From a virus (lineage: Duplodnaviria; Heunggongvirae; Uroviricota; Caudoviricetes): a stretch of DNA of 36,361 nucleotides. This document shows positions 1-36,361 of the stretch, piece after piece. The stretch is from the IMG/VR virus record IMGVR_UViG_2579778635_000006; one strand, written 5' to 3'. How positions within the stretch are numbered: position 1 is the stretch's first letter; each line of letters opens with the position of its first letter. Position numbers and translations under genes: made by a program. The notes beneath the pieces are model-generated. The model searched no databases and was not told the DNA's origin. It saw nothing but the letters and a program-made list of their open reading frames with translations.

Positions 1-1056
1 TTATGACGGGGTAATGCCAACCGCTGCCGCCACTTTGTCGCCACTTGGCAGCGTTGCCAGAGGATTGAAACGGAGCGCCGTTTCCAGATGATCCGGTGCC
101 AGATGTGCGTAACGCATAGTCATTTTTATATCGTGGTGTCCGAGAATTTTTTGTAAGGCCAGAATGTTTCCACCCGACATCATGAAGTGCGCCGCAAACG
201 TATGGCGCAGAACGTGTGTGAGTTGACCGCGAGGGAGCACGATAGACGTTTTTTCCATTACGGATAAAAATTGAAAATAGCAGTCTGTGAAGAAATTGAA
301 TCCATCAAGCGCCATGATCTCTTCATAAAGCTCTTTACTGATAGGGATGCTTCTGTTTTTCTTCCCCTTCGTTCTTACAAAGGTAATTCGGTATTTAGTC
401 ACCTGTGATCGGGTAAGGTTTATTGCTTCTCGCCAGCGTGCGCCTGTGCTTAAGCATATCTTGACTACCAGTGCCAGAATTGGGTCCTGACGTTTGCAAT
501 CAGCCAGCAGTTCAACAATCTGCTCATGGGTAAGCCATGCCATCTCTTTTTCTGCGATGGTGAATTTTCGCATGTTCTCCAGTGGGTTTGGATACGACCA
601 TTCGCCCAGGCGGGATAGTTCGCTAAAAACACTACTTAGATAGCTTTGCTCCAGGTTAATGGTGACCGGGCTGGCTCCTTTCTTCCATTTCTCGCTGAAG
701 TAGATCTCACCGGTCAGGCGTTTATCTCGATAGTGGGCAAACATTTTAGAGGTGAGATTGGTTGCAAGAGGATTGCCTAGAGCGTCAACCATCAGCAGCA
801 ATTTGTCATAGACATGCTGCCCAGCAGTCAGAGATTTACCATGTAATTTGAACCATAGCTCAACCACGTCTTTCAGGGTTCGACGATCCACTGATTCGCC
901 CAGCCAGGGCTTTGATTCGGTTTCTTCCATCGTGTGACGCTCAAAAGCCAGAGCTTCGCCTTTGGTGGCGAATTGTTTACGCACACGACGCCCACTTCGT
1001 CCGGCGGGGTAACATTCGCAAAGCCATTTCCCTGTGGTGAGTTTTCGTACTGCCAT
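1..1056 (-). CDS. int: Tyrosine integrase, P2/186 Int family
   Basis: 351-aa ORF. The C-terminal catalytic region (LSTGARWREA, HVLRHTFAAHF, ILGHHDIKMTMRYAHL) fits tyrosine-recombinase signatures. It sits next to the att repeat and the cI repressor, as in P2 and 186. Confidence 0.95.
   Translation of the reverse strand: MAVRKLTTGKWLCECYPAGRSGRRVRKQFATKGEALAFERHTMEETESKPWLGESVDRRTLKDVVELWFKLHGKSLTAGQHVYDKLLLMVDALGNPLATNLTSKMFAHYRDKRLTGEIYFSEKWKKGASPVTINLEQSYLSSVFSELSRLGEWSYPNPLENMRKFTIAEKEMAWLTHEQIVELLADCKRQDPILALVVKICLSTGARWREAINLTRSQVTKYRITFVRTKGKKNRSIPISKELYEEIMALDGFNFFTDCYFQFLSVMEKTSIVLPRGQLTHVLRHTFAAHFMMSGGNILALQKILGHHDIKMTMRYAHLAPDHLETALRFNPLATLPSGDKVAAAVGITPS
22..44. repeat. attL: Putative attL core (cgctgccgccactttgtcgccac), overlapping the 3' end of int
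   Basis: Matches 33507-33529 at 21 of 23 positions, both mismatches C/T. It lies at the outer edge of the int gene. Confidence 0.6.
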
Positions 1057-1062
1057 AAAAAA

Positions 1063-1080
1063 GCCCTCATATCAGAGGGC
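1063..1080 (-). terminator. Hairpin (gccctc-atatca-gagggc) with a T-run on the minus strand, abutting the int start codon
   Basis: Inverted repeat seen directly. On the minus strand the stem is followed by TTTTTT and then the int ATG. The 3' arm also contains the GAGGG that would act as the int ribosome-binding site. Confidence 0.5.
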
Positions 1081-1126
1081 TAAATTTAACTGTATATTTG
1101 ACCAGTAGTCAATGTATGGTTTTTAC

Positions 1127-3115
1127 TTAAAAAACATTCTTATCCCCGTGGAAAAAACGTGCAACGTTCAATAGCCAGTCGGGGGTTTTTATTTCATTTG
1201 AATTTGCTAGTATTTCTAAATATTTTTCGCAAAATTCATTTTTTTTTCCTGGTAATTCGAAATAATCCTCAATAGCTTTTTTTTCTGTAATGTTAAGATT
1301 CAAAGCGCCTCCCGATACTGAAGACTCCATTAACTGTGGGGTTTCCATAAAGGACAAACTAGTTTCTCCTTTAGTGTAAAGCATTTTCAGAGTTTCTACG
1401 TAGAAATCAGCATTAAGAGACTGCTCAATTTCTGTAGGTGGATAAACTCGATCATCAGTAACTTTAACAAGGCTTATATTAGATAAGTCTTTATCGAGCA
1501 AGAGTCTTCTTATTTTTATACTTGGTATTGTATCTGTAGCATCATATGGACTATATTTGTGATCTGTATCTAATAATAATAATACTTTTCCTGAGATTGT
1601 TGCTTTGCGATCCTCTAACGCCATAACGAGTAAATTATATATTTTTTTTACTGTAGGGGAGCCACCGACGGATAAAACTATTAGTTTCTCAATGTTTTCA
1701 TAATCCAAGTGAGCGGAAATATATTTTCTATCAGTTTTTCCTTCGCACAATATCCAGTTATAATTATTTCCAGATGTTATTGAATAAACAATTGATTGTG
1801 CTAAGTCGTGATTGCTTTTCATTTCTAAAACGTCAAGGTAAGAGCCATTTGACTCTTTTGCTAGTTCCTTTAATTCATCCTTGTAGTTTTCCAGATCGAG
1901 TGCTTTGATGTATGTTTGAGAGGGGGAAATATATATGGCTGTACCTGAGCCTGTAACAGGTAAAAAACCATACCAATGAGTTGTACAAATAGTCTGTATG
2001 CCTAGGTCGCTAATTTTTTTTATTTTATCAAATTGATTAAAACATGATGTGGCATGTAAGGATAATTCAGGTTCATCAACAGCAAGAATTGTTGAGTGCT
2101 GAGATTTTTGTGGATTATGTTTTAAGAAATTGGTAGCAAGATCTAGCAATGCTTTTCTTTTTTCTCCTGAGCTTAAATTTTGCACAGGGGTATCTTTATT
2201 AACATCATCAATATGATGTAATATTTTATCACTAAAATATGATTCAATTATTTTAGATATCATATGACGTTGAGTGAAACTATTTTGTCGCTGAGATGGT
2301 TTTTTAAATTGATATCGCCCCTCAAGCTTTGTAGTTAATTGTCTAATAAAATCATTTAAGTGCGAATTTATTGCTGTAATATCCTTTTTCTTAATGATTT
2401 TACTGATTTTTTGTTGGAGATTTTCACCTAATAAAGACTGTAATAAATCGCTTTCAATCCTTGAGTATTCGGATGTGGTTATTTCTGCAGGTAGGTAAAT
2501 ATAATTATAGATATCCTTAATTGTTATTAATAGCTTAGGTAGTATATTGTTAAAATGATATTTTTTATTATTCGTCGAACTATTTTCATTTGCGAGATCA
2601 TCAATTTGCAATCGATAATCATCTATAGATTCGAAAATTGACATGTAGGGGCGAGGAATATCATTTGCAGTTTCTTTTATTATCCCAAGGGGAATTAATA
2701 AATATTCATCTGAAGAATATTTGTATTCTAGTTGCTTCCTGTGTGATATAAATTTCTCAGCTATAGGACGTTGCAATGTATTAAAAACTTCACTTTCTAT
2801 TTGCCAAGTGATATCGCTTACGATTTCTAATGCTTTGTATAGGGAATTATTTATCTTTAGCTTGTTTTTATTTATTAAATAAATTGGCACAATGAATGGT
2901 TCTCGAGTATCGAAACCTTGACTGCGCGCTTCATTGTTGATATCAAGTCTATTGATATCAGTTTTATTTAGTACAATATCTAATGCTTGTAATATTGAGC
3001 TTTTCCCGACACCATTTTCACCAATGAGCCAAGAGGATTTATTGTTTAAAGTGAGAGGGATATAATGTTGATTTTTGAAATTCTTGAAATTTCGTAAAAT
3101 AACACCAATAATCAT
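1127..3115 (-). CDS. OLD-family ATP-dependent nuclease: N-terminal ABC-type ATPase fused to C-terminal TOPRIM (class-1 OLD or fused AriA-AriB/PARIS-like)
   Basis: 662-aa ORF. Walker A is GENGVGKSS near the N-terminus and Walker B-like is ILAVDEPELSLH. The C-terminal region has the TOPRIM signatures CEGKTD and LLLDTDHK. The gene is visibly AT-rich against the phage backbone and lies between cI and int. Confidence 0.8.
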   Translation of the reverse strand: MIIGVILRNFKNFKNQHYIPLTLNNKSSWLIGENGVGKSSILQALDIVLNKTDINRLDINNEARSQGFDTREPFIVPIYLINKNKLKINNSLYKALEIVSDITWQIESEVFNTLQRPIAEKFISHRKQLEYKYSSDEYLLIPLGIIKETANDIPRPYMSIFESIDDYRLQIDDLANENSSTNNKKYHFNNILPKLLITIKDIYNYIYLPAEITTSEYSRIESDLLQSLLGENLQQKISKIIKKKDITAINSHLNDFIRQLTTKLEGRYQFKKPSQRQNSFTQRHMISKIIESYFSDKILHHIDDVNKDTPVQNLSSGEKRKALLDLATNFLKHNPQKSQHSTILAVDEPELSLHATSCFNQFDKIKKISDLGIQTICTTHWYGFLPVTGSGTAIYISPSQTYIKALDLENYKDELKELAKESNGSYLDVLEMKSNHDLAQSIVYSITSGNNYNWILCEGKTDRKYISAHLDYENIEKLIVLSVGGSPTVKKIYNLLVMALEDRKATISGKVLLLLDTDHKYSPYDATDTIPSIKIRRLLLDKDLSNISLVKVTDDRVYPPTEIEQSLNADFYVETLKMLYTKGETSLSFMETPQLMESSVSGGALNLNITEKKAIEDYFELPGKKNEFCEKYLEILANSNEIKTPDWLLNVARFFHGDKNVF

Positions 3116-3135
3116 TTTTTGTCCTTTAAAATTAA

Positions 3136-3726
3136 TTATTTACAAGTCATAATTACTTTAGCGATGATATTAACATCACTGATATTGCACTCTATTTTTT
3201 TTGATTTTGACTCTAGCATTATGCGGTTATTAGGTAACCTCATTAATTCTCGAACAGAATATATACCGTCAATGGCAATCAACCATAACCCATCATCAAT
3301 CTCATCCACACCTCGTCTCACGACATAAGTTATATGCTCATGCTCAAGAGCTGAGATATCTTTTAGGTCATTTGGCAATAGTGATAAATCAAAAATTAAA
3401 TAGCCATTATCAATCAGTTTGCCATCGATAATTTTCTCTCTGGTCAGGCTTACAACATGCGATTTTGCATCCACATACATGGGGCCTTCAGCTGCGGATA
3501 GCCAACGAAGTGAAATACCTGTTTCTAACGCACATTGAATTATCCAATCAGCGGGGAATGTATCTCTCATATATCGATTAGCTAACGTGCTTTTAGAAAC
3601 ACCAAGATGTTCAGCCAAAGCCTGTCGTGTCGTAAAGCCATAAGCTTCGACTAATCGCTCAATCGCAGCCTTACCACCTTTATTGGGATTTATTTTGATC
3701 TCACTTGGGTACTTTGATGTTGACAT
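3136..3726 (-). CDS. cI: Immunity repressor, 186 CI family
   Basis: 196-aa ORF. N-terminal HTH region (AYGFTTRQALAEHLGVSKSTLANRY) and C-terminal domain resemble 186 CI (recalled from memory). It is divergent from apl/cII across the switch region. Confidence 0.9.
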   Translation of the reverse strand: MSTSKYPSEIKINPNKGGKAAIERLVEAYGFTTRQALAEHLGVSKSTLANRYMRDTFPADWIIQCALETGISLRWLSAAEGPMYVDAKSHVVSLTREKIIDGKLIDNGYLIFDLSLLPNDLKDISALEHEHITYVVRRGVDEIDDGLWLIAIDGIYSVRELMRLPNNRIMLESKSKKIECNISDVNIIAKVIMTCK

Positions 3727-3821
3727 ATCTCTTTTGCGATCCTAGTATCACTTTTGTCCCCATTTGGGTACTTGTCACGATTACTACAGGCTCACCACAA
3801 GCCAATAGGAGATGTTGCATC
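3727..3821. promoter_or_regulatory. Lysis-lysogeny switch region (pR/pL-type promoters and CI operators expected)
   Basis: Intergenic region between divergent cI and apl, by analogy with the 186 switch. Exact promoters and operators were not resolved by eye. Confidence 0.5.
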
Positions 3822-4043
3822 ATGACCCCTAACATTTCAATAACTCTGAATACGCCACATGTCACAATTGAGCGTTATAGCGAACTTACTGGTCTTTCAA
3901 TCGACACAATTAACGATATGCTGGCTGACGGTCGCATCCCTCGGCATCGCCTTCGGAAAGACAAGAAAAGAGAAAAGGTGATGATCAACCTTGCTGCTCT
4001 TACCGTTGATGCACTTACTGATTGCAATGTTGTATTCAACTAG
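3822..4043 (+). CDS. apl: Excisionase and transcriptional repressor, Apl/Cox-like
   Basis: ATG at 3822 preceded by AGGAG. The 73-aa product ([32 protein letters not shown]...) has an HTH-like N-terminus. It is the first gene of the rightward early operon next to cI. Confidence 0.85.
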
Positions 4044-4075
4044 TTCCATTTTGGGATACATCAGGGGTGTCGACC

Positions 4076-4585
4076 ATGTTTGATTACCAAGTTTCCAAAC
4101 ATCCACATTTTGATGAAGCCTGTCGTGCATTCGCACTGCGCCACAACCTGGTGCAACTGGCAGAACGTGCAGGCATGAATGTGCAGATTCTGCGGAACAA
4201 GCTGAACCCAGCTCAACCTCATTTATTAACCGCACCAGATATCTGGCTACTTACCGATCTGACTGAAGATTCAACGCTGGTAGACGGTTTTCTGGCACAG
4301 ATTCATTGTCTGCCATGTGTACCGATTAATGAGGTGGCAAAAGAGAAACTGCCACATTACGTCATGAGTGCAACCGCAGAGATCGGGCGTGTTGCTGCAG
4401 GTGCGGTATCTGGCGATGTAAAAACCAGTGCAGGTCGTCGTAATGCTATCAGCAGCATTAACTCTGTAACACGACTGATGGCGTTGGCTGCTGTTTCATT
4501 GCAGGCCCGTTTACAGGCTAACCCTGCGATGGCGAGTGCAGTTGATACCGTGGCTGGCCTCGGTGCTTCATTCGGTTTGCTGTGA
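4076..4585 (+). CDS. cII: CII-like lysogeny establishment activator (186 CII family)
   Basis: ATG at 4076. The product begins [24 protein letters not shown] and closely matches 186 CII as recalled. Position after apl is as in 186. Confidence 0.9.
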
Positions 4586-4592
4586 GGTACTT

Positions 4593-4889
4593 ATGCTGAC
4601 GAAAGAACCATCATTTGCATCGCTGCTGGTAAAGCAAAGCCCGGCAATGCACTACGGTCACGGCTGGATCATGGGTGAGGATGGAAAACGCTGGCATCCA
4701 TGTCATTCACAAGATGAATTGCTGTCTGAATTGACCACGAGGAAACGGAGAAAGTCAAAATGTATGCAGCGGAAAGTGAAGTGGTTTATCAGTTTCGTTA
4801 CAGAGGGGAGAGTTATTCAGTACCTGAAGATGATTTGCTCTGTTGTTATCCGTCGTTGTCGGGCGATGGCAGTTACTTTTTCACGCTAA
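4593..4889 (+). CDS. Small early protein (186 fil-like position), hypothetical
   Basis: ATG at 4593 with GAGGT upstream. ORF is open to 4889. It overlaps the next ORF by about 130 nt in another frame, so its true extent is uncertain. Confidence 0.5.
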   Translation: MLTKEPSFASLLVKQSPAMHYGHGWIMGEDGKRWHPCHSQDELLSELTTRKRRKSKCMQRKVKWFISFVTEGRVIQYLKMICSVVIRRCRAMAVTFSR

Positions 4890-4984
4890 AAGATGGGACG
4901 TTTTTACGGGGAGAGCAGGTTAAAGAGACGATACGAAAAAATGTATCTCCTCTTGAACGTTACCGTAATAACAAACAACGATAG
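4760..4984 (+). CDS. Small early protein (186 dhr-like position), hypothetical
   Basis: ATG at 4760 with GGAG 9 nt upstream. 74-aa ORF in the early operon. Confidence 0.45.
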   Translation: MYAAESEVVYQFRYRGESYSVPEDDLLCCYPSLSGDGSYFFTLKDGTFLRGEQVKETIRKNVSPLERYRNNKQR

Positions 4985-5006
4985 TTGCGTTTTGGGGATA
5001 TGAATT

Positions 5007-5348
5007 ATGGCAATTAATGGCGCTGCGGCGACTGTTCCATTAAGCCCCGGTGAACGCCTGAATGGACTTAATCACATTGCGGAGCTAAGGGCGAAAGTTT
5101 TTGGCCTGAATATTGAGTCAGAGCTTGAGCGGTTTATTAAAGATATGCGTGATCCACGGGATATCAATAACGAACAAAATAAACGGGCACTGGCTGCTAT
5201 ATTCTTTATGGCAAAAATTCCAGCTGAACGTCATAGCATCAGCATTAATGAGCTGACCACTGACGAAAAGCGGGAGTTGATTAAAGCAATGAATCATTTT
5301 CGTGCAGTGGTGAGCTTATTTCCCAGACGGCTAACCATGCCGAATTAA
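5007..5348 (+). CDS. Hypothetical early protein
   Basis: 113-aa ORF co-oriented with the early operon. No recognisable motif. Confidence 0.6.
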   Translation: MAINGAAATVPLSPGERLNGLNHIAELRAKVFGLNIESELERFIKDMRDPRDINNEQNKRALAAIFFMAKIPAERHSISINELTTDEKRELIKAMNHFRAVVSLFPRRLTMPN

Positions 5349-5415
5349 CCAACTAATGAAATTAATGGCGTAAACCCGCCGGGTATCCCTTTATCTAAAT
5401 TCAGGAGAATTGATT

Positions 5416-5649
5416 ATGCGTAATATTGAAACCCTCACGACTAAAACCGGACCGGATGATGCAGGGCTTAATATTTTACTGACAGAGGCTCGTCTGGAAG
5501 AACGCCGGGCAAGGGCTGAAGCAATGGCAGCTCGCCTTGATAGCCTGGCGTGTCATATCACATCCCGCCAGCTAAACCATGTCGAAGCAGCAGAACTGCT
5601 GCGTGTGACCGCTGAAGCAATCCAGAACGAAGCGCAGGAGATCCACTGA
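5416..5649 (+). CDS. Hypothetical early protein
   Basis: ATG at 5416 with AGGAG upstream. Its stop overlaps the next gene start (ATGA). Confidence 0.6.
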   Translation: MRNIETLTTKTGPDDAGLNILLTEARLEERRARAEAMAARLDSLACHITSRQLNHVEAAELLRVTAEAIQNEAQEIH

Positions 5650-5876
5650 TGGCTGATGCAATGGATCTCGTACAGCAGCGAGTTGAAGAAGAACGCCAGC
5701 GTCATATCCGTGCTGCCCGTGCCAAAACGCCGGGCGTGTCCCGCGTGCTTTGCGTTGAGTGTGAAGCGCCAATTCCGCCAGCACGCCGCCGTGCCATTCC
5801 GGGTGTGCAACTTTGCATTACCTGTCAGGAAATCGCAGAGCTGAAAGGCAAACATTACAACGGAGGTGCTGTATGA
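5649..5876 (+). CDS. TraR/DksA-family C4 zinc-finger protein (P2 orf82-like)
   Basis: 75-aa product with CxxC...CxxC (CVECEAP...CITCQE). Translationally coupled to its neighbours. Confidence 0.75.
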   Translation: MADAMDLVQQRVEEERQRHIRAARAKTPGVSRVLCVECEAPIPPARRRAIPGVQLCITCQEIAELKGKHYNGGAV

Positions 5877-6730
5877 GCACCATCCTGAAATGGGCGGGAA
5901 ATAAAACCGCCATTATGTCCGAACTGAAAAAACATCTTCCTGCTGGTCCGCGACTGGTTGAACCTTTCGCGGGTTCCTGTGCAGTGATGATGGAGACGGA
6001 TTACCCCAGCTATCTTGTTGCGGATATTAATCCTGATTTAATCAACCTCTATAAAAAGGTTGCTGCTGATTGTGAGGCGTTTATATCTCGTGCCAGAGCT
6101 TTATTTGAGGAAGCAAACAGAGAGGTGGCTTATTACAACATAAGGCAGGAGTTTAATTACTCCACTGAAATTACTGATTTCATGAAAGCGGTATATTTTC
6201 TGTATCTCAATCGTCATGGTTACCGTGGGTTATGTCGTTATAACAAGAGCGAGCATTTCAACATTCCATACGGTAATTATAAAAATCCGTATTTCCCTGA
6301 AAAAGAAATTCGCGCATTTGCAGAGAAAGCCCAGCGAGCAACGTTTATCTGCGCCAGCTTTGATGAAACGCTGGCGATGCTGCAGGTGGGGGATGTGGTG
6401 TATTGCGATCCGCCTTATGACGGTACGTTTTCCGGCTATCACACTGATGGTTTCACTGAAGATGACCAGTATCACCTGGCATCTGTTCTTGAATATCGAT
6501 CATCAGAAGGTCATCCAGTCATTGTTTCTAACAGTGACACATCCCTGATCCGTTCGCTGTATCGAAATTTCACTCACCACTACATCAAGGCAAAACGCAG
6601 CATCGGCGTGTCGGCTGGCGAGAGTAAATCTGCAACAGAAATCATTGCTGTTTCCGGGGCGCGCTGCTGGGTGGGATTTGATCCTTCGTGTGGCGTGGAT
6701 AGTTCTGCTGTGTACGAGGTGCGTGTATGA
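5873..6730 (+). CDS. dam: DNA adenine methyltransferase (Dam-like, GATC-type N6-adenine MTase)
   Basis: Product begins [11 protein letters not shown] and contains the catalytic DPPY motif (VYCDPPYDG). ATG at 5873 overlaps the upstream stop. Confidence 0.9.
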
Positions 6731-9141
6731 GTCATGACGATATGAGCAACTCTAGCGGCTTTAACGAGGCCGCTGTAGCATTTTCATGGAACGGCCCGAA
6801 AAAGGCCATTAACCCTTATCTGGACCCGGCGGAAGTTGCGCTGGAGTCTGCACTTTCAAACCTGATCACTCTGTACGCTGCCGATAATGAGCAGGAACAG
6901 CTGCGCCGCGATGCACTGAGTGAGCAGGTCTGGGAGCGTTATTTCTTTAATGAATCCCGTGATCCTGTCCAGCGTGAAATGGAGCAGGATAAGCTCATTA
7001 GTCGGGCAAAGCTGGCGCATGAACAGCAGCGTTTTTACCCGGACATGGTCATTCTGGCGGACGTCAGCGCCCAGCCTTCCCACATCAGCAAGCCGCTGAT
7101 GCAACGTATCGAATATTTCAGCAGCCTGGGCAGGCCAAAGGCTTATTCTCGCTATCTGCGTGAGACGATTAAGCCATGTCTGGAACGACTGGAGCATGTA
7201 CGCGACAGTCAGCTATCCACTTCTTTTCGCTTTATGGCAAGCCATGAAGGGCTGGACGGCCTGCTGATCCTGCCTGAAATGAGTCAGGATCAGGTGAAAC
7301 GCCTGTCTACCCTTGTCGCTGCGCATATGAGCATGTGTCTTGATGCCGCTTGTGGTGATTTGTACGCCACCGATGATGTTAAGCCAGAAGAAATCCGCAA
7401 GACATGGGAAAGGGTGGCAGCGGAAACCCTACGTTTGGATGTCATCCCGCCTGCGTTTGAGCAACTCCGTCGGAAAAGAAACCGCCGTAAACCAGTGCCC
7501 TATGAACTCATTCCGGGCTCGCTGGCGCGTATGCTGTGCGCCGACTGGTGGTATCGGAAATTGTGGAAGATGCGTTGCGAATGGCGGGAAGAGCAGTTGC
7601 GTGCTGTCTGCCTGGTCAGCAAAAAAGCATCTCCCTATGTCAGCTATGAAGCTGTGATGCATAAACGTGAGCAGCGCCGTAAGTCGCTGGAGTTTTTCCG
7701 TTCTCATGAACTGGTGAACGAAGACGGAGACGCGCTGGATATGGAAGATGTGGTAAACGCCAGCTGCAGCAACCCGGCGCATCGCCGCAATGAGATGATG
7801 GCCTGTGTTAAAGGTCTGGAGCTTATCGCGGAAATGCGCGGTGACTGCGCCGTTTTCTACACCATTACCTGTCCGTCATGTTTCCATTCCACGCTAAATA
7901 ACGGCAGACCCAACCCGACCTGGAAAAACGCGACGGTAAGACAAAGCAGCGATTATCTGGTCGGTATGTTTGCTGCATTTCGTAAGGCGATGCACAAAGC
8001 CGGGTTGCGCTGGTATGGCGTGCGGGTGGCTGAGCCGCATCACGACGGCACAGTTCACTGGCACCTGTTGTGTTTCATGCGCAAAAAAGACCGCCGCGCC
8101 ATTACTGCATTGTTGCGTAAGTTTGCTATCCGTGAAGACCGCGAGGAGCTGGGCAATAACACGGGGCCGCGCTTTAAGTCTGAGCTGATTAACCCGCGCA
8201 AAGGAACGCCGACAAGCTACATAGCGAAATACATCAGTAAGAACATTGACGGGCGTGGTCTGGCTGGCGAGATCAGCAAGGAAACGGGTAAATCTCTTCG
8301 TGATAACGCTGAATACGTGAATGCCTGGGCGTCTTTGCATCGTGTTCAGCAATTCCGCTTCTTTGGTATTCCGGGGCGTCAGGCTTACCGTGAACTGCGA
8401 TTGCTGGCTGGTCAGGCGGCAAGGCAGCAGGGTGACAAAAAAGCAGGTGTGCCGGTACTGGATAACCCGCGCCTTGATGCCATTCTGGCTGCTGCTGATG
8501 CTGGTTGTTTTGCCACCTATATCATGAAGCAGGGAGGTGTACTGGTTCCCCGTAAATATCACCTCATCAGAACTGCTTATGAAATTAACGAAGAGCCGAC
8601 CGCCTATGGCGATCACGGTATTCGTATTTATGGCATCTGGTCACCCATTGCAGAGGGCAAGATCTGCACTCATGCAGTGAAGTGGAAAATGGTTCGTAAG
8701 GCCGTTGACGTTCAGGAGGCGGCAGCCGACCAGGGCGCTTGCGCCCCTTGGACTCGTGGCAATAACTGTCCCCTTGCTGAAAATTTGAACCAACAAGGGA
8801 AAGACAAATCAGCTGATGGGGACTCCAGAACGGATATTACCCGTATGAATGACAAGGAGTTGCACGATTACCTGCACAGTATGAGCAAAAAAGAGCGCCG
8901 GGAACTGGCTGCAAGGTTACGCCAGGTGAAACCGAAACGGCGTAAAGACTACAAACAGCGAATTACAGACCATCAGCGACAGCAGCTCGTCTATGAACTG
9001 AAGTCCAGGGGATTTGATGGCAGCGAGAAAGAAGTCGATTTGCTCCTTCGCGGCGGCAGTATTCCGTCAGGAGCAGGCCTGCGTATCTTCTATCGGAACC
9101 AGCGTCTGAAGGAAGATGATAAGTGGCGGAACCTGTATTAA
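6727..9141 (+). CDS. A: Rolling-circle replication initiator, P2 gpA family
   Basis: 804-aa ORF with the HUH-type motif VHWHLLCF and a tyrosine-containing region (YIAKYISK). Position before the cos-proximal region is as in P2. Confidence 0.95.
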
Positions 9142-9233
9142 TTACGCGGGTTAACAATTCGTGCTCTTAATAATACCAGGCATATCAGGCCGATGAACGT
9201 AAAAAAACGTTTTACATCAGTAAGATTATTATA

Positions 9234-9253
9234 TACTGTAAATATAAACAGTG
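9234..9253 (+). promoter_or_regulatory. LexA (SOS) box TACTGT-N8-ACAGTG overlapping the promoter of the tum-like operon
   Basis: CTGT at 9236-9239, an 8-nt AT-rich spacer, ACAG at 9248-9251: this fits the CTGT-N8-ACAG consensus. It lies about 40 nt upstream of the 9294 start, as for the 186 tum promoter. Confidence 0.7.
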
Positions 9254-9293
9254 GTTATGTGTACAGTATTGTTTTGGTGTCATAGGAGGAAAG

Positions 9294-9482
9294 ATGCAGG
9301 ACTATTTTTTGGAGTCTTTGAAGCTCCAGCGCATTGATTTTTTTCTTAAGCTTGTAGCGGCTAGTGAGTGTAGTGATGAAGAGAAGGGGCTGGCTCTGCA
9401 GTGGGTTTCTGAATTGACTGATGAACTCATGGCAAAAATCAGAAGCCACGAATACAACCGCTCAATGGATGTCATCAGCTGA
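9294..9482 (+). CDS. Small SOS-controlled protein at the position of the 186 Tum antirepressor N-terminal region (hypothetical)
   Basis: ATG at 9294 with AGGAGGA upstream. It directly follows the LexA box. 62 aa. Confidence 0.6.
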   Translation: MQDYFLESLKLQRIDFFLKLVAASECSDEEKGLALQWVSELTDELMAKIRSHEYNRSMDVIS

Positions 9483-9492
9483 GGTGACTTTT

Positions 9493-9726
9493 ATGCGCAT
9501 TGAAATAATGATCGATAAAGAGCAGAAGATTAGCCAGTCTACCCTGGACGCCCTTGAATCCGAGCTTTACCGCAATCTGCGCCCCCTGTATCCCAAAACG
9601 GTAATTCGCATTCGCAAAGGTAGCTCTAACGGTGTGGAACTAACCGGACTGCAACTGGATGAAGAAAGAAAACAAGTGATGAAAATTATGCAGAAGGTGT
9701 GGGAGGACGACAGCTGGCTGCATTAA
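9493..9726 (+). CDS. DinI-family protein
   Basis: ATG at 9493 with GAGGTGA upstream. The product (MRIEIMIDKEQKISQSTLDALESELYRNL...VWEDDSWLH) matches the DinI pattern: MRIE start, central aromatic, C-terminal acidic W. Confidence 0.8.
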   Translation: MRIEIMIDKEQKISQSTLDALESELYRNLRPLYPKTVIRIRKGSSNGVELTGLQLDEERKQVMKIMQKVWEDDSWLH

Positions 9727-9734
9727 GAAATGTT

Positions 9735-9763
9735 GCCCCCAGGAGGATTCATTCTGATGGGGG
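9735..9763 (+). terminator. Possible hairpin terminator after the dinI-like gene
   Basis: gccccca ... tgggggc inverted repeat followed by a T-containing tract. The loop is long, so this is weak. Confidence 0.3.
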
Positions 9764-9918
9764 CTAGTTTGGGCAATGAGTGAAATAAGGCGTAAGGTGG
9801 GCGGTTATTTTGATCAGTGATCGTCCGCTTTGTGTCAGAAGCAGAAGTGGGAGTGTCTGAGACTCTCTAAAAGTTGATGATTCACTTACAAAACCATTTT
9901 CCTGATGGATGCTTACAC

Positions 9919-10254
9919 TTACGAATGATCATTCTGTTTAGTCTTCATGAGAAAATCCCGAATCTTTGCCAAGTTTGAATTTTCGGGGATTGAATCCATG
10001 TACGGATCACGCTCAAACACTAATTGCTCAGATTCAACGAAAGCCTGCCACTCTACTGGGTCTAGCTCAAATCCCATTGCTGTCATATCACTTTCATCTT
10101 CCCCCTCGATCCAGTGGACTAAATAAAACAATTCATCATCAGGAGAATCATCCTCACCATCAACAATATCAACATCGGTTACAGTGATACGTAGGGTGGG
10201 ATCGATTTTTGAGACATAAATTCCTAACTGTGGTATAGGGGGAATATTGTTCAT
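9919..10254 (-). CDS. Highly acidic small protein (111 aa), hypothetical; candidate DNA-mimic/anti-restriction or immunity-type protein
   Basis: ATG with AGGAG about 6 nt upstream on the minus strand. About 26 D/E against about 7 K/R by eye. Opposite orientation to the flanking early genes, in a cos-proximal accessory region. Confidence 0.6.
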   Translation of the reverse strand: MNNIPPIPQLGIYVSKIDPTLRITVTDVDIVDGEDDSPDDELFYLVHWIEGEDESDMTAMGFELDPVEWQAFVESEQLVFERDPYMDSIPENSNLAKIRDFLMKTKQNDHS

Positions 10255-10633
10255 GGAAACTCCTTTTATTGGTGTTTGCTATTTGAATAAAAATACGCCA
10301 AACAGAGTGTTAACTGTGAATATGGAAAGAATCGTTGTAAGTACCCCGCTTAGGTGTCCCATTCTATTTTAGAGGTTCTCGTGCATATGGATTATGTTAT
10401 CTGAAAGTTAACTTCCGCTTCCCGTTCACAGCGAACATTCATCTTTGTAAACCCGTATGGTCCGTTTTTCAAGTGGCCATTCAGATACGGATTTTTACTT
10501 CTTTGACAGTGCATGACTATGCTGCATGAAATCGCATGATCGATTGAGGATCGTCTTTGCTCAGATCCGCCAGAACTGGCGGGCTTTTGCTCATGTCATG
10601 CATGTGCATGAAAACCACTGCATAAAGCGGGCA

Positions 10634-10652
10634 GGCGTGGCGGGGATACGAG
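10634..10652. other. cos: Candidate cos site (cohesive-end region)
   Basis: ggcgtggcgggga matches the first 13 nt of the 186 cohesive end as I recall it (GGCGTGGCGGGGAAAGCAT). Location between the early-region end and the portal gene is the expected one. Confidence 0.4.
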
Positions 10653-10733
10653 CGCGCGGATGAGTAATCTATACCATCATCTTGATAAAAGTATTAAAAA
10701 TGGTAAATTTAGCAAGCTACATATTAAAGGAAA

Positions 10734-12131
10734 ATGAAGATGTATGAAGTAATTGATATATCAGCGCAGGAAATTAAGGCGTTGTTAAACACTGCTGAAG
10801 ATCATTTCAATGATTTTAAAAGTAAGCAAATAGCGCCTAATAAATTACAAGAAACTTTTGTAGCATTTGCAAATGCTGATGGCGGTAATATTTATATTGG
10901 CATAGAGGATGCAGCTTCGGGGAGAGAGCGTATATCTGGTTTCAATGAGCCAGAGGAAGCGAATGCTATTATTTCGACCTTATTGGAAAATACTAATCCA
11001 GCTGTTGAGAATGTTGAGGTGGAATATTTAAGAACACCTTCCAATGGATTGATTTTACATGTGGATATACCAAAAAGCCCCAAAGTTCATTACACGGCCT
11101 CTGGCGATTGCTTTATAAGAGCTAACGCGCAAAAATTAAAAATAAAAGGTGAGCGAATTACTCAGCTTTCCTATTCTAAAGGCGCAGAACCTTATGAAAA
11201 AAAAGCAGTGGATATAGTTGAAGTAGAAGATATTCTTGAAAGTGAATATTATTCTGATTATTTACGTAGAATAGGAACGACTCAGTCACCGAGAGTTTTT
11301 TTAAAAAAACAACGACTGTTAACTAAGAAAGATGGTGAATTTGTCCCGAATGTAGGCTGTGTTTTACTATTTGATGAAGAGCCTCAAGGATGTTTAGATA
11401 CTCGATGTGCTGTAAAAGTATATCGGCTTAGAACAACTGAAGCAGAGTACAAACGTGAACAATTACAGGAAGATCCTGTAACGATTGAGGGGCCACTTGA
11501 AGTGGTTATTTTAAATACAATAGCAAAAGTAAAAGAATATGTTGATGGAGCATCATTCAAAGACGGCGAAAATCTAGTAAAACTTAGCTATCCTGCAGAA
11601 GCATTGAAGGAAATATTAGTTAATGCTGTTATTCATAGAGATTACAGCCAAAAGGATGATGTGCACGTAAAAGTTTATGACAACCGGATTGAAGTTCAAA
11701 GTCCAGGCAGATTGCCTGGATACATGACTATTAATAATTTATATGAAGAGCGGTTTTCTCGTAATCCAAATTTAGTGCGTTTGTTGCATAAACTTCCCAA
11801 TCCAGTGAACCATGATATTGGTGAGGGGCTTGATACTGCAAAAAATGAATTGCGTAAGGCCGGGTTGGTAGCCCCGGTATTTGAAGAAAGGGGCAATAAT
11901 TTTGTTGTAATAGTTAAGCATCAAACAATAGCCTCAATTGAGGATGTGATTATTAATTATTTTAAAGAAAATCCAACGGGACAGCTCACAAATAAGTTGG
12001 TTAGACAATTAAGTGGCGAAGATGACCTTCAAAAGGTTAAAAAGGCATTGCAAAAGTTAAGGGAGGAGGGCGTAATAAAACCATTAGATCCTAACGCGAA
12101 TCCTTTCAAATTTAAATATATTAAAGCTTAA
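10734..12131 (+). CDS. AlbA_2 (Schlafen-like) + HATPase_c_4 + C-terminal wHTH protein; candidate defence/exclusion cargo
   Basis: 465-aa ORF with AAGGA upstream. N-terminal AlbA_2-type signature (DFKSK...FVAFANADGGNIYIGIED), central HATPase_c_4-type signature (NAVIHRDY...DNRIEVQSPGRLPG...SRNP), then a helix-rich tail. Strongly AT-rich against the backbone. Followed by a bidirectional terminator. Confidence 0.8.
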   Translation: MKMYEVIDISAQEIKALLNTAEDHFNDFKSKQIAPNKLQETFVAFANADGGNIYIGIEDAASGRERISGFNEPEEANAIISTLLENTNPAVENVEVEYLRTPSNGLILHVDIPKSPKVHYTASGDCFIRANAQKLKIKGERITQLSYSKGAEPYEKKAVDIVEVEDILESEYYSDYLRRIGTTQSPRVFLKKQRLLTKKDGEFVPNVGCVLLFDEEPQGCLDTRCAVKVYRLRTTEAEYKREQLQEDPVTIEGPLEVVILNTIAKVKEYVDGASFKDGENLVKLSYPAEALKEILVNAVIHRDYSQKDDVHVKVYDNRIEVQSPGRLPGYMTINNLYEERFSRNPNLVRLLHKLPNPVNHDIGEGLDTAKNELRKAGLVAPVFEERGNNFVVIVKHQTIASIEDVIINYFKENPTGQLTNKLVRQLSGEDDLQKVKKALQKLREEGVIKPLDPNANPFKFKYIKA

Positions 12132-12135
12132 GTTA

Positions 12136-12165
12136 AAGGTGGAGGTTGTCTCCACCTTTTTTCAT
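12136..12165. terminator. Bidirectional rho-independent terminator between the cargo gene and portal gene Q
   Basis: aaaggtggag-gttg-tctccaccttt hairpin flanked by A- and T-runs, between convergent genes. Confidence 0.65.
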
Positions 12166-12182
12166 AGGTAATGATTTTTAAA

Positions 12183-13208
12183 TTATAGTTTATAGTGTTC
12201 GAAAGTTATTGCTTCTTCATTGATCCAATAGTTGAGATCTTGTAACTTCTTCTGAAGTGGCATCAGTTCATTCCGAACAAATACCCGGCTGGCCTTCTCC
12301 ACATCCCCAAACCCTCCAACATTATTAGGCATAATCCCCATCATTTGCGGCGGCACGCGGTGCGCAGCCATCATGTCGTCGCGGCTGACATTTTTGATAT
12401 TCAGAAATTCATCCTTCGCCGCGACTTCTGATAACGGGATGATTTGAAGCCCGTCCTTTTTGCCGTTAGGCGAGTACATAAACAGATTGCGGAAGTTGCC
12501 TGGACCTTTGGCGCTTTTCATTGCGTTGCGGAGGTTGTTCACATCCTCCTGGTTCTGCGCGGCATCGGTCATGTACATGATGAAGCCTGCATGGCTGCCG
12601 TTGATGTAATACTTACGGCGGAACAGCGTGGCGGACTCGTTGAGCAGGGCTGACGGAATGGCAGAAAGATAGCCGGGCAGGCCGTAGATCTCCTGGTTAA
12701 TGTCCGGTTCCATCAGATGAAAAATGCTGCCTTTCGTGAACTGATACGGCTGGGTTGTCATACCGTATTGCACAAACCAGTAGGTATCCAGGTCTAACCC
12801 GCGTCGGGTGTATTTTGCCAGAGCAGGCTCAAGGGCGATAACTTCACCGAAGCGGTTCGTGCGTTTCTCCAGGTAGGAGTTACCAAATACCAGATAGTCC
12901 TGCACAAAACGTGAAAAAGCCTGCTGGCTGAGCAGCGGATGGGGGATGTAGGTACTGGTCAGAATGTTGCATTTCACCGCAATTGGTGAACTGTGATGCA
13001 CGGCGGCGCGGAAGGTGCGTGCCAGTCCGTCAAAGCTTACTGGCGGCTCATACCAGCGATCTGTCTGTACGCATTCCACATAGTCCAGTAGTTCGCGGCG
13101 GTCCAGAACAGGAACGGGATCACCGAAGCTGAATGCTTCGGCTGTAGTTTGACTTTTATGCTGGATCTGGTTCGTCGACGCAGCGCGGTTCTTCTTACTC
13201 TTTCCCAT
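12183..13208 (-). CDS. Q: Portal protein (P2 gpQ family)
   Basis: Strong similarity to P2 Q as recalled (WYEPPVS, KDEFLN, SRDD, AHRVPPQ, MGI). ATG start overlaps the stop of P by 1 nt. Confidence 0.95.
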   Translation of the reverse strand: MGKSKKNRAASTNQIQHKSQTTAEAFSFGDPVPVLDRRELLDYVECVQTDRWYEPPVSFDGLARTFRAAVHHSSPIAVKCNILTSTYIPHPLLSQQAFSRFVQDYLVFGNSYLEKRTNRFGEVIALEPALAKYTRRGLDLDTYWFVQYGMTTQPYQFTKGSIFHLMEPDINQEIYGLPGYLSAIPSALLNESATLFRRKYYINGSHAGFIMYMTDAAQNQEDVNNLRNAMKSAKGPGNFRNLFMYSPNGKKDGLQIIPLSEVAAKDEFLNIKNVSRDDMMAAHRVPPQMMGIMPNNVGGFGDVEKASRVFVRNELMPLQKKLQDLNYWINEEAITFEHYKL

Positions 13209-14974
13209 CAAAAAATCTCCACAATATTACTGGTATTGGCGGACTCGCCCTGCAGTGGTTCGTTAAACAGTGCGTGCATTGTTGCCCAGGCCAGATCGGC
13301 GTGGCTGGCTTCTTCGCTGCGGCTGGCTTCATAGGTCGGGCGGTTGCCGCTGGCGGTGGTGGCGCGACGGATTGCCATGAATGACTGCGCAATGTCGGTG
13401 TGCCCGGCGTCAAACTCCAGACGGCGGTGGCTGATAATGTCGTAGGCCTTGAGCACCAGGGCGTTTTTAACGTTGGGGTTGTAGACAAACTCCCGGACGG
13501 CAGGAAAGAATGCTTTCACGTTCTCGTAAACCCCGTGACCAACGCCGGTTGAGTCGATACCGATATAAGTCACGTTGTACTGTTCGGTCAGTTTTTTGAT
13601 GGCGTCAGCCTGAGCGCGGAAGTCCATCCCGCGCCACTGGTGACGCTCAAGAATGCGGAATTTACCGCCCGATACGGCTGGCGGTGCCACCACCACGCAT
13701 CCGGCACTGTCGCCGTTCTGAGTACCTTTTGCGGGGTCATAACCGATCCATACTTCGCGCCAGCCAAACGGGCGCAGGGCCAGTGCATGAAAGTCGGTCC
13801 AGATTTCCCAGCTGTCCACCATGCACGCCTGCAGTTCGCTGAGCGGGAACACGGACGCGAGATCGTCCACGAACTCGCACATCAGCAGGTTCTGGTATTC
13901 GTCCGGGCTGTACTCCATGCGCAGCTGGTCGAGGTCGAACAGGTTACAGCCGCCGCGCACCGCATCTTCCACGGTGACTATCTGGCGGTATTGCCCGTCT
14001 GCGCACAGCAGGCCGGGGGCCAGATTGCTGTGGGACAGGTCGATGTCCACCTTGTCAGCTTTGTTGCGTCCACGGTTGAACAGCGCACCGGACCAGAACG
14101 GATAAGCACTGTGGGTCAGGCTGGATGGCGTGGAAAAATAGGTTTGTCGCCATTTCTTGTGAATAGCCATCCCGGAAGCCACTTTGCGCAGCTCCTGGAA
14201 TTTCGGGATCCAGAAATATTCATCCAGATACAGGTTGCCGTGGTAACTCTGGGCCGTGCGGGCATTGGTTCCGAGGAAGTAAAGCGTGGCCCCATTAGGA
14301 AGCACCATCGGATCGCCTTTCAGCTCCACCTCCACTTCTTTGGCGAAGTCGATGATGTACTGCTTAAAGACGTGGGCCTGTGCCTTACTGGCGGAAAGGA
14401 AAATCTGGTTACGTCCGGTCAGCAGGGCGTCAATCAGGGCTTCACGGGCAAAATAGAAGGTCGCGCCGATCTGGCGTGACTTCAGCAGGTTGCGGATGCG
14501 GTTGGTTTTTCCGGCTTCCCACCAGTGGCGCTGGTAGTTGAACATGGAGGAATGAAAGATTTCTTCCAGCTTCTCAATCTGTTCATCGGTGAAAACATTC
14601 TTTTCCGGCTGACGGCGCGGGCCTTTGTTACGGTTGGCGACGTTAGGGTTTAAGTCGGCTTCGTTGCCGCCATTGTTAAACTTGCCGATCCGCGCGTGGC
14701 GTTCCGACTGGCGCGCCAGCAGGTCAATCTCTTTGAAATCTTTCCCTTCTTTGTGCTCCTTCATAATGAGCTGGCAGTAGCGTGCGGCGGTGGTGAGCTG
14801 CATCTGATCCAGCGGCCCATAGTCACCCCACTTGTCGCGTTTTTTCCAGCTGTGAACGGTTGCAACTTTCTCGCCCAGCATTTCAGCAATGCGGGCGACG
14901 CGGTATCCCTGAAAGTACAGCAGCATGGCCTGCCGACGGGGATCGAGATCTGCGGGTGTCAGTGTGGTGTTCAT
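13208..14974 (-). CDS. P: Terminase large (ATPase) subunit (P2 gpP family)
   Basis: 588-aa ORF upstream of and co-oriented with Q; classic P2 P-Q arrangement. Confidence 0.95.
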   Translation of the reverse strand: MNTTLTPADLDPRRQAMLLYFQGYRVARIAEMLGEKVATVHSWKKRDKWGDYGPLDQMQLTTAARYCQLIMKEHKEGKDFKEIDLLARQSERHARIGKFNNGGNEADLNPNVANRNKGPRRQPEKNVFTDEQIEKLEEIFHSSMFNYQRHWWEAGKTNRIRNLLKSRQIGATFYFAREALIDALLTGRNQIFLSASKAQAHVFKQYIIDFAKEVEVELKGDPMVLPNGATLYFLGTNARTAQSYHGNLYLDEYFWIPKFQELRKVASGMAIHKKWRQTYFSTPSSLTHSAYPFWSGALFNRGRNKADKVDIDLSHSNLAPGLLCADGQYRQIVTVEDAVRGGCNLFDLDQLRMEYSPDEYQNLLMCEFVDDLASVFPLSELQACMVDSWEIWTDFHALALRPFGWREVWIGYDPAKGTQNGDSAGCVVVAPPAVSGGKFRILERHQWRGMDFRAQADAIKKLTEQYNVTYIGIDSTGVGHGVYENVKAFFPAVREFVYNPNVKNALVLKAYDIISHRRLEFDAGHTDIAQSFMAIRRATTASGNRPTYEASRSEEASHADLAWATMHALFNEPLQGESANTSNIVEIF

Positions 14975-15020
14975 GGCACAAACCTACAGCCTTGAATGAA
15001 GGCTTTCCCCGCCTGCGGTT

Positions 15021-15038
15021 TGTGTGGTTGTCGGTACA
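15021..15038. promoter_or_regulatory. Ogr-type late promoter dyad TGT-N12-ACA in the divergent P/O intergenic region
   Basis: tgt-gtggttgtcggt-aca seen directly. The TGT-N12-ACA dyad is the activator site of P2/186 late promoters. Confidence 0.5.
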
Positions 15039-15116
15039 AATACCGCGCATTGTTTCACTGCCCCTATCACCGCAACCATAAGGCTCCAGTAAGTTTTTTC
15101 TAACGGAGCACGGCTC

Positions 15117-15950
15117 ATGACAGTGAAAGCAAAGCGTTTTCGCATCGGGGTGGAAGGTGCCACCACCGACGGACGCGAAATCCAGCGTGAATGGCTGGAA
15201 CAGATGGCAGCCAGCTACAACCCGGCGGTGTATACCGCGCTGATTAACCTTGAGCACATCAAGTCTTATCTGCCGGACAGCACCTTTAACCGCTACGGCA
15301 AGGTGACGGCGCTGTTTGCTGAAGAAATCAAGGAAGGTCCGCTGGCAGGCAAGATGGCGCTGTATGCCGACGTTGAGCCAACGGAGTCCCTGGTGGAACT
15401 GGTGAAAAAAGGCCAGAAATTATTCACCTCTATGGAAGTCAGCCCGAAGTTCGCTGATACGGGCAAAGCCTACCTGGTCGGCCTGGCTGCCACTGATGAC
15501 CCTGCCAGTCTGGGCACTGAAATGCTGACATTCAGCGCCAGTGCAGCCCATAACCCGCTGGCAAACCGCAAGCAGAATCCTGCCAATCTCTTTACCGCTG
15601 CAGAAGAAACGGTGATCGAACTGGAGGAAGTCCAGGACGACAAACCGTCCCTGTTTGCCCGCGTCACGGCGCTGTTCACCAAAAAAGAGCAGTCAGACGA
15701 TGCCCGGTTCTCTGATGTGCATAAGGCCGTGGAGCTGGTCGCCACTGAGCAGCAAGACCTGAGTGCGCGCACCGAAAAATCCCTGTCTGAACAGGAAGAA
15801 CGCTTGTCTGAGCTGGAGACAGCCCTGCAGGCACAGCTGACCGCCTTTGACGAACTGGTGGACAAGCTGAGCCATGAAGACAGCCGCCAGGACTACCGCC
15901 AGCGTGCAACAGGCGGTAACGCCCCCGCTGACACTCTGACCAATTGCTGA
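15117..15950 (+). CDS. O: Capsid scaffolding protein (P2 gpO family)
   Basis: 277-aa ORF divergent from P and preceding the major capsid gene. Confidence 0.9.
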   Translation: MTVKAKRFRIGVEGATTDGREIQREWLEQMAASYNPAVYTALINLEHIKSYLPDSTFNRYGKVTALFAEEIKEGPLAGKMALYADVEPTESLVELVKKGQKLFTSMEVSPKFADTGKAYLVGLAATDDPASLGTEMLTFSASAAHNPLANRKQNPANLFTAAEETVIELEEVQDDKPSLFARVTALFTKKEQSDDARFSDVHKAVELVATEQQDLSARTEKSLSEQEERLSELETALQAQLTAFDELVDKLSHEDSRQDYRQRATGGNAPADTLTNC

Positions 15951-15966
15951 TGGAGCACAAAACCTG

Positions 15967-17025
15967 ATGAAGAAGAATACCCGCTTTGCTTTTAACGCTT
16001 ACCTGCAGCAGCTGGCGCGTCTGAACGGTGTGGCAGTTGAAGAACTGTCCAGCAAGTTCACCGTGGAGCCGTCTGTGCAGCAGACGCTGGAAGACCAGAT
16101 CCAGCAGTCCGCCGCTTTCCTGACGCTGATTAATGTCACCCCGGTGACTGAACAGTCCGGTCAACTGCTGGGGTTGGGTGTTGGCAGCACCATTGCCGGA
16201 ACCACTGATACCACCGCAAAAGAGCGTGAGCCTGTCGATCCGACGCTGATGGTCGATGTGGAATATAAATGCGAGCAGACCAACTTTGATACGGTGCTGA
16301 CCTACGCGAAGCTGGACCTGTGGGCGAAGTTTCAGGATTTCCAGGTGCGTATCCGTGACGCCATCGTGAAACGTCAGGCACTGGACCGCATCATGATCGG
16401 CTTTAACGGCGTGAAGCGTGCGAAAACCTCCAACCGTAGCGAAAACCCGTTGCTGCAGGATGTGAACAAAGGCTGGCTGCAGAAAATCCGTGAGGATGCA
16501 CCGGATCACGTCATGGGCAGCACCACCACGGGCGGTAAAACCACACCGGGCGCAGTGAAAGTCGGCAAAGGTGGCGAATATGCCAACCTGGACGCTGTAG
16601 TGATGGATGCGGTCAATGAGCTTATCGACGTGGTCTACCAGGACGATGACGATCTGGTGGTGATTTGCGGTCGTGAACTGCTGTCTGACAAGTATTTCCC
16701 GCTGGTCAACAAAGAGCAGGAAAACAGTGAAAAACTGGCTGCCGATATGATCATCAGCCAGAAACGCATGGGTGGCCTGCAGGCCGTGCGTGCGCCATTC
16801 TTCCCGCCGAATGCGCTGCTGATCACCCGTCTGGATAACCTGTCCATCTACTGGCAGGAAGACACCCGCCGCCGTTCAGTTATCGACAACCCGAAACGTG
16901 ACCGGATTGAAAACTTTGAATCCGTTAACGAAGCCTATGTGGTTGAGGACTACCGCTGCGCAGCACTGGTGGAAAACATCCAGATTGGCGATTTTAGCGC
17001 CGCTGCAGCAGAAGCCGGAGCGTAA
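15967..17025 (+). CDS. N: Major capsid protein (P2 gpN family)
   Basis: 352 aa, strong similarity to P2 N as recalled (TRFAFNAYL, FTVEPSV, KEQENSE, LSIYW). Confidence 0.95.
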   Translation: MKKNTRFAFNAYLQQLARLNGVAVEELSSKFTVEPSVQQTLEDQIQQSAAFLTLINVTPVTEQSGQLLGLGVGSTIAGTTDTTAKEREPVDPTLMVDVEYKCEQTNFDTVLTYAKLDLWAKFQDFQVRIRDAIVKRQALDRIMIGFNGVKRAKTSNRSENPLLQDVNKGWLQKIREDAPDHVMGSTTTGGKTTPGAVKVGKGGEYANLDAVVMDAVNELIDVVYQDDDDLVVICGRELLSDKYFPLVNKEQENSEKLAADMIISQKRMGGLQAVRAPFFPPNALLITRLDNLSIYWQEDTRRRSVIDNPKRDRIENFESVNEAYVVEDYRCAALVENIQIGDFSAAAAEAGA

Positions 17026-17028
17026 CCC

Positions 17029-17679
17029 ATGAGCCTGAGTCCCGCACGGCAGCATCGCCTGCGCGTTCAGGCTGAACAGGCCGCTCGTGAGGGTGGCAGT
17101 GTTCGCCATGCGTCGGGCTATGACCTGATGCTGCTGCAACTGGCGGAAGACCGCCGCCGTCTCAAGGGCGTTCAGTCCACGGTCAAAAAAGCGGAAATCA
17201 AAGTGGAGCTGCTGCCGAAGTACGCCGCCTGGGCGGAGGGTGTCCTGGCTGGCGGAGGCGCCCAACAGGATGACGTGCTGATGTACGTGATGCTGTGGCG
17301 CATTGATGCCGGAGATTATGCCGGGGCGCTGGAGATTGGGCGTCATGCTCTGCGTCATGGCTGGGTGATGCCGCTGGGTAACCGCAACGTGCAGACCGTG
17401 CTGGCAGAGGAAATGGCAGACGCGGCACAGAGCGCAATGCTTGCCACTACCGGCTTTGATGTCGATCTGTTGCTGCAGACGCTGGAGCTGACAGATGGTC
17501 TGGATATGCCGGACCAGTCACGGGCGCGTCTGCATAAAGCGATTGGCGCTGTCCTGAGTGAAAGCAACCCGGCTTCCGCCCTTAATCATCTCAACCATGC
17601 GTTACAGCTCGATCCCCGCAGTGGCGTGAAAAAAGACAAACAGCAGCTGGAGCGCAGACTGCGCAATGACAGCCGCTGA
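17029..17679 (+). CDS. M: Terminase small/endonuclease subunit (P2 gpM family)
   Basis: 216-aa ORF directly after N. Confidence 0.9.
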   Translation: MSLSPARQHRLRVQAEQAAREGGSVRHASGYDLMLLQLAEDRRRLKGVQSTVKKAEIKVELLPKYAAWAEGVLAGGGAQQDDVLMYVMLWRIDAGDYAGALEIGRHALRHGWVMPLGNRNVQTVLAEEMADAAQSAMLATTGFDVDLLLQTLELTDGLDMPDQSRARLHKAIGAVLSESNPASALNHLNHALQLDPRSGVKKDKQQLERRLRNDSR

Positions 17680-17774
17680 CAGAACGTGCCCCCGCGCACG
17701 GGCGGCACGGAGTGGCGAAAGGCACTGCCACATCAAAACCCCGTCCACCGCCCTCTATTTCAGGAGAAAGCAGC

Positions 17775-18239
17775 ATGAAGTTTGTTGCGCCAGAACAGGC
17801 ACCGGAACAGGCGGAAATCATCAGAAACACGCCGTTCTGGCCTGATGTGGACCTGTCGGAGTTTCGCAGTGTCATGCGCACTGACGGCACGGTGACGCAG
17901 CCGCGTTTAAAGCAGGTTGCGCTGTCGGCAATTTCGGAGGTCAACGCAGAGCTGTATGAGTTTCGCAGACGCCAGCAGATGCTGGGATATGCCTCGCTGG
18001 CAGAGGTTCCGGCGGAGCAGCTGGACGGCAAAAGTGAGCGCATTCAGCACTATTTCAACGCGGTTTACTGCTGGGCACGCGCCATGCTCAACGAACGATA
18101 CCAGGACTATGACGCCACGGCATCCGGTGTGAAGCGAGGCGAAGAACTGGCAGAAGCCAGCGGTGATTTGTGGCGTGACGCCCGCTGGGCCATCAGCCGG
18201 GTGCAGGATGCGCCGCACTGCACAGTGGAGCTTATCTGA
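17775..18239 (+). CDS. L: Head completion/stabilisation protein (P2 gpL family)
   Basis: ATG at 17775 with AGGAG upstream. The product contains NTPFWPDVDLSEFR, like P2 L (RFWPDVSLADFR). The upstream in-frame GTG at 17712 lacks a ribosome-binding site. Confidence 0.85.
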   Translation: MKFVAPEQAPEQAEIIRNTPFWPDVDLSEFRSVMRTDGTVTQPRLKQVALSAISEVNAELYEFRRRQQMLGYASLAEVPAEQLDGKSERIQHYFNAVYCWARAMLNERYQDYDATASGVKRGEELAEASGDLWRDARWAISRVQDAPHCTVELI

Positions 18240-18442
18240 TGAAAGTGCGTGCGCATCAGTATGACACGGTGGACGCGCTTTGCTGGCGTCATTACGGGCG
18301 CACGCAGGGTGTCACGGAGCAGGTACTGAAGGCAAATCCGGGGCTTGCCGAATACGGCCCCTTTTTACCTCACGGGCTGCAGGTGGAGCTGCCGGACATT
18401 CCGACCACCACCACCGTGCAGACCGTCCAGCTATGGGACTGA
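18239..18442 (+). CDS. X: Tail protein X (P2 gpX family)
   Basis: 67 aa. Start overlaps the L stop (TGATG). Confidence 0.85.
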   Translation: MKVRAHQYDTVDALCWRHYGRTQGVTEQVLKANPGLAEYGPFLPHGLQVELPDIPTTTTVQTVQLWD

Positions 18443-18445
18443 GTT

Positions 18446-18661
18446 ATGACGCTTGAGCGAATCAGCGCCTTTATCACGTATTGCATCGCCGTCGTGCTGG
18501 CCTGGCTGGGCGATTTGTCCATCAAGGATGCCTCAACGCTGGGCGGCCTGATGATTGGTGTGCTGATGCTGGCTATCAACTGGTACTACAAACACAAAGC
18601 CTACCAGCTTCTGCGCGACGGGCAGATCTCGCGGGAGGACTATGAATCCATCAATCGTTAA
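18446..18661 (+). CDS. Y: Holin (P2 gpY position; small membrane protein)
   Basis: 71 aa with hydrophobic segments and a charged C-terminus, immediately upstream of the endolysin. Confidence 0.75.
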   Translation: MTLERISAFITYCIAVVLAWLGDLSIKDASTLGGLMIGVLMLAINWYYKHKAYQLLRDGQISREDYESINR

Positions 18662-19154
18662 ACGCTGCCTTGTCGGGGCCGTGCTGGCTATTGCTGCCAC
18701 GCTGCCGGGTTTTCAGCAGCTTCACACCTCCGTGGAGGGGCTGAAACTGATTGCCGATTACGAAGGTTGTCGTCTGCAGCCGTATCAGTGCAGCGCGGGT
18801 GTCTGGACCGACGGCATTGGTAATACGTCAGGCGTCATTCCCGGCAAAACCATTACGGAGCGACAGGCAGCAGAAGGGCTGATCTCCAACGTGCTGCGTG
18901 TGGAGCGGGCGCTGGAAAGGTGTGTGAAGCAACAGCCGCCGCAGAAGGTGTATGACGCTGCGGTGTCGTTTGCCTTCAACGTGGGAACGGGCAATGCCTG
19001 CAGTTCCACGCTGGTGAAATTACTCAATCAGCGGCGCTGGGCAGATGCGTGCCGACAGTTGCCGCGCTGGGTTTATGTGAAAGGTGTTTTTAATCAGGGG
19101 CTGGATAACCGCCGTGCGCGGGAGATGGCCTGGTGTTTACAGGGAGCAAACTGA
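18642..19154 (+). CDS. K: Endolysin, T4-lysozyme-like (GH24) with an N-terminal SAR (signal-anchor-release) segment
   Basis: N-terminal hydrophobic stretch CLVGAVLAIAATLPGF followed by a lysozyme motif region (EGLKLIADYEGCRLQPYQC...GVWTDGIGNT). Confidence 0.85.
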   Translation: MNPSIVKRCLVGAVLAIAATLPGFQQLHTSVEGLKLIADYEGCRLQPYQCSAGVWTDGIGNTSGVIPGKTITERQAAEGLISNVLRVERALERCVKQQPPQKVYDAAVSFAFNVGTGNACSSTLVKLLNQRRWADACRQLPRWVYVKGVFNQGLDNRRAREMAWCLQGAN

Positions 19155-19155
19155 A

Positions 19156-19533
19156 ATGAAAAAGAAATTAATCAGCGGACTGTTTCTGATGTTATGGATG
19201 GCGCTGTTAATCGCAGCAATGGTGTATCCGCAGGGGATTTTTCCGGTACTGGCAGCGTCCGGCGTTTGGGTAGCCTGTTTGCTGACATGGGCGGTAATTC
19301 CGGTAGCACTGGCTGCGTTAATTAAGAACGGCCCGCTCTGGCAGGAGTTGAGGGCATCTTTGCTAAAGACCATTACCCGAAAAGAAAACGTATTTATCAG
19401 CTGGGTGATGCGATTGCTGATTGTCGTAAGTTTCGCCTGGACGGGGTGGGCTATTACCCTGGTCTTTTATCTGCTGACCGTTATTGCCTTCTGGATGATC
19501 CGTAATCAGATTGCGCAACAGGTAGCAGCATGA
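19156..19533 (+). CDS. lysA: Lysis accessory membrane protein (LysA-like)
   Basis: ATG at 19156 with AGGGAG upstream. Multi-pass hydrophobic product. Confidence 0.7.
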   Translation: MKKKLISGLFLMLWMALLIAAMVYPQGIFPVLAASGVWVACLLTWAVIPVALAALIKNGPLWQELRASLLKTITRKENVFISWVMRLLIVVSFAWTGWAITLVFYLLTVIAFWMIRNQIAQQVAA

Positions 19534-19958
19534 ACCGGTTGCTGCTGGTTGTGTTGGCGTTATTACTGGCGGCGCTGGGCTGGCAGACGTGGCGGCTGGC
19601 TGATGCCAGCCAGACCATCAGCACGCAGGCAGACGAGCTTCGGAGCAAAAGCCAGGCACTGGCAAAGAGCAACAGCCAGCTTATCAGCCTGTCCATTCTG
19701 ACTGAAACCAATAACCGGGAGCAGGCGCGGCTCTATGCCGAAGCAGAACAGACCAGTGTACTGCTGAGACAACGACTACACCGGATTGAGGAACTGAAAC
19801 GTGAGAACGAGGATTTACGCCGCTGGGCTGATACTCCTTTGCCTGCTTACATTATCCGGCTGCGGGAACGCCCCACACTCACCGGAGGTGCAGCTTACCG
19901 TCAGTGGTTGTCCGCGAGTGACGCCGTGTCGGCTGGGGCAGGCAGCGCCGCGCACTAA
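19530..19958 (+). CDS. lysB: i-spanin (Rz-like, LysB)
   Basis: N-terminal transmembrane segment followed by a coiled-coil-like region. Start overlaps the lysA stop. Confidence 0.75.
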   Translation: MNRLLLVVLALLLAALGWQTWRLADASQTISTQADELRSKSQALAKSNSQLISLSILTETNNREQARLYAEAEQTSVLLRQRLHRIEELKRENEDLRRWADTPLPAYIIRLRERPTLTGGAAYRQWLSASDAVSAGAGSAAH

Positions 19959-20091
19959 CGGTGACCTGAACGCGTTGCTGGATGAAACGGAGGCCGCCTG
20001 GGCGGTCTGTGCAGACAAAGTGGACATGATTATTGCGTGTCAGGAGCGAAACAGTGAACAAACCACAATCCCTGCGCCACGCCCTCAATAA
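19801..20091 (+). CDS. lysC: o-spanin lipoprotein (Rz1-like, LysC), embedded in the +1 frame of lysB
   Basis: Signal peptide with lipobox LTLSGC. GTG start at 19801 with GAGGA upstream. Proline-rich mature region. Confidence 0.5.
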   Translation: MRTRIYAAGLILLCLLTLSGCGNAPHSPEVQLTVSGCPRVTPCRLGQAAPRTNGDLNALLDETEAAWAVCADKVDMIIACQERNSEQTTIPAPRPQ

Positions 20092-20485
20092 AGCGGTGCC
20101 TTATGTCCGCAATAACCCGGACAAACTGCATCTGTTTGTGGATAACGGTTCGCTGGTTGCCACGGGGGCCAGCTCCATGTCATGGGAGTACCGCTATACC
20201 CTGAACGTGGTGATAGAGGATTTCAGCGGCGACCAGAATCTGCTGATGGCCCCGGTTTTACTGTGGCTTCGGGATAACCAGCCCGATGCCATCAATAACC
20301 CGGCGTTACGGGAAAAGCTATTCACCTTTGAGGTGGATATTTTGCGCAACGATGTCTGTGATATCAGCCTTAACCTGCAACTGACGGAACGTGTGCTGGT
20401 CAGTACTGACGGCAGTGTGTCGAGCGTTGAAGCTGTAGCAGAACCCGATGAACCTGAAGAAATGTGGACGGTGAAACGTGGCTGA
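20054..20485 (+). CDS. R: Tail completion protein (P2 gpR family)
   Basis: Likely GTG start at 20054 with AGGAG 7 nt upstream. The product aligns with P2 R (KPQSLRHAL...LFVDNGSL). An upstream in-frame ATG exists at 20033. Confidence 0.8.
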   Translation: MNKPQSLRHALNKAVPYVRNNPDKLHLFVDNGSLVATGASSMSWEYRYTLNVVIEDFSGDQNLLMAPVLLWLRDNQPDAINNPALREKLFTFEVDILRNDVCDISLNLQLTERVLVSTDGSVSSVEAVAEPDEPEEMWTVKRG

Positions 20486-20924
20486 ACTGCAGAAGGTGGA
20501 CGACTGGCTGAGTGCCTTGCTGGCGAATCTGGAACCAGCCAAGAGAAGCAGCATGATGCGCCAGCTGGCGCAGGAACTGCGCCGGACACAGCAGCAGAAT
20601 ATCAGGATGCAGCGCAATCCAGATGGCAGCAGTTATGAACCGCGCAGGGTAACAGCACGCAGTAAAAAAGGCCGTATCAAACGGCAGATGTTTACAAAAC
20701 TTCGCACCACAAAATACCTGAAAACCGCCGCCAGCGAGGACTCTGCCAGCGTGCAGTTTGAAGGTAAGGTGCAGCGCATTGCCCGCGTCCACCATTATGG
20801 CCTGCGTGATCGCGTCAGCCGCAAAGGACCGGAGGTCCGTTACGCAGAGCGTCGCCTTCTGGGCGTAAATGATGATGTTGAGGCAATGACCCGCGACATG
20901 ATTCTGCAATGGTTGGCGGGGTGA
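20478..20924 (+). CDS. S: Tail completion protein (P2 gpS family)
   Basis: 148-aa ORF overlapping the R stop; GTG start. Confidence 0.85.
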   Translation: MAELQKVDDWLSALLANLEPAKRSSMMRQLAQELRRTQQQNIRMQRNPDGSSYEPRRVTARSKKGRIKRQMFTKLRTTKYLKTAASEDSASVQFEGKVQRIARVHHYGLRDRVSRKGPEVRYAERRLLGVNDDVEAMTRDMILQWLAG

Positions 20925-20928
20925 TTTT

Positions 20929-20946
20929 TGTATCAGCACTGATACA
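20929..20946 (+). promoter_or_regulatory. Ogr-type late promoter dyad TGT-N12-ACA upstream of V (inside the palindrome ttgtatcag-ca-ctgatacaa)
   Basis: Perfect 9-bp-arm palindrome seen directly between S and V. It contains TGT-N12-ACA at the position of the P2 V-operon late promoter. Confidence 0.6.
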
Positions 20947-20992
20947 AGTTGCAGCACTGCCGCCTTTCTTCCCCTGATGGCAACCTTTCCCT

Positions 20993-21571
20993 ATGAACGC
21001 ACAATTAACCGAAATCATGCGCCTTATCACCAATCTGATCCGCACTGGTGTAGTCACCGAAGTGGACCGGGAACACTGGCTTTGTCGGGTGAAAACGGGC
21101 GACCTTGAAACCAACTGGATTAACTGGCTGACGCTGCGCGCGGGCAAATCGCGCACCTGGTGGAAACCGTCTGTGGGTGAGCAGGTTGTGCTGTTCAGCC
21201 TTGGCGGCAATCTGGAAACCGCGTTTGCCCTGCCTGCGGTCTACTCAAACCAGTTTCCGCCACCTTCAGGCTCTGAGGACGGCAACGTGACGGAATACCC
21301 GGACGGCGGCTGGTTTGAATACGAACCCGCCACCGGGCGCTGGTATGTCAGGGGCATCAAATCAATGGTCATTGAGGCCGCTGACAACATCACCATGAAA
21401 ACCAGTGAGTTTGTACTGGAGGCTGACCGCACGCGCATTAACAGCGAAGTGGTGATCAATGGTGGCGTTACCCAGGGCGGCGGAGCGATGAGTTCTAACG
21501 GGATCGTGGTTGATGCGCATCAGCATACTGGCGTCCTGAAAGGCGGCGATACAACCGGAGGCCCGGTATGA
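20993..21571 (+). CDS. V: Baseplate spike (P2 gpV family)
   Basis: N-terminus resembles P2 V (LIRTGVV, RAGKSRTWW, PSVGEQV). Confidence 0.9.
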   Translation: MNAQLTEIMRLITNLIRTGVVTEVDREHWLCRVKTGDLETNWINWLTLRAGKSRTWWKPSVGEQVVLFSLGGNLETAFALPAVYSNQFPPPSGSEDGNVTEYPDGGWFEYEPATGRWYVRGIKSMVIEAADNITMKTSEFVLEADRTRINSEVVINGGVTQGGGAMSSNGIVVDAHQHTGVLKGGDTTGGPV

Positions 21572-21927
21572 CGCTTTATATCGGGATGAACAATACCAGC
21601 GGTAAAGCCATTACTGATATTGACCATCTGCGTCAGTCGGTGCGGGACATTCTACTGACACCGCAGGGTAGCCGCATTGCCCGTCGTGAATATGGTTCCC
21701 TGCTGTCGACACTGATAGCCCAGCCACAAAATCCGGCATTACGCCTGCAGGTCATGTCGGCAGTGTATGTGGCGCTGAGTCGCTGGGAGCCACGGCTGAC
21801 GCTGGATTCCATCACCATTAAAAGCAATTTTGACGGTTCAATGGTGGTGGGGCTGACCGGGCGGCGTAATAACGGTGTGCCTGTTTCCCTTTCCGTATCA
21901 ACAGGAGCAGAGAATGGCAGTGATTGA
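21568..21927 (+). CDS. W: Baseplate wedge protein (P2 gpW / gp25-like)
   Basis: 119 aa, translationally coupled to V. Confidence 0.9.
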   Translation: MTLYIGMNNTSGKAITDIDHLRQSVRDILLTPQGSRIARREYGSLLSTLIAQPQNPALRLQVMSAVYVALSRWEPRLTLDSITIKSNFDGSMVVGLTGRRNNGVPVSLSVSTGAENGSD

Positions 21928-22822
21928 CCTTTCGCAGTTGCCTGCGCCGCAGATTGTCGATGTGCCGGACTTTGAGACGCTGCTTGCCGAACGCAGGGCC
22001 GAATTTGTTGCGCTTCATCCGAAAGATGAGCAGGAAGCCGTGATCCGCACGCTGGAACTGGAATCTGAACCCGTCACCAAATTGCTGCAGGAGAACGCTT
22101 ACCGTGAGTTGCTTCTGCGCCAGCGCATTAACGAAGCCGCGCAGGCTGTGATGGTGGCTTACGCGATGGGCGGCGATCTTGACCAGCTCGCTGCCAACTA
22201 CAACGTGAAACGCCTGACGGTGACGCCTGCTGATAATGACGCTGTGCCACCCGTTGCGGCTGTGATGGAAAGCGATGAAGCGTTACGCCTGCGTGTGCCC
22301 GCAGCCTTTGAAGGGCTTTCTGTTGCGGGGCCAACTGCCGCTTATGAATTTCATGCCCGAAGCGCCGACGGTCGGGTGGCGGATGCCAGTGCAACCAGTC
22401 CGGCACCTGCAGAGGTGGTACTGACTGTCCTGAGTCGTGAAGGCGACGGAACAGCAGAAAAAGACTTGCTGGATGTGGTGGAGAAAGCCCTGAACAGTGA
22501 GAACGTCCGCCCGGTGGCTGACCGTCTTACGGTTCGCAGCGCAGAAATCATTCCGTATCGCGTGGAAGCCACCATTTTTCTCTATCCGGGACCGGAAGCA
22601 GAGCCGGTAATGGCAGCGGCAAAAGCCAGTCTGCAGAAGTACATTGCCAGCCAGACGAGGCTTGGTCGGGATATTCGCCGTAGCGCCATCTTTGCTGCTC
22701 TGCATGTTGAGGGTGTTCAACGTGTGGAACTGGCTTCTCCGCTGGCGGATGTGGTCCTGAACAAAACACAGGCGGCATCATGTACGCAGTGGAGCGTAAC
22801 CAACGGAGGAGCGGATGAATAG
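21914..22822 (+). CDS. J: Baseplate protein (P2 gpJ family)
   Basis: ATG at 21914 with AGGAG upstream. N-terminus MAVIDLSQLPAPQIV resembles P2 J. Confidence 0.9.
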   Translation: MAVIDLSQLPAPQIVDVPDFETLLAERRAEFVALHPKDEQEAVIRTLELESEPVTKLLQENAYRELLLRQRINEAAQAVMVAYAMGGDLDQLAANYNVKRLTVTPADNDAVPPVAAVMESDEALRLRVPAAFEGLSVAGPTAAYEFHARSADGRVADASATSPAPAEVVLTVLSREGDGTAEKDLLDVVEKALNSENVRPVADRLTVRSAEIIPYRVEATIFLYPGPEAEPVMAAAKASLQKYIASQTRLGRDIRRSAIFAALHVEGVQRVELASPLADVVLNKTQAASCTQWSVTNGGADE

Positions 22823-23420
22823 TCTGCTGCCACCGGGTTCAACTTCACTGGAGCGCCGACTGGCGCAAACCTGTAGCGGGATTTCTGATTTGCAGGTGCC
22901 GCTGCGTGACTTGTGGAATCCGGCTACCTGTCCGGTCAGTTTCCTGCCTTATCTCGCCTGGGCGTTCTCTGTGGATCGCTGGGACGAGGGCTGGACAGAA
23001 AGCGTCAAGCGCCAGGTGGTGAAGGATGCTTTTTATATTCATCAGCATAAAGGGACCACCAGTGCCGTGCGGCGGGTGGTGGAGCCGTTCGGCTTTCTGA
23101 TCCGCATTATTGAGTGGTGGCAGACCGGAGAGGCACCGGGCACGTTTCGTCTGGATATCGGCGTGCAGGACCAGGGCATCACTGAAGATACCTATCTGGA
23201 ACTTGAGCGACTGATAAGCGATGCCAAACCATGTAGCCGTCACATGAGCGGCATGTCCATCAACCTGCAGACCAGCGGCCCGCATTGGGTGGGAGCCGCC
23301 AGCTATCTTGGCGAAGAAATCACGATCTATCCGTATATCAACGAAACAATTATTTCCGGCGGCACCGCGCATGAAGGCGGGGCGGTCCATGTTATTGACA
23401 CAATGAGAGTGAATCCATGA
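22815..23420 (+). CDS. I: Baseplate/tail-fibre attachment protein (P2 gpI family)
   Basis: 201 aa, overlapping the J stop and preceding H. Confidence 0.9.
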   Translation: MNSLLPPGSTSLERRLAQTCSGISDLQVPLRDLWNPATCPVSFLPYLAWAFSVDRWDEGWTESVKRQVVKDAFYIHQHKGTTSAVRRVVEPFGFLIRIIEWWQTGEAPGTFRLDIGVQDQGITEDTYLELERLISDAKPCSRHMSGMSINLQTSGPHWVGAASYLGEEITIYPYINETIISGGTAHEGGAVHVIDTMRVNP

Positions 23421-25840
23421 GCACAAAATTTTATACCCTGCTGACGGATATTGGCGCGGCGAAACTTGCCAGCGCCGCCGCGCTTGGTGTGCCGCTAAAA
23501 ATTACCCATATGGCGGTGGGCGATGGCGGCGGAGCATTGCCGACGCCGGACGCAAAGCAGACTGCACTGGTAAATGAGAAACGCCGGGCTGCGCTGAATA
23601 TGCTCTATATCGACCCGCAGAACAGCAGCCAGATTATTGCTGAACAGGTGATCCCTGAAAACGAGGGCGGTTGGTGGATACGTGAAGTGGGCCTGTTTGA
23701 TGAGTCAGGGGCATTGATTGCCGTGGGGAACTGCCCGGAAAGCTATAAACCGCAACTGGCTGAAGGCAGCGGGCGCACCCAGACCGTGCGCATGGTGCTG
23801 ATTACCAGCAGTACGGACAATATCACCCTGAAAATCGACCCTGCTGTAGTACTGGCAACTCGCAAGTATGTGGATGACAAAATATCAGAGCACGAACAGT
23901 CACGACGTCACCCGGACGCCTCGCTGACCGCAAAAGGTTTTACTCAGTTAAGCAGTGCGACCAACAGTGAATCCGAAATACTGGCCGCAACACCGAAGGC
24001 TGTGAAGGCTGCATATGATCTTGCAGCAGGTAAAGCATCCGCCAGTCACACACACCCGTGGAATCAGATAACAGGTGTACCTGCAGCCTCGCTGACGGTA
24101 AAAGGCACTGTGCAACTCAGCAGCGCCACTAACAGCACATCAGAAACGCAGGCCGCCACTCCAAAGGCAGTGAAGGCGGCATATGACCTTGCAGCAGGTA
24201 AGGCACCTGTCAGTCACACACACCCGTGGAATCAGATAACGGATGTGCCTGCAGCTTCACTGACGGTAAAAGGCACCGTGCAACTCAGCAGTGCCACTAA
24301 CAGCACGTCAGAAACGCAGGCTGCCACACCAAAGGCAGTGAAGGCGGCATATGACCTTGCAGCAGGTAAGGCACCTGTCAGTCACACGCACCCGTGGAGC
24401 CAGATAACGGATGTGCCTGCAGCTTCACTGACGGTAAAAGGCACCGTGCAACTCAGCAGCGCCACTAACAGCACGTCAGAAACGCAGGCTGCCACACCAA
24501 AGGCAGTGAAGGCGGCATATGACCTTGCAGCAGGTAAGGCACCTGTCAGTCACACGCACCCGTGGAGCCAGATAACGGATGTGCCTGCAGCTTCACTGAC
24601 GGTAAAAGGCACCGTGCAACTCAGCAGCGCCACTAACAGCACGTCAGAAACGCAGGCTGCCACACCAAAGGCAGTGAAGGCGGCATATGACCTTGCAGCA
24701 GGTAAGGCACCTGTCAGTCACACGCACCCGTGGAGCCAGATAACGGATGTGCCTGCAGCTTCACTGACGGTAAAAGGCACCGTGCAACTCAGCAGCGCCA
24801 CTAACAGCACGTCAGAAACGCAGGCTGCCACACCAAAGGCAGTGAAGGCGGCATATGACCTTGCAGCAGGTAAGGCACCTGTCAGTCACACGCATCCGTG
24901 GAGCCAGATAACGGATGTGCCTGCAGCTTCACTGACGGTAAAAGGTACCGTGCAACTCAGCAGCGCCACTAACAGCACGTCAGAAACGCAGGCTGCCACA
25001 CCAAAAGCTGTGAAGGCTGTATATGACCTTGCCAATGGAAAACAACCTGCCGACGCCACACTGACCGCACTGGCAGGCCTTGCCACTGCGGCAGACAAAC
25101 TTCCGTATTTTACGGGGAATGATACAGCCAGCCTGACAACCCTGACTAACGTTGGACGGAATATTCTGGATAAAGCAAGTACACAGGCGGTTATTCAATA
25201 TCTTGGTCTGAGCGATGCAAGTGGATACGTTGGACGCTGGCTGAATACCCGGGTTTTCACCTCATCAGGTACGTACACCCCGACGCCAGGAACAAAACGG
25301 ATCAGGGTCACAATAACGGGCGGCGGTGGCGGAGGGGGCGGCTGCAAGGCTACATCCAATAATGAAACGTTTTTCGGCGCTGGCGGTGGGGCCGGTGGAA
25401 CAATAATTTCAATAATGACCCCAACACAGAATAGTTATCCAGTCACTATCGGCGCAGGTGGGGCCGGTGGTGTTAGTGCGACGAACGGCACCAGTGGCGG
25501 GAATAGCGTATTCGCATCGTTAATTGCTCCTGGTGGCGCAGGTGGCGGGAAAGTGGGAGTTACAAACACAAACGGCGGTAACGGAGGTGTGCCGAGTACT
25601 GGCGATATCCGCATCACTGGTGGAAATGGAGGCGACGGTCAGTCCGGAAATATCGGCGTCAGCGGTGAAGGCGGAACATCGCACTGGGGCGGCGGTGGAC
25701 GCGCAGGCGCTGGCGGTGGTGTTAGTGGTAAGGCATATGGTTCAGGTGGCGGTGGCGCATACGATGCCGGTTATAGCGGAACCAGTATGACAGGCGGGAA
25801 AGGTGCTGCTGGGATTTGTATTATCGAGGAGTTTGCATAA
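23417..25840 (+). CDS. H: Tail fibre protein (P2 gpH family): conserved N-terminus, internal 56-aa tandem repeats, glycine-rich C-terminal domain
   Basis: N-terminal ~160 aa are P2 H-like (MSTKFYTLLTDIGAAKLASAAALG...). The middle holds about 6.6 tandem 56-aa repeats. The C-terminus is Gly-rich (GGGGGGGG, GAGGAGG, NGGNGG). Confidence 0.9.
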   Translation: MSTKFYTLLTDIGAAKLASAAALGVPLKITHMAVGDGGGALPTPDAKQTALVNEKRRAALNMLYIDPQNSSQIIAEQVIPENEGGWWIREVGLFDESGALIAVGNCPESYKPQLAEGSGRTQTVRMVLITSSTDNITLKIDPAVVLATRKYVDDKISEHEQSRRHPDASLTAKGFTQLSSATNSESEILAATPKAVKAAYDLAAGKASASHTHPWNQITGVPAASLTVKGTVQLSSATNSTSETQAATPKAVKAAYDLAAGKAPVSHTHPWNQITDVPAASLTVKGTVQLSSATNSTSETQAATPKAVKAAYDLAAGKAPVSHTHPWSQITDVPAASLTVKGTVQLSSATNSTSETQAATPKAVKAAYDLAAGKAPVSHTHPWSQITDVPAASLTVKGTVQLSSATNSTSETQAATPKAVKAAYDLAAGKAPVSHTHPWSQITDVPAASLTVKGTVQLSSATNSTSETQAATPKAVKAAYDLAAGKAPVSHTHPWSQITDVPAASLTVKGTVQLSSATNSTSETQAATPKAVKAVYDLANGKQPADATLTALAGLATAADKLPYFTGNDTASLTTLTNVGRNILDKASTQAVIQYLGLSDASGYVGRWLNTRVFTSSGTYTPTPGTKRIRVTITGGGGGGGGCKATSNNETFFGAGGGAGGTIISIMTPTQNSYPVTIGAGGAGGVSATNGTSGGNSVFASLIAPGGAGGGKVGVTNTNGGNGGVPSTGDIRITGGNGGDGQSGNIGVSGEGGTSHWGGGGRAGAGGGVSGKAYGSGGGGAYDAGYSGTSMTGGKGAAGICIIEEFA
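23913..25030 (+). repeat. In-frame tandem repeat array, 168-bp unit, about 6.6 copies, inside H
   Basis: Unit starts (ctgcagc) at 24081, 24249, 24417, 24585, 24753 and 24921, with a diverged first copy near 23913. Copies 3-6 look nucleotide-identical by eye. Confidence 0.9.
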
Positions 25841-26253
25841 TGAATGCGTCATATGCAGTTATTGAAAATGGGATGGTTGTGAATGTCATTGTCTGGGATG
25901 GCGAGGCTGAATTCACAGTGCCGGATAATCAGCAGCTCATTGATATTTCTGATATCAGTGAGCATCCAGGAATTGGCTGGGGGTATTCAGACGGGGTATT
26001 TACTGCGCCGCTCCCTCCGGAACGTTCTCATAATGAACTGGTAGCTGACGCTGAACAGAAAAAACAGTCGCTGATAGACGCAGCAATGGCCAATATCAGC
26101 GTGATTCAGTTAAAGCTGCAGGCCGGGCGCAAACTGACGCAAGAAGAAACTACCCGACTTAACGTTGTGCTGGATTATATCGAGGCTGTGACGGCAACAG
26201 ATACCAGCACCGCACCTGATATCATTTGGCCTGTTTTCCCTGCAAGCAGATAA
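25840..26253 (+). CDS. G: Tail fibre assembly chaperone (P2 gpG / Tfa family)
   Basis: ATG at 25840 overlaps the H stop (TAATG), with GAGGA upstream. It follows the tail fibre gene. Confidence 0.85.
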   Translation: MNASYAVIENGMVVNVIVWDGEAEFTVPDNQQLIDISDISEHPGIGWGYSDGVFTAPLPPERSHNELVADAEQKKQSLIDAAMANISVIQLKLQAGRKLTQEETTRLNVVLDYIEAVTATDTSTAPDIIWPVFPASR

Positions 26254-26265
26254 ATACCGTCATTT

Positions 26266-26283
26266 TGTGTGAATAACGGTACA
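26266..26283 (+). promoter_or_regulatory. Ogr-type late promoter dyad TGT-N12-ACA upstream of FI
   Basis: tgt-gtgaataacggt-aca seen directly, about 75 nt upstream of the FI start. Confidence 0.55.
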
Positions 26284-26359
26284 ACTGCGCTTAGCTGCTT
26301 GTCAGACACAATCACTTCAACATAGGGCGAAGCCTAATCCAATCAGGAGGTTCGCCACT

Positions 26360-27532
26360 ATGGCTCAGGATTACCACCACGGAGTGCGCGTTGTTGAAGT
26401 CAACGAAGGCACTCGATCCATTACTACGGTGAGCACCGCCATCGTGGGCATGGTCTGCACGGGCGATGATGCCGATGCAAAAATGTTCCCTCTTAATAAA
26501 CCCGTGCTGATCACTGATGTGCTTACTGCCAGCGGTAAAGCGGGTGAGTCAGGTACGCTGGCCCGTTCGCTGGATGCCATCGCTGACCAGGCAAAACCCG
26601 TGACCGTTGTTGTGCGTGTGCCGCAGGGTGAAACGGAAGAAGAAACCACGACCAATATCATCGGCGCAGTGACTGCTGAAGGTAAAAAAACTGGTATGAA
26701 AGCCCTGTTATCTGCCCAGTCACAGCTCGGTGTTAAACCGCGCATTCTCGGCGTGCCGGGGCACGATAACAAAGCCGTTGCTACTGAGTTGCTGGGCGTG
26801 GCGCAAAGCCTGCGTGGGTTTGCTTACCTGTCAGCGTATGGTTGCAAGACGGTGCAGGAAGCAATCACTTACCGTAAAAACTTCAGCCAGCGTGAAGGGA
26901 TGCTGATCTGGCCCGACTTTACTGGCTGGGACACGGTGCTGAATGCCGAAGCAACGGCATATGCCACCGCCCGTGCGCTTGGTCTGCGCGCCAAAATTGA
27001 TGAGCAGACCGGATGGCACAAAAGCCTGTCCAACGTGGGCGTGAACGGTGTCACCGGAATTTCTGCTGATGTATTCTGGGATCTGCAGGACCCGGCAACT
27101 GATGCGGGACTGCTTAACCAGAACGATGTTACCACACTTATCCGCAAAGACGGCTTTCGCTTCTGGGGTTCCCGCTGTCTGAGTGATGACCCACTCTTTG
27201 CCTTTGAAAACTACACCCGCACGGCGCAGGTGCTGATGGACACGATGGCAGAAGCGCCAATGTGGGCGGTCGACAAACCGCTGAATCCGTCGCTGGCCCG
27301 CGACATTATCGAAGGTATCCGCGCCAAAATGCGCAGCCTGATCAGTCAGGGCTATCTCATTGGTGGCGATTGCTGGCTGGATGAGTCGGTGAACGACAAA
27401 GACACTCTGAAAGCTGGAAAACTCACCATCGACTACGACTACACACCAGTGCCGCCACTTGAAAACCTGATGCTGCGTCAGCGCATCACCGATCAGTACC
27501 TGGTGAATTTCGCCAGCCAGGTCAGCGCGTAA
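26360..27532 (+). CDS. FI: Contractile tail sheath protein (P2 gpFI family)
   Basis: 390 aa with AGGAGG upstream; first gene of the F operon. Confidence 0.95.
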
Positions 27533-27541
27533 GGGGACAAC

Positions 27542-28057
27542 ATGGCTTTACCACGCAAATTAAAACACCTGAACCTGTTTAACGACGGGAACAACTGGCA
27601 GGGGATCGTTGAGTCGCTGACGCTGCCGAAATTCACCCGCAAATATGAGAAGTATCGCGGCGGCGGAATGCCGGGAGCAGTGGATGTGGATCTGGGGCTT
27701 GATGACAGTGCGCTGGACACAGAATTTTCCATTGGTGGTACTGAACTGCTGCTGTTTAAGCAGATGGGCAAAGCCACGGTGGATGGCATCCAGTTGCGCT
27801 TTACCGGCTCTATCCAGCGTGATGATACCGGGGAAGTGCAGGCCGTGGAGCTTGTGGTGCGTGGACGTCACAAAGAAGTGGATTCCGGCGAGTGGAAGAC
27901 GGGCGAAAGCAATACCACCAAAGTGACCAGTACCAACAGCTACGCGAAGCTGACTATCAATGGTGAGGTGCTCTATGAAGTGGACCTTATCAACATGGTG
28001 GAAATTGTGGACGGTGTGGACCTGATGGAAGCGCACCGCAACGCCCTCGGCCTCTGA
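27542..28057 (+). CDS. FII: Tail tube protein (P2 gpFII family)
   Basis: 171 aa directly after the sheath gene. Confidence 0.95.
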   Translation: MALPRKLKHLNLFNDGNNWQGIVESLTLPKFTRKYEKYRGGGMPGAVDVDLGLDDSALDTEFSIGGTELLLFKQMGKATVDGIQLRFTGSIQRDDTGEVQAVELVVRGRHKEVDSGEWKTGESNTTKVTSTNSYAKLTINGEVLYEVDLINMVEIVDGVDLMEAHRNALGL

Positions 28058-28111
28058 TGTATCTGAACGGCGCGGAATGCCGCGCCAGAACCTAATTTAC
28101 AGGACAGCAAA

Positions 28112-28414
28112 ATGAGCGATAAGCAGACTGAAAAGACCATTCAACTGGATACCCCCATCATGCGTGGTAAAACTGAAATCACCGAAATTGTGCTGCGTAA
28201 ACCGCAGTCCGGTGCGCTGCGCGGTACACGCCTGCAGGCCATTATGGATATGGATGTGAACGCGATGATGACCGTGATCCCCCGCATCTCCAGCCCGGCG
28301 CTGACTGCACAGGAAATTGCAGAGATGGACCCGGCAGATCTCACTGCCATGTCGGTTGAGGTTGTCACTTTTTTGTTGAAGAAGTCGGTGCTTGCCGGTT
28401 TACCGACAGCCTGA
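28112..28414 (+). CDS. E: Tail assembly chaperone E
   Basis: 100-aa ORF between the tube and tape-measure genes. Contains the slippery heptamer T TTT TTG at 28369-28375. Confidence 0.85.
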   Translation: MSDKQTEKTIQLDTPIMRGKTEITEIVLRKPQSGALRGTRLQAIMDMDVNAMMTVIPRISSPALTAQEIAEMDPADLTAMSVEVVTFLLKKSVLAGLPTA

Positions 28415-28548
28415 CGGTTGACGATCTGGTGGCAGATATCGCCACCATTTTTCACTGGCCGCCATCCGTTACTGACGTTATGCCGCTGACCGAAGTGCTG
28501 GAATGGCGGTATAAAGCGATTCAGAGAAGCGGGGCCAACGATGAGTGA
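28112..28548 (+). CDS. Tail assembly chaperone E+E' made by a programmed -1 frameshift at T TTT TTG (28369-28375)
   Basis: The -1 frame is open from the slip site to TGA at 28546-28548 and encodes ...VTDVMPLTEVLEWRYKAIQRSGANDE. This mirrors the known P2 E/E' arrangement upstream of T. Confidence 0.65.
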
Positions 28549-31500
28549 TAATAACCTGCGCCTGCAGGTCATTCTTAATGCGGTTGACAAACTCACCCGC
28601 CCATTCCGTGCTGCACAGGCCAGTTCGAAAGAGCTGGCTGGCGCAATCAGAAACTCCCGTGACGCATTAAAGCAACTCAATCAGGCGGGTAACAGCCTGG
28701 AAAAATTTCGCAAGCTGCAGGCCGATAACAAAAAGTTAGGCGACAGGCTGAACTATGCCAGACAGAAGGCAAATTTGCTTAGTTCTGAGCTGGAAGCGAT
28801 GGAACAACCATCACAAAGGCATCTTGTGGCTTTAGGTCGGCAAACGCTGGCAGTCCAACGCCTGGAAGAACAACAAAAATATTTGCAGAAGCAAACGGCG
28901 CTTGTGCGTGCAGAACTGTACCGGGCGGGAATTTCTGCGAAAGATGATGCGGGAGCAACTGCCCGTTTAGCCCGTGAAACATCACGTTATAACCAGGAAC
29001 TTTCGAAACAAGAGGCGCGGCTGAAGCGACTGGGGGAAGCTCAGCGCAGGATGAATGCGGCGCGTGCCAGTTATGCCCGTTCGCTGGAGGTGCGTGATCG
29101 TATTGCAGGTGCCGGAGCCACCACCACGGCTGCAGGGCTGGCAATGGGCGCACCAGTGATGGCGGCAGTAAAAAGCTATACCAGCATGGAAGATGCCATG
29201 AAAGGTGTAGCAAAGCAGGTCAATGGTCTGCGTGACGATAATGGCAACCGCACCGCGCGTTTTTACGAAATGCAGGATGCCATCAAGGCTGCCAGCGAAC
29301 AGTTGCCGATGGAAAACGGTGCTGTGGACTTTGCCGCACTGGTTGAAGGTGGTGCGCGCATGAACGTCGCAAATCCTGACGACAGCTGGGAAGACCAGAA
29401 ACGTGACCTGCTGGCCTTCGCCAGCACGGCCGCAAAGGCGGCAACAGCCTTTGAGCTGCCAGCGGATGAACTGTCAGAAAGTCTGGGGAAAATCGCCCAG
29501 CTCTACAAAATCCCTACCCGCAATATTGAACAGCTCGGTGATGCGCTGAACTATCTGGATGATAACGCCATGTCGAAAGGGGCAGACATCATTGATGTCA
29601 TGCAACGCCTGGGCGGTGTGGCTGATCGTCTGGATTATCGTAAAGCGGCGGCGCTGGGTTCCACCTTTCTGACACTGGGCGCTGCGCCAGAGGTTGCAGC
29701 CAGTGCAGCAAACGCGATGGTGCGTGAATTGTCCATTGCCACCATGCAAAGCAAGAGTTTCTTTGAAGGGATGAATCTGCTGAAACTCAATCCTGAAGTG
29801 ATTGAAAAGCAGATGACGAAGGATGCGATGGGAACTATCCAGCGTGTGCTGGAGAAGGTGAACGCACTGCCGCAGGACAAGCGTCTGTCTGCCATGACCA
29901 TGTTGTTTGGTAAAGAGTTTGGCGATGACGCGGCGAAACTGGCAAACAACCTGCCGGAACTACAGCGCCAGCTAAAACTGACAGCGGGCAATGATGCGCT
30001 CGGTTCCATGCAGAAAGAATCCGACATCAACAAAGACTCACTTTCCGCTCAGTGGTTGCTGGTCAAAACCGGAGCGCAGAACACCTTCAGCAGCCTGGGC
30101 GAAACGCTGCGCCAGCCGCTGATGGATATTCTGTACACGGTGAAAAGCATCACGGGGGCGTTGCGCCGCTGGGTGGAAGCTAACCCGGAACTGACAGGCA
30201 CACTGATGAAAGTAGCGGCTGTTGTGGCTGCGGTTACCGTAGGCCTCGGCACCTTAGCGGTGGCGCTGGCTGCAGTGCTGGGGCCGCTGGCAGTCATCCG
30301 TCTGGGATTCTCTGTGCTGGGTATCAAAACGTTACCTTCCGTTACGGCAGCAGTAACACGAATCAGCAGCGCGTTGTCCTGGCTGGCTGGCGCTCCACTG
30401 GCACTGCTGCGACGCGGGCTTGCTTCATCGGGCAACGCAGCGGGTTTACTTACTGCGCCGTTGTCGTCTTTGCGCCGCACGGCATCACTGACGGGGAATG
30501 TCCTGAAAACTGTAGTAGGTGTGCCGGTTGCACTGTTGCGGTCTGGATTATCCGGTTTACGTGCTGTTGCTGTGATGTTTATGAATCCACTGGCAGCACT
30601 ACGCGGTGGACTGGCTGCCGCAGGCGCGGTGCTGCGAGTACTGGCATCCGGTCCGCTGGCGATGCTGCGCGTTGCCCTGTATGCCATATCTGGTCTGTTA
30701 GGTGCTCTGCTCAGTCCGATAGGTCTTGTGGTTACTGCACTGGTGGGCGTAGCGCTGGTTGTCTGGAAATACTGGCAACCCATCACCGCATTTCTCGCTG
30801 GTGTGGTGGAAGGATTCAAAGCGGCGGCAGGTCCCATCAGTGCAGCATTCGAACCACTTAAGCCTGTGTTTCAGTGGATTGGCGACAAAGTGCAGGCGTT
30901 GTGGGGCTGGTTTACTGATCTGCTGACGCCCGTTAAGTCGACCTCTGCCGAACTGCAGAGCGCAGCGGCAATGGGGCGACGATTCGGGGAGGCACTGGCG
31001 GAAGGGCTAAATATGGTCATGCATCCGCTGGACTCCCTGAAATCCGGCGTTTCCTGGTTGCTGGAGAAACTCGGCATTGTCAGTAAAGAGGCTGCAAAGG
31101 CGAAACTGCCGGAAAGAGTGACGCGTCAGCAACCTGCGACGGTGAATGCAGACGGTAAAGTGATGATGCCATCGGGTGGTTTTCCATCATGGGGATATGG
31201 CTTTGCGGGGATGTATGACAGCGGCGGGTATATCCCGTGCGGGCAGTTTGGCATTGTCGGTGAAAACGGGCCTGAAATTGTCAACGGCCCGGCAAACGTT
31301 ACCAGCCGGAGAAATACCTCTGCACTGGCTGCGGTTGTCGCCGGAATGATGGGCGTTGCTGCCGCGCCAGCAGAGCTTCCACCGTTACATCCTTTGGCAC
31401 TTCCCGCGAAAGGCGGCGAAGCGATGGTGAGTCGTGCAGCCACTGTGCCGCCCGTTCAACGGATTGAGGCACCGACGCAGATCATCATTCAGACGCAGCC

Positions 31501-31618
31501 AGGACAAAGTGCGCAGGATATTGCGCGGGAGGTGGCCCGCCAGCTTGATGAACGTGAACGCAGGCTGAAGGCAAAAGCCAGGAGTAACTACAGCGATCAG
31601 GGGGGATACGACGCATGA
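28541..31618 (+). CDS. T: Tail tape measure protein (P2 gpT family)
   Basis: 1025 aa, coiled-coil N-terminus and hydrophobic Gly/Ala-rich central region. Confidence 0.95.
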   Translation: MSDNNLRLQVILNAVDKLTRPFRAAQASSKELAGAIRNSRDALKQLNQAGNSLEKFRKLQADNKKLGDRLNYARQKANLLSSELEAMEQPSQRHLVALGRQTLAVQRLEEQQKYLQKQTALVRAELYRAGISAKDDAGATARLARETSRYNQELSKQEARLKRLGEAQRRMNAARASYARSLEVRDRIAGAGATTTAAGLAMGAPVMAAVKSYTSMEDAMKGVAKQVNGLRDDNGNRTARFYEMQDAIKAASEQLPMENGAVDFAALVEGGARMNVANPDDSWEDQKRDLLAFASTAAKAATAFELPADELSESLGKIAQLYKIPTRNIEQLGDALNYLDDNAMSKGADIIDVMQRLGGVADRLDYRKAAALGSTFLTLGAAPEVAASAANAMVRELSIATMQSKSFFEGMNLLKLNPEVIEKQMTKDAMGTIQRVLEKVNALPQDKRLSAMTMLFGKEFGDDAAKLANNLPELQRQLKLTAGNDALGSMQKESDINKDSLSAQWLLVKTGAQNTFSSLGETLRQPLMDILYTVKSITGALRRWVEANPELTGTLMKVAAVVAAVTVGLGTLAVALAAVLGPLAVIRLGFSVLGIKTLPSVTAAVTRISSALSWLAGAPLALLRRGLASSGNAAGLLTAPLSSLRRTASLTGNVLKTVVGVPVALLRSGLSGLRAVAVMFMNPLAALRGGLAAAGAVLRVLASGPLAMLRVALYAISGLLGALLSPIGLVVTALVGVALVVWKYWQPITAFLAGVVEGFKAAAGPISAAFEPLKPVFQWIGDKVQALWGWFTDLLTPVKSTSAELQSAAAMGRRFGEALAEGLNMVMHPLDSLKSGVSWLLEKLGIVSKEAAKAKLPERVTRQQPATVNADGKVMMPSGGFPSWGYGFAGMYDSGGYIPCGQFGIVGENGPEIVNGPANVTSRRNTSALAAVVAGMMGVAAAPAELPPLHPLALPAKGGEAMVSRAATVPPVQRIEAPTQIIIQTQPGQSAQDIAREVARQLDERERRLKAKARSNYSDQGGYDA

Positions 31619-32100
31619 TGATGGTGCTGGGATTGTACGTGTTTATGCTGCGCACCGTGCCGTATCAGGAACTGCAGTATCAACGCAGTTGGCGACATGC
31701 GGCAAACAGCCGGGTAAACCGTCGTCCGTCCACGCAGTTTCTGGGACCGGAAAACGACATGCTGACGCTTTCCGGTGTTCTTATGCCGGAGATAACAGGC
31801 GGCAGGCTGTCGTTGCTGGCACTTGAGCAGATGGCAGAACAGGGGAAAGCATGGCCTCTGATTGAAGGCAGCGGCACGATTTACGGCATGTATGTGATTG
31901 AGGGACTGAATCAGACTAAAACGGAGTTTTTCCGCGACGGTATGCCGCGCCGGATTGAGTTCACCCTGTCGCTCAAACGGGTGGATGAATCCCTGTCCGA
32001 TATGTTCGGTGATCTCAGTGCGCAGCTGAATAATCTGCAGGGAACGGCAACATCTGCCTTAAGCGATATCAGTAAAACGGTGGGAGGGCTTCTGTCGTGA
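31615..32100 (+). CDS. U: Tail protein (P2 gpU family)
   Basis: 161 aa, overlapping the T stop (ATGA). Confidence 0.9.
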   Translation: MMMVLGLYVFMLRTVPYQELQYQRSWRHAANSRVNRRPSTQFLGPENDMLTLSGVLMPEITGGRLSLLALEQMAEQGKAWPLIEGSGTIYGMYVIEGLNQTKTEFFRDGMPRRIEFTLSLKRVDESLSDMFGDLSAQLNNLQGTATSALSDISKTVGGLLS

Positions 32101-33197
32101 ATTTCAGCTCTGAACTGCTTAACAAAGGCAACAAAACTCCGGCATTCAGCATCAGTATTGAAGGCAGGGATATCACCACTGTGCTGGACAACCGCCTGAT
32201 TGGGCTGACGCTGACGGATAACCGGGGATTTGAAGCGGACCAGCTTGATCTGGAGCTGGACGACGCCGATGGAAAAATCGTGCTGCCGCGCCGTGGTGCG
32301 GTCATTACGCTGGCGCTGGGCTGGAAGGGGCAGCCGCTTTTCCCGAAAGGGGCATTCACGGTGGACGAGATTGAACACACTGGCGCACCGGACCGCCTGA
32401 CTATCCGGGCGCGAAGTGCTGATTTTCGGGAAACCCTGAATCCCCGCCGTGAAAAATCGTGGCATAACACCACCATCGGGGAAGTGGTGAAGGAAATAGC
32501 CGCGCGGCACAAGCTGAAGATGGCACTGGGTAAAGAGCTGTCGGATAAGCCCGTGGAGCATATAGACCAGACTAATGAGAGTGACGGCAGTTTTCTGATG
32601 CGACTGGCGCGACAGTACGGTGCCATCGCGTCGGTGAAAAATGGCAATCTGTTATTCATCCGGCAGGGGCAGGGCAAAAGCGCCACTGGTAAACCACTGC
32701 CAGTGATCACTATCACACGCAAGGACGGCGACAGTCACCGATTTACCCTGGCAGATCGCGGAGCCTACACGGGCGTAATTGCCAGCTGGTTGCATACCCG
32801 TGAACCCGCGAAGAAAGAAAGCACCACGGTGAAGCGTAAGCGCAGAACTAAGAAGCAGAAGAAAGAGCCGGAAGCGAAGCAGGGCGATTACCTGGTGGGT
32901 ACGGATGAAAACGTGCTGGTACTTAATCGCACTTATGCCAACCGGAGCAACGCCGAACGGGCAGCGAAAATGCAGTGGGAACGCCTGCAACGCGGCGTTG
33001 CATCATTCTCGCTACAACTGGCGGAAGGGCGGGCAGATCTCTACACAGAAATGCCTGTGAAGGTCAGTGGCTTTAAACAGCCGATAGATGATGCGGAATG
33101 GACCATTACGACTCTGACGCATACCGTCAGCCCGGATTACGGTTTTACGACCAGTCTGGAGCTTGAAGTGAGGATTGATGATTTCGAAATGGAATGA
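32097..33197 (+). CDS. D: Tail protein D (P2 gpD family, late control D)
   Basis: 366-aa ORF with GTG start overlapping the U stop; last gene of the tail operon. Confidence 0.9.
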   Translation: MNFSSELLNKGNKTPAFSISIEGRDITTVLDNRLIGLTLTDNRGFEADQLDLELDDADGKIVLPRRGAVITLALGWKGQPLFPKGAFTVDEIEHTGAPDRLTIRARSADFRETLNPRREKSWHNTTIGEVVKEIAARHKLKMALGKELSDKPVEHIDQTNESDGSFLMRLARQYGAIASVKNGNLLFIRQGQGKSATGKPLPVITITRKDGDSHRFTLADRGAYTGVIASWLHTREPAKKESTTVKRKRRTKKQKKEPEAKQGDYLVGTDENVLVLNRTYANRSNAERAAKMQWERLQRGVASFSLQLAEGRADLYTEMPVKVSGFKQPIDDAEWTITTLTHTVSPDYGFTTSLELEVRIDDFEME

Positions 33198-33287
33198 TTC
33201 TTCGCAATGGAGAACTTTTAAGTTTGCAAAATGGAATAATGCGGTATCATTATTGTGAATTTAGCAAAAATGGGGAGAACTCGAAAA

Positions 33288-33506
33288 ATGATGATTTGCC
33301 CACTGTGTGGAAGTGCCGCCCATACTCGCAGCAGTTTTCAGGTATCTTCATTGACCAAAGAGCGTTACAACCAGTGCCAGAACATTAACTGCAGCCATAC
33401 TTTTGTTACCCATGAAACTTTTGTTCGTTCGATTGCAACGCCAAAAGAGTCAAATCCGGTTCAGCCGCATCCAATGAAATCAGGACAGGTGGCGCTCTCT
33501 CTTTGA
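33288..33506 (+). CDS. ogr: Late gene transcriptional activator, Ogr/Delta/186 B zinc-finger family
   Basis: 72-aa product MMICPLCGSAAHTRSS...KERYNQCQNINCSHTF with four Cys, matching the P2 Ogr pattern (CPLC...CQNxNC). Located just inside the right att repeat. Confidence 0.9.
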   Translation: MMICPLCGSAAHTRSSFQVSSLTKERYNQCQNINCSHTFVTHETFVRSIATPKESNPVQPHPMKSGQVALSL

Positions 33507-33529
33507 CGCTGCCGCCATTTTGTCGCCAT
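33507..33529. repeat. attR: Putative attR core (cgctgccgccattttgtcgccat)
   Basis: 21/23 match to 22-44. It starts right after the ogr stop; host genes follow. Confidence 0.6.
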
Positions 33530-33741
33530 CGTTAAAAAACAGTGCTTCTAACATCATGATTTTAAAAGGCATAAATTTCAGGCAACAAAAAACCCATCAA
33601 CCTTGAACCGAAATGGCGGGGTTGATGGGCTCCACAAAATGGGGACATCAAAGAAAAGCAGTGGCACTAATTAAGACTGATGCCCTGCGGAAAAGTTCTG
33701 CGGTTGTGCAAAAAAATTTCATTTTCAGGGCAACTTCAGTT

Positions 33742-35427
33742 TTATCCTAATCCTGGCCATACCATGACGATGATTGTCCCTGCCAGCGTCAGCAGGACGT
33801 TGGCGATTGCGTAGGTGCCCGCATAGCCCAGCGCAGGGATGTTACTGCGAGCTGTATCACTGATGATCTCCATTGCCGGCGCGCAGGTGCGTGCGCCCAT
33901 CATTGCGCCGAACAACAGTGCGCGGTTCATTCGCAATACATAAGCACCGAACAAGAAACAGATAACCACGGGCACAAGACTGACAATTAATCCGGCAATC
34001 AACATCTGACCGCCAATCGCGCCCAGGCCGTTATTAATACCGCTACCGGCGCTCAGACCAACGCCTGCCATAAACACCATCAAGCCGAACTCTTTCACCA
34101 TGCTTAATGCACCTTGCGGAATGTAACCGAAGGTCGGGTGGTTAGCACGCATAAAGCCCAGCATAATTCCGGCGAATAACAACCCGGCAGCGTTCCCCAT
34201 GCCGAAACTGAATGTGCTGAACTGGAAGGTGATCATCCCGATCATCAGCCCAATAACAAAGAAGGCGCAGAATGCCAGCAGGTCAGTGACCTGGCTGTGA
34301 ATCGAGATAAAGCCGATGCGATCGGCGATGGTTTTTACGCGGCGGGCATCGCCGCTGACTTGTAAAACGTCACCTTTGTTAAGCACGACGTTGTCATCTA
34401 TCGGCATCTCAATCTGGCTACGAATGACGCGGTTAAGGAAGCAACCGTGATCGGTCAACTTCAGTTGTGCGAGACGTTTACCTACAGCGTTATGGTTTTT
34501 AACGACCACTTCTTCAGTGACGATACGCATGTCGAGAAGGTCACGATCGAAAACTTCTTTACCGTTACGGAAGCTGGGATCGAGTCGGGCATGGGCGTCG
34601 GGATAGCCTACCAACGCTATTTCATCGCCCATTTGTAGCACGGCATCACCGTCTGGATTTGCCAGAATCCCGTTACGTCGAATACGTTCAATGTAGCAGC
34701 CGGTTTGTCGATAAATACCCAGTTCACGCAGATTTTTGCCGTCGGTCCAGGCCACCAGTTCCGGGCCGACGCGATAGGCGCGGATCACCGGTAAATAAAC
34801 CTTACGGTTGGCATCAGTGTCCAGGCCACGTTCGCGGGCGATTTGCTGGGCGCTGGTCTGTAAGTCCTGATGCTGCAATTTCGGCAAGTAACGCGCACCA
34901 ACAATCAAACTCACCAGACCGATTAAATAGGTTAAGGCATACCCGAGGCTCAGATTATCCAGTGCCAGTGAGAGCTGCCTGCTTTCCATGCCGGAATGAC
35001 GCAGTGTATCGCCAGCACCGACCAGAACCGGTGTCGACGTCATAGAGCCTGCTAACATACCGGCCGTCAGGCCAATATCCCAGCCAAACAGCTTACCTAA
35101 CCCTAAGGCGATCACCAGCGCACTGCCAACCATCACCAGTGCTAACATTAGGTAATTTTTCCCATCGCGAAAAAAAATGGAAAAAAAGTTCGGTCCGGCT
35201 TCGACCCCGACGCAGAAAATAAACAGCATAAAGCCAAGATTAAGCGCATCGGTGTTAATGCTGAAATGTTGTTGGCCTAATAACAGCGATACGACTAAAA
35301 CGCCAATGGAATTACCCAGTTGGATCGAACCAAGTCGTAACTTTCCGAGACATAGCCCAAGCGCGAGGACCACAAATAATAACAGAATGTAATTCCCATT
35401 TAACAATTCGGCGACGTTTATATTCAC
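33742..35427 (-). CDS. ybjL: Putative transport protein YbjL (AAE-family transporter with two TrkA_C domains), host gene
   Basis: 561-aa product recognised as E. coli YbjL. Apparent GTG start. Confidence 0.93.
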
Positions 35428-35696
35428 GGAGGCTAACTTCTTGTTTACTAGTAAGCTGTTGAAAGAAATGGTAATTTACGATAATGTTTTTTACCAGAAT
35501 TCAGGGCGCAGATTCATTCAGCGCACCTAAACGATAGTAAAGTAACAATATATTTTACTAGTGTAATCACATTAGGTATCAACGGCTATATGAATTGCGT
35601 TGGCCTATATTAGCATGGAATGCGAAGCGGCTTTATCTTACTGAACGCCACACTGGCGAAAAATGTGTTCGATAGACGCAGTGTCAGGAGGAACGA

Positions 35697-36074
35697 GTGA
35701 AACATAAACAACGTTGGGCGGGGGCAATCTGCTGTTTTGTCCTCTTCATTGTGGTGTGCCTTTTTCTGGCGACGCACATGAAAGGCGCTTTTCGGGCTGC
35801 CGGGCATCCTGAAATCGGCTTGCTATTTTTCATTCTTCCTGGAGCAGTCGCCAGCTTCTTTTCACAGCGTAGAGAAGTCCTGAAACCTCTGTTTGGCGCA
35901 ATGCTGGCGGCACCCTGTTCGATGCTCATTATGCGGCTGTTTTTTTCACCGACGCGCTCATTCTGGCAAGAGCTGGCATGGTTACTAAGCGCGGTGTTCT
36001 GGTGTGCGCTGGGGGCACTGTGTTTCTTATTTATCAGTAGTTTGTTTAAACCACAGCACAGAAAAAATCAGTAA
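35697..36074 (+). CDS. ybjM: Inner membrane protein YbjM, host gene
   Basis: 125-aa hydrophobic protein with the conserved ybjL-ybjM-grxA synteny. Confidence 0.9.
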   Translation: MKHKQRWAGAICCFVLFIVVCLFLATHMKGAFRAAGHPEIGLLFFILPGAVASFFSQRREVLKPLFGAMLAAPCSMLIMRLFFSPTRSFWQELAWLLSAVFWCALGALCFLFISSLFKPQHRKNQ

Positions 36075-36095
36075 AGCCCTCAACGCGAGGGCTTG
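36073..36095. terminator. Bidirectional terminator between ybjM and grxA
   Basis: aagccctc-aacg-cgagggctt hairpin between convergent genes. Confidence 0.6.
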
Positions 36096-36103
36096 TCAGA
36101 CGA

Positions 36104-36361
36104 TCAGGCGTCCAGATTTTCTTTCACCCATGCAGCAAAATCGGTATAGCCGCCGATATGTTGCTGATCGACAAAAATCTGCGGCACGGTTTCTACGGGT
36201 TTACCTGCCTTTTGTTGTAGATCTTCTTTAGTGATCCCTTCCGCACGAATATCTACATACTGATACTGAAAATCATCGCGTTCATTGCTCAATTTCTCAG
36301 CCAGATCTTTTGCACGCACACAGTAAGGGCAACCCGAACGACCAAAAATAACGGTTTGCAT
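36104..36361 (-). CDS. grxA: Glutaredoxin 1
   Basis: 85-aa product with the CPYC active site (GRSGCPYCVRAK). The start codon is at the window end. Confidence 0.95.
   Translation of the reverse strand: MQTVIFGRSGCPYCVRAKDLAEKLSNERDDFQYQYVDIRAEGITKEDLQQKAGKPVETVPQIFVDQQHIGGYTDFAAWVKENLDA

Follow-up and report, generated by a model that had tools for sequence, protein, structure and literature searches.

Several described fibre proteins can be set beside the tail-fibre gene H analysed here, which lies in a 36,361-nucleotide stretch of viral DNA (IMG/VR record IMGVR_UViG_2579778635_000006; below, the window). One is gpH of phage P2 (NP_046775.1; its chaperone is gpG), where the gene order I-H-chaperone-sheath is like that of the window and, by inspection of the translation, the N-terminal motifs are alike up to ...EHEQSRRHPD (aa 167). 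The likeness extends to what comes directly after this motif, ASLTAKGFTQLSSATNS...., and to the segment that follows the array, GKQP.DATLTALAGLATAAD..PYFTGND. P2 gpH differs in its number of Phage_fiber_2 cores, which is only 2 with the short linker GKYTAQDAT between them, and in the complete absence of HxH; its receptor-binding part, at the C-terminus, shows no relationship to the glycine-rich domain encoded in the window.

The same family of unit core builds the PF03406 arrays of lambda Stf-type fibres, Mu S and prophage side tail fibres. Such fibres have up to 12 tandem stretches, some of them built, like gene H, from a 56-aa HxH module and others from a two-unit super-repeat of ~100 aa, and the crystal structures of Mu S (5YVQ, 8JU3, 9KI1) contain one core each. 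The array of the window differs from these others in its pure 56-aa period and in its four interior copies, which are nearly identical in DNA. His-x-His also recurs along the T4 gp37 tip, the R1/R2 pyocin fibre shaft and the P2 gpV apex; these proteins are trimers in which it makes up octahedral Fe sites (PMC6116203), three chains bringing six histidines round one Fe (PMC6116203; PMC11705849). Gene H has no detectable sequence homology with these proteins, and its spacing is strictly one putative site per 56 residues. Finally, the collagen-like/coiled-coil repeats of the EPclA/B fibre proteins of E. coli prophages vary between strains by whole periods, and some of these proteins also contain a Phage_fiber_2 domain (PMC3368898). 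Their periods are short, 3 residues for the collagen triplets and 7 for the coiled-coil heptads, whereas the array of the window repeats a module of 56 residues and is a 168-bp minisatellite in its DNA. A literature search for work relating host range to the copy number of tandem repeats in tail fibres found nothing specific.

Gene H and its neighbourhood

The gene H protein is identical, by exact look-up, to WP_032286388.1 / EZJ30654.1 from E. coli 1-392-07_S4_C2 (contig JJLK01000056.1), and the element that carries it is a P2-like E. coli prophage. The genes run in the order gpI, H, Caudo_TAP chaperone and sheath (Table 1), and relatives are annotated alike, which puts H in the P2-type position. 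The earlier note had named it tail-fibre gene H, and the PF12571 domain and the comparison with P2 gpH bear that name out and make the protein one of gpH type. By homology to P2 gpH, the N-terminal domain probably attaches the fibre to the baseplate, and the glycine-rich C-terminal domain is presumed to be the receptor-binding tip; the latter weakly matches the Pam3 fibre (7YFW/7YPX) in the PDB. The array lies between this P2-type baseplate-attachment domain and the distal glycine-rich domain, and it belongs to the PF03406 (Phage_fiber_2) family, whose model matches gene H in 7 stretches with 401.5 bits (E = 3.3e-123; cut-off 22 bits). None of the sequenced phages has gene H beyond its N-terminal 464 nt at a DNA identity of at least 85%.

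Diversification of the gene by a retroelement or an invertible segment was also considered and was dropped, the evidence being weak: the chaperone and sheath genes come directly after H, and part of the window's ORFs were scanned against family libraries.

Table 1. Positions in the window of gene H, its repeat units and the genes on either side
Feature	Position	Strand	Remarks
gpI baseplate/tail protein	22815..23420	+	Tail_P2_I, E = 1.5e-54; immediately upstream of gene H and overlapping its start
Tail-fibre gene H, 807 aa	23417..25840	+	Intact ORF; Pfam: Phage_tail_fib, 7 x Phage_fiber_2, Gly_rich_2
N-terminal P2-type fibre domain, aa 1-150	23417..23866	+	PF12571 Phage_tail_fib, 218.4 bits, E = 5.5e-65
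Unit 1	23918..24085	+	Old diverged copy; dS 1.34, dN 0.127 vs unit 4
Unit 2, WNQ type	24086..24253	+	8 of 9 differences from units 4/5 synonymous
Unit 3	24254..24421	+	Marker T at unit position 39 (window 24292); unit 3 of DS26-1 has the same marker
Units 4 and 5	24422..24757	+	Each carries 39C and 138C, a unit 3/unit 6 chimera; unit 5 starts at 24590
Unit 6	24758..24925	+	Marker T at unit position 138 (window 24895); equals unit 4 of DS26-1
Unit 7	24926..25093	+	Phage_fiber_2 core only; GKQPADATLTALAGLATAA in place of the HxH linker
Six H-T-H codon triplets, 9 nt each	24047, 24215, 24383, 24551, 24719, 24887 (span 24047..24895)	+	One in each of units 1-6
Perfectly 168-bp-periodic block	24293..24894	no strand	602 bp
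Glycine-rich C-terminal domain, aa 616-804	25262..25828	+	PF21722, 49.6 bits vs cut-off 24.3
Tail-fibre assembly chaperone, 137 aa	25840..26253	+	Intact; Caudo_TAP, E = 3.5e-20

Structure and divergence of the array

Seven in-frame tandem units of 168 bp (56 codons) occupy positions 23918..25093 of gene H, each beginning in frame with ASLT... at the starts given in Table 1. Tandem Repeats Finder returns a single array at 23983..25032 with a period of 168, 6.2 copies, 96% matches, 0 indels and a score of 1876, and the periodicity is far above chance expectation. A unit is made up of a Phage_fiber_2 core of about 40 aa and a 16-aa linker with S-H-T-H-P-W; in unit 7 only the first ~38 residues are retained before the sequence passes into a conserved shaft segment that is found in P2 gpH too. 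In total this makes six full 56-aa modules and about 0.65 of one more, in agreement with the count of about 6.6 copies in the earlier note, and the consensus peptide quoted there is exact for units 3-6. The array that it placed at 23913-25030 is real, but the start at 23913 is out of frame, 5 nt before unit 1 begins.

The units differ greatly in their divergence. Pairwise nucleotide differences are 0-2 among units 3-6, 9-10 for unit 2 and >40 for units 1 and 7. Counted against units 4 and 5, which are 0 nt apart from each other, the differences number 41 for unit 1, 9 for unit 2, 1 for unit 3, 1 for unit 6 and 46 for unit 7. The synonymous divergence forms a gradient, with a dS of 1.34 between units 1 and 4, 0.218 for unit 2 and at most 0.024 for units 3-6, and dN/dS between units is about 0.04-0.1 (about 0.09 for unit 1 vs unit 4). 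Both the nucleotide differences and this gradient agree with the description first given of the array, an identical centre with diverged first and last copies, and judged by such divergence the central units are young and the terminal units old. Unit 1 is itself conserved between strains, with 0-1 nt differences in most of the relatives examined and up to 4 nt in L004.

Unit number in relatives and in the window

The corresponding gene of DS26-1, a complete genome, is identical to that of the window except that units 4 and 5 are absent. Neither the 501 nt at the N-terminal end nor the 747 nt at the C-terminal end shows any difference, and units 1, 2, 3, 6 and 7 are likewise unchanged; with 0 differences over these 2,088 nt the difference in length between the two alleles must be younger than any point substitution there. 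Units 4-5 of the window, moreover, carry 39C and 138C, which is precisely the chimera that a crossover between unit 3 and unit 6 would make. From this comparison of the two alleles we consider it probable, for our explanation taken as a whole, that the window allele is the common 5-unit allele of the DS26-1 type with two recombinant interior units added.

Old ends and a young middle would also be expected from concerted evolution, that is, if there had been no recent expansion and all seven units were old, with the interior homogenised by continuing gene conversion. That history is very improbable in our judgement, as the flanks and units 1, 2, 3, 6 and 7 are base-identical to those of the 5-unit allele and the 7-unit state is unique, while 4 and 5 units are widespread among the relatives listed.

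Among the 60 complete E. coli genomes listed, 35 have 4 units, 25 have 5 and none has more than 5; 6-unit alleles were found in draft assemblies, and a 6-unit ABAB allele has a B-to-A junction which a shorter allele would lack. Alleles that share one N-terminal haplotype to within 0-2 nt have 4 units in 23CRST022 and L021, 5 units in DS26-1, ETEC4091, L015, L020 and L023, and 7 units in the window, and 8 of 87 flank protein haplotypes were seen with more than one length. Such whole-unit length differences on the same flank haplotype identify the array as a coding minisatellite (VNTR). Hybrid units, which are the marks of crossover, comprise units 4-5 of the window and unit 2 of L021 (breakpoint 54-69), of L023 (75-135) and of L024. 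The recombination or slippage to which the expansion had originally been attributed is supported by these different unit numbers on one flank haplotype and by the hybrid units that mark unequal recombination. The comparison with related prophages that had been proposed at the same time finds the tandem units present there too, in varying number (4 and 5, and 6 in drafts).

The polymorphism in unit number that is visible here is a polymorphism between strains.

Seven units is the count as assembled, and it is provisional: the contig is a draft from 2014, and no other allele with 7 units was seen. A literature search on how strain 1-392-07_S4_C2 (JJLK01) had been sequenced turned up nothing of use. 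Among the proteins and genomes listed the seven-unit allele occurs on that one contig only, and there is no protein of at least 807 aa among the best 120 cluster representatives. Unequal crossover would produce exactly these two additional units, and so would an assembler looping round a repeat. Inside the 602-bp block (Table 1) the number of units is not fixable by non-spanning reads or read pairs. Units 4-5 hold no sequence of <100 nt that is absent from the 5-unit allele, so that a repeat-loop assembly error would yield the identical sequence, and because no more than 99 nt separate the two markers (unit positions 39 and 138), the k-mer graph of the 5-unit allele also allows a 7-unit path. 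The true allele might in that case be of the 5-unit DS26-1 type, or have some other number, the loop having been traversed three times and not once.

Such an artefact is a possibility of some weight, although we think it somewhat unlikely. The array routinely defeats short-read assembly: all 14 of the 14 listed 'partial' proteins in the 90% cluster of the window protein start or end within the array, some of them sit on contigs of 289-360 bp, and two related scaffolds have gaps of 99-100 N inside it. In the other assemblies examined, however, failures at the array are contig breaks or N gaps and not extra copies; unit gains and losses on the same haplotype are real in complete genomes, and other fibres hold longer arrays of the same module. 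The array had been flagged at the outset as an assembly-collapse hazard, and it does break assemblies, but the failures that can be seen are breaks and N gaps, and the question for the window is one of over-count rather than collapse.

The HxH module and the proposed mechanism

The six H-T-H motifs of units 1-6 are the only HxH motifs of the gene H protein. Their position in the unit is conserved among diverse relatives: H44 is present in 160 of 217 and H46 in 153 of 172 aligned stretches from 150 diverse proteins, as counted from a phmmer alignment in which HxH was not required for inclusion. PDB searches with gene H returned only Mu protein S (core, residues 113-150) and the Pam3 fibre (glycine-rich domain). 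Neither phmmer nor the profile search found a solved HxH-fibre homologue of the module in the PDB, and the linker had no PDB match by sequence or profile search; no solved structure contains the HxH-linker module. For aa 280-628 (window 24254..25300), an AlphaFold2 monomer model had a mean pLDDT of 43.5 and a pTM of 0.36 and was too poor for use.

We conclude with reasonable confidence that the locus is an in-frame 168-bp minisatellite in a gpH-type fibre gene, in which whole units are gained and lost by recombination, and which encodes a modular shaft. The near-identical interior units may misalign at replication or during homologous recombination (unequal crossover / slipped-strand exchange), and this would add or delete whole units with the reading frame always kept; the terminal units would remain as old copies because they are too diverged to take part in the exchange. 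The fibre is probably a trimer, with each unit forming one shaft module between the attachment domain and the glycine-rich tip and adding a predicted 3-4.5 nm to its length (a rough volume-based guess). Each HxH may contribute to one putative buried six-histidine metal site; the number of such sites would then be six in the window allele, four with 5 units and three with 4 units.

Variation of this kind might also be expected of an adaptive, fast-switching (contingency-type) length locus, in line with the host-range or receptor-reach switch suggested in the earlier note; phage subpopulations with different fibre reach would arise from it and be selected by O-antigen or capsule depth. The unit changes recur on identical haplotypes, all of them are in frame, the interior identity of ~99-100% favours misalignment, and fibres are able to adjust their length through repeat structure (PMC6116203). 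We nevertheless regard such a locus as unlikely; the complete genomes are dominated by two states, 4 and 5 units, which slow drift fits equally well. Furthermore, tandem repeats of such size and identity in E. coli are expected to be unstable without selection, and this too weighs against it. It seems to us slightly less likely again that the near-identity of the interior DNA is maintained so that fibre length and the number of putative metal sites vary at a useful rate within populations of lysogens and phages, as a heritable 'reach' dial by which a single P2-like phage lineage would track hosts differing in O-antigen or capsule depth, with a 7-unit long-fibre allele that is real and was recently selected. 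Unit number is most likely a nearly neutral or mildly tuned length polymorphism with no dedicated switch.

There is nothing out of the ordinary in this array, a minisatellite within a known fibre-repeat family; the kind of repeat was already known, and existing knowledge of phage fibres is unchanged. Gene H is a reproducible trap for short-read E. coli assemblies, where it leaves broken contigs, N gaps and 'partial' proteins in the databases, and unit counts taken from draft assemblies of the gene are not to be trusted. At the same time the strains offer shafts of 4, 5 and 6 modules, and perhaps of 7, in backgrounds that hardly differ. With this clean natural series the effect of fibre length and HxH site number on adsorption could be measured, and it could guide the engineering of P2-type fibres or tailocins.

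Gene H and its prophage setting

The window is a P2-like prophage beside a ybjL-like gene (Asp-Al_Ex antiporter family), and the equivalent prophage of E. coli DS26-1 adjoins ybjL. Its tail-fibre gene H has gpI upstream and a Caudo_TAP chaperone gene downstream, and its protein is already in NCBI as an exact entry, WP_032286388.1 / EZJ30654.1 ("phage tail fiber repeat family protein"), from E. coli 1-392-07_S4_C2 (draft assembly GCA_000627255.1, contig JJLK01000056.1). P2 gpH has in common with it the N-terminal motifs up to ...EHEQSRRHPD and the post-array segment, but possesses only two cores, with a short linker between them and no HxH.

Features of the window, with one chaperone copy from a related locus
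Feature	Position	Strand	Remarks
AAA_15 ATPase	1127..3115 (within 1119..3806)	-	662 aa
Schlafen AlbA_2 + HATPase_c_4 protein	10734..12131	+	465 aa
Gene H	23417..25840	+	intact ORF, 807 aa
P2-type fibre N-terminal domain PF12571	gene H aa 1-150
Phage_fiber_2 PF03406	middle of gene H		seven stretches, 401.5 bits
Unit 1	start 23918	+	in frame; ASLT...
Unit 2	start 24086	+	in frame
Unit 3	start 24254	+	in frame; T at unit position 39
Unit 4	start 24422	+	in frame
Unit 5	start 24590	+	in frame
Unit 6	start 24758	+	in frame; T at unit position 138
Unit 7	start 24926	+	in frame
Glycine-rich C-terminal domain PF21722	gene H aa 616-804
Chaperone	25840..26253	+	intact ORF, 137 aa; Caudo_TAP E = 3.5e-20
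Chaperone copy in L001	L001 5148..5489		apparent annotation inconsistency

The chaperone ORF differs by 1 nt from the DS26-1 copy. For DS26-1, 23CRST022, ETEC4091, NCTC9008 and F437, RefSeq lists the chaperone as an "incomplete" pseudogene, and in the source record of the window it is called at 126 aa only; these calls look like annotation inconsistency, not decay. Exactly the same 137-aa protein lies downstream of fibres of 639, 663, 695, 771 and 807 aa in the related loci L015-L024, and its sequence is present in 436 blocks of the collection, as listed, so conservation is much stronger in the chaperone than in the fibre shaft.

At the end of gene H, the ~640 nt that encode the glycine-rich domain (25202..25840; gene nt 1786-2424) have 91-97% identity to tail-fibre genes of E. 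coli plasmids of 80-93 kb, whose annotations read "tail fiber protein", "phage tail fiber protein" or "pyocin knob domain-containing protein". At 87-93% they also match chromosomal genes annotated "glycine-rich domain-containing protein", one of them with StfP annotated alongside, and the tip appears, from these matches, to be exchanged as a module among different fibre scaffolds. Where this domain begins, eight consecutive glycine codons (GGCGGCGGTGGCGGAGGGGGCGGC; 25319..25342) form a second low-complexity stretch in gene H.

Two candidate cargo genes lie elsewhere in the window. The AAA_15 ATPase, flanked by the integrase (1..1056) and a CI-type repressor (3136..3726), has AriA (2.3e-23), Old (1.5e-17) and GajA-like models as its best defence-library matches and is probably an OLD-family anti-phage cargo gene; the segment 1119..3806 has no BLAST match within the DS26-1 prophage region. 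The 465-aa protein gave weak PADLOC matches to pAgo-associated models. Its gene lies between an 804-aa ORF (6727..9141), alignable with the replication endonuclease gene of DS26-1, and, on the right, an ORF (12183..13211) corresponding to a DS26-1 gene with the annotation phage portal protein, a position that corresponds to the P2 tin/old cargo site.

The repeat array and its alleles

The earlier note had described a tandem 168-bp array in gene H with identical-looking central copies and diverged first and last ones, and both points hold. Tandem Repeats Finder reports a single array (23983..25032; period 168, 6.2 copies, 96% matches, 0 indels, score 1876), and an ORF scan found no ORF of at least 80 aa overlapping it other than gene H. 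Units 4 and 5 have zero nt differences between them; counted against this pair, the differences are 1 nt in each of units 3 and 6, 9 in unit 2, 41 in unit 1 and 46 in unit 7. Perfect 168-bp periodicity extends over 602 bp (24293..24894). The start proposed earlier, 23913, is out of frame, 5 nt upstream of the first unit boundary, and unit 7 retains its first ~38 residues before running on into the next shaft segment. Relative to units 4/5, dS is 1.34 for unit 1, 0.218 for unit 2 and at most 0.024 for units 3 and 6, with dN/dS of ~0.04-0.1; judged by this divergence, the ends of the array are old and constrained and its middle young.

Unit number, which the earlier note had proposed comparing in relatives, does vary there. 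Among the 120 best cluster representatives, 50 have 4 units (639 aa), 3 have 6 (751 aa), those with 5 measure 695 aa (65), 694 aa (1) or 658 aa (1), and none is 807 aa or longer. In 5,426 complete E. coli genomes there are 73 full-length matches, and the best 60 of these comprise 35 with 4 units (spans 1920 in 31, 1922 in 1 and 2316 in 3, these last carrying another C-terminal insert), 25 with 5 (spans 2088 in 24 and 2085 in 1) and none with 6 or 7. That 4- and 5-unit states dominate the complete genomes is in keeping with mild constraint plus drift. More than one length occurs in 8 of 87 flank protein haplotypes, one of which has 4, 5 and 6 units. The 6-unit allele of the related loci L004 and L005 reads u1-A-B-A-B-u6, and since no shorter allele could supply its B-to-A junction, at least 6 units are real there.

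The N-terminal DNA haplotype of the window (0-2 nt differences over 501 nt) itself occurs with 4 units in 23CRST022 (complete genome) and locus L021, with 5 in DS26-1 and ETEC4091 (both complete genomes) and loci L015, L020 and L023, and with 7 in the window. Hybrid forms of unit 2 are present in L021 (breakpoint at unit positions 54-69), in L023 (75-135) and also in L024, and they mark independent unequal exchanges. Taken together, the aligned alleles show an in-frame minisatellite that gains and loses whole units on one haplotype, with hybrid units of varied breakpoints and with the terminal units left out of exchange. Going by what is generally known of the instability of tandem repeats in E. 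coli, the exchange would be unequal homologous recombination or replication slippage among the interior units, which are 99-100% identical.

The seven-unit count

DS26-1 gene H equals that of the window in the N-terminal 501 nt, units 1, 2, 3, 6 and 7 and the C-terminal 747 nt, and differs solely by the absence of units 4 and 5. This identity is local, because elsewhere the two prophages agree at 97.4% on the left side of the array and at 99.5% on the right. Over its length the window is a mosaic relative to the DS26-1 prophage (L006): identity is 90-95% in the early region, 97.4% between 12259 and the array, and 99.5% beyond the array as far as 36361, a pattern which suggests recombination patches among P2-like prophages.

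Units 4 and 5 carry C at both unit positions 39 and 138, which is what two rounds of crossover would give if unit 6 supplied 39C and unit 3 supplied 138C. An assembler traversing the cycle from 138C through the junction to 39C three times, not once, would yield sequence identical to that of the double crossover, and we hold such an artefact possible, if rather doubtful. The two markers are separated by 99 nt in the unit, so k-mers shorter than 100 nt cannot separate the 7- from the 5-unit allele, and resolving the count needs data spanning ~600 bp; the sequencing method of GCA_000627255.1 was not found in the literature. The array is an assembly hazard, with contig breaks and N gaps inside it in related assemblies: all 14 partial proteins listed in the cluster of the window protein begin or stop within the array, three coming from contigs only 289-360 bp long, and gaps of 99-100 N interrupt it in two related scaffolds, L016 (gene positions 1121-1220), which has the N-terminal haplotype of the window, and L017 (778-878).

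The unit as a predicted shaft module

The 56-aa unit consists of a Phage_fiber_2 core of ~40 aa and a 16-aa linker (...GKAPVSHTHPWSQITDVPA). H-T-H occurs six times, once per unit from unit 1 to unit 6, and the gene H protein has no other HxH motif. A search with one unit gave 1464 matches among 1.84 billion representative proteins (E <= 0.001), some with as many as 12 stretches in tandem; in P0136 and P0137, two such cases, modules with HxH and modules with a short linker alternate. An unbiased alignment took in 625 matched stretches of the 150 best proteins, the majority of them core only; where the linker aligns, H44 is present in 160 of 217 stretches and H46 in 153 of 172. In the PDB the core was found in Mu fibre protein S alone (5YVQ, 8JU3, 9KI1; residues 113-150), and none of the PDB matches includes the linker; the AlphaFold monomer model is unusable (pLDDT 43.5).

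HxH motifs build buried six-histidine Fe sites in the trimeric T4 gp37, the R1/R2 pyocin fibres and the P2 spike (PMC6116203; also PMC11705849), and fibre length is adjustable through repeat structure (PMC6116203). From the motif, one metal site per unit per trimer may be predicted for the gene H protein.

The PF03406 repeat family, its tandem arrangement and HxH sites in fibres are all known already, as are repeat domains of variable length in E. coli prophage fibres (PMC3368898), a feature that gene H shares. What is added here is an allelic series on a single haplotype with mapped recombinant units, and a 7-unit count indistinguishable from loop error. By a rough volume estimate (3 x 56 residues, fibre width 2.5-3 nm) a unit would measure 3-4.5 nm, and each one would supply a shaft module, with an HxH site per trimer, to the stretch from the baseplate end to the glycine-rich tip.

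Follow-up and report, generated by a model that had tools for sequence, protein, structure and literature searches.

Layout of the tail-fibre locus

The window, meaning the whole 36,361-nt stretch of DNA analysed (IMG/VR virus record IMGVR_UViG_2579778635_000006, Caudoviricetes), contains a P2-like prophage. ORF and Pfam analysis placed its tail-fibre gene H, encoding 807 aa, at 23417..25840 on the + strand. A Tail_P2_I gene (tail protein I) was recognized by Pfam immediately upstream, and a 137-aa tail-fibre assembly chaperone, Tfa, is encoded at 25840..26253 (+; Caudo_TAP, E 3.5e-20). P2 gpH is homologous to H in its N-terminal 266 residues and linker, and the gene order, I-H-tfa-FI, is the same. 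Pfam matches along H begin with Phage_tail_fib at residues 1–150 (E 5.5e-65), continue with seven of Phage_fiber_2, and end with Gly_rich_2 at residues 616–804.

The first of these is the N-terminal baseplate-attachment domain (23417..23866, +), common to P2 H; by BLASTP residues 1–266 are 63% identical to P2 H, and DNA of the H N-terminus is present in 1029 of 5426 complete E. coli genomes. The shaft follows at 23983..25032 (+), where Tandem Repeats Finder reported 6.2 copies of a 168-bp (56-aa) tandem repeat with a 96% match. These 56-aa repeats are the Phage_fiber_2 units, and a QLSSATNS motif recurs with the same 56-aa period between residues 177 and 513. Proteins that share both the N-terminus and the tip of H measure 527, 583, 639, 695 and 807 aa, lengths that step by 56 aa. 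Fibre length thus varies with repeat copy number; the 807-aa protein of the window is the longest version seen among the homologues sharing its N-terminus. Between shaft and tip runs a conserved linker, GKQPADATLTALAGLATAADKLPYFTGNDT...YLGL (25037..25210, +), the last P2 H-like stretch, matched by BLASTP to P2 H residues 326–383. [quoted passage not shown]

The tfa ATG overlaps the H stop codon by one base (TAATG). Tfa scored 72.9 bits against Caudo_TAP (PF02413; cut-off 22.1), but over profile positions 25–130 only, a partial match that we attribute to the N-terminal part of the protein being specific to the tip. Two domains can be distinguished. The N-terminal beta domain, specific to the tip type (25840..26019, +), has AlphaFold2 (AF2) beta-strands at residues 3–55; its sole match in the phage collection was Goslar, itself a carrier of the Gly-rich tip. 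The C-terminal helical domain (26020..26253, +), with AF2 helices at residues 64–119, is the generic Caudo_TAP part; within it, window 26065–26233 shows 82–83% DNA identity to the tfa of many phages that lack a Gly-rich tip (HK106, SfIV and Klebsiella P2-like phages). P2 G, at 175 aa, has weak similarity to Tfa (25% identity, E 0.012), and a PDB sequence search with Tfa gave only chance matches to RAD52.

Members of the Tfa family are typically 136–138 aa. In E. coli strain 98206, an identical tfa (L001 20801-21142) is labelled an incomplete pseudogene in RefSeq. The label is probably an annotation artefact, since a length of 136–138 aa is normal for this family and the TAATG overlap is conserved. 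Downstream of tfa a gap of ~100 nt (window 26254–26359) precedes the next ORF (26360–27532), the counterpart of the tail sheath gene of strain 98206. Neither the Z/fun gene, which in P2 lies between G and FI, nor an inverted alternative tip cassette was found in that gap.

Composition, family and boundary of the tip

An earlier note on this DNA had singled out the last ~190 aa of H as Gly-rich, and the composition is indeed extreme. Residues 615–807 (window 25259–25837) contain 65 Gly in 193 residues, or 33.7%, versus 5.5% upstream (34/614; Fisher p = 1.7e-21), and the next-richest 193-aa stretch among all open frames of the window reaches 14.5%. A run of eight Gly at residues 635–642 is joined by 16 more runs of two to four, reaching residue 794; the Gly motifs that had been quoted are all found in the tip. 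The observation holds, but the stated start needs two corrections: the in-frame start is 25259 rather than 25260, and the folded domain really opens ~55 nt upstream, with a first beta-strand at residues 608–614 and the exchange junction at residues 596–598.

Against PF21722, whose curated cut-off is 24.3 bits, full-length H scored 49.6 bits and the domain taken by itself 52.1 bits. The match spans profile positions 2–224 of 226, and the domain stops 3 residues short of the stop codon. A HMMER search, exhaustive over 1.84 billion cluster representatives, returned tip relatives in 7939 clusters (50% identity) at E ≤ 1e-3 and in 1229 at E ≤ 1e-10. Among the 150 representatives listed, the match reaches within ~3 residues of the C-terminus in nearly all complete proteins. 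Judged by these sequence matches, the PF21722 tip family is very large; the family to which the H tip belongs is known and widespread, and no new kind of adhesin is described here. In the literature searched we found neither a description of the E. coli P2-like tip nor a paper citing PF21722. NCBIfam has no family for the H tip, for Tfa or for the 308-aa tip protein described below, its one sub-threshold match to H (Bgr_08870) being confined to the repeat region.

We aligned 108 representatives of 39–96% identity with the query. In these 109 sequences, five Gly columns are invariant and 16 nearly so. The segments between the Gly motifs are variable, with high entropy, and the domain hardly changes in length, indels being few. 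In close alleles of the tip, variation falls mostly at residues ~663–737, in loop tips and predicted beta-strands alike; the varying stretches are 644–648, 663–672, 686–703, 709–716 and 727–737. Variable positions in strands as well as loops suggest that recombination between alleles may have as large a share in this as selection focused on the tip.

The suspicion that the tip is mosaic and unlike canonical P2 H was borne out on both counts. A second BLASTP match to P2 H pairs H linker residues 541–600 with P2 residues 326–383 (KLPYFTGNDxASL...YLGL), and there the likeness stops: beyond H residue ~600 (P2 383) nothing aligns, leaving P2 H residues 384–669 without a counterpart. PF21722 is absent from P2 H, as is the PF21446 match of P2 H from H. 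Likeness to P2 H thus ends at YLGL (residue 598), and likeness to other tip carriers begins at the same place. Those carriers turn similar exactly at (L/F)GLxDxSGYVGR, giving a junction of the form ...YLGL | xDxSGYVGR..., and likeness between H and gp090 of phage Goslar likewise begins at LGL. A 421-nt probe across the junction found its whole length in 148 complete E. coli genomes; where E. coli records have the tip in another fibre setting, the match started only at query position 189–253 (~203 in most of the records listed), which puts the breakpoint at ~window 25202. We accordingly map the exchange junction to the LGL codons at the linker 3' end, 25202–25210 (+), on the combined evidence of BLASTP, Goslar gp090 and the probe. 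The tip would then be an exchangeable cassette that was fused to a P2-type shaft by way of the conserved ...YLGL linker.

Predicted fold and competing readings

A PDB sequence search with residues 595–807 gave as sole matches the fibre of phage Pam3 (7YFW, 7YPX); the similarity is weak (E 0.02), yet collinear over 198 residues and almost gapless. Pam3 gp24 has a TNF-like beta-sandwich whose strands run into six glycine-rich loops, with 12 glycine-rich motifs forming a four-layer lattice that carries variable distal loops (PMC9608196, PMC9942802). Our AF2 monomer model of the H tip is confident (mean pLDDT 94.5, pTM 0.90, 191 of 213 residues at pLDDT ≥ 90). It has few, short beta-strands, and long stretches over the Gly motifs are assigned neither helix nor strand. 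As predicted for the monomer, the fold is a TNF-like beta-sandwich with a Gly-rich hairpin lattice, superposable on Pam3 gp24. Fold neighbours of the model comprise fibre tips together with a receptor domain that binds cytokines, and Foldseek with the model gave the same order of matches. That receptor domain is the extracellular TG domain of ALK/LTK (7LIR, 7NX3, 7NX1), part of the ectodomain of a metazoan receptor tyrosine kinase whose ligands are protein cytokines; the likeness of this TG domain to the H tip is far weaker, with Foldseek TM-scores of ~0.3.

Our preferred reading, to which we give a probability of about 85%, is that the H tip is a swapped-in TG domain of the Pam3 gp24 type (PF21722), carried as a cassette with its own Tfa. 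Residues ~599–807 would fold into a small beta-sandwich of the TNF-like type, with long glycine-rich hairpins as the loops between its strands. The hairpins would pack into a lattice as polyglycine-II-like helices, leaving the short variable segments between the Gly motifs exposed. A classic polyglycine-II bundle is the N-terminal domain of Obg-type GTPases. By analogy with Pam3, and as tail fibres in general are built, the distal end of the trimeric fibre would bear three tip domains, and the variable segments would be the parts that touch the receptor.

The two systems differ in setting. In Pam3 gp24/gp25 (7YPX, 7YFW) the tip stands on a short alpha-helical stalk in a minimal 280-aa fibre, whereas in H it is grafted onto a P2-type fibre of ~600 aa with a repeat shaft; the Pam3 host is cyanobacterial and that of H enterobacterial. 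The Pam3 chaperone gp25 binds the tip through a non-conserved N-terminal domain (PMC9608196, PMC9942802), and no sequence similarity was detectable between gp25 and the Tfa of the window. Following the gp25 analogy, the N-terminal beta domain of Tfa may hold the tip while it folds, and the generic C-terminal helices may drive trimerisation.

The earlier note had likened the tip to the gp38-type adhesins of T-even phages, and there are reasons for the comparison: Gly motifs alternate with variable segments as in the GRM/HVS pattern of gp38, both kinds of domain sit at fibre tips, and the lattices of Pam3 gp24 and S16 gp38 are described in print as locally alike (PMC9608196, PMC13243192). As a statement of kinship, with a gp38-type adhesin of the T2/T6/S16 family fused to a P2 fibre, the idea is very unlikely to be right, since sequence, HMM, hhalign and whole-domain fold comparisons all speak against it. 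The GP38 (PF05268) and Gp38_N (PF21721) HMMs did not match H at E ≤ 0.01; S16 gp38, the positive control, matched them at E 4e-73 and 1.1e-19 and had no PF21722 match at E ≤ 1. With hhalign, the 109-sequence profile against S16 gp38 reached a probability of 1.2% and aligned 13 columns, every one of them within the G-run, and the tip model showed no whole-domain fold similarity to PDB 6F45. Architecture differs as well. The gp38 of T-even phages and S16 is a polypeptide of its own, attached as a cap to the gp37 trimer through an N-terminal attachment domain, whereas the H tip is fused in-frame, neither a stop codon nor a start signal separating it from the shaft. The middle domain of gp38 is a beta-helix, and its lattice has three layers and 10 motifs. 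Four tests of gp38 homology in all went against it. What survives of the parallel is a design principle, a polyglycine-II lattice showing hypervariable loops at the distal fibre tip, which has been remarked on for Pam3, Bxb1 and S16 (PMC9608196, PMC13243192); the identification as a gp38-type tip does not.

Two further readings were weighed. With 33.7% Gly, and with much of the tip masked by the BLAST low-complexity filter, the stretch could be taken for a disordered spacer or for a sequencing or repeat artefact without defined fold. We regard this as the least probable of the alternatives: pLDDT is at or above 90 for 191 of the 213 modelled residues, length is near-fixed with few indels and invariant Gly across the 108 representatives of 39–96% identity, and there are thousands of homologues, one of them solved. 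Within the limits of a predicted structure, the disordered-spacer reading is rejected. The tip could instead be an enzyme, acting as a carbohydrate kinase or through an activity that modifies LPS or depolymerises, and not simply a binding module. Hundreds of E. coli tip proteins of 308 aa bear the name 'carbohydrate kinase', and the authors who described TFP_Y of Klebsiella phage SCNJ1-Y keep both 'binding or catalysis' possible (PMC12671077). The kinase name comes with no supporting evidence, however, Pfam and NCBIfam gave no kinase or hydrolase family match, and the fold neighbours, fibre tips and a cytokine-binding receptor domain, include no enzymes; we hold an enzymatic tip to be improbable to the same degree as gp38 kinship, and its carbohydrate kinase version is rejected for lack of any kinase domain in Pfam or NCBIfam. 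On the preferred reading, of a Pam3 gp24-type TG domain, the C-terminus of H is probably a receptor-binding tip, as the analogy with Pam3 suggests.

Carriers, receptor leads and other prophage genes

At least five different fibre scaffolds bear the tip, namely those of two P2-like lineages, of a 308-aa protein of stfP loci, of P1-like plasmids and of the jumbo phage Goslar. The second P2-like H lineage with the tip begins 'MTVKYYAIL', and the 308-aa carriers begin 'MHRIDTKTAQ'. Carriers of 361 aa begin 'MGDNTLMATNNF' or 'MGSITLMAKNDF', and a 360-aa carrier begins, in its sequence as stored, 'MFDGSANISIP'. The tip-plus-tfa cassette is present in ~365 of 5426 complete E. coli genomes (~7%), with 79 places on plasmids. 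The cassette plasmids are non-mobilizable replicons of ~90 kb; the one examined has an IncY replicon, which we take to be as in P1-like phage-plasmids.

Goslar provides the closest example in an isolated, plaque-forming phage. In its gp090/gp089 pair the tip is 72% identical from LGL on, gene order is the same, and both tips match PF21722. The carrier differs: Goslar is a virulent jumbo phage, and its fibre, 1324 aa long, has a P1 S-like shaft. Between Tfa and gp089 (138 aa) identity is 66% from end to end, whereas the Goslar and window cassettes share only 67% identity at the DNA level. When the phage collection was searched with the tip by tblastn, Goslar alone was matched, and over half of the domain, because the low-complexity filter masks the Gly runs; a distant DNA search of the same collection found the full cassette in Goslar.

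Tip and chaperone are tightly linked. In 49 of 49 IMG/VR contigs in which the tip stop codon is present, the same Tfa N-terminus begins on the last base of that codon, whatever the fibre scaffold; the contigs came from a single-protein query and are thus close relatives. As far as sequence linkage tells, the chaperone must accompany the tip.

Leads to a receptor come from other phages; in the literature searched we found no adsorption or receptor data for H or its close E. coli relatives. By the paper's description, TFP_Y of SCNJ1-Y has a TNF-like plus glycine-rich architecture that is Pam3 gp24-like (PMC12671077), the architecture predicted for the H tip. Its host-range and host-adaptation mutations fall in the glycine-rich domain, and its receptor is LPS, which triggers DNA ejection (PMC12671077). 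For Goslar, genome-wide screens on BW25113 give LPS as receptor, with sugar GluII (bioRxiv 10.64898/2026.04.02.716166, Table S1). This is a phage-level record that names no receptor-binding protein, making its link to an H-type tip circumstantial. Together, Goslar and SCNJ1-Y offer a weak lead that the H tip may recognize the LPS outer core. A broader proposal can be ventured, tentatively and as something we doubt more than believe: that tip and Tfa form a portable cassette for the E. coli LPS outer core, moved among P2-like prophages, P1-like phage-plasmids, stfP-locus genes, 361-aa fibres and a jumbo phage, always at LGL. If true, it would offer a naturally occurring plug-in with a known point of fusion, suited to retargeting P2/P4-based delivery particles.

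The main value of the analysis lies in better annotation and in a defined fusion point for fibre engineering. It gives a fold and a probable role for a tip present in ~7% of complete E. coli genomes, where current annotations are inconsistent ('carbohydrate kinase', 'glycine-rich domain-containing protein', 'pyocin knob', 'hypothetical'). The exact junction and the linkage of tip with Tfa are of practical use in the design of P2- or P1-based particles and where host range is to be predicted from the sequence of a prophage.

The 308-aa E. coli proteins named 'carbohydrate kinase' in NCBI/nr carry the same tip at 84–98% identity, and those with a listed context map to stfP-annotated loci. The kinase name is probably an old annotation error.

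Elsewhere in the window, the right end (33742–36074) holds a 561-aa (-) and a 125-aa (+) ORF with the lengths and order of ybjL and ybjM. These genes flank a near-identical prophage in strain 98206, so that a match by length only suggests a shared integration site. The gene at 10734–12131 (+), for a 465-aa protein in which Schlafen AlbA_2 and HATPase_c_4 domains were recognized, lies in a variable region between an 804-aa ORF (6727–9141) and a 342-aa ORF (12183–13211, -), which correspond to the replication endonuclease and portal genes of strain 98206. At the position of the 465-aa gene that strain has AIPR family and ComF family genes, which points to a cargo hotspot. At the left end, an integrase (1–1056, -) and a CI-type repressor (3136–3726, -) enclose a gene at 1127–3115 (-). 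Its 662-aa product has ATPase domains of the AAA_15/AAA_21 type (OLD- or AbiEii-like), which makes the gene a candidate for anti-phage defence carried by the prophage.

What the first reader, a model, noticed from the sequence alone, without database searches (positions are those of the whole stretch)
28369..28548. Programmed -1 ribosomal frameshift producing the E+E' tail chaperone
The slippery heptamer T TTT TTG lies 40 nt before the E stop, and the -1 frame stays open for 58 codons to a TGA overlapping the tape-measure start. This reproduces the conserved tail-chaperone frameshift of P2 and of lambda G/GT. Annotation pipelines usually miss the extended product.
Basis: partly seen in the sequence, partly recalled or inferred. 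Interest (0 to 1): 0.4.

Follow-up and report, generated by a model that had tools for sequence, protein, structure and literature searches.

The report
P2-type tail chaperone frameshift site
This is the well-known programmed -1 ribosomal frameshift that lets a P2-like prophage make two tail-assembly chaperones (E and the longer E+E') from one start codon; it is real but ordinary and already described for phage P2 and its relatives.

Summary
Gene E (28112-28414, 100 aa) carries T TTT TTG at 28369-28375 in the X XXY YYZ phase. The -1 frame then runs 57 codons to a TGA at 28546-28548, inside the tape-measure start (ATGAGTGA). The E part matches Pfam Phage_TAC_7 and the -1 extension matches Pfam Phage_P2_GpE (E = 4e-19). 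The site lies between the tail tube and tape-measure genes of a P2-like (Peduoviridae) prophage. P2 itself is annotated with this frameshift at the equivalent position. An in-phase slippery heptamer followed by a -1 extension of 52-73 codons is present in 15 of 15 diverse phages and in 78 of 80 species-level relatives. Substitutions in the E'-only segment fall mostly on third codon positions of the E' frame. The 449-nt segment also occurs in 997 of 5426 complete E. coli genomes, where the annotation splits E' off as a separate 39-aa gene.

So this is a known mechanism in a known family, of low interest.

One extra point: a Shine-Dalgarno-like string just upstream of the heptamer (GAGGUUGUC here, GAGGUGGUC in most relatives) is held constant at synonymous sites. 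It is usually the strongest predicted anti-SD binding site in the region, so it may modulate the frameshift. This is untested, and I could not check whether it is already published.

The parts
28112..28414 (+). Gene E, the zero-frame tail assembly chaperone (100 aa)
   Evidence: ORF. Pfam PF10109 Phage_TAC_7 scores 66.4 bits against a cut-off of 25, and PHROG 103 'tail protein' gives 7.9e-44. The homologue in 4LV2017 is annotated 'P2 gpE-like tail protein'.
28358..28366 (+). Shine-Dalgarno-like string GAGGUUGUC (GAGGUGGUC in most relatives), ending 2 nt before the heptamer; a possible modulator of the frameshift
   Evidence: It is the strongest predicted anti-SD duplex in -240..+170 around the site: -10.3 kcal/mol against a mean of -2.75 in the window. 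The same holds in 27 of 31 clusters below 90% nt identity and in P2, 186, YenM and Acidovorax phages. It is held constant at synonymous sites: GAG 30:1 against a background of GAA 134: GAG 32. Its function is inferred, not tested.
28369..28375 (+). Slippery heptamer T TTT TTG in X XXY YYZ phase of E
   Evidence: It is identical to the annotated P2 frameshift site. It is conserved in phase in 15 of 15 diverse phages and 78 of 80 species-level loci.
28375..28548 (+). E' segment: -1 frame, 57 codons plus TGA. The predicted product E+E' is join(28112..28375, 28375..28548), 145 aa
   Evidence: Translation. Pfam PF06528 Phage_P2_GpE scores 68.2 bits against a cut-off of 23, and PHROG 1756 covers residues 3-57. 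Substitutions are enriched at third codon positions of this frame.
28429..28548 (+). The stretch that pipelines annotate as a stand-alone 39-aa 'GpE family phage tail protein' (GTG start); judged an annotation artefact of the E' frame
   Evidence: PGAP and GenBank annotations of near-identical loci. It has the weakest SD of seven neighbouring starts, -2.5 kcal/mol. An invariant Asp of the fusion lies upstream of it. The start codon is not conserved in Vibrio, Mannheimia and Acidovorax relatives.
28541..31618 (+). Gene T, tail tape measure protein (1025 aa); its ATG overlaps the E' stop (ATGAGTGA)
   Evidence: ORF. Pfam PF10145 PhageMin_Tail at 1.9e-18. Homologues are annotated as tape measure protein.
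27542..28057 (+). Gene FII, tail tube protein, immediately upstream (context)
   Evidence: Pfam PF04985 Phage_tube at 8.8e-60.

Best explanation
The window carries a P2-like (Peduoviridae, Elveevirus-like) prophage. Its tail operon reads sheath, tube, E, E', tape measure T, U, D.

Most ribosomes translating E terminate at 28412-28414 and make the 100-aa chaperone E. A minority slip back one base on U UUU UUG. At that moment tRNA-Phe sits on UUU in the P site and tRNA-Leu on UUG in the A site, and both re-pair to UUU UUU. These ribosomes then read GUU GAA GAA... in the -1 frame to the TGA at 28546-28548. The product is a 145-aa E+E' protein that shares E's first 88 residues.

By homology with P2 gpE and gpE+E', and by analogy with lambda gpG and gpGT, the two proteins act together as tail assembly chaperones for the tape measure protein encoded immediately downstream. 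The frameshift sets their ratio.

Shown here: the sequence anatomy, the homology of both frames, and the evolutionary conservation of the site and of the -1 frame. Inferred: that slippage really occurs in this prophage, how efficient it is, and what the chaperones do.
For: (1) Anatomy.

(2) Both frames hit the two P2-specific Pfam families above the gathering thresholds. PF10109 covers residues 9-88 and ends exactly at the slip codon. PF06528 lies in the -1 extension at 4e-19. PHROGs 103, 1756 and 6416 agree.

(3) tblastn of the 145-aa fusion finds 427 phage records, 387 of them covering at least 80% of the query; almost every listed hit aligns as two pieces, as expected for two reading frames. 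Among them is P2 AF063097, annotated with gpE, gpE+E' (join) and 'site of -1 translational frameshift'.

(4) An in-phase X XXY YYZ heptamer at the equivalent place and a -1 extension of 52-73 codons occur in 15 of 15 diverse phages. The heptamers are TTTTTTG x11, TTTTTTT x2, GGGAAAG and AAATTTT. The same holds in 78 of 80 loci from different bacterial species.

(5) In the E'-only segment, 10-13 of 15-20 substitutions against relatives of 82-88% nucleotide identity (plus one, L016, at 79% amino-acid identity) fall on third codon positions of the E' frame. In the dual-coding overlap 28376-28414 the Fels-2, SEN8 and MLG42 lineages show no substitution at all.

(6) An invariant Asp (fusion residue 105) and the conserved V-D/E-D motif lie upstream of the only candidate internal start. 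That start has the weakest SD of the neighbouring genes.

(7) Gene context is sheath, tube, tape measure, GpU, GpD.

(8) Literature: P2 shifts at TTTTTTG and yields E (91 aa) and E+E' (142 aa) (PMC3091744). E' lacks a ribosome binding site and overlaps T (PMC3931495). The lambda G/GT ratio is critical for tail assembly (PMC5009743).
Against: There is no expression or protein data for this prophage, so frameshifting is inferred from homology. U UUU UUG ends in a 'heterogeneous' UUG codon, a class that is less shift-prone than UUU or UUC in E. coli reporters (PMC4066793). No conserved downstream stimulatory structure was found. Efficiency is therefore probably low and cannot be predicted. The primary P2 paper (Christie et al. 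2002) and Xu et al. 2004 were not in the held library, so I cite them only through secondary sources.
Confidence: 0.93

Rival explanations
1. E' is an independent small gene (39 aa, 'GpE family phage tail protein') translated from the GTG at 28429, as PGAP and many GenBank records annotate it. No frameshift is needed.
For: Annotations of near-identical loci list it this way. The Pfam PF06528 model begins exactly at that residue. P2, KS5 and Smp131 have ATG at the equivalent codon.
Against: Its SD pairing (-2.5 kcal/mol) is the weakest of seven neighbouring starts, which range from -4.0 to -11.0. The codon is Tyr or Ile in the Vibrio, Mannheimia and Acidovorax relatives, while the heptamer is retained. 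Residues upstream of it in the -1 frame are conserved, including an invariant Asp. PHROG 1756 aligns from residue 3 of the extension. For P2, E' is reported to lack a ribosome binding site and E+E' is the annotated essential product (PMC3931495).
Confidence: 0.04
2. The shift into the E' frame is made by RNA polymerase slippage on the T6 run. One extra U is added to a fraction of transcripts, giving ...TFFVEE..., and the ribosome does not slip.
For: The site is a homopolymer of 6 T (7 T in the Kapieceevirus and Smp131 lineages). Slippage products would be nearly indistinguishable at the protein level. One IMG/VR relative has T8 and an in-frame fusion, which shows that the run is prone to length change.
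Against: The run is always in the X XXY YYZ phase of E, which transcriptional slippage does not require. Distant homologues use the non-homopolymeric heptamers G GGA AAG and A AAT TTT at the same place. Six residues is short for efficient slippage (my own knowledge). The P2 site is annotated and cited as translational (PMC3091744).
Confidence: 0.03
3. The two-frame arrangement is a sequencing error or a pseudogenising indel in what is really a single E-E' gene.
For: One relative (L016, IMG/VR UViG_2734481921) has the two parts fused in one frame through a T8 run.
Against: The two-frame layout, with the E stop 43 nt after the heptamer, recurs in nearly all of the 78 species-level loci. The segment is found in 997 complete E. 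coli genomes. The 11 curated or annotated phage genomes fetched, P2 among them, show the two-frame layout with their own heptamer-to-stop distances.
Confidence: 0.005

Closest known systems
Bacteriophage P2 gpE / gpE+E' (FETUD tail operon; Christie et al. 2002, cited via PMC3091744 and PMC3931495; GenBank AF063097)
   Same: The heptamer TTTTTTG is the same and sits in the same phase. The E' extension is 57 codons in both, and in both its stop overlaps the T start. The position between FII (tube) and T (tape measure) is the same. The Pfam families PF10109 and PF06528 are the same. tblastn identity is 48% over 96% of the fusion.
   Different: E here is 100 aa against 91 aa in P2, because the zero-frame stop lies 43 nt rather than 25 nt after the heptamer start. 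The tape measure is 1025 aa, whereas P2 gpT is shorter. The upstream SD-like string is GAGGUUGUC here and AAGGUGGUC in P2.
Elveevirus / Felsduovirus prophages (Klebsiella phage 4LV2017, Escherichia phage Cartapus, Salmonella Fels-2, SEN8, RE-2010)
   Same: Nucleotide identity across E/E' is 86-99%, with an identical heptamer, identical spacing and identical E' length. The Fels-2 record already notes that gpE+E' forms by translational slippage.
   Different: Nothing mechanistic differs. This window is one more copy. The E/E' segment is 100% identical to E. coli PA45B.
Phage lambda gpG / gpGT tail assembly chaperones (Levin et al. 1993; Xu et al. 2004, 2013, 2014, cited via PMC5009743)
   Same: [quoted passage not shown] It gives a short abundant product and a rare extended product whose ratio matters for tail assembly.
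   Different: No sequence similarity was detected: Pfam returns only PF10109 and PF06528. Lambda uses G GGA AAG and belongs to a siphovirus, which has no sheath. The binding partners of P2-type E' are not established.
E. coli dnaX -1 frameshift (A AAA AAG with upstream SD-like stimulator and downstream hairpin)
   Same: Both have an X XXY YYZ heptamer ending in G, preceded by a conserved sequence complementary to the 3' end of 16S rRNA (PMC5009743).
   Different: Here the SD-like string ends 2 nt before the heptamer (its GAGG core ends 7 nt before). In dnaX the gap is 10 nt, and the stimulatory range quoted is 9-14 nt (PMC5009743) or 8-11 nt (PMC6321510). No conserved downstream hairpin is present. 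The shifted product is longer than the zero-frame product, not shorter.

Membership tests
P2-type gpE / gpE+E' frameshifted tail assembly chaperone pair | Zero-frame product belongs to the gpE chaperone family (Pfam PF10109 Phage_TAC_7) | tested here: met
   66.4 bits against a gathering score of 25, over residues 9-88; PHROG 103 at 7.9e-44.
P2-type gpE / gpE+E' frameshifted tail assembly chaperone pair | The -1 frame extension belongs to the E' family (Pfam PF06528 Phage_P2_GpE) | tested here: met
   68.2 bits against a gathering score of 23, matching the full 37-position model; PHROG 1756 at 1.8e-22.
P2-type gpE / gpE+E' frameshifted tail assembly chaperone pair | Slippery X XXY YYZ heptamer in phase with E, near its 3' end, at the position homologous to the P2 site | tested here: met
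   T TTT TTG at 28369-28375. It aligns with the annotated P2 site. It is conserved in 15 of 15 diverse phages and 78 of 80 species-level loci.
P2-type gpE / gpE+E' frameshifted tail assembly chaperone pair | Located between the tail tube gene and the tape measure gene, with the E' stop overlapping the tape measure start | tested here: met
   Phage_tube at 27542-28057 and PhageMin_Tail at 28541-31618. ATGAGTGA overlap. The same overlap is seen in P2.
P2-type gpE / gpE+E' frameshifted tail assembly chaperone pair | The E' frame is under purifying selection as coding sequence | tested here: met
   Third-position bias of substitutions in 28415-28545, 10-13 of 15-20 per lineage. Conserved motif DD.xADIAxIFHW across lineages with 32-48% identity.
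P2-type gpE / gpE+E' frameshifted tail assembly chaperone pair | The E+E' fusion protein is actually produced by ribosomal slippage, and both products are needed for tail assembly | not testable with these tools
   Known for P2 only through annotation and secondary citations (PMC3091744, PMC3931495). No data exist for this prophage.
Lambda gpG / gpGT family | Sequence homology to lambda gpG / gpT | tested here: not met
   A Pfam scan at E <= 0.01 returns only PF10109 and PF06528. PMC3931495 states there is no amino-acid similarity between the P2 and lambda pairs. The resemblance is functional and positional only.
dnaX-type SD-stimulated -1 frameshift signal | SD-like sequence upstream of the heptamer, complementary to the 16S 3' end | tested here: met
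   It is the strongest anti-SD duplex in the region in the window (-10.3 kcal/mol) and in 27 of 31 clusters. Synonymous-site constraint is shown.
dnaX-type SD-stimulated -1 frameshift signal | Spacing of 9-14 nt (PMC5009743) or 8-11 nt (PMC6321510) between the SD and the slippery site | tested here: inconclusive
   The GAGG core ends 7 nt before the heptamer and the extended duplex ends 2 nt before it. Aligned to the 16S register, the site is about 2 nt closer than in dnaX (my inference). A closer, E-site-adjacent SD is reported to attenuate -1 PRF (PMC6321510), so the sign of any effect is unknown.
dnaX-type SD-stimulated -1 frameshift signal | Conserved downstream stem-loop 5-9 nt after the heptamer | tested here: not met
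   Folding the 50 nt downstream gives z = -0.58 in the window and z between +0.4 and -2.4 in 13 relatives, with no common structure. One compensatory change supports a 6-bp stem, 28384-89 paired with 28402-07, in a single lineage only. PMC3091744 also reports no hairpin in P2, KS5, KS14 or KL3.

The most novel reading that the evidence does not exclude
The P2-type E/E' frameshift signal may not be a bare heptamer. A Shine-Dalgarno-like sequence of up to 9 nt lies immediately 5' of the slip site: GAGGUGGUC, pairing with 16S 3'-CUCCACUAG-5', or GAGGUUGUC in this window. It is conserved at synonymous sites across enterobacterial P2-like elements, P2 and 186 included. It may tune (stimulate or attenuate) the E: E+E' ratio through mRNA-rRNA pairing, at a spacing shorter than the classical dnaX optimum. 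I found no mention of this in the papers I could read.
Probability: 0.4. Interest if true: 0.3.

Novelty: already known. Interest (0 to 1): 0.12.

Why it matters
It matters mainly for annotation. The same segment sits in about 18% of complete E. coli genomes (997 of 5426). There it is annotated as two separate genes, a 100-aa 'phage tail assembly protein' and a spurious 39-aa 'GpE family phage tail protein'. The correct annotation is E plus a 145-aa frameshift product, join(28112..28375, 28375..28548). A correct join gives the true proteome of these prophages and of P2-derived tailocins.

Biologically it adds nothing new to the P2 / lambda paradigm. The conserved SD-like element upstream of the heptamer is a small, cheaply testable lead on how the chaperone ratio is set.

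Tried and rejected
(1) Downstream stimulatory structure. The 80-nt fold 28376-28455 had z = -2.88, but most of this comes from a GGUGGC/GCCACC hairpin at 28429-28447, about 54 nt downstream, which is a by-product of the A-D-I-A codons. The 50 nt directly downstream give z = -0.58, and no common fold appears in 13 relatives. The 161-nt fold gives z = -0.84. Rejected as a conserved feature.

(2) A pairing that encloses the slip site, AGGUUGUC (28359-66) with GACAGCCU (28405-12). It exists in this window, but relatives with GAGGUGGUG do not compensate for it (my reading). Rejected.

(3) NCBIfam gave no hit for E, E' or the fusion.

(4) No solved structure matches by sequence.

(5) A single-protein scan of IMG/VR returned only relatives with 96-97% identity, apart from one locus (L016) at 79%. 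It was of little use for covariation, but it revealed the T8 and TTTTTTA variants.

(6) The primary papers (Christie 2002, DOI and PMC135442) are not held.

(7) Structure prediction and the large protein-database searches were not run, because the Pfam, PHROG and tblastn evidence was already decisive.

Full report
**Observation.**
- An ATG-initiated ORF runs 28112..28414 (100 aa).
- Codons 86-88 are ACT TTT TTG, so TTTTTTG at 28369-28375 sits in the X XXY YYZ phase of that ORF.
- From 28375 the -1 frame is open for 57 sense codons and ends at TGA 28546-28548.
- That stop overlaps the ATG (28541) of a 1025-aa ORF, as ATGAGTGA.
- The first base of the heptamer is 43 nt before the first base of the zero-frame stop.

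**Is it more than chance?** The motif alone is not.
- TTTTTTG occurs 17 times in the window on both strands against 10.8 expected from shuffles.
- About 6% of in-frame positions in long ORFs of this window have a -1 frame open for at least 57 codons.
- A loose mechanical filter (ORF of at least 80 codons, any X XXY YYZ heptamer within 120 nt of its stop, -1 frame continuing at least 30 codons past that stop) passes six sites.
- The other five passing sites were not pursued. By their coordinates (my reading of the ORF list), two lie in alternative frames inside the replication gene A. One is the G-rich Shine-Dalgarno of gene U at the end of T.

What separates 28369 from the rest is homology and conservation.

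**What the two frames encode.**
- The 100-aa product matches Pfam PF10109 (Phage_TAC_7, 'tail assembly chaperone proteins E, or 41 or 14') at 66.4 bits against a cut-off of 25. The match spans residues 9-88 and ends exactly at the slip codon.
- The 57-residue -1 translation matches PF06528 (Phage_P2_GpE) over the whole 37-position model, at 68.2 bits against a cut-off of 23 (E = 4e-19).
- PHROGs 103 (E) and 1756 / 6416 (E') agree. PHROG 1756 aligns from residue 3 of the extension, that is, from just after the heptamer.
- NCBIfam has no model for either part, and no solved structure matches by sequence.

**Context.**
- The flanking genes are tail sheath (26360-27532), tail tube FII (27542-28057), tape measure (28541-31618, PhageMin_Tail), GpU (31615-32100) and GpD (32097-33197).
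- Further out lie ogr, integrase, CI repressor, Dam methylase and replication protein A.
- The tail block is 97% identical to Klebsiella phages Kp4845-2 and 4LV2017 (Peduoviridae, Elveevirus).
- The 449-nt E/E' segment is 100% identical to the E. coli PA45B chromosome. Matches occur in 997 of 5426 complete E. coli genomes, mostly at 95-99% identity.

So the window is a P2-like prophage in an enterobacterial chromosome, next to rybB, ybjL and ybjM.

**Comparison with P2 and other relatives.**
- tblastn with the predicted 145-aa fusion finds 427 phage records, 387 of them covering at least 80% of it. Almost every listed hit aligns as two pieces, as expected for two reading frames.
- The P2 record AF063097 annotates gpE, gpE+E' (a two-piece join, 'shares amino terminus with gpE; -1 frameshift; essential tail protein') and a misc_feature 'site of -1 translational frameshift'.
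- A script applied to the window and 14 further loci from diverse Peduoviridae found, in every one, an in-phase X XXY YYZ heptamer near the end of E and a -1 extension of 52-73 codons. The hosts were Escherichia, Salmonella, Klebsiella, Yersinia, Burkholderia, Stenotrophomonas, Mannheimia, Vibrio, Shewanella and Acidovorax. A fifteenth locus, the unannotated Ralstonia L007, was fetched but not included in the script.
- The extension carries the motif DD.xADIAxIFHW. The heptamers are TTTTTTG in 11 loci, TTTTTTT in 2, GGGAAAG in the Mannheimia phage and AAATTTT in Xuanwuvirus.
- In a scan of one genome per bacterial species, 78 of 80 loci (49-95% protein identity) have the in-phase heptamer: TTTTTTG 72, TTTTTTA 4, TTTTTTC 1, other 1. 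The remaining two loci were not inspected. One is a partial match starting at query residue 50, and the other is a short match at a contig end.
- In these loci the distance from heptamer to E stop is almost always 43 nt, and in most of them the E' stop overlaps the tape-measure ATG.

**Selection on the E' frame.** Compared with lineages of 82-88% nucleotide identity and one at 79% amino-acid identity, 10-13 of the 15-20 substitutions in the E'-only segment (28415-28545) fall on third positions of the E' frame. In the 39-nt segment where both frames are coding (28376-28414), the Fels-2, SEN8 and MLG42 lineages have no substitution at all. Both patterns are what a translated, dual-coding arrangement predicts.

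**Mechanism.** The best explanation is the classical tandem-slippage model. With tRNA-Phe on UUU in the P site and tRNA-Leu on UUG in the A site, both re-pair one base back on UUU UUU. Decoding then resumes at GUU (28375-28377) and yields ...VVTFL|VEEVGACR..., a 145-aa E+E'.
- Secondary sources for the P2 experiments state that the shift occurs at TTTTTTG and gives E (91 aa) and E+E' (142 aa) from one start (PMC3091744).
- They also state that E' lacks a ribosome binding site and overlaps T (PMC3931495).
- For the analogous lambda pair, the G:GT ratio of about 30:1 is critical. G binds the tape measure while the T part recruits the tail tube protein (PMC5009743).

**Rivals.**
- *Independent initiation of E' at GTG 28429*, as PGAP and many GenBank records annotate it. 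Four results speak against it.
  - Predicted SD pairing there is -2.5 kcal/mol, the weakest of seven neighbouring starts (-4.0 to -11.0).
  - The codon is Tyr or Ile in the Vibrio, Mannheimia and Acidovorax relatives, which keep the heptamer.
  - An Asp that is invariant across twelve lineages lies two codons upstream of it.
  - PHROG 1756 extends to the slip site.
- *Transcriptional slippage on the T6 run.* It would not need the strict X XXY YYZ phase seen everywhere, and it cannot serve G GGA AAG or A AAT TTT in distant homologues.
- *A sequencing or pseudogene indel.* It is excluded by the recurrence of the layout in hundreds of genomes.

**Stimulatory elements.** A conserved downstream structure is not supported.
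- The 50 nt after the heptamer fold no better than shuffles in the window (z = -0.58). Thirteen relatives share no common fold.
- A 6-bp stem (28384-89 with 28402-07) has one compensatory change, in one lineage only.
- The z = -2.88 of the 80-nt fold is due mainly to a hairpin 54 nt downstream that coincides with the A-D-I-A codons.
- This agrees with the literature statement that P2, KS5, KS14 and KL3 lack such hairpins (PMC3091744).

Upstream there is a signal I did not expect. The three codons before the E-site codon are GAG GUG GUC in most relatives and GAG GUU GUC in the window (28358-28366).
- Among 31 clusters below 90% nucleotide identity, the Glu codon is GAG 30:1. Glu codons elsewhere in the same E genes are GAA 134 : GAG 32.
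- The next Val is GUG in 23 of 27 clusters (background 42%), and the next is GUC in 22 of 30 (background 23%).
- Nominal Fisher p values are 4.5e-17, 2.4e-5 and 1e-7. They ignore shared ancestry.
- GAGGUGGUC can pair with the 16S 3' tail (3'-CUCCACUAG-5') over 9 positions, with one G.U pair.
- P2 (AAGGUGGUC) and 186 / YenM (AAGGUGAUU) keep the pairing with different bases.
- In a sliding scan from -240 to +170, this is the strongest predicted anti-SD binding site in the window (-10.3 kcal/mol against a mean of -2.75). The same holds in 27 of the 31 clusters and in P2, 186, YenM and the Acidovorax phage.
- The strong site is absent in the Smp131, Vibrio, Mannheimia and Xuanwuvirus lineages, and it is weak and not top-ranked in the KS5, Shewanella and 3LV2017 phages.

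Internal SD-like sequences stimulate -1 frameshifting when placed 9-14 nt (PMC5009743) or 8-11 nt (PMC6321510) upstream of the slippery site, and attenuate it when next to the E site (PMC6321510). Sharma et al. searched 6-17 nt upstream (PMC4066793). Here the GAGG core ends 7 nt before the heptamer and the extended duplex ends 2 nt before it. I therefore cannot say whether the element would raise or lower shifting. It is a plausible modulator, is untested, and may already be described in papers I could not read.

**Comparison with what is known, and verdict.** Every defining feature of the P2 gpE / gpE+E' pair that can be tested computationally is met. This locus is one more copy of a known element, with relatives of 86-99% identity already in GenBank, and the Fels-2 record even notes the slippage. 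The lambda G/GT comparison is valid as an analogy only; no sequence similarity was found (PMC3931495).

Novelty is 'already known' and interest is low (0.12). The only mildly new point is the conserved SD-like element. I give it a probability of about 0.4 of being a real modulator of the frameshift, with modest interest if true.

Noticed in passing
window 28358-28366 (and the homologous position in L002, L003, L015, L103-L182): A Shine-Dalgarno-like string immediately 5' of the slippery heptamer (GAGGUUGUC here, GAGGUGGUC in most relatives) is conserved at synonymous sites. It is the strongest predicted anti-SD binding site in the region in 27 of 31 sequence clusters and in P2 and 186. It may modulate the frameshift.
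   Followed up: partly
L016 (IMG/VR UViG_2734481921_000002), about 640-650: This relative has a T8 run instead of T7G, which puts E and E' in one continuous frame (...LFFVAEVGAC...). It is either a homopolymer sequencing error or a mutant prophage that makes only the fused product.
   Followed up: no
L081, L109, L116, L117, L122 (heptamer position): These loci carry the heptamer variant T TTT TTA, and L168 carries T TTT TTC, in place of T TTT TTG. The T6 run and its phase are kept, but the A-site codon varies.
   Followed up: no
window 28429-28548; L102 6318-6437 (E. coli PA45B): RefSeq PGAP and many GenBank phage records annotate E' as a free-standing 39-aa 'GpE family phage tail protein' from a GTG with almost no SD, not as a join with E. 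The same segment matches in 997 of 5426 complete E. coli genomes, and the dozen records listed all carry this split annotation.
   Followed up: yes
window 28376-28414: The 39-nt stretch where the E and E' frames overlap has no substitutions in the Fels-2, SEN8 and MLG42 lineages, which differ by about 12% elsewhere. This is as expected for dual coding.
   Followed up: partly
window 28429-28447: A perfect 6-bp hairpin GGUGGC-AGAUAUC-GCCACC coincides with the conserved A-D-I-A codons of E' (GAT ATC is itself a palindrome). It is probably a by-product of the protein motif and is too far (54 nt) from the slip site to act on it.
   Followed up: partly
window 31600-31606: G GGG GGA lies in X XXY YYZ phase 16 nt before the stop of the tape measure gene, with the -1 frame continuing into gene U (164 codons). 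It is most likely just the G-rich Shine-Dalgarno of U, but formally it would allow a T-U fusion.
   Followed up: no
window 33584-33662 (- strand): An RybB sRNA gene (Rfam RF00110, 105 bits) lies about 80 nt beyond the end of the prophage ogr gene, followed by ybjL (aspartate:alanine antiporter) and ybjM. The prophage's right end therefore abuts rybB. The att site was not mapped.
   Followed up: no
window 1127-3115 (- strand): A 662-aa ATPase sits between the integrase and the CI repressor. It matches AAA_15 / AbiEii-type domains and the PADLOC models AriA (2.3e-23) and Old (1.5e-17). It is probably a P2 old-like anti-phage cargo gene.
   Followed up: partly
window 10734-12131 (+ strand): A 465-aa protein with Schlafen AlbA_2 and HATPase_c_4 domains lies between the replication and the packaging/head genes. 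It gives weak partial PADLOC hits to pAgo-associated models. It may be a further moron or defence gene.
   Followed up: no
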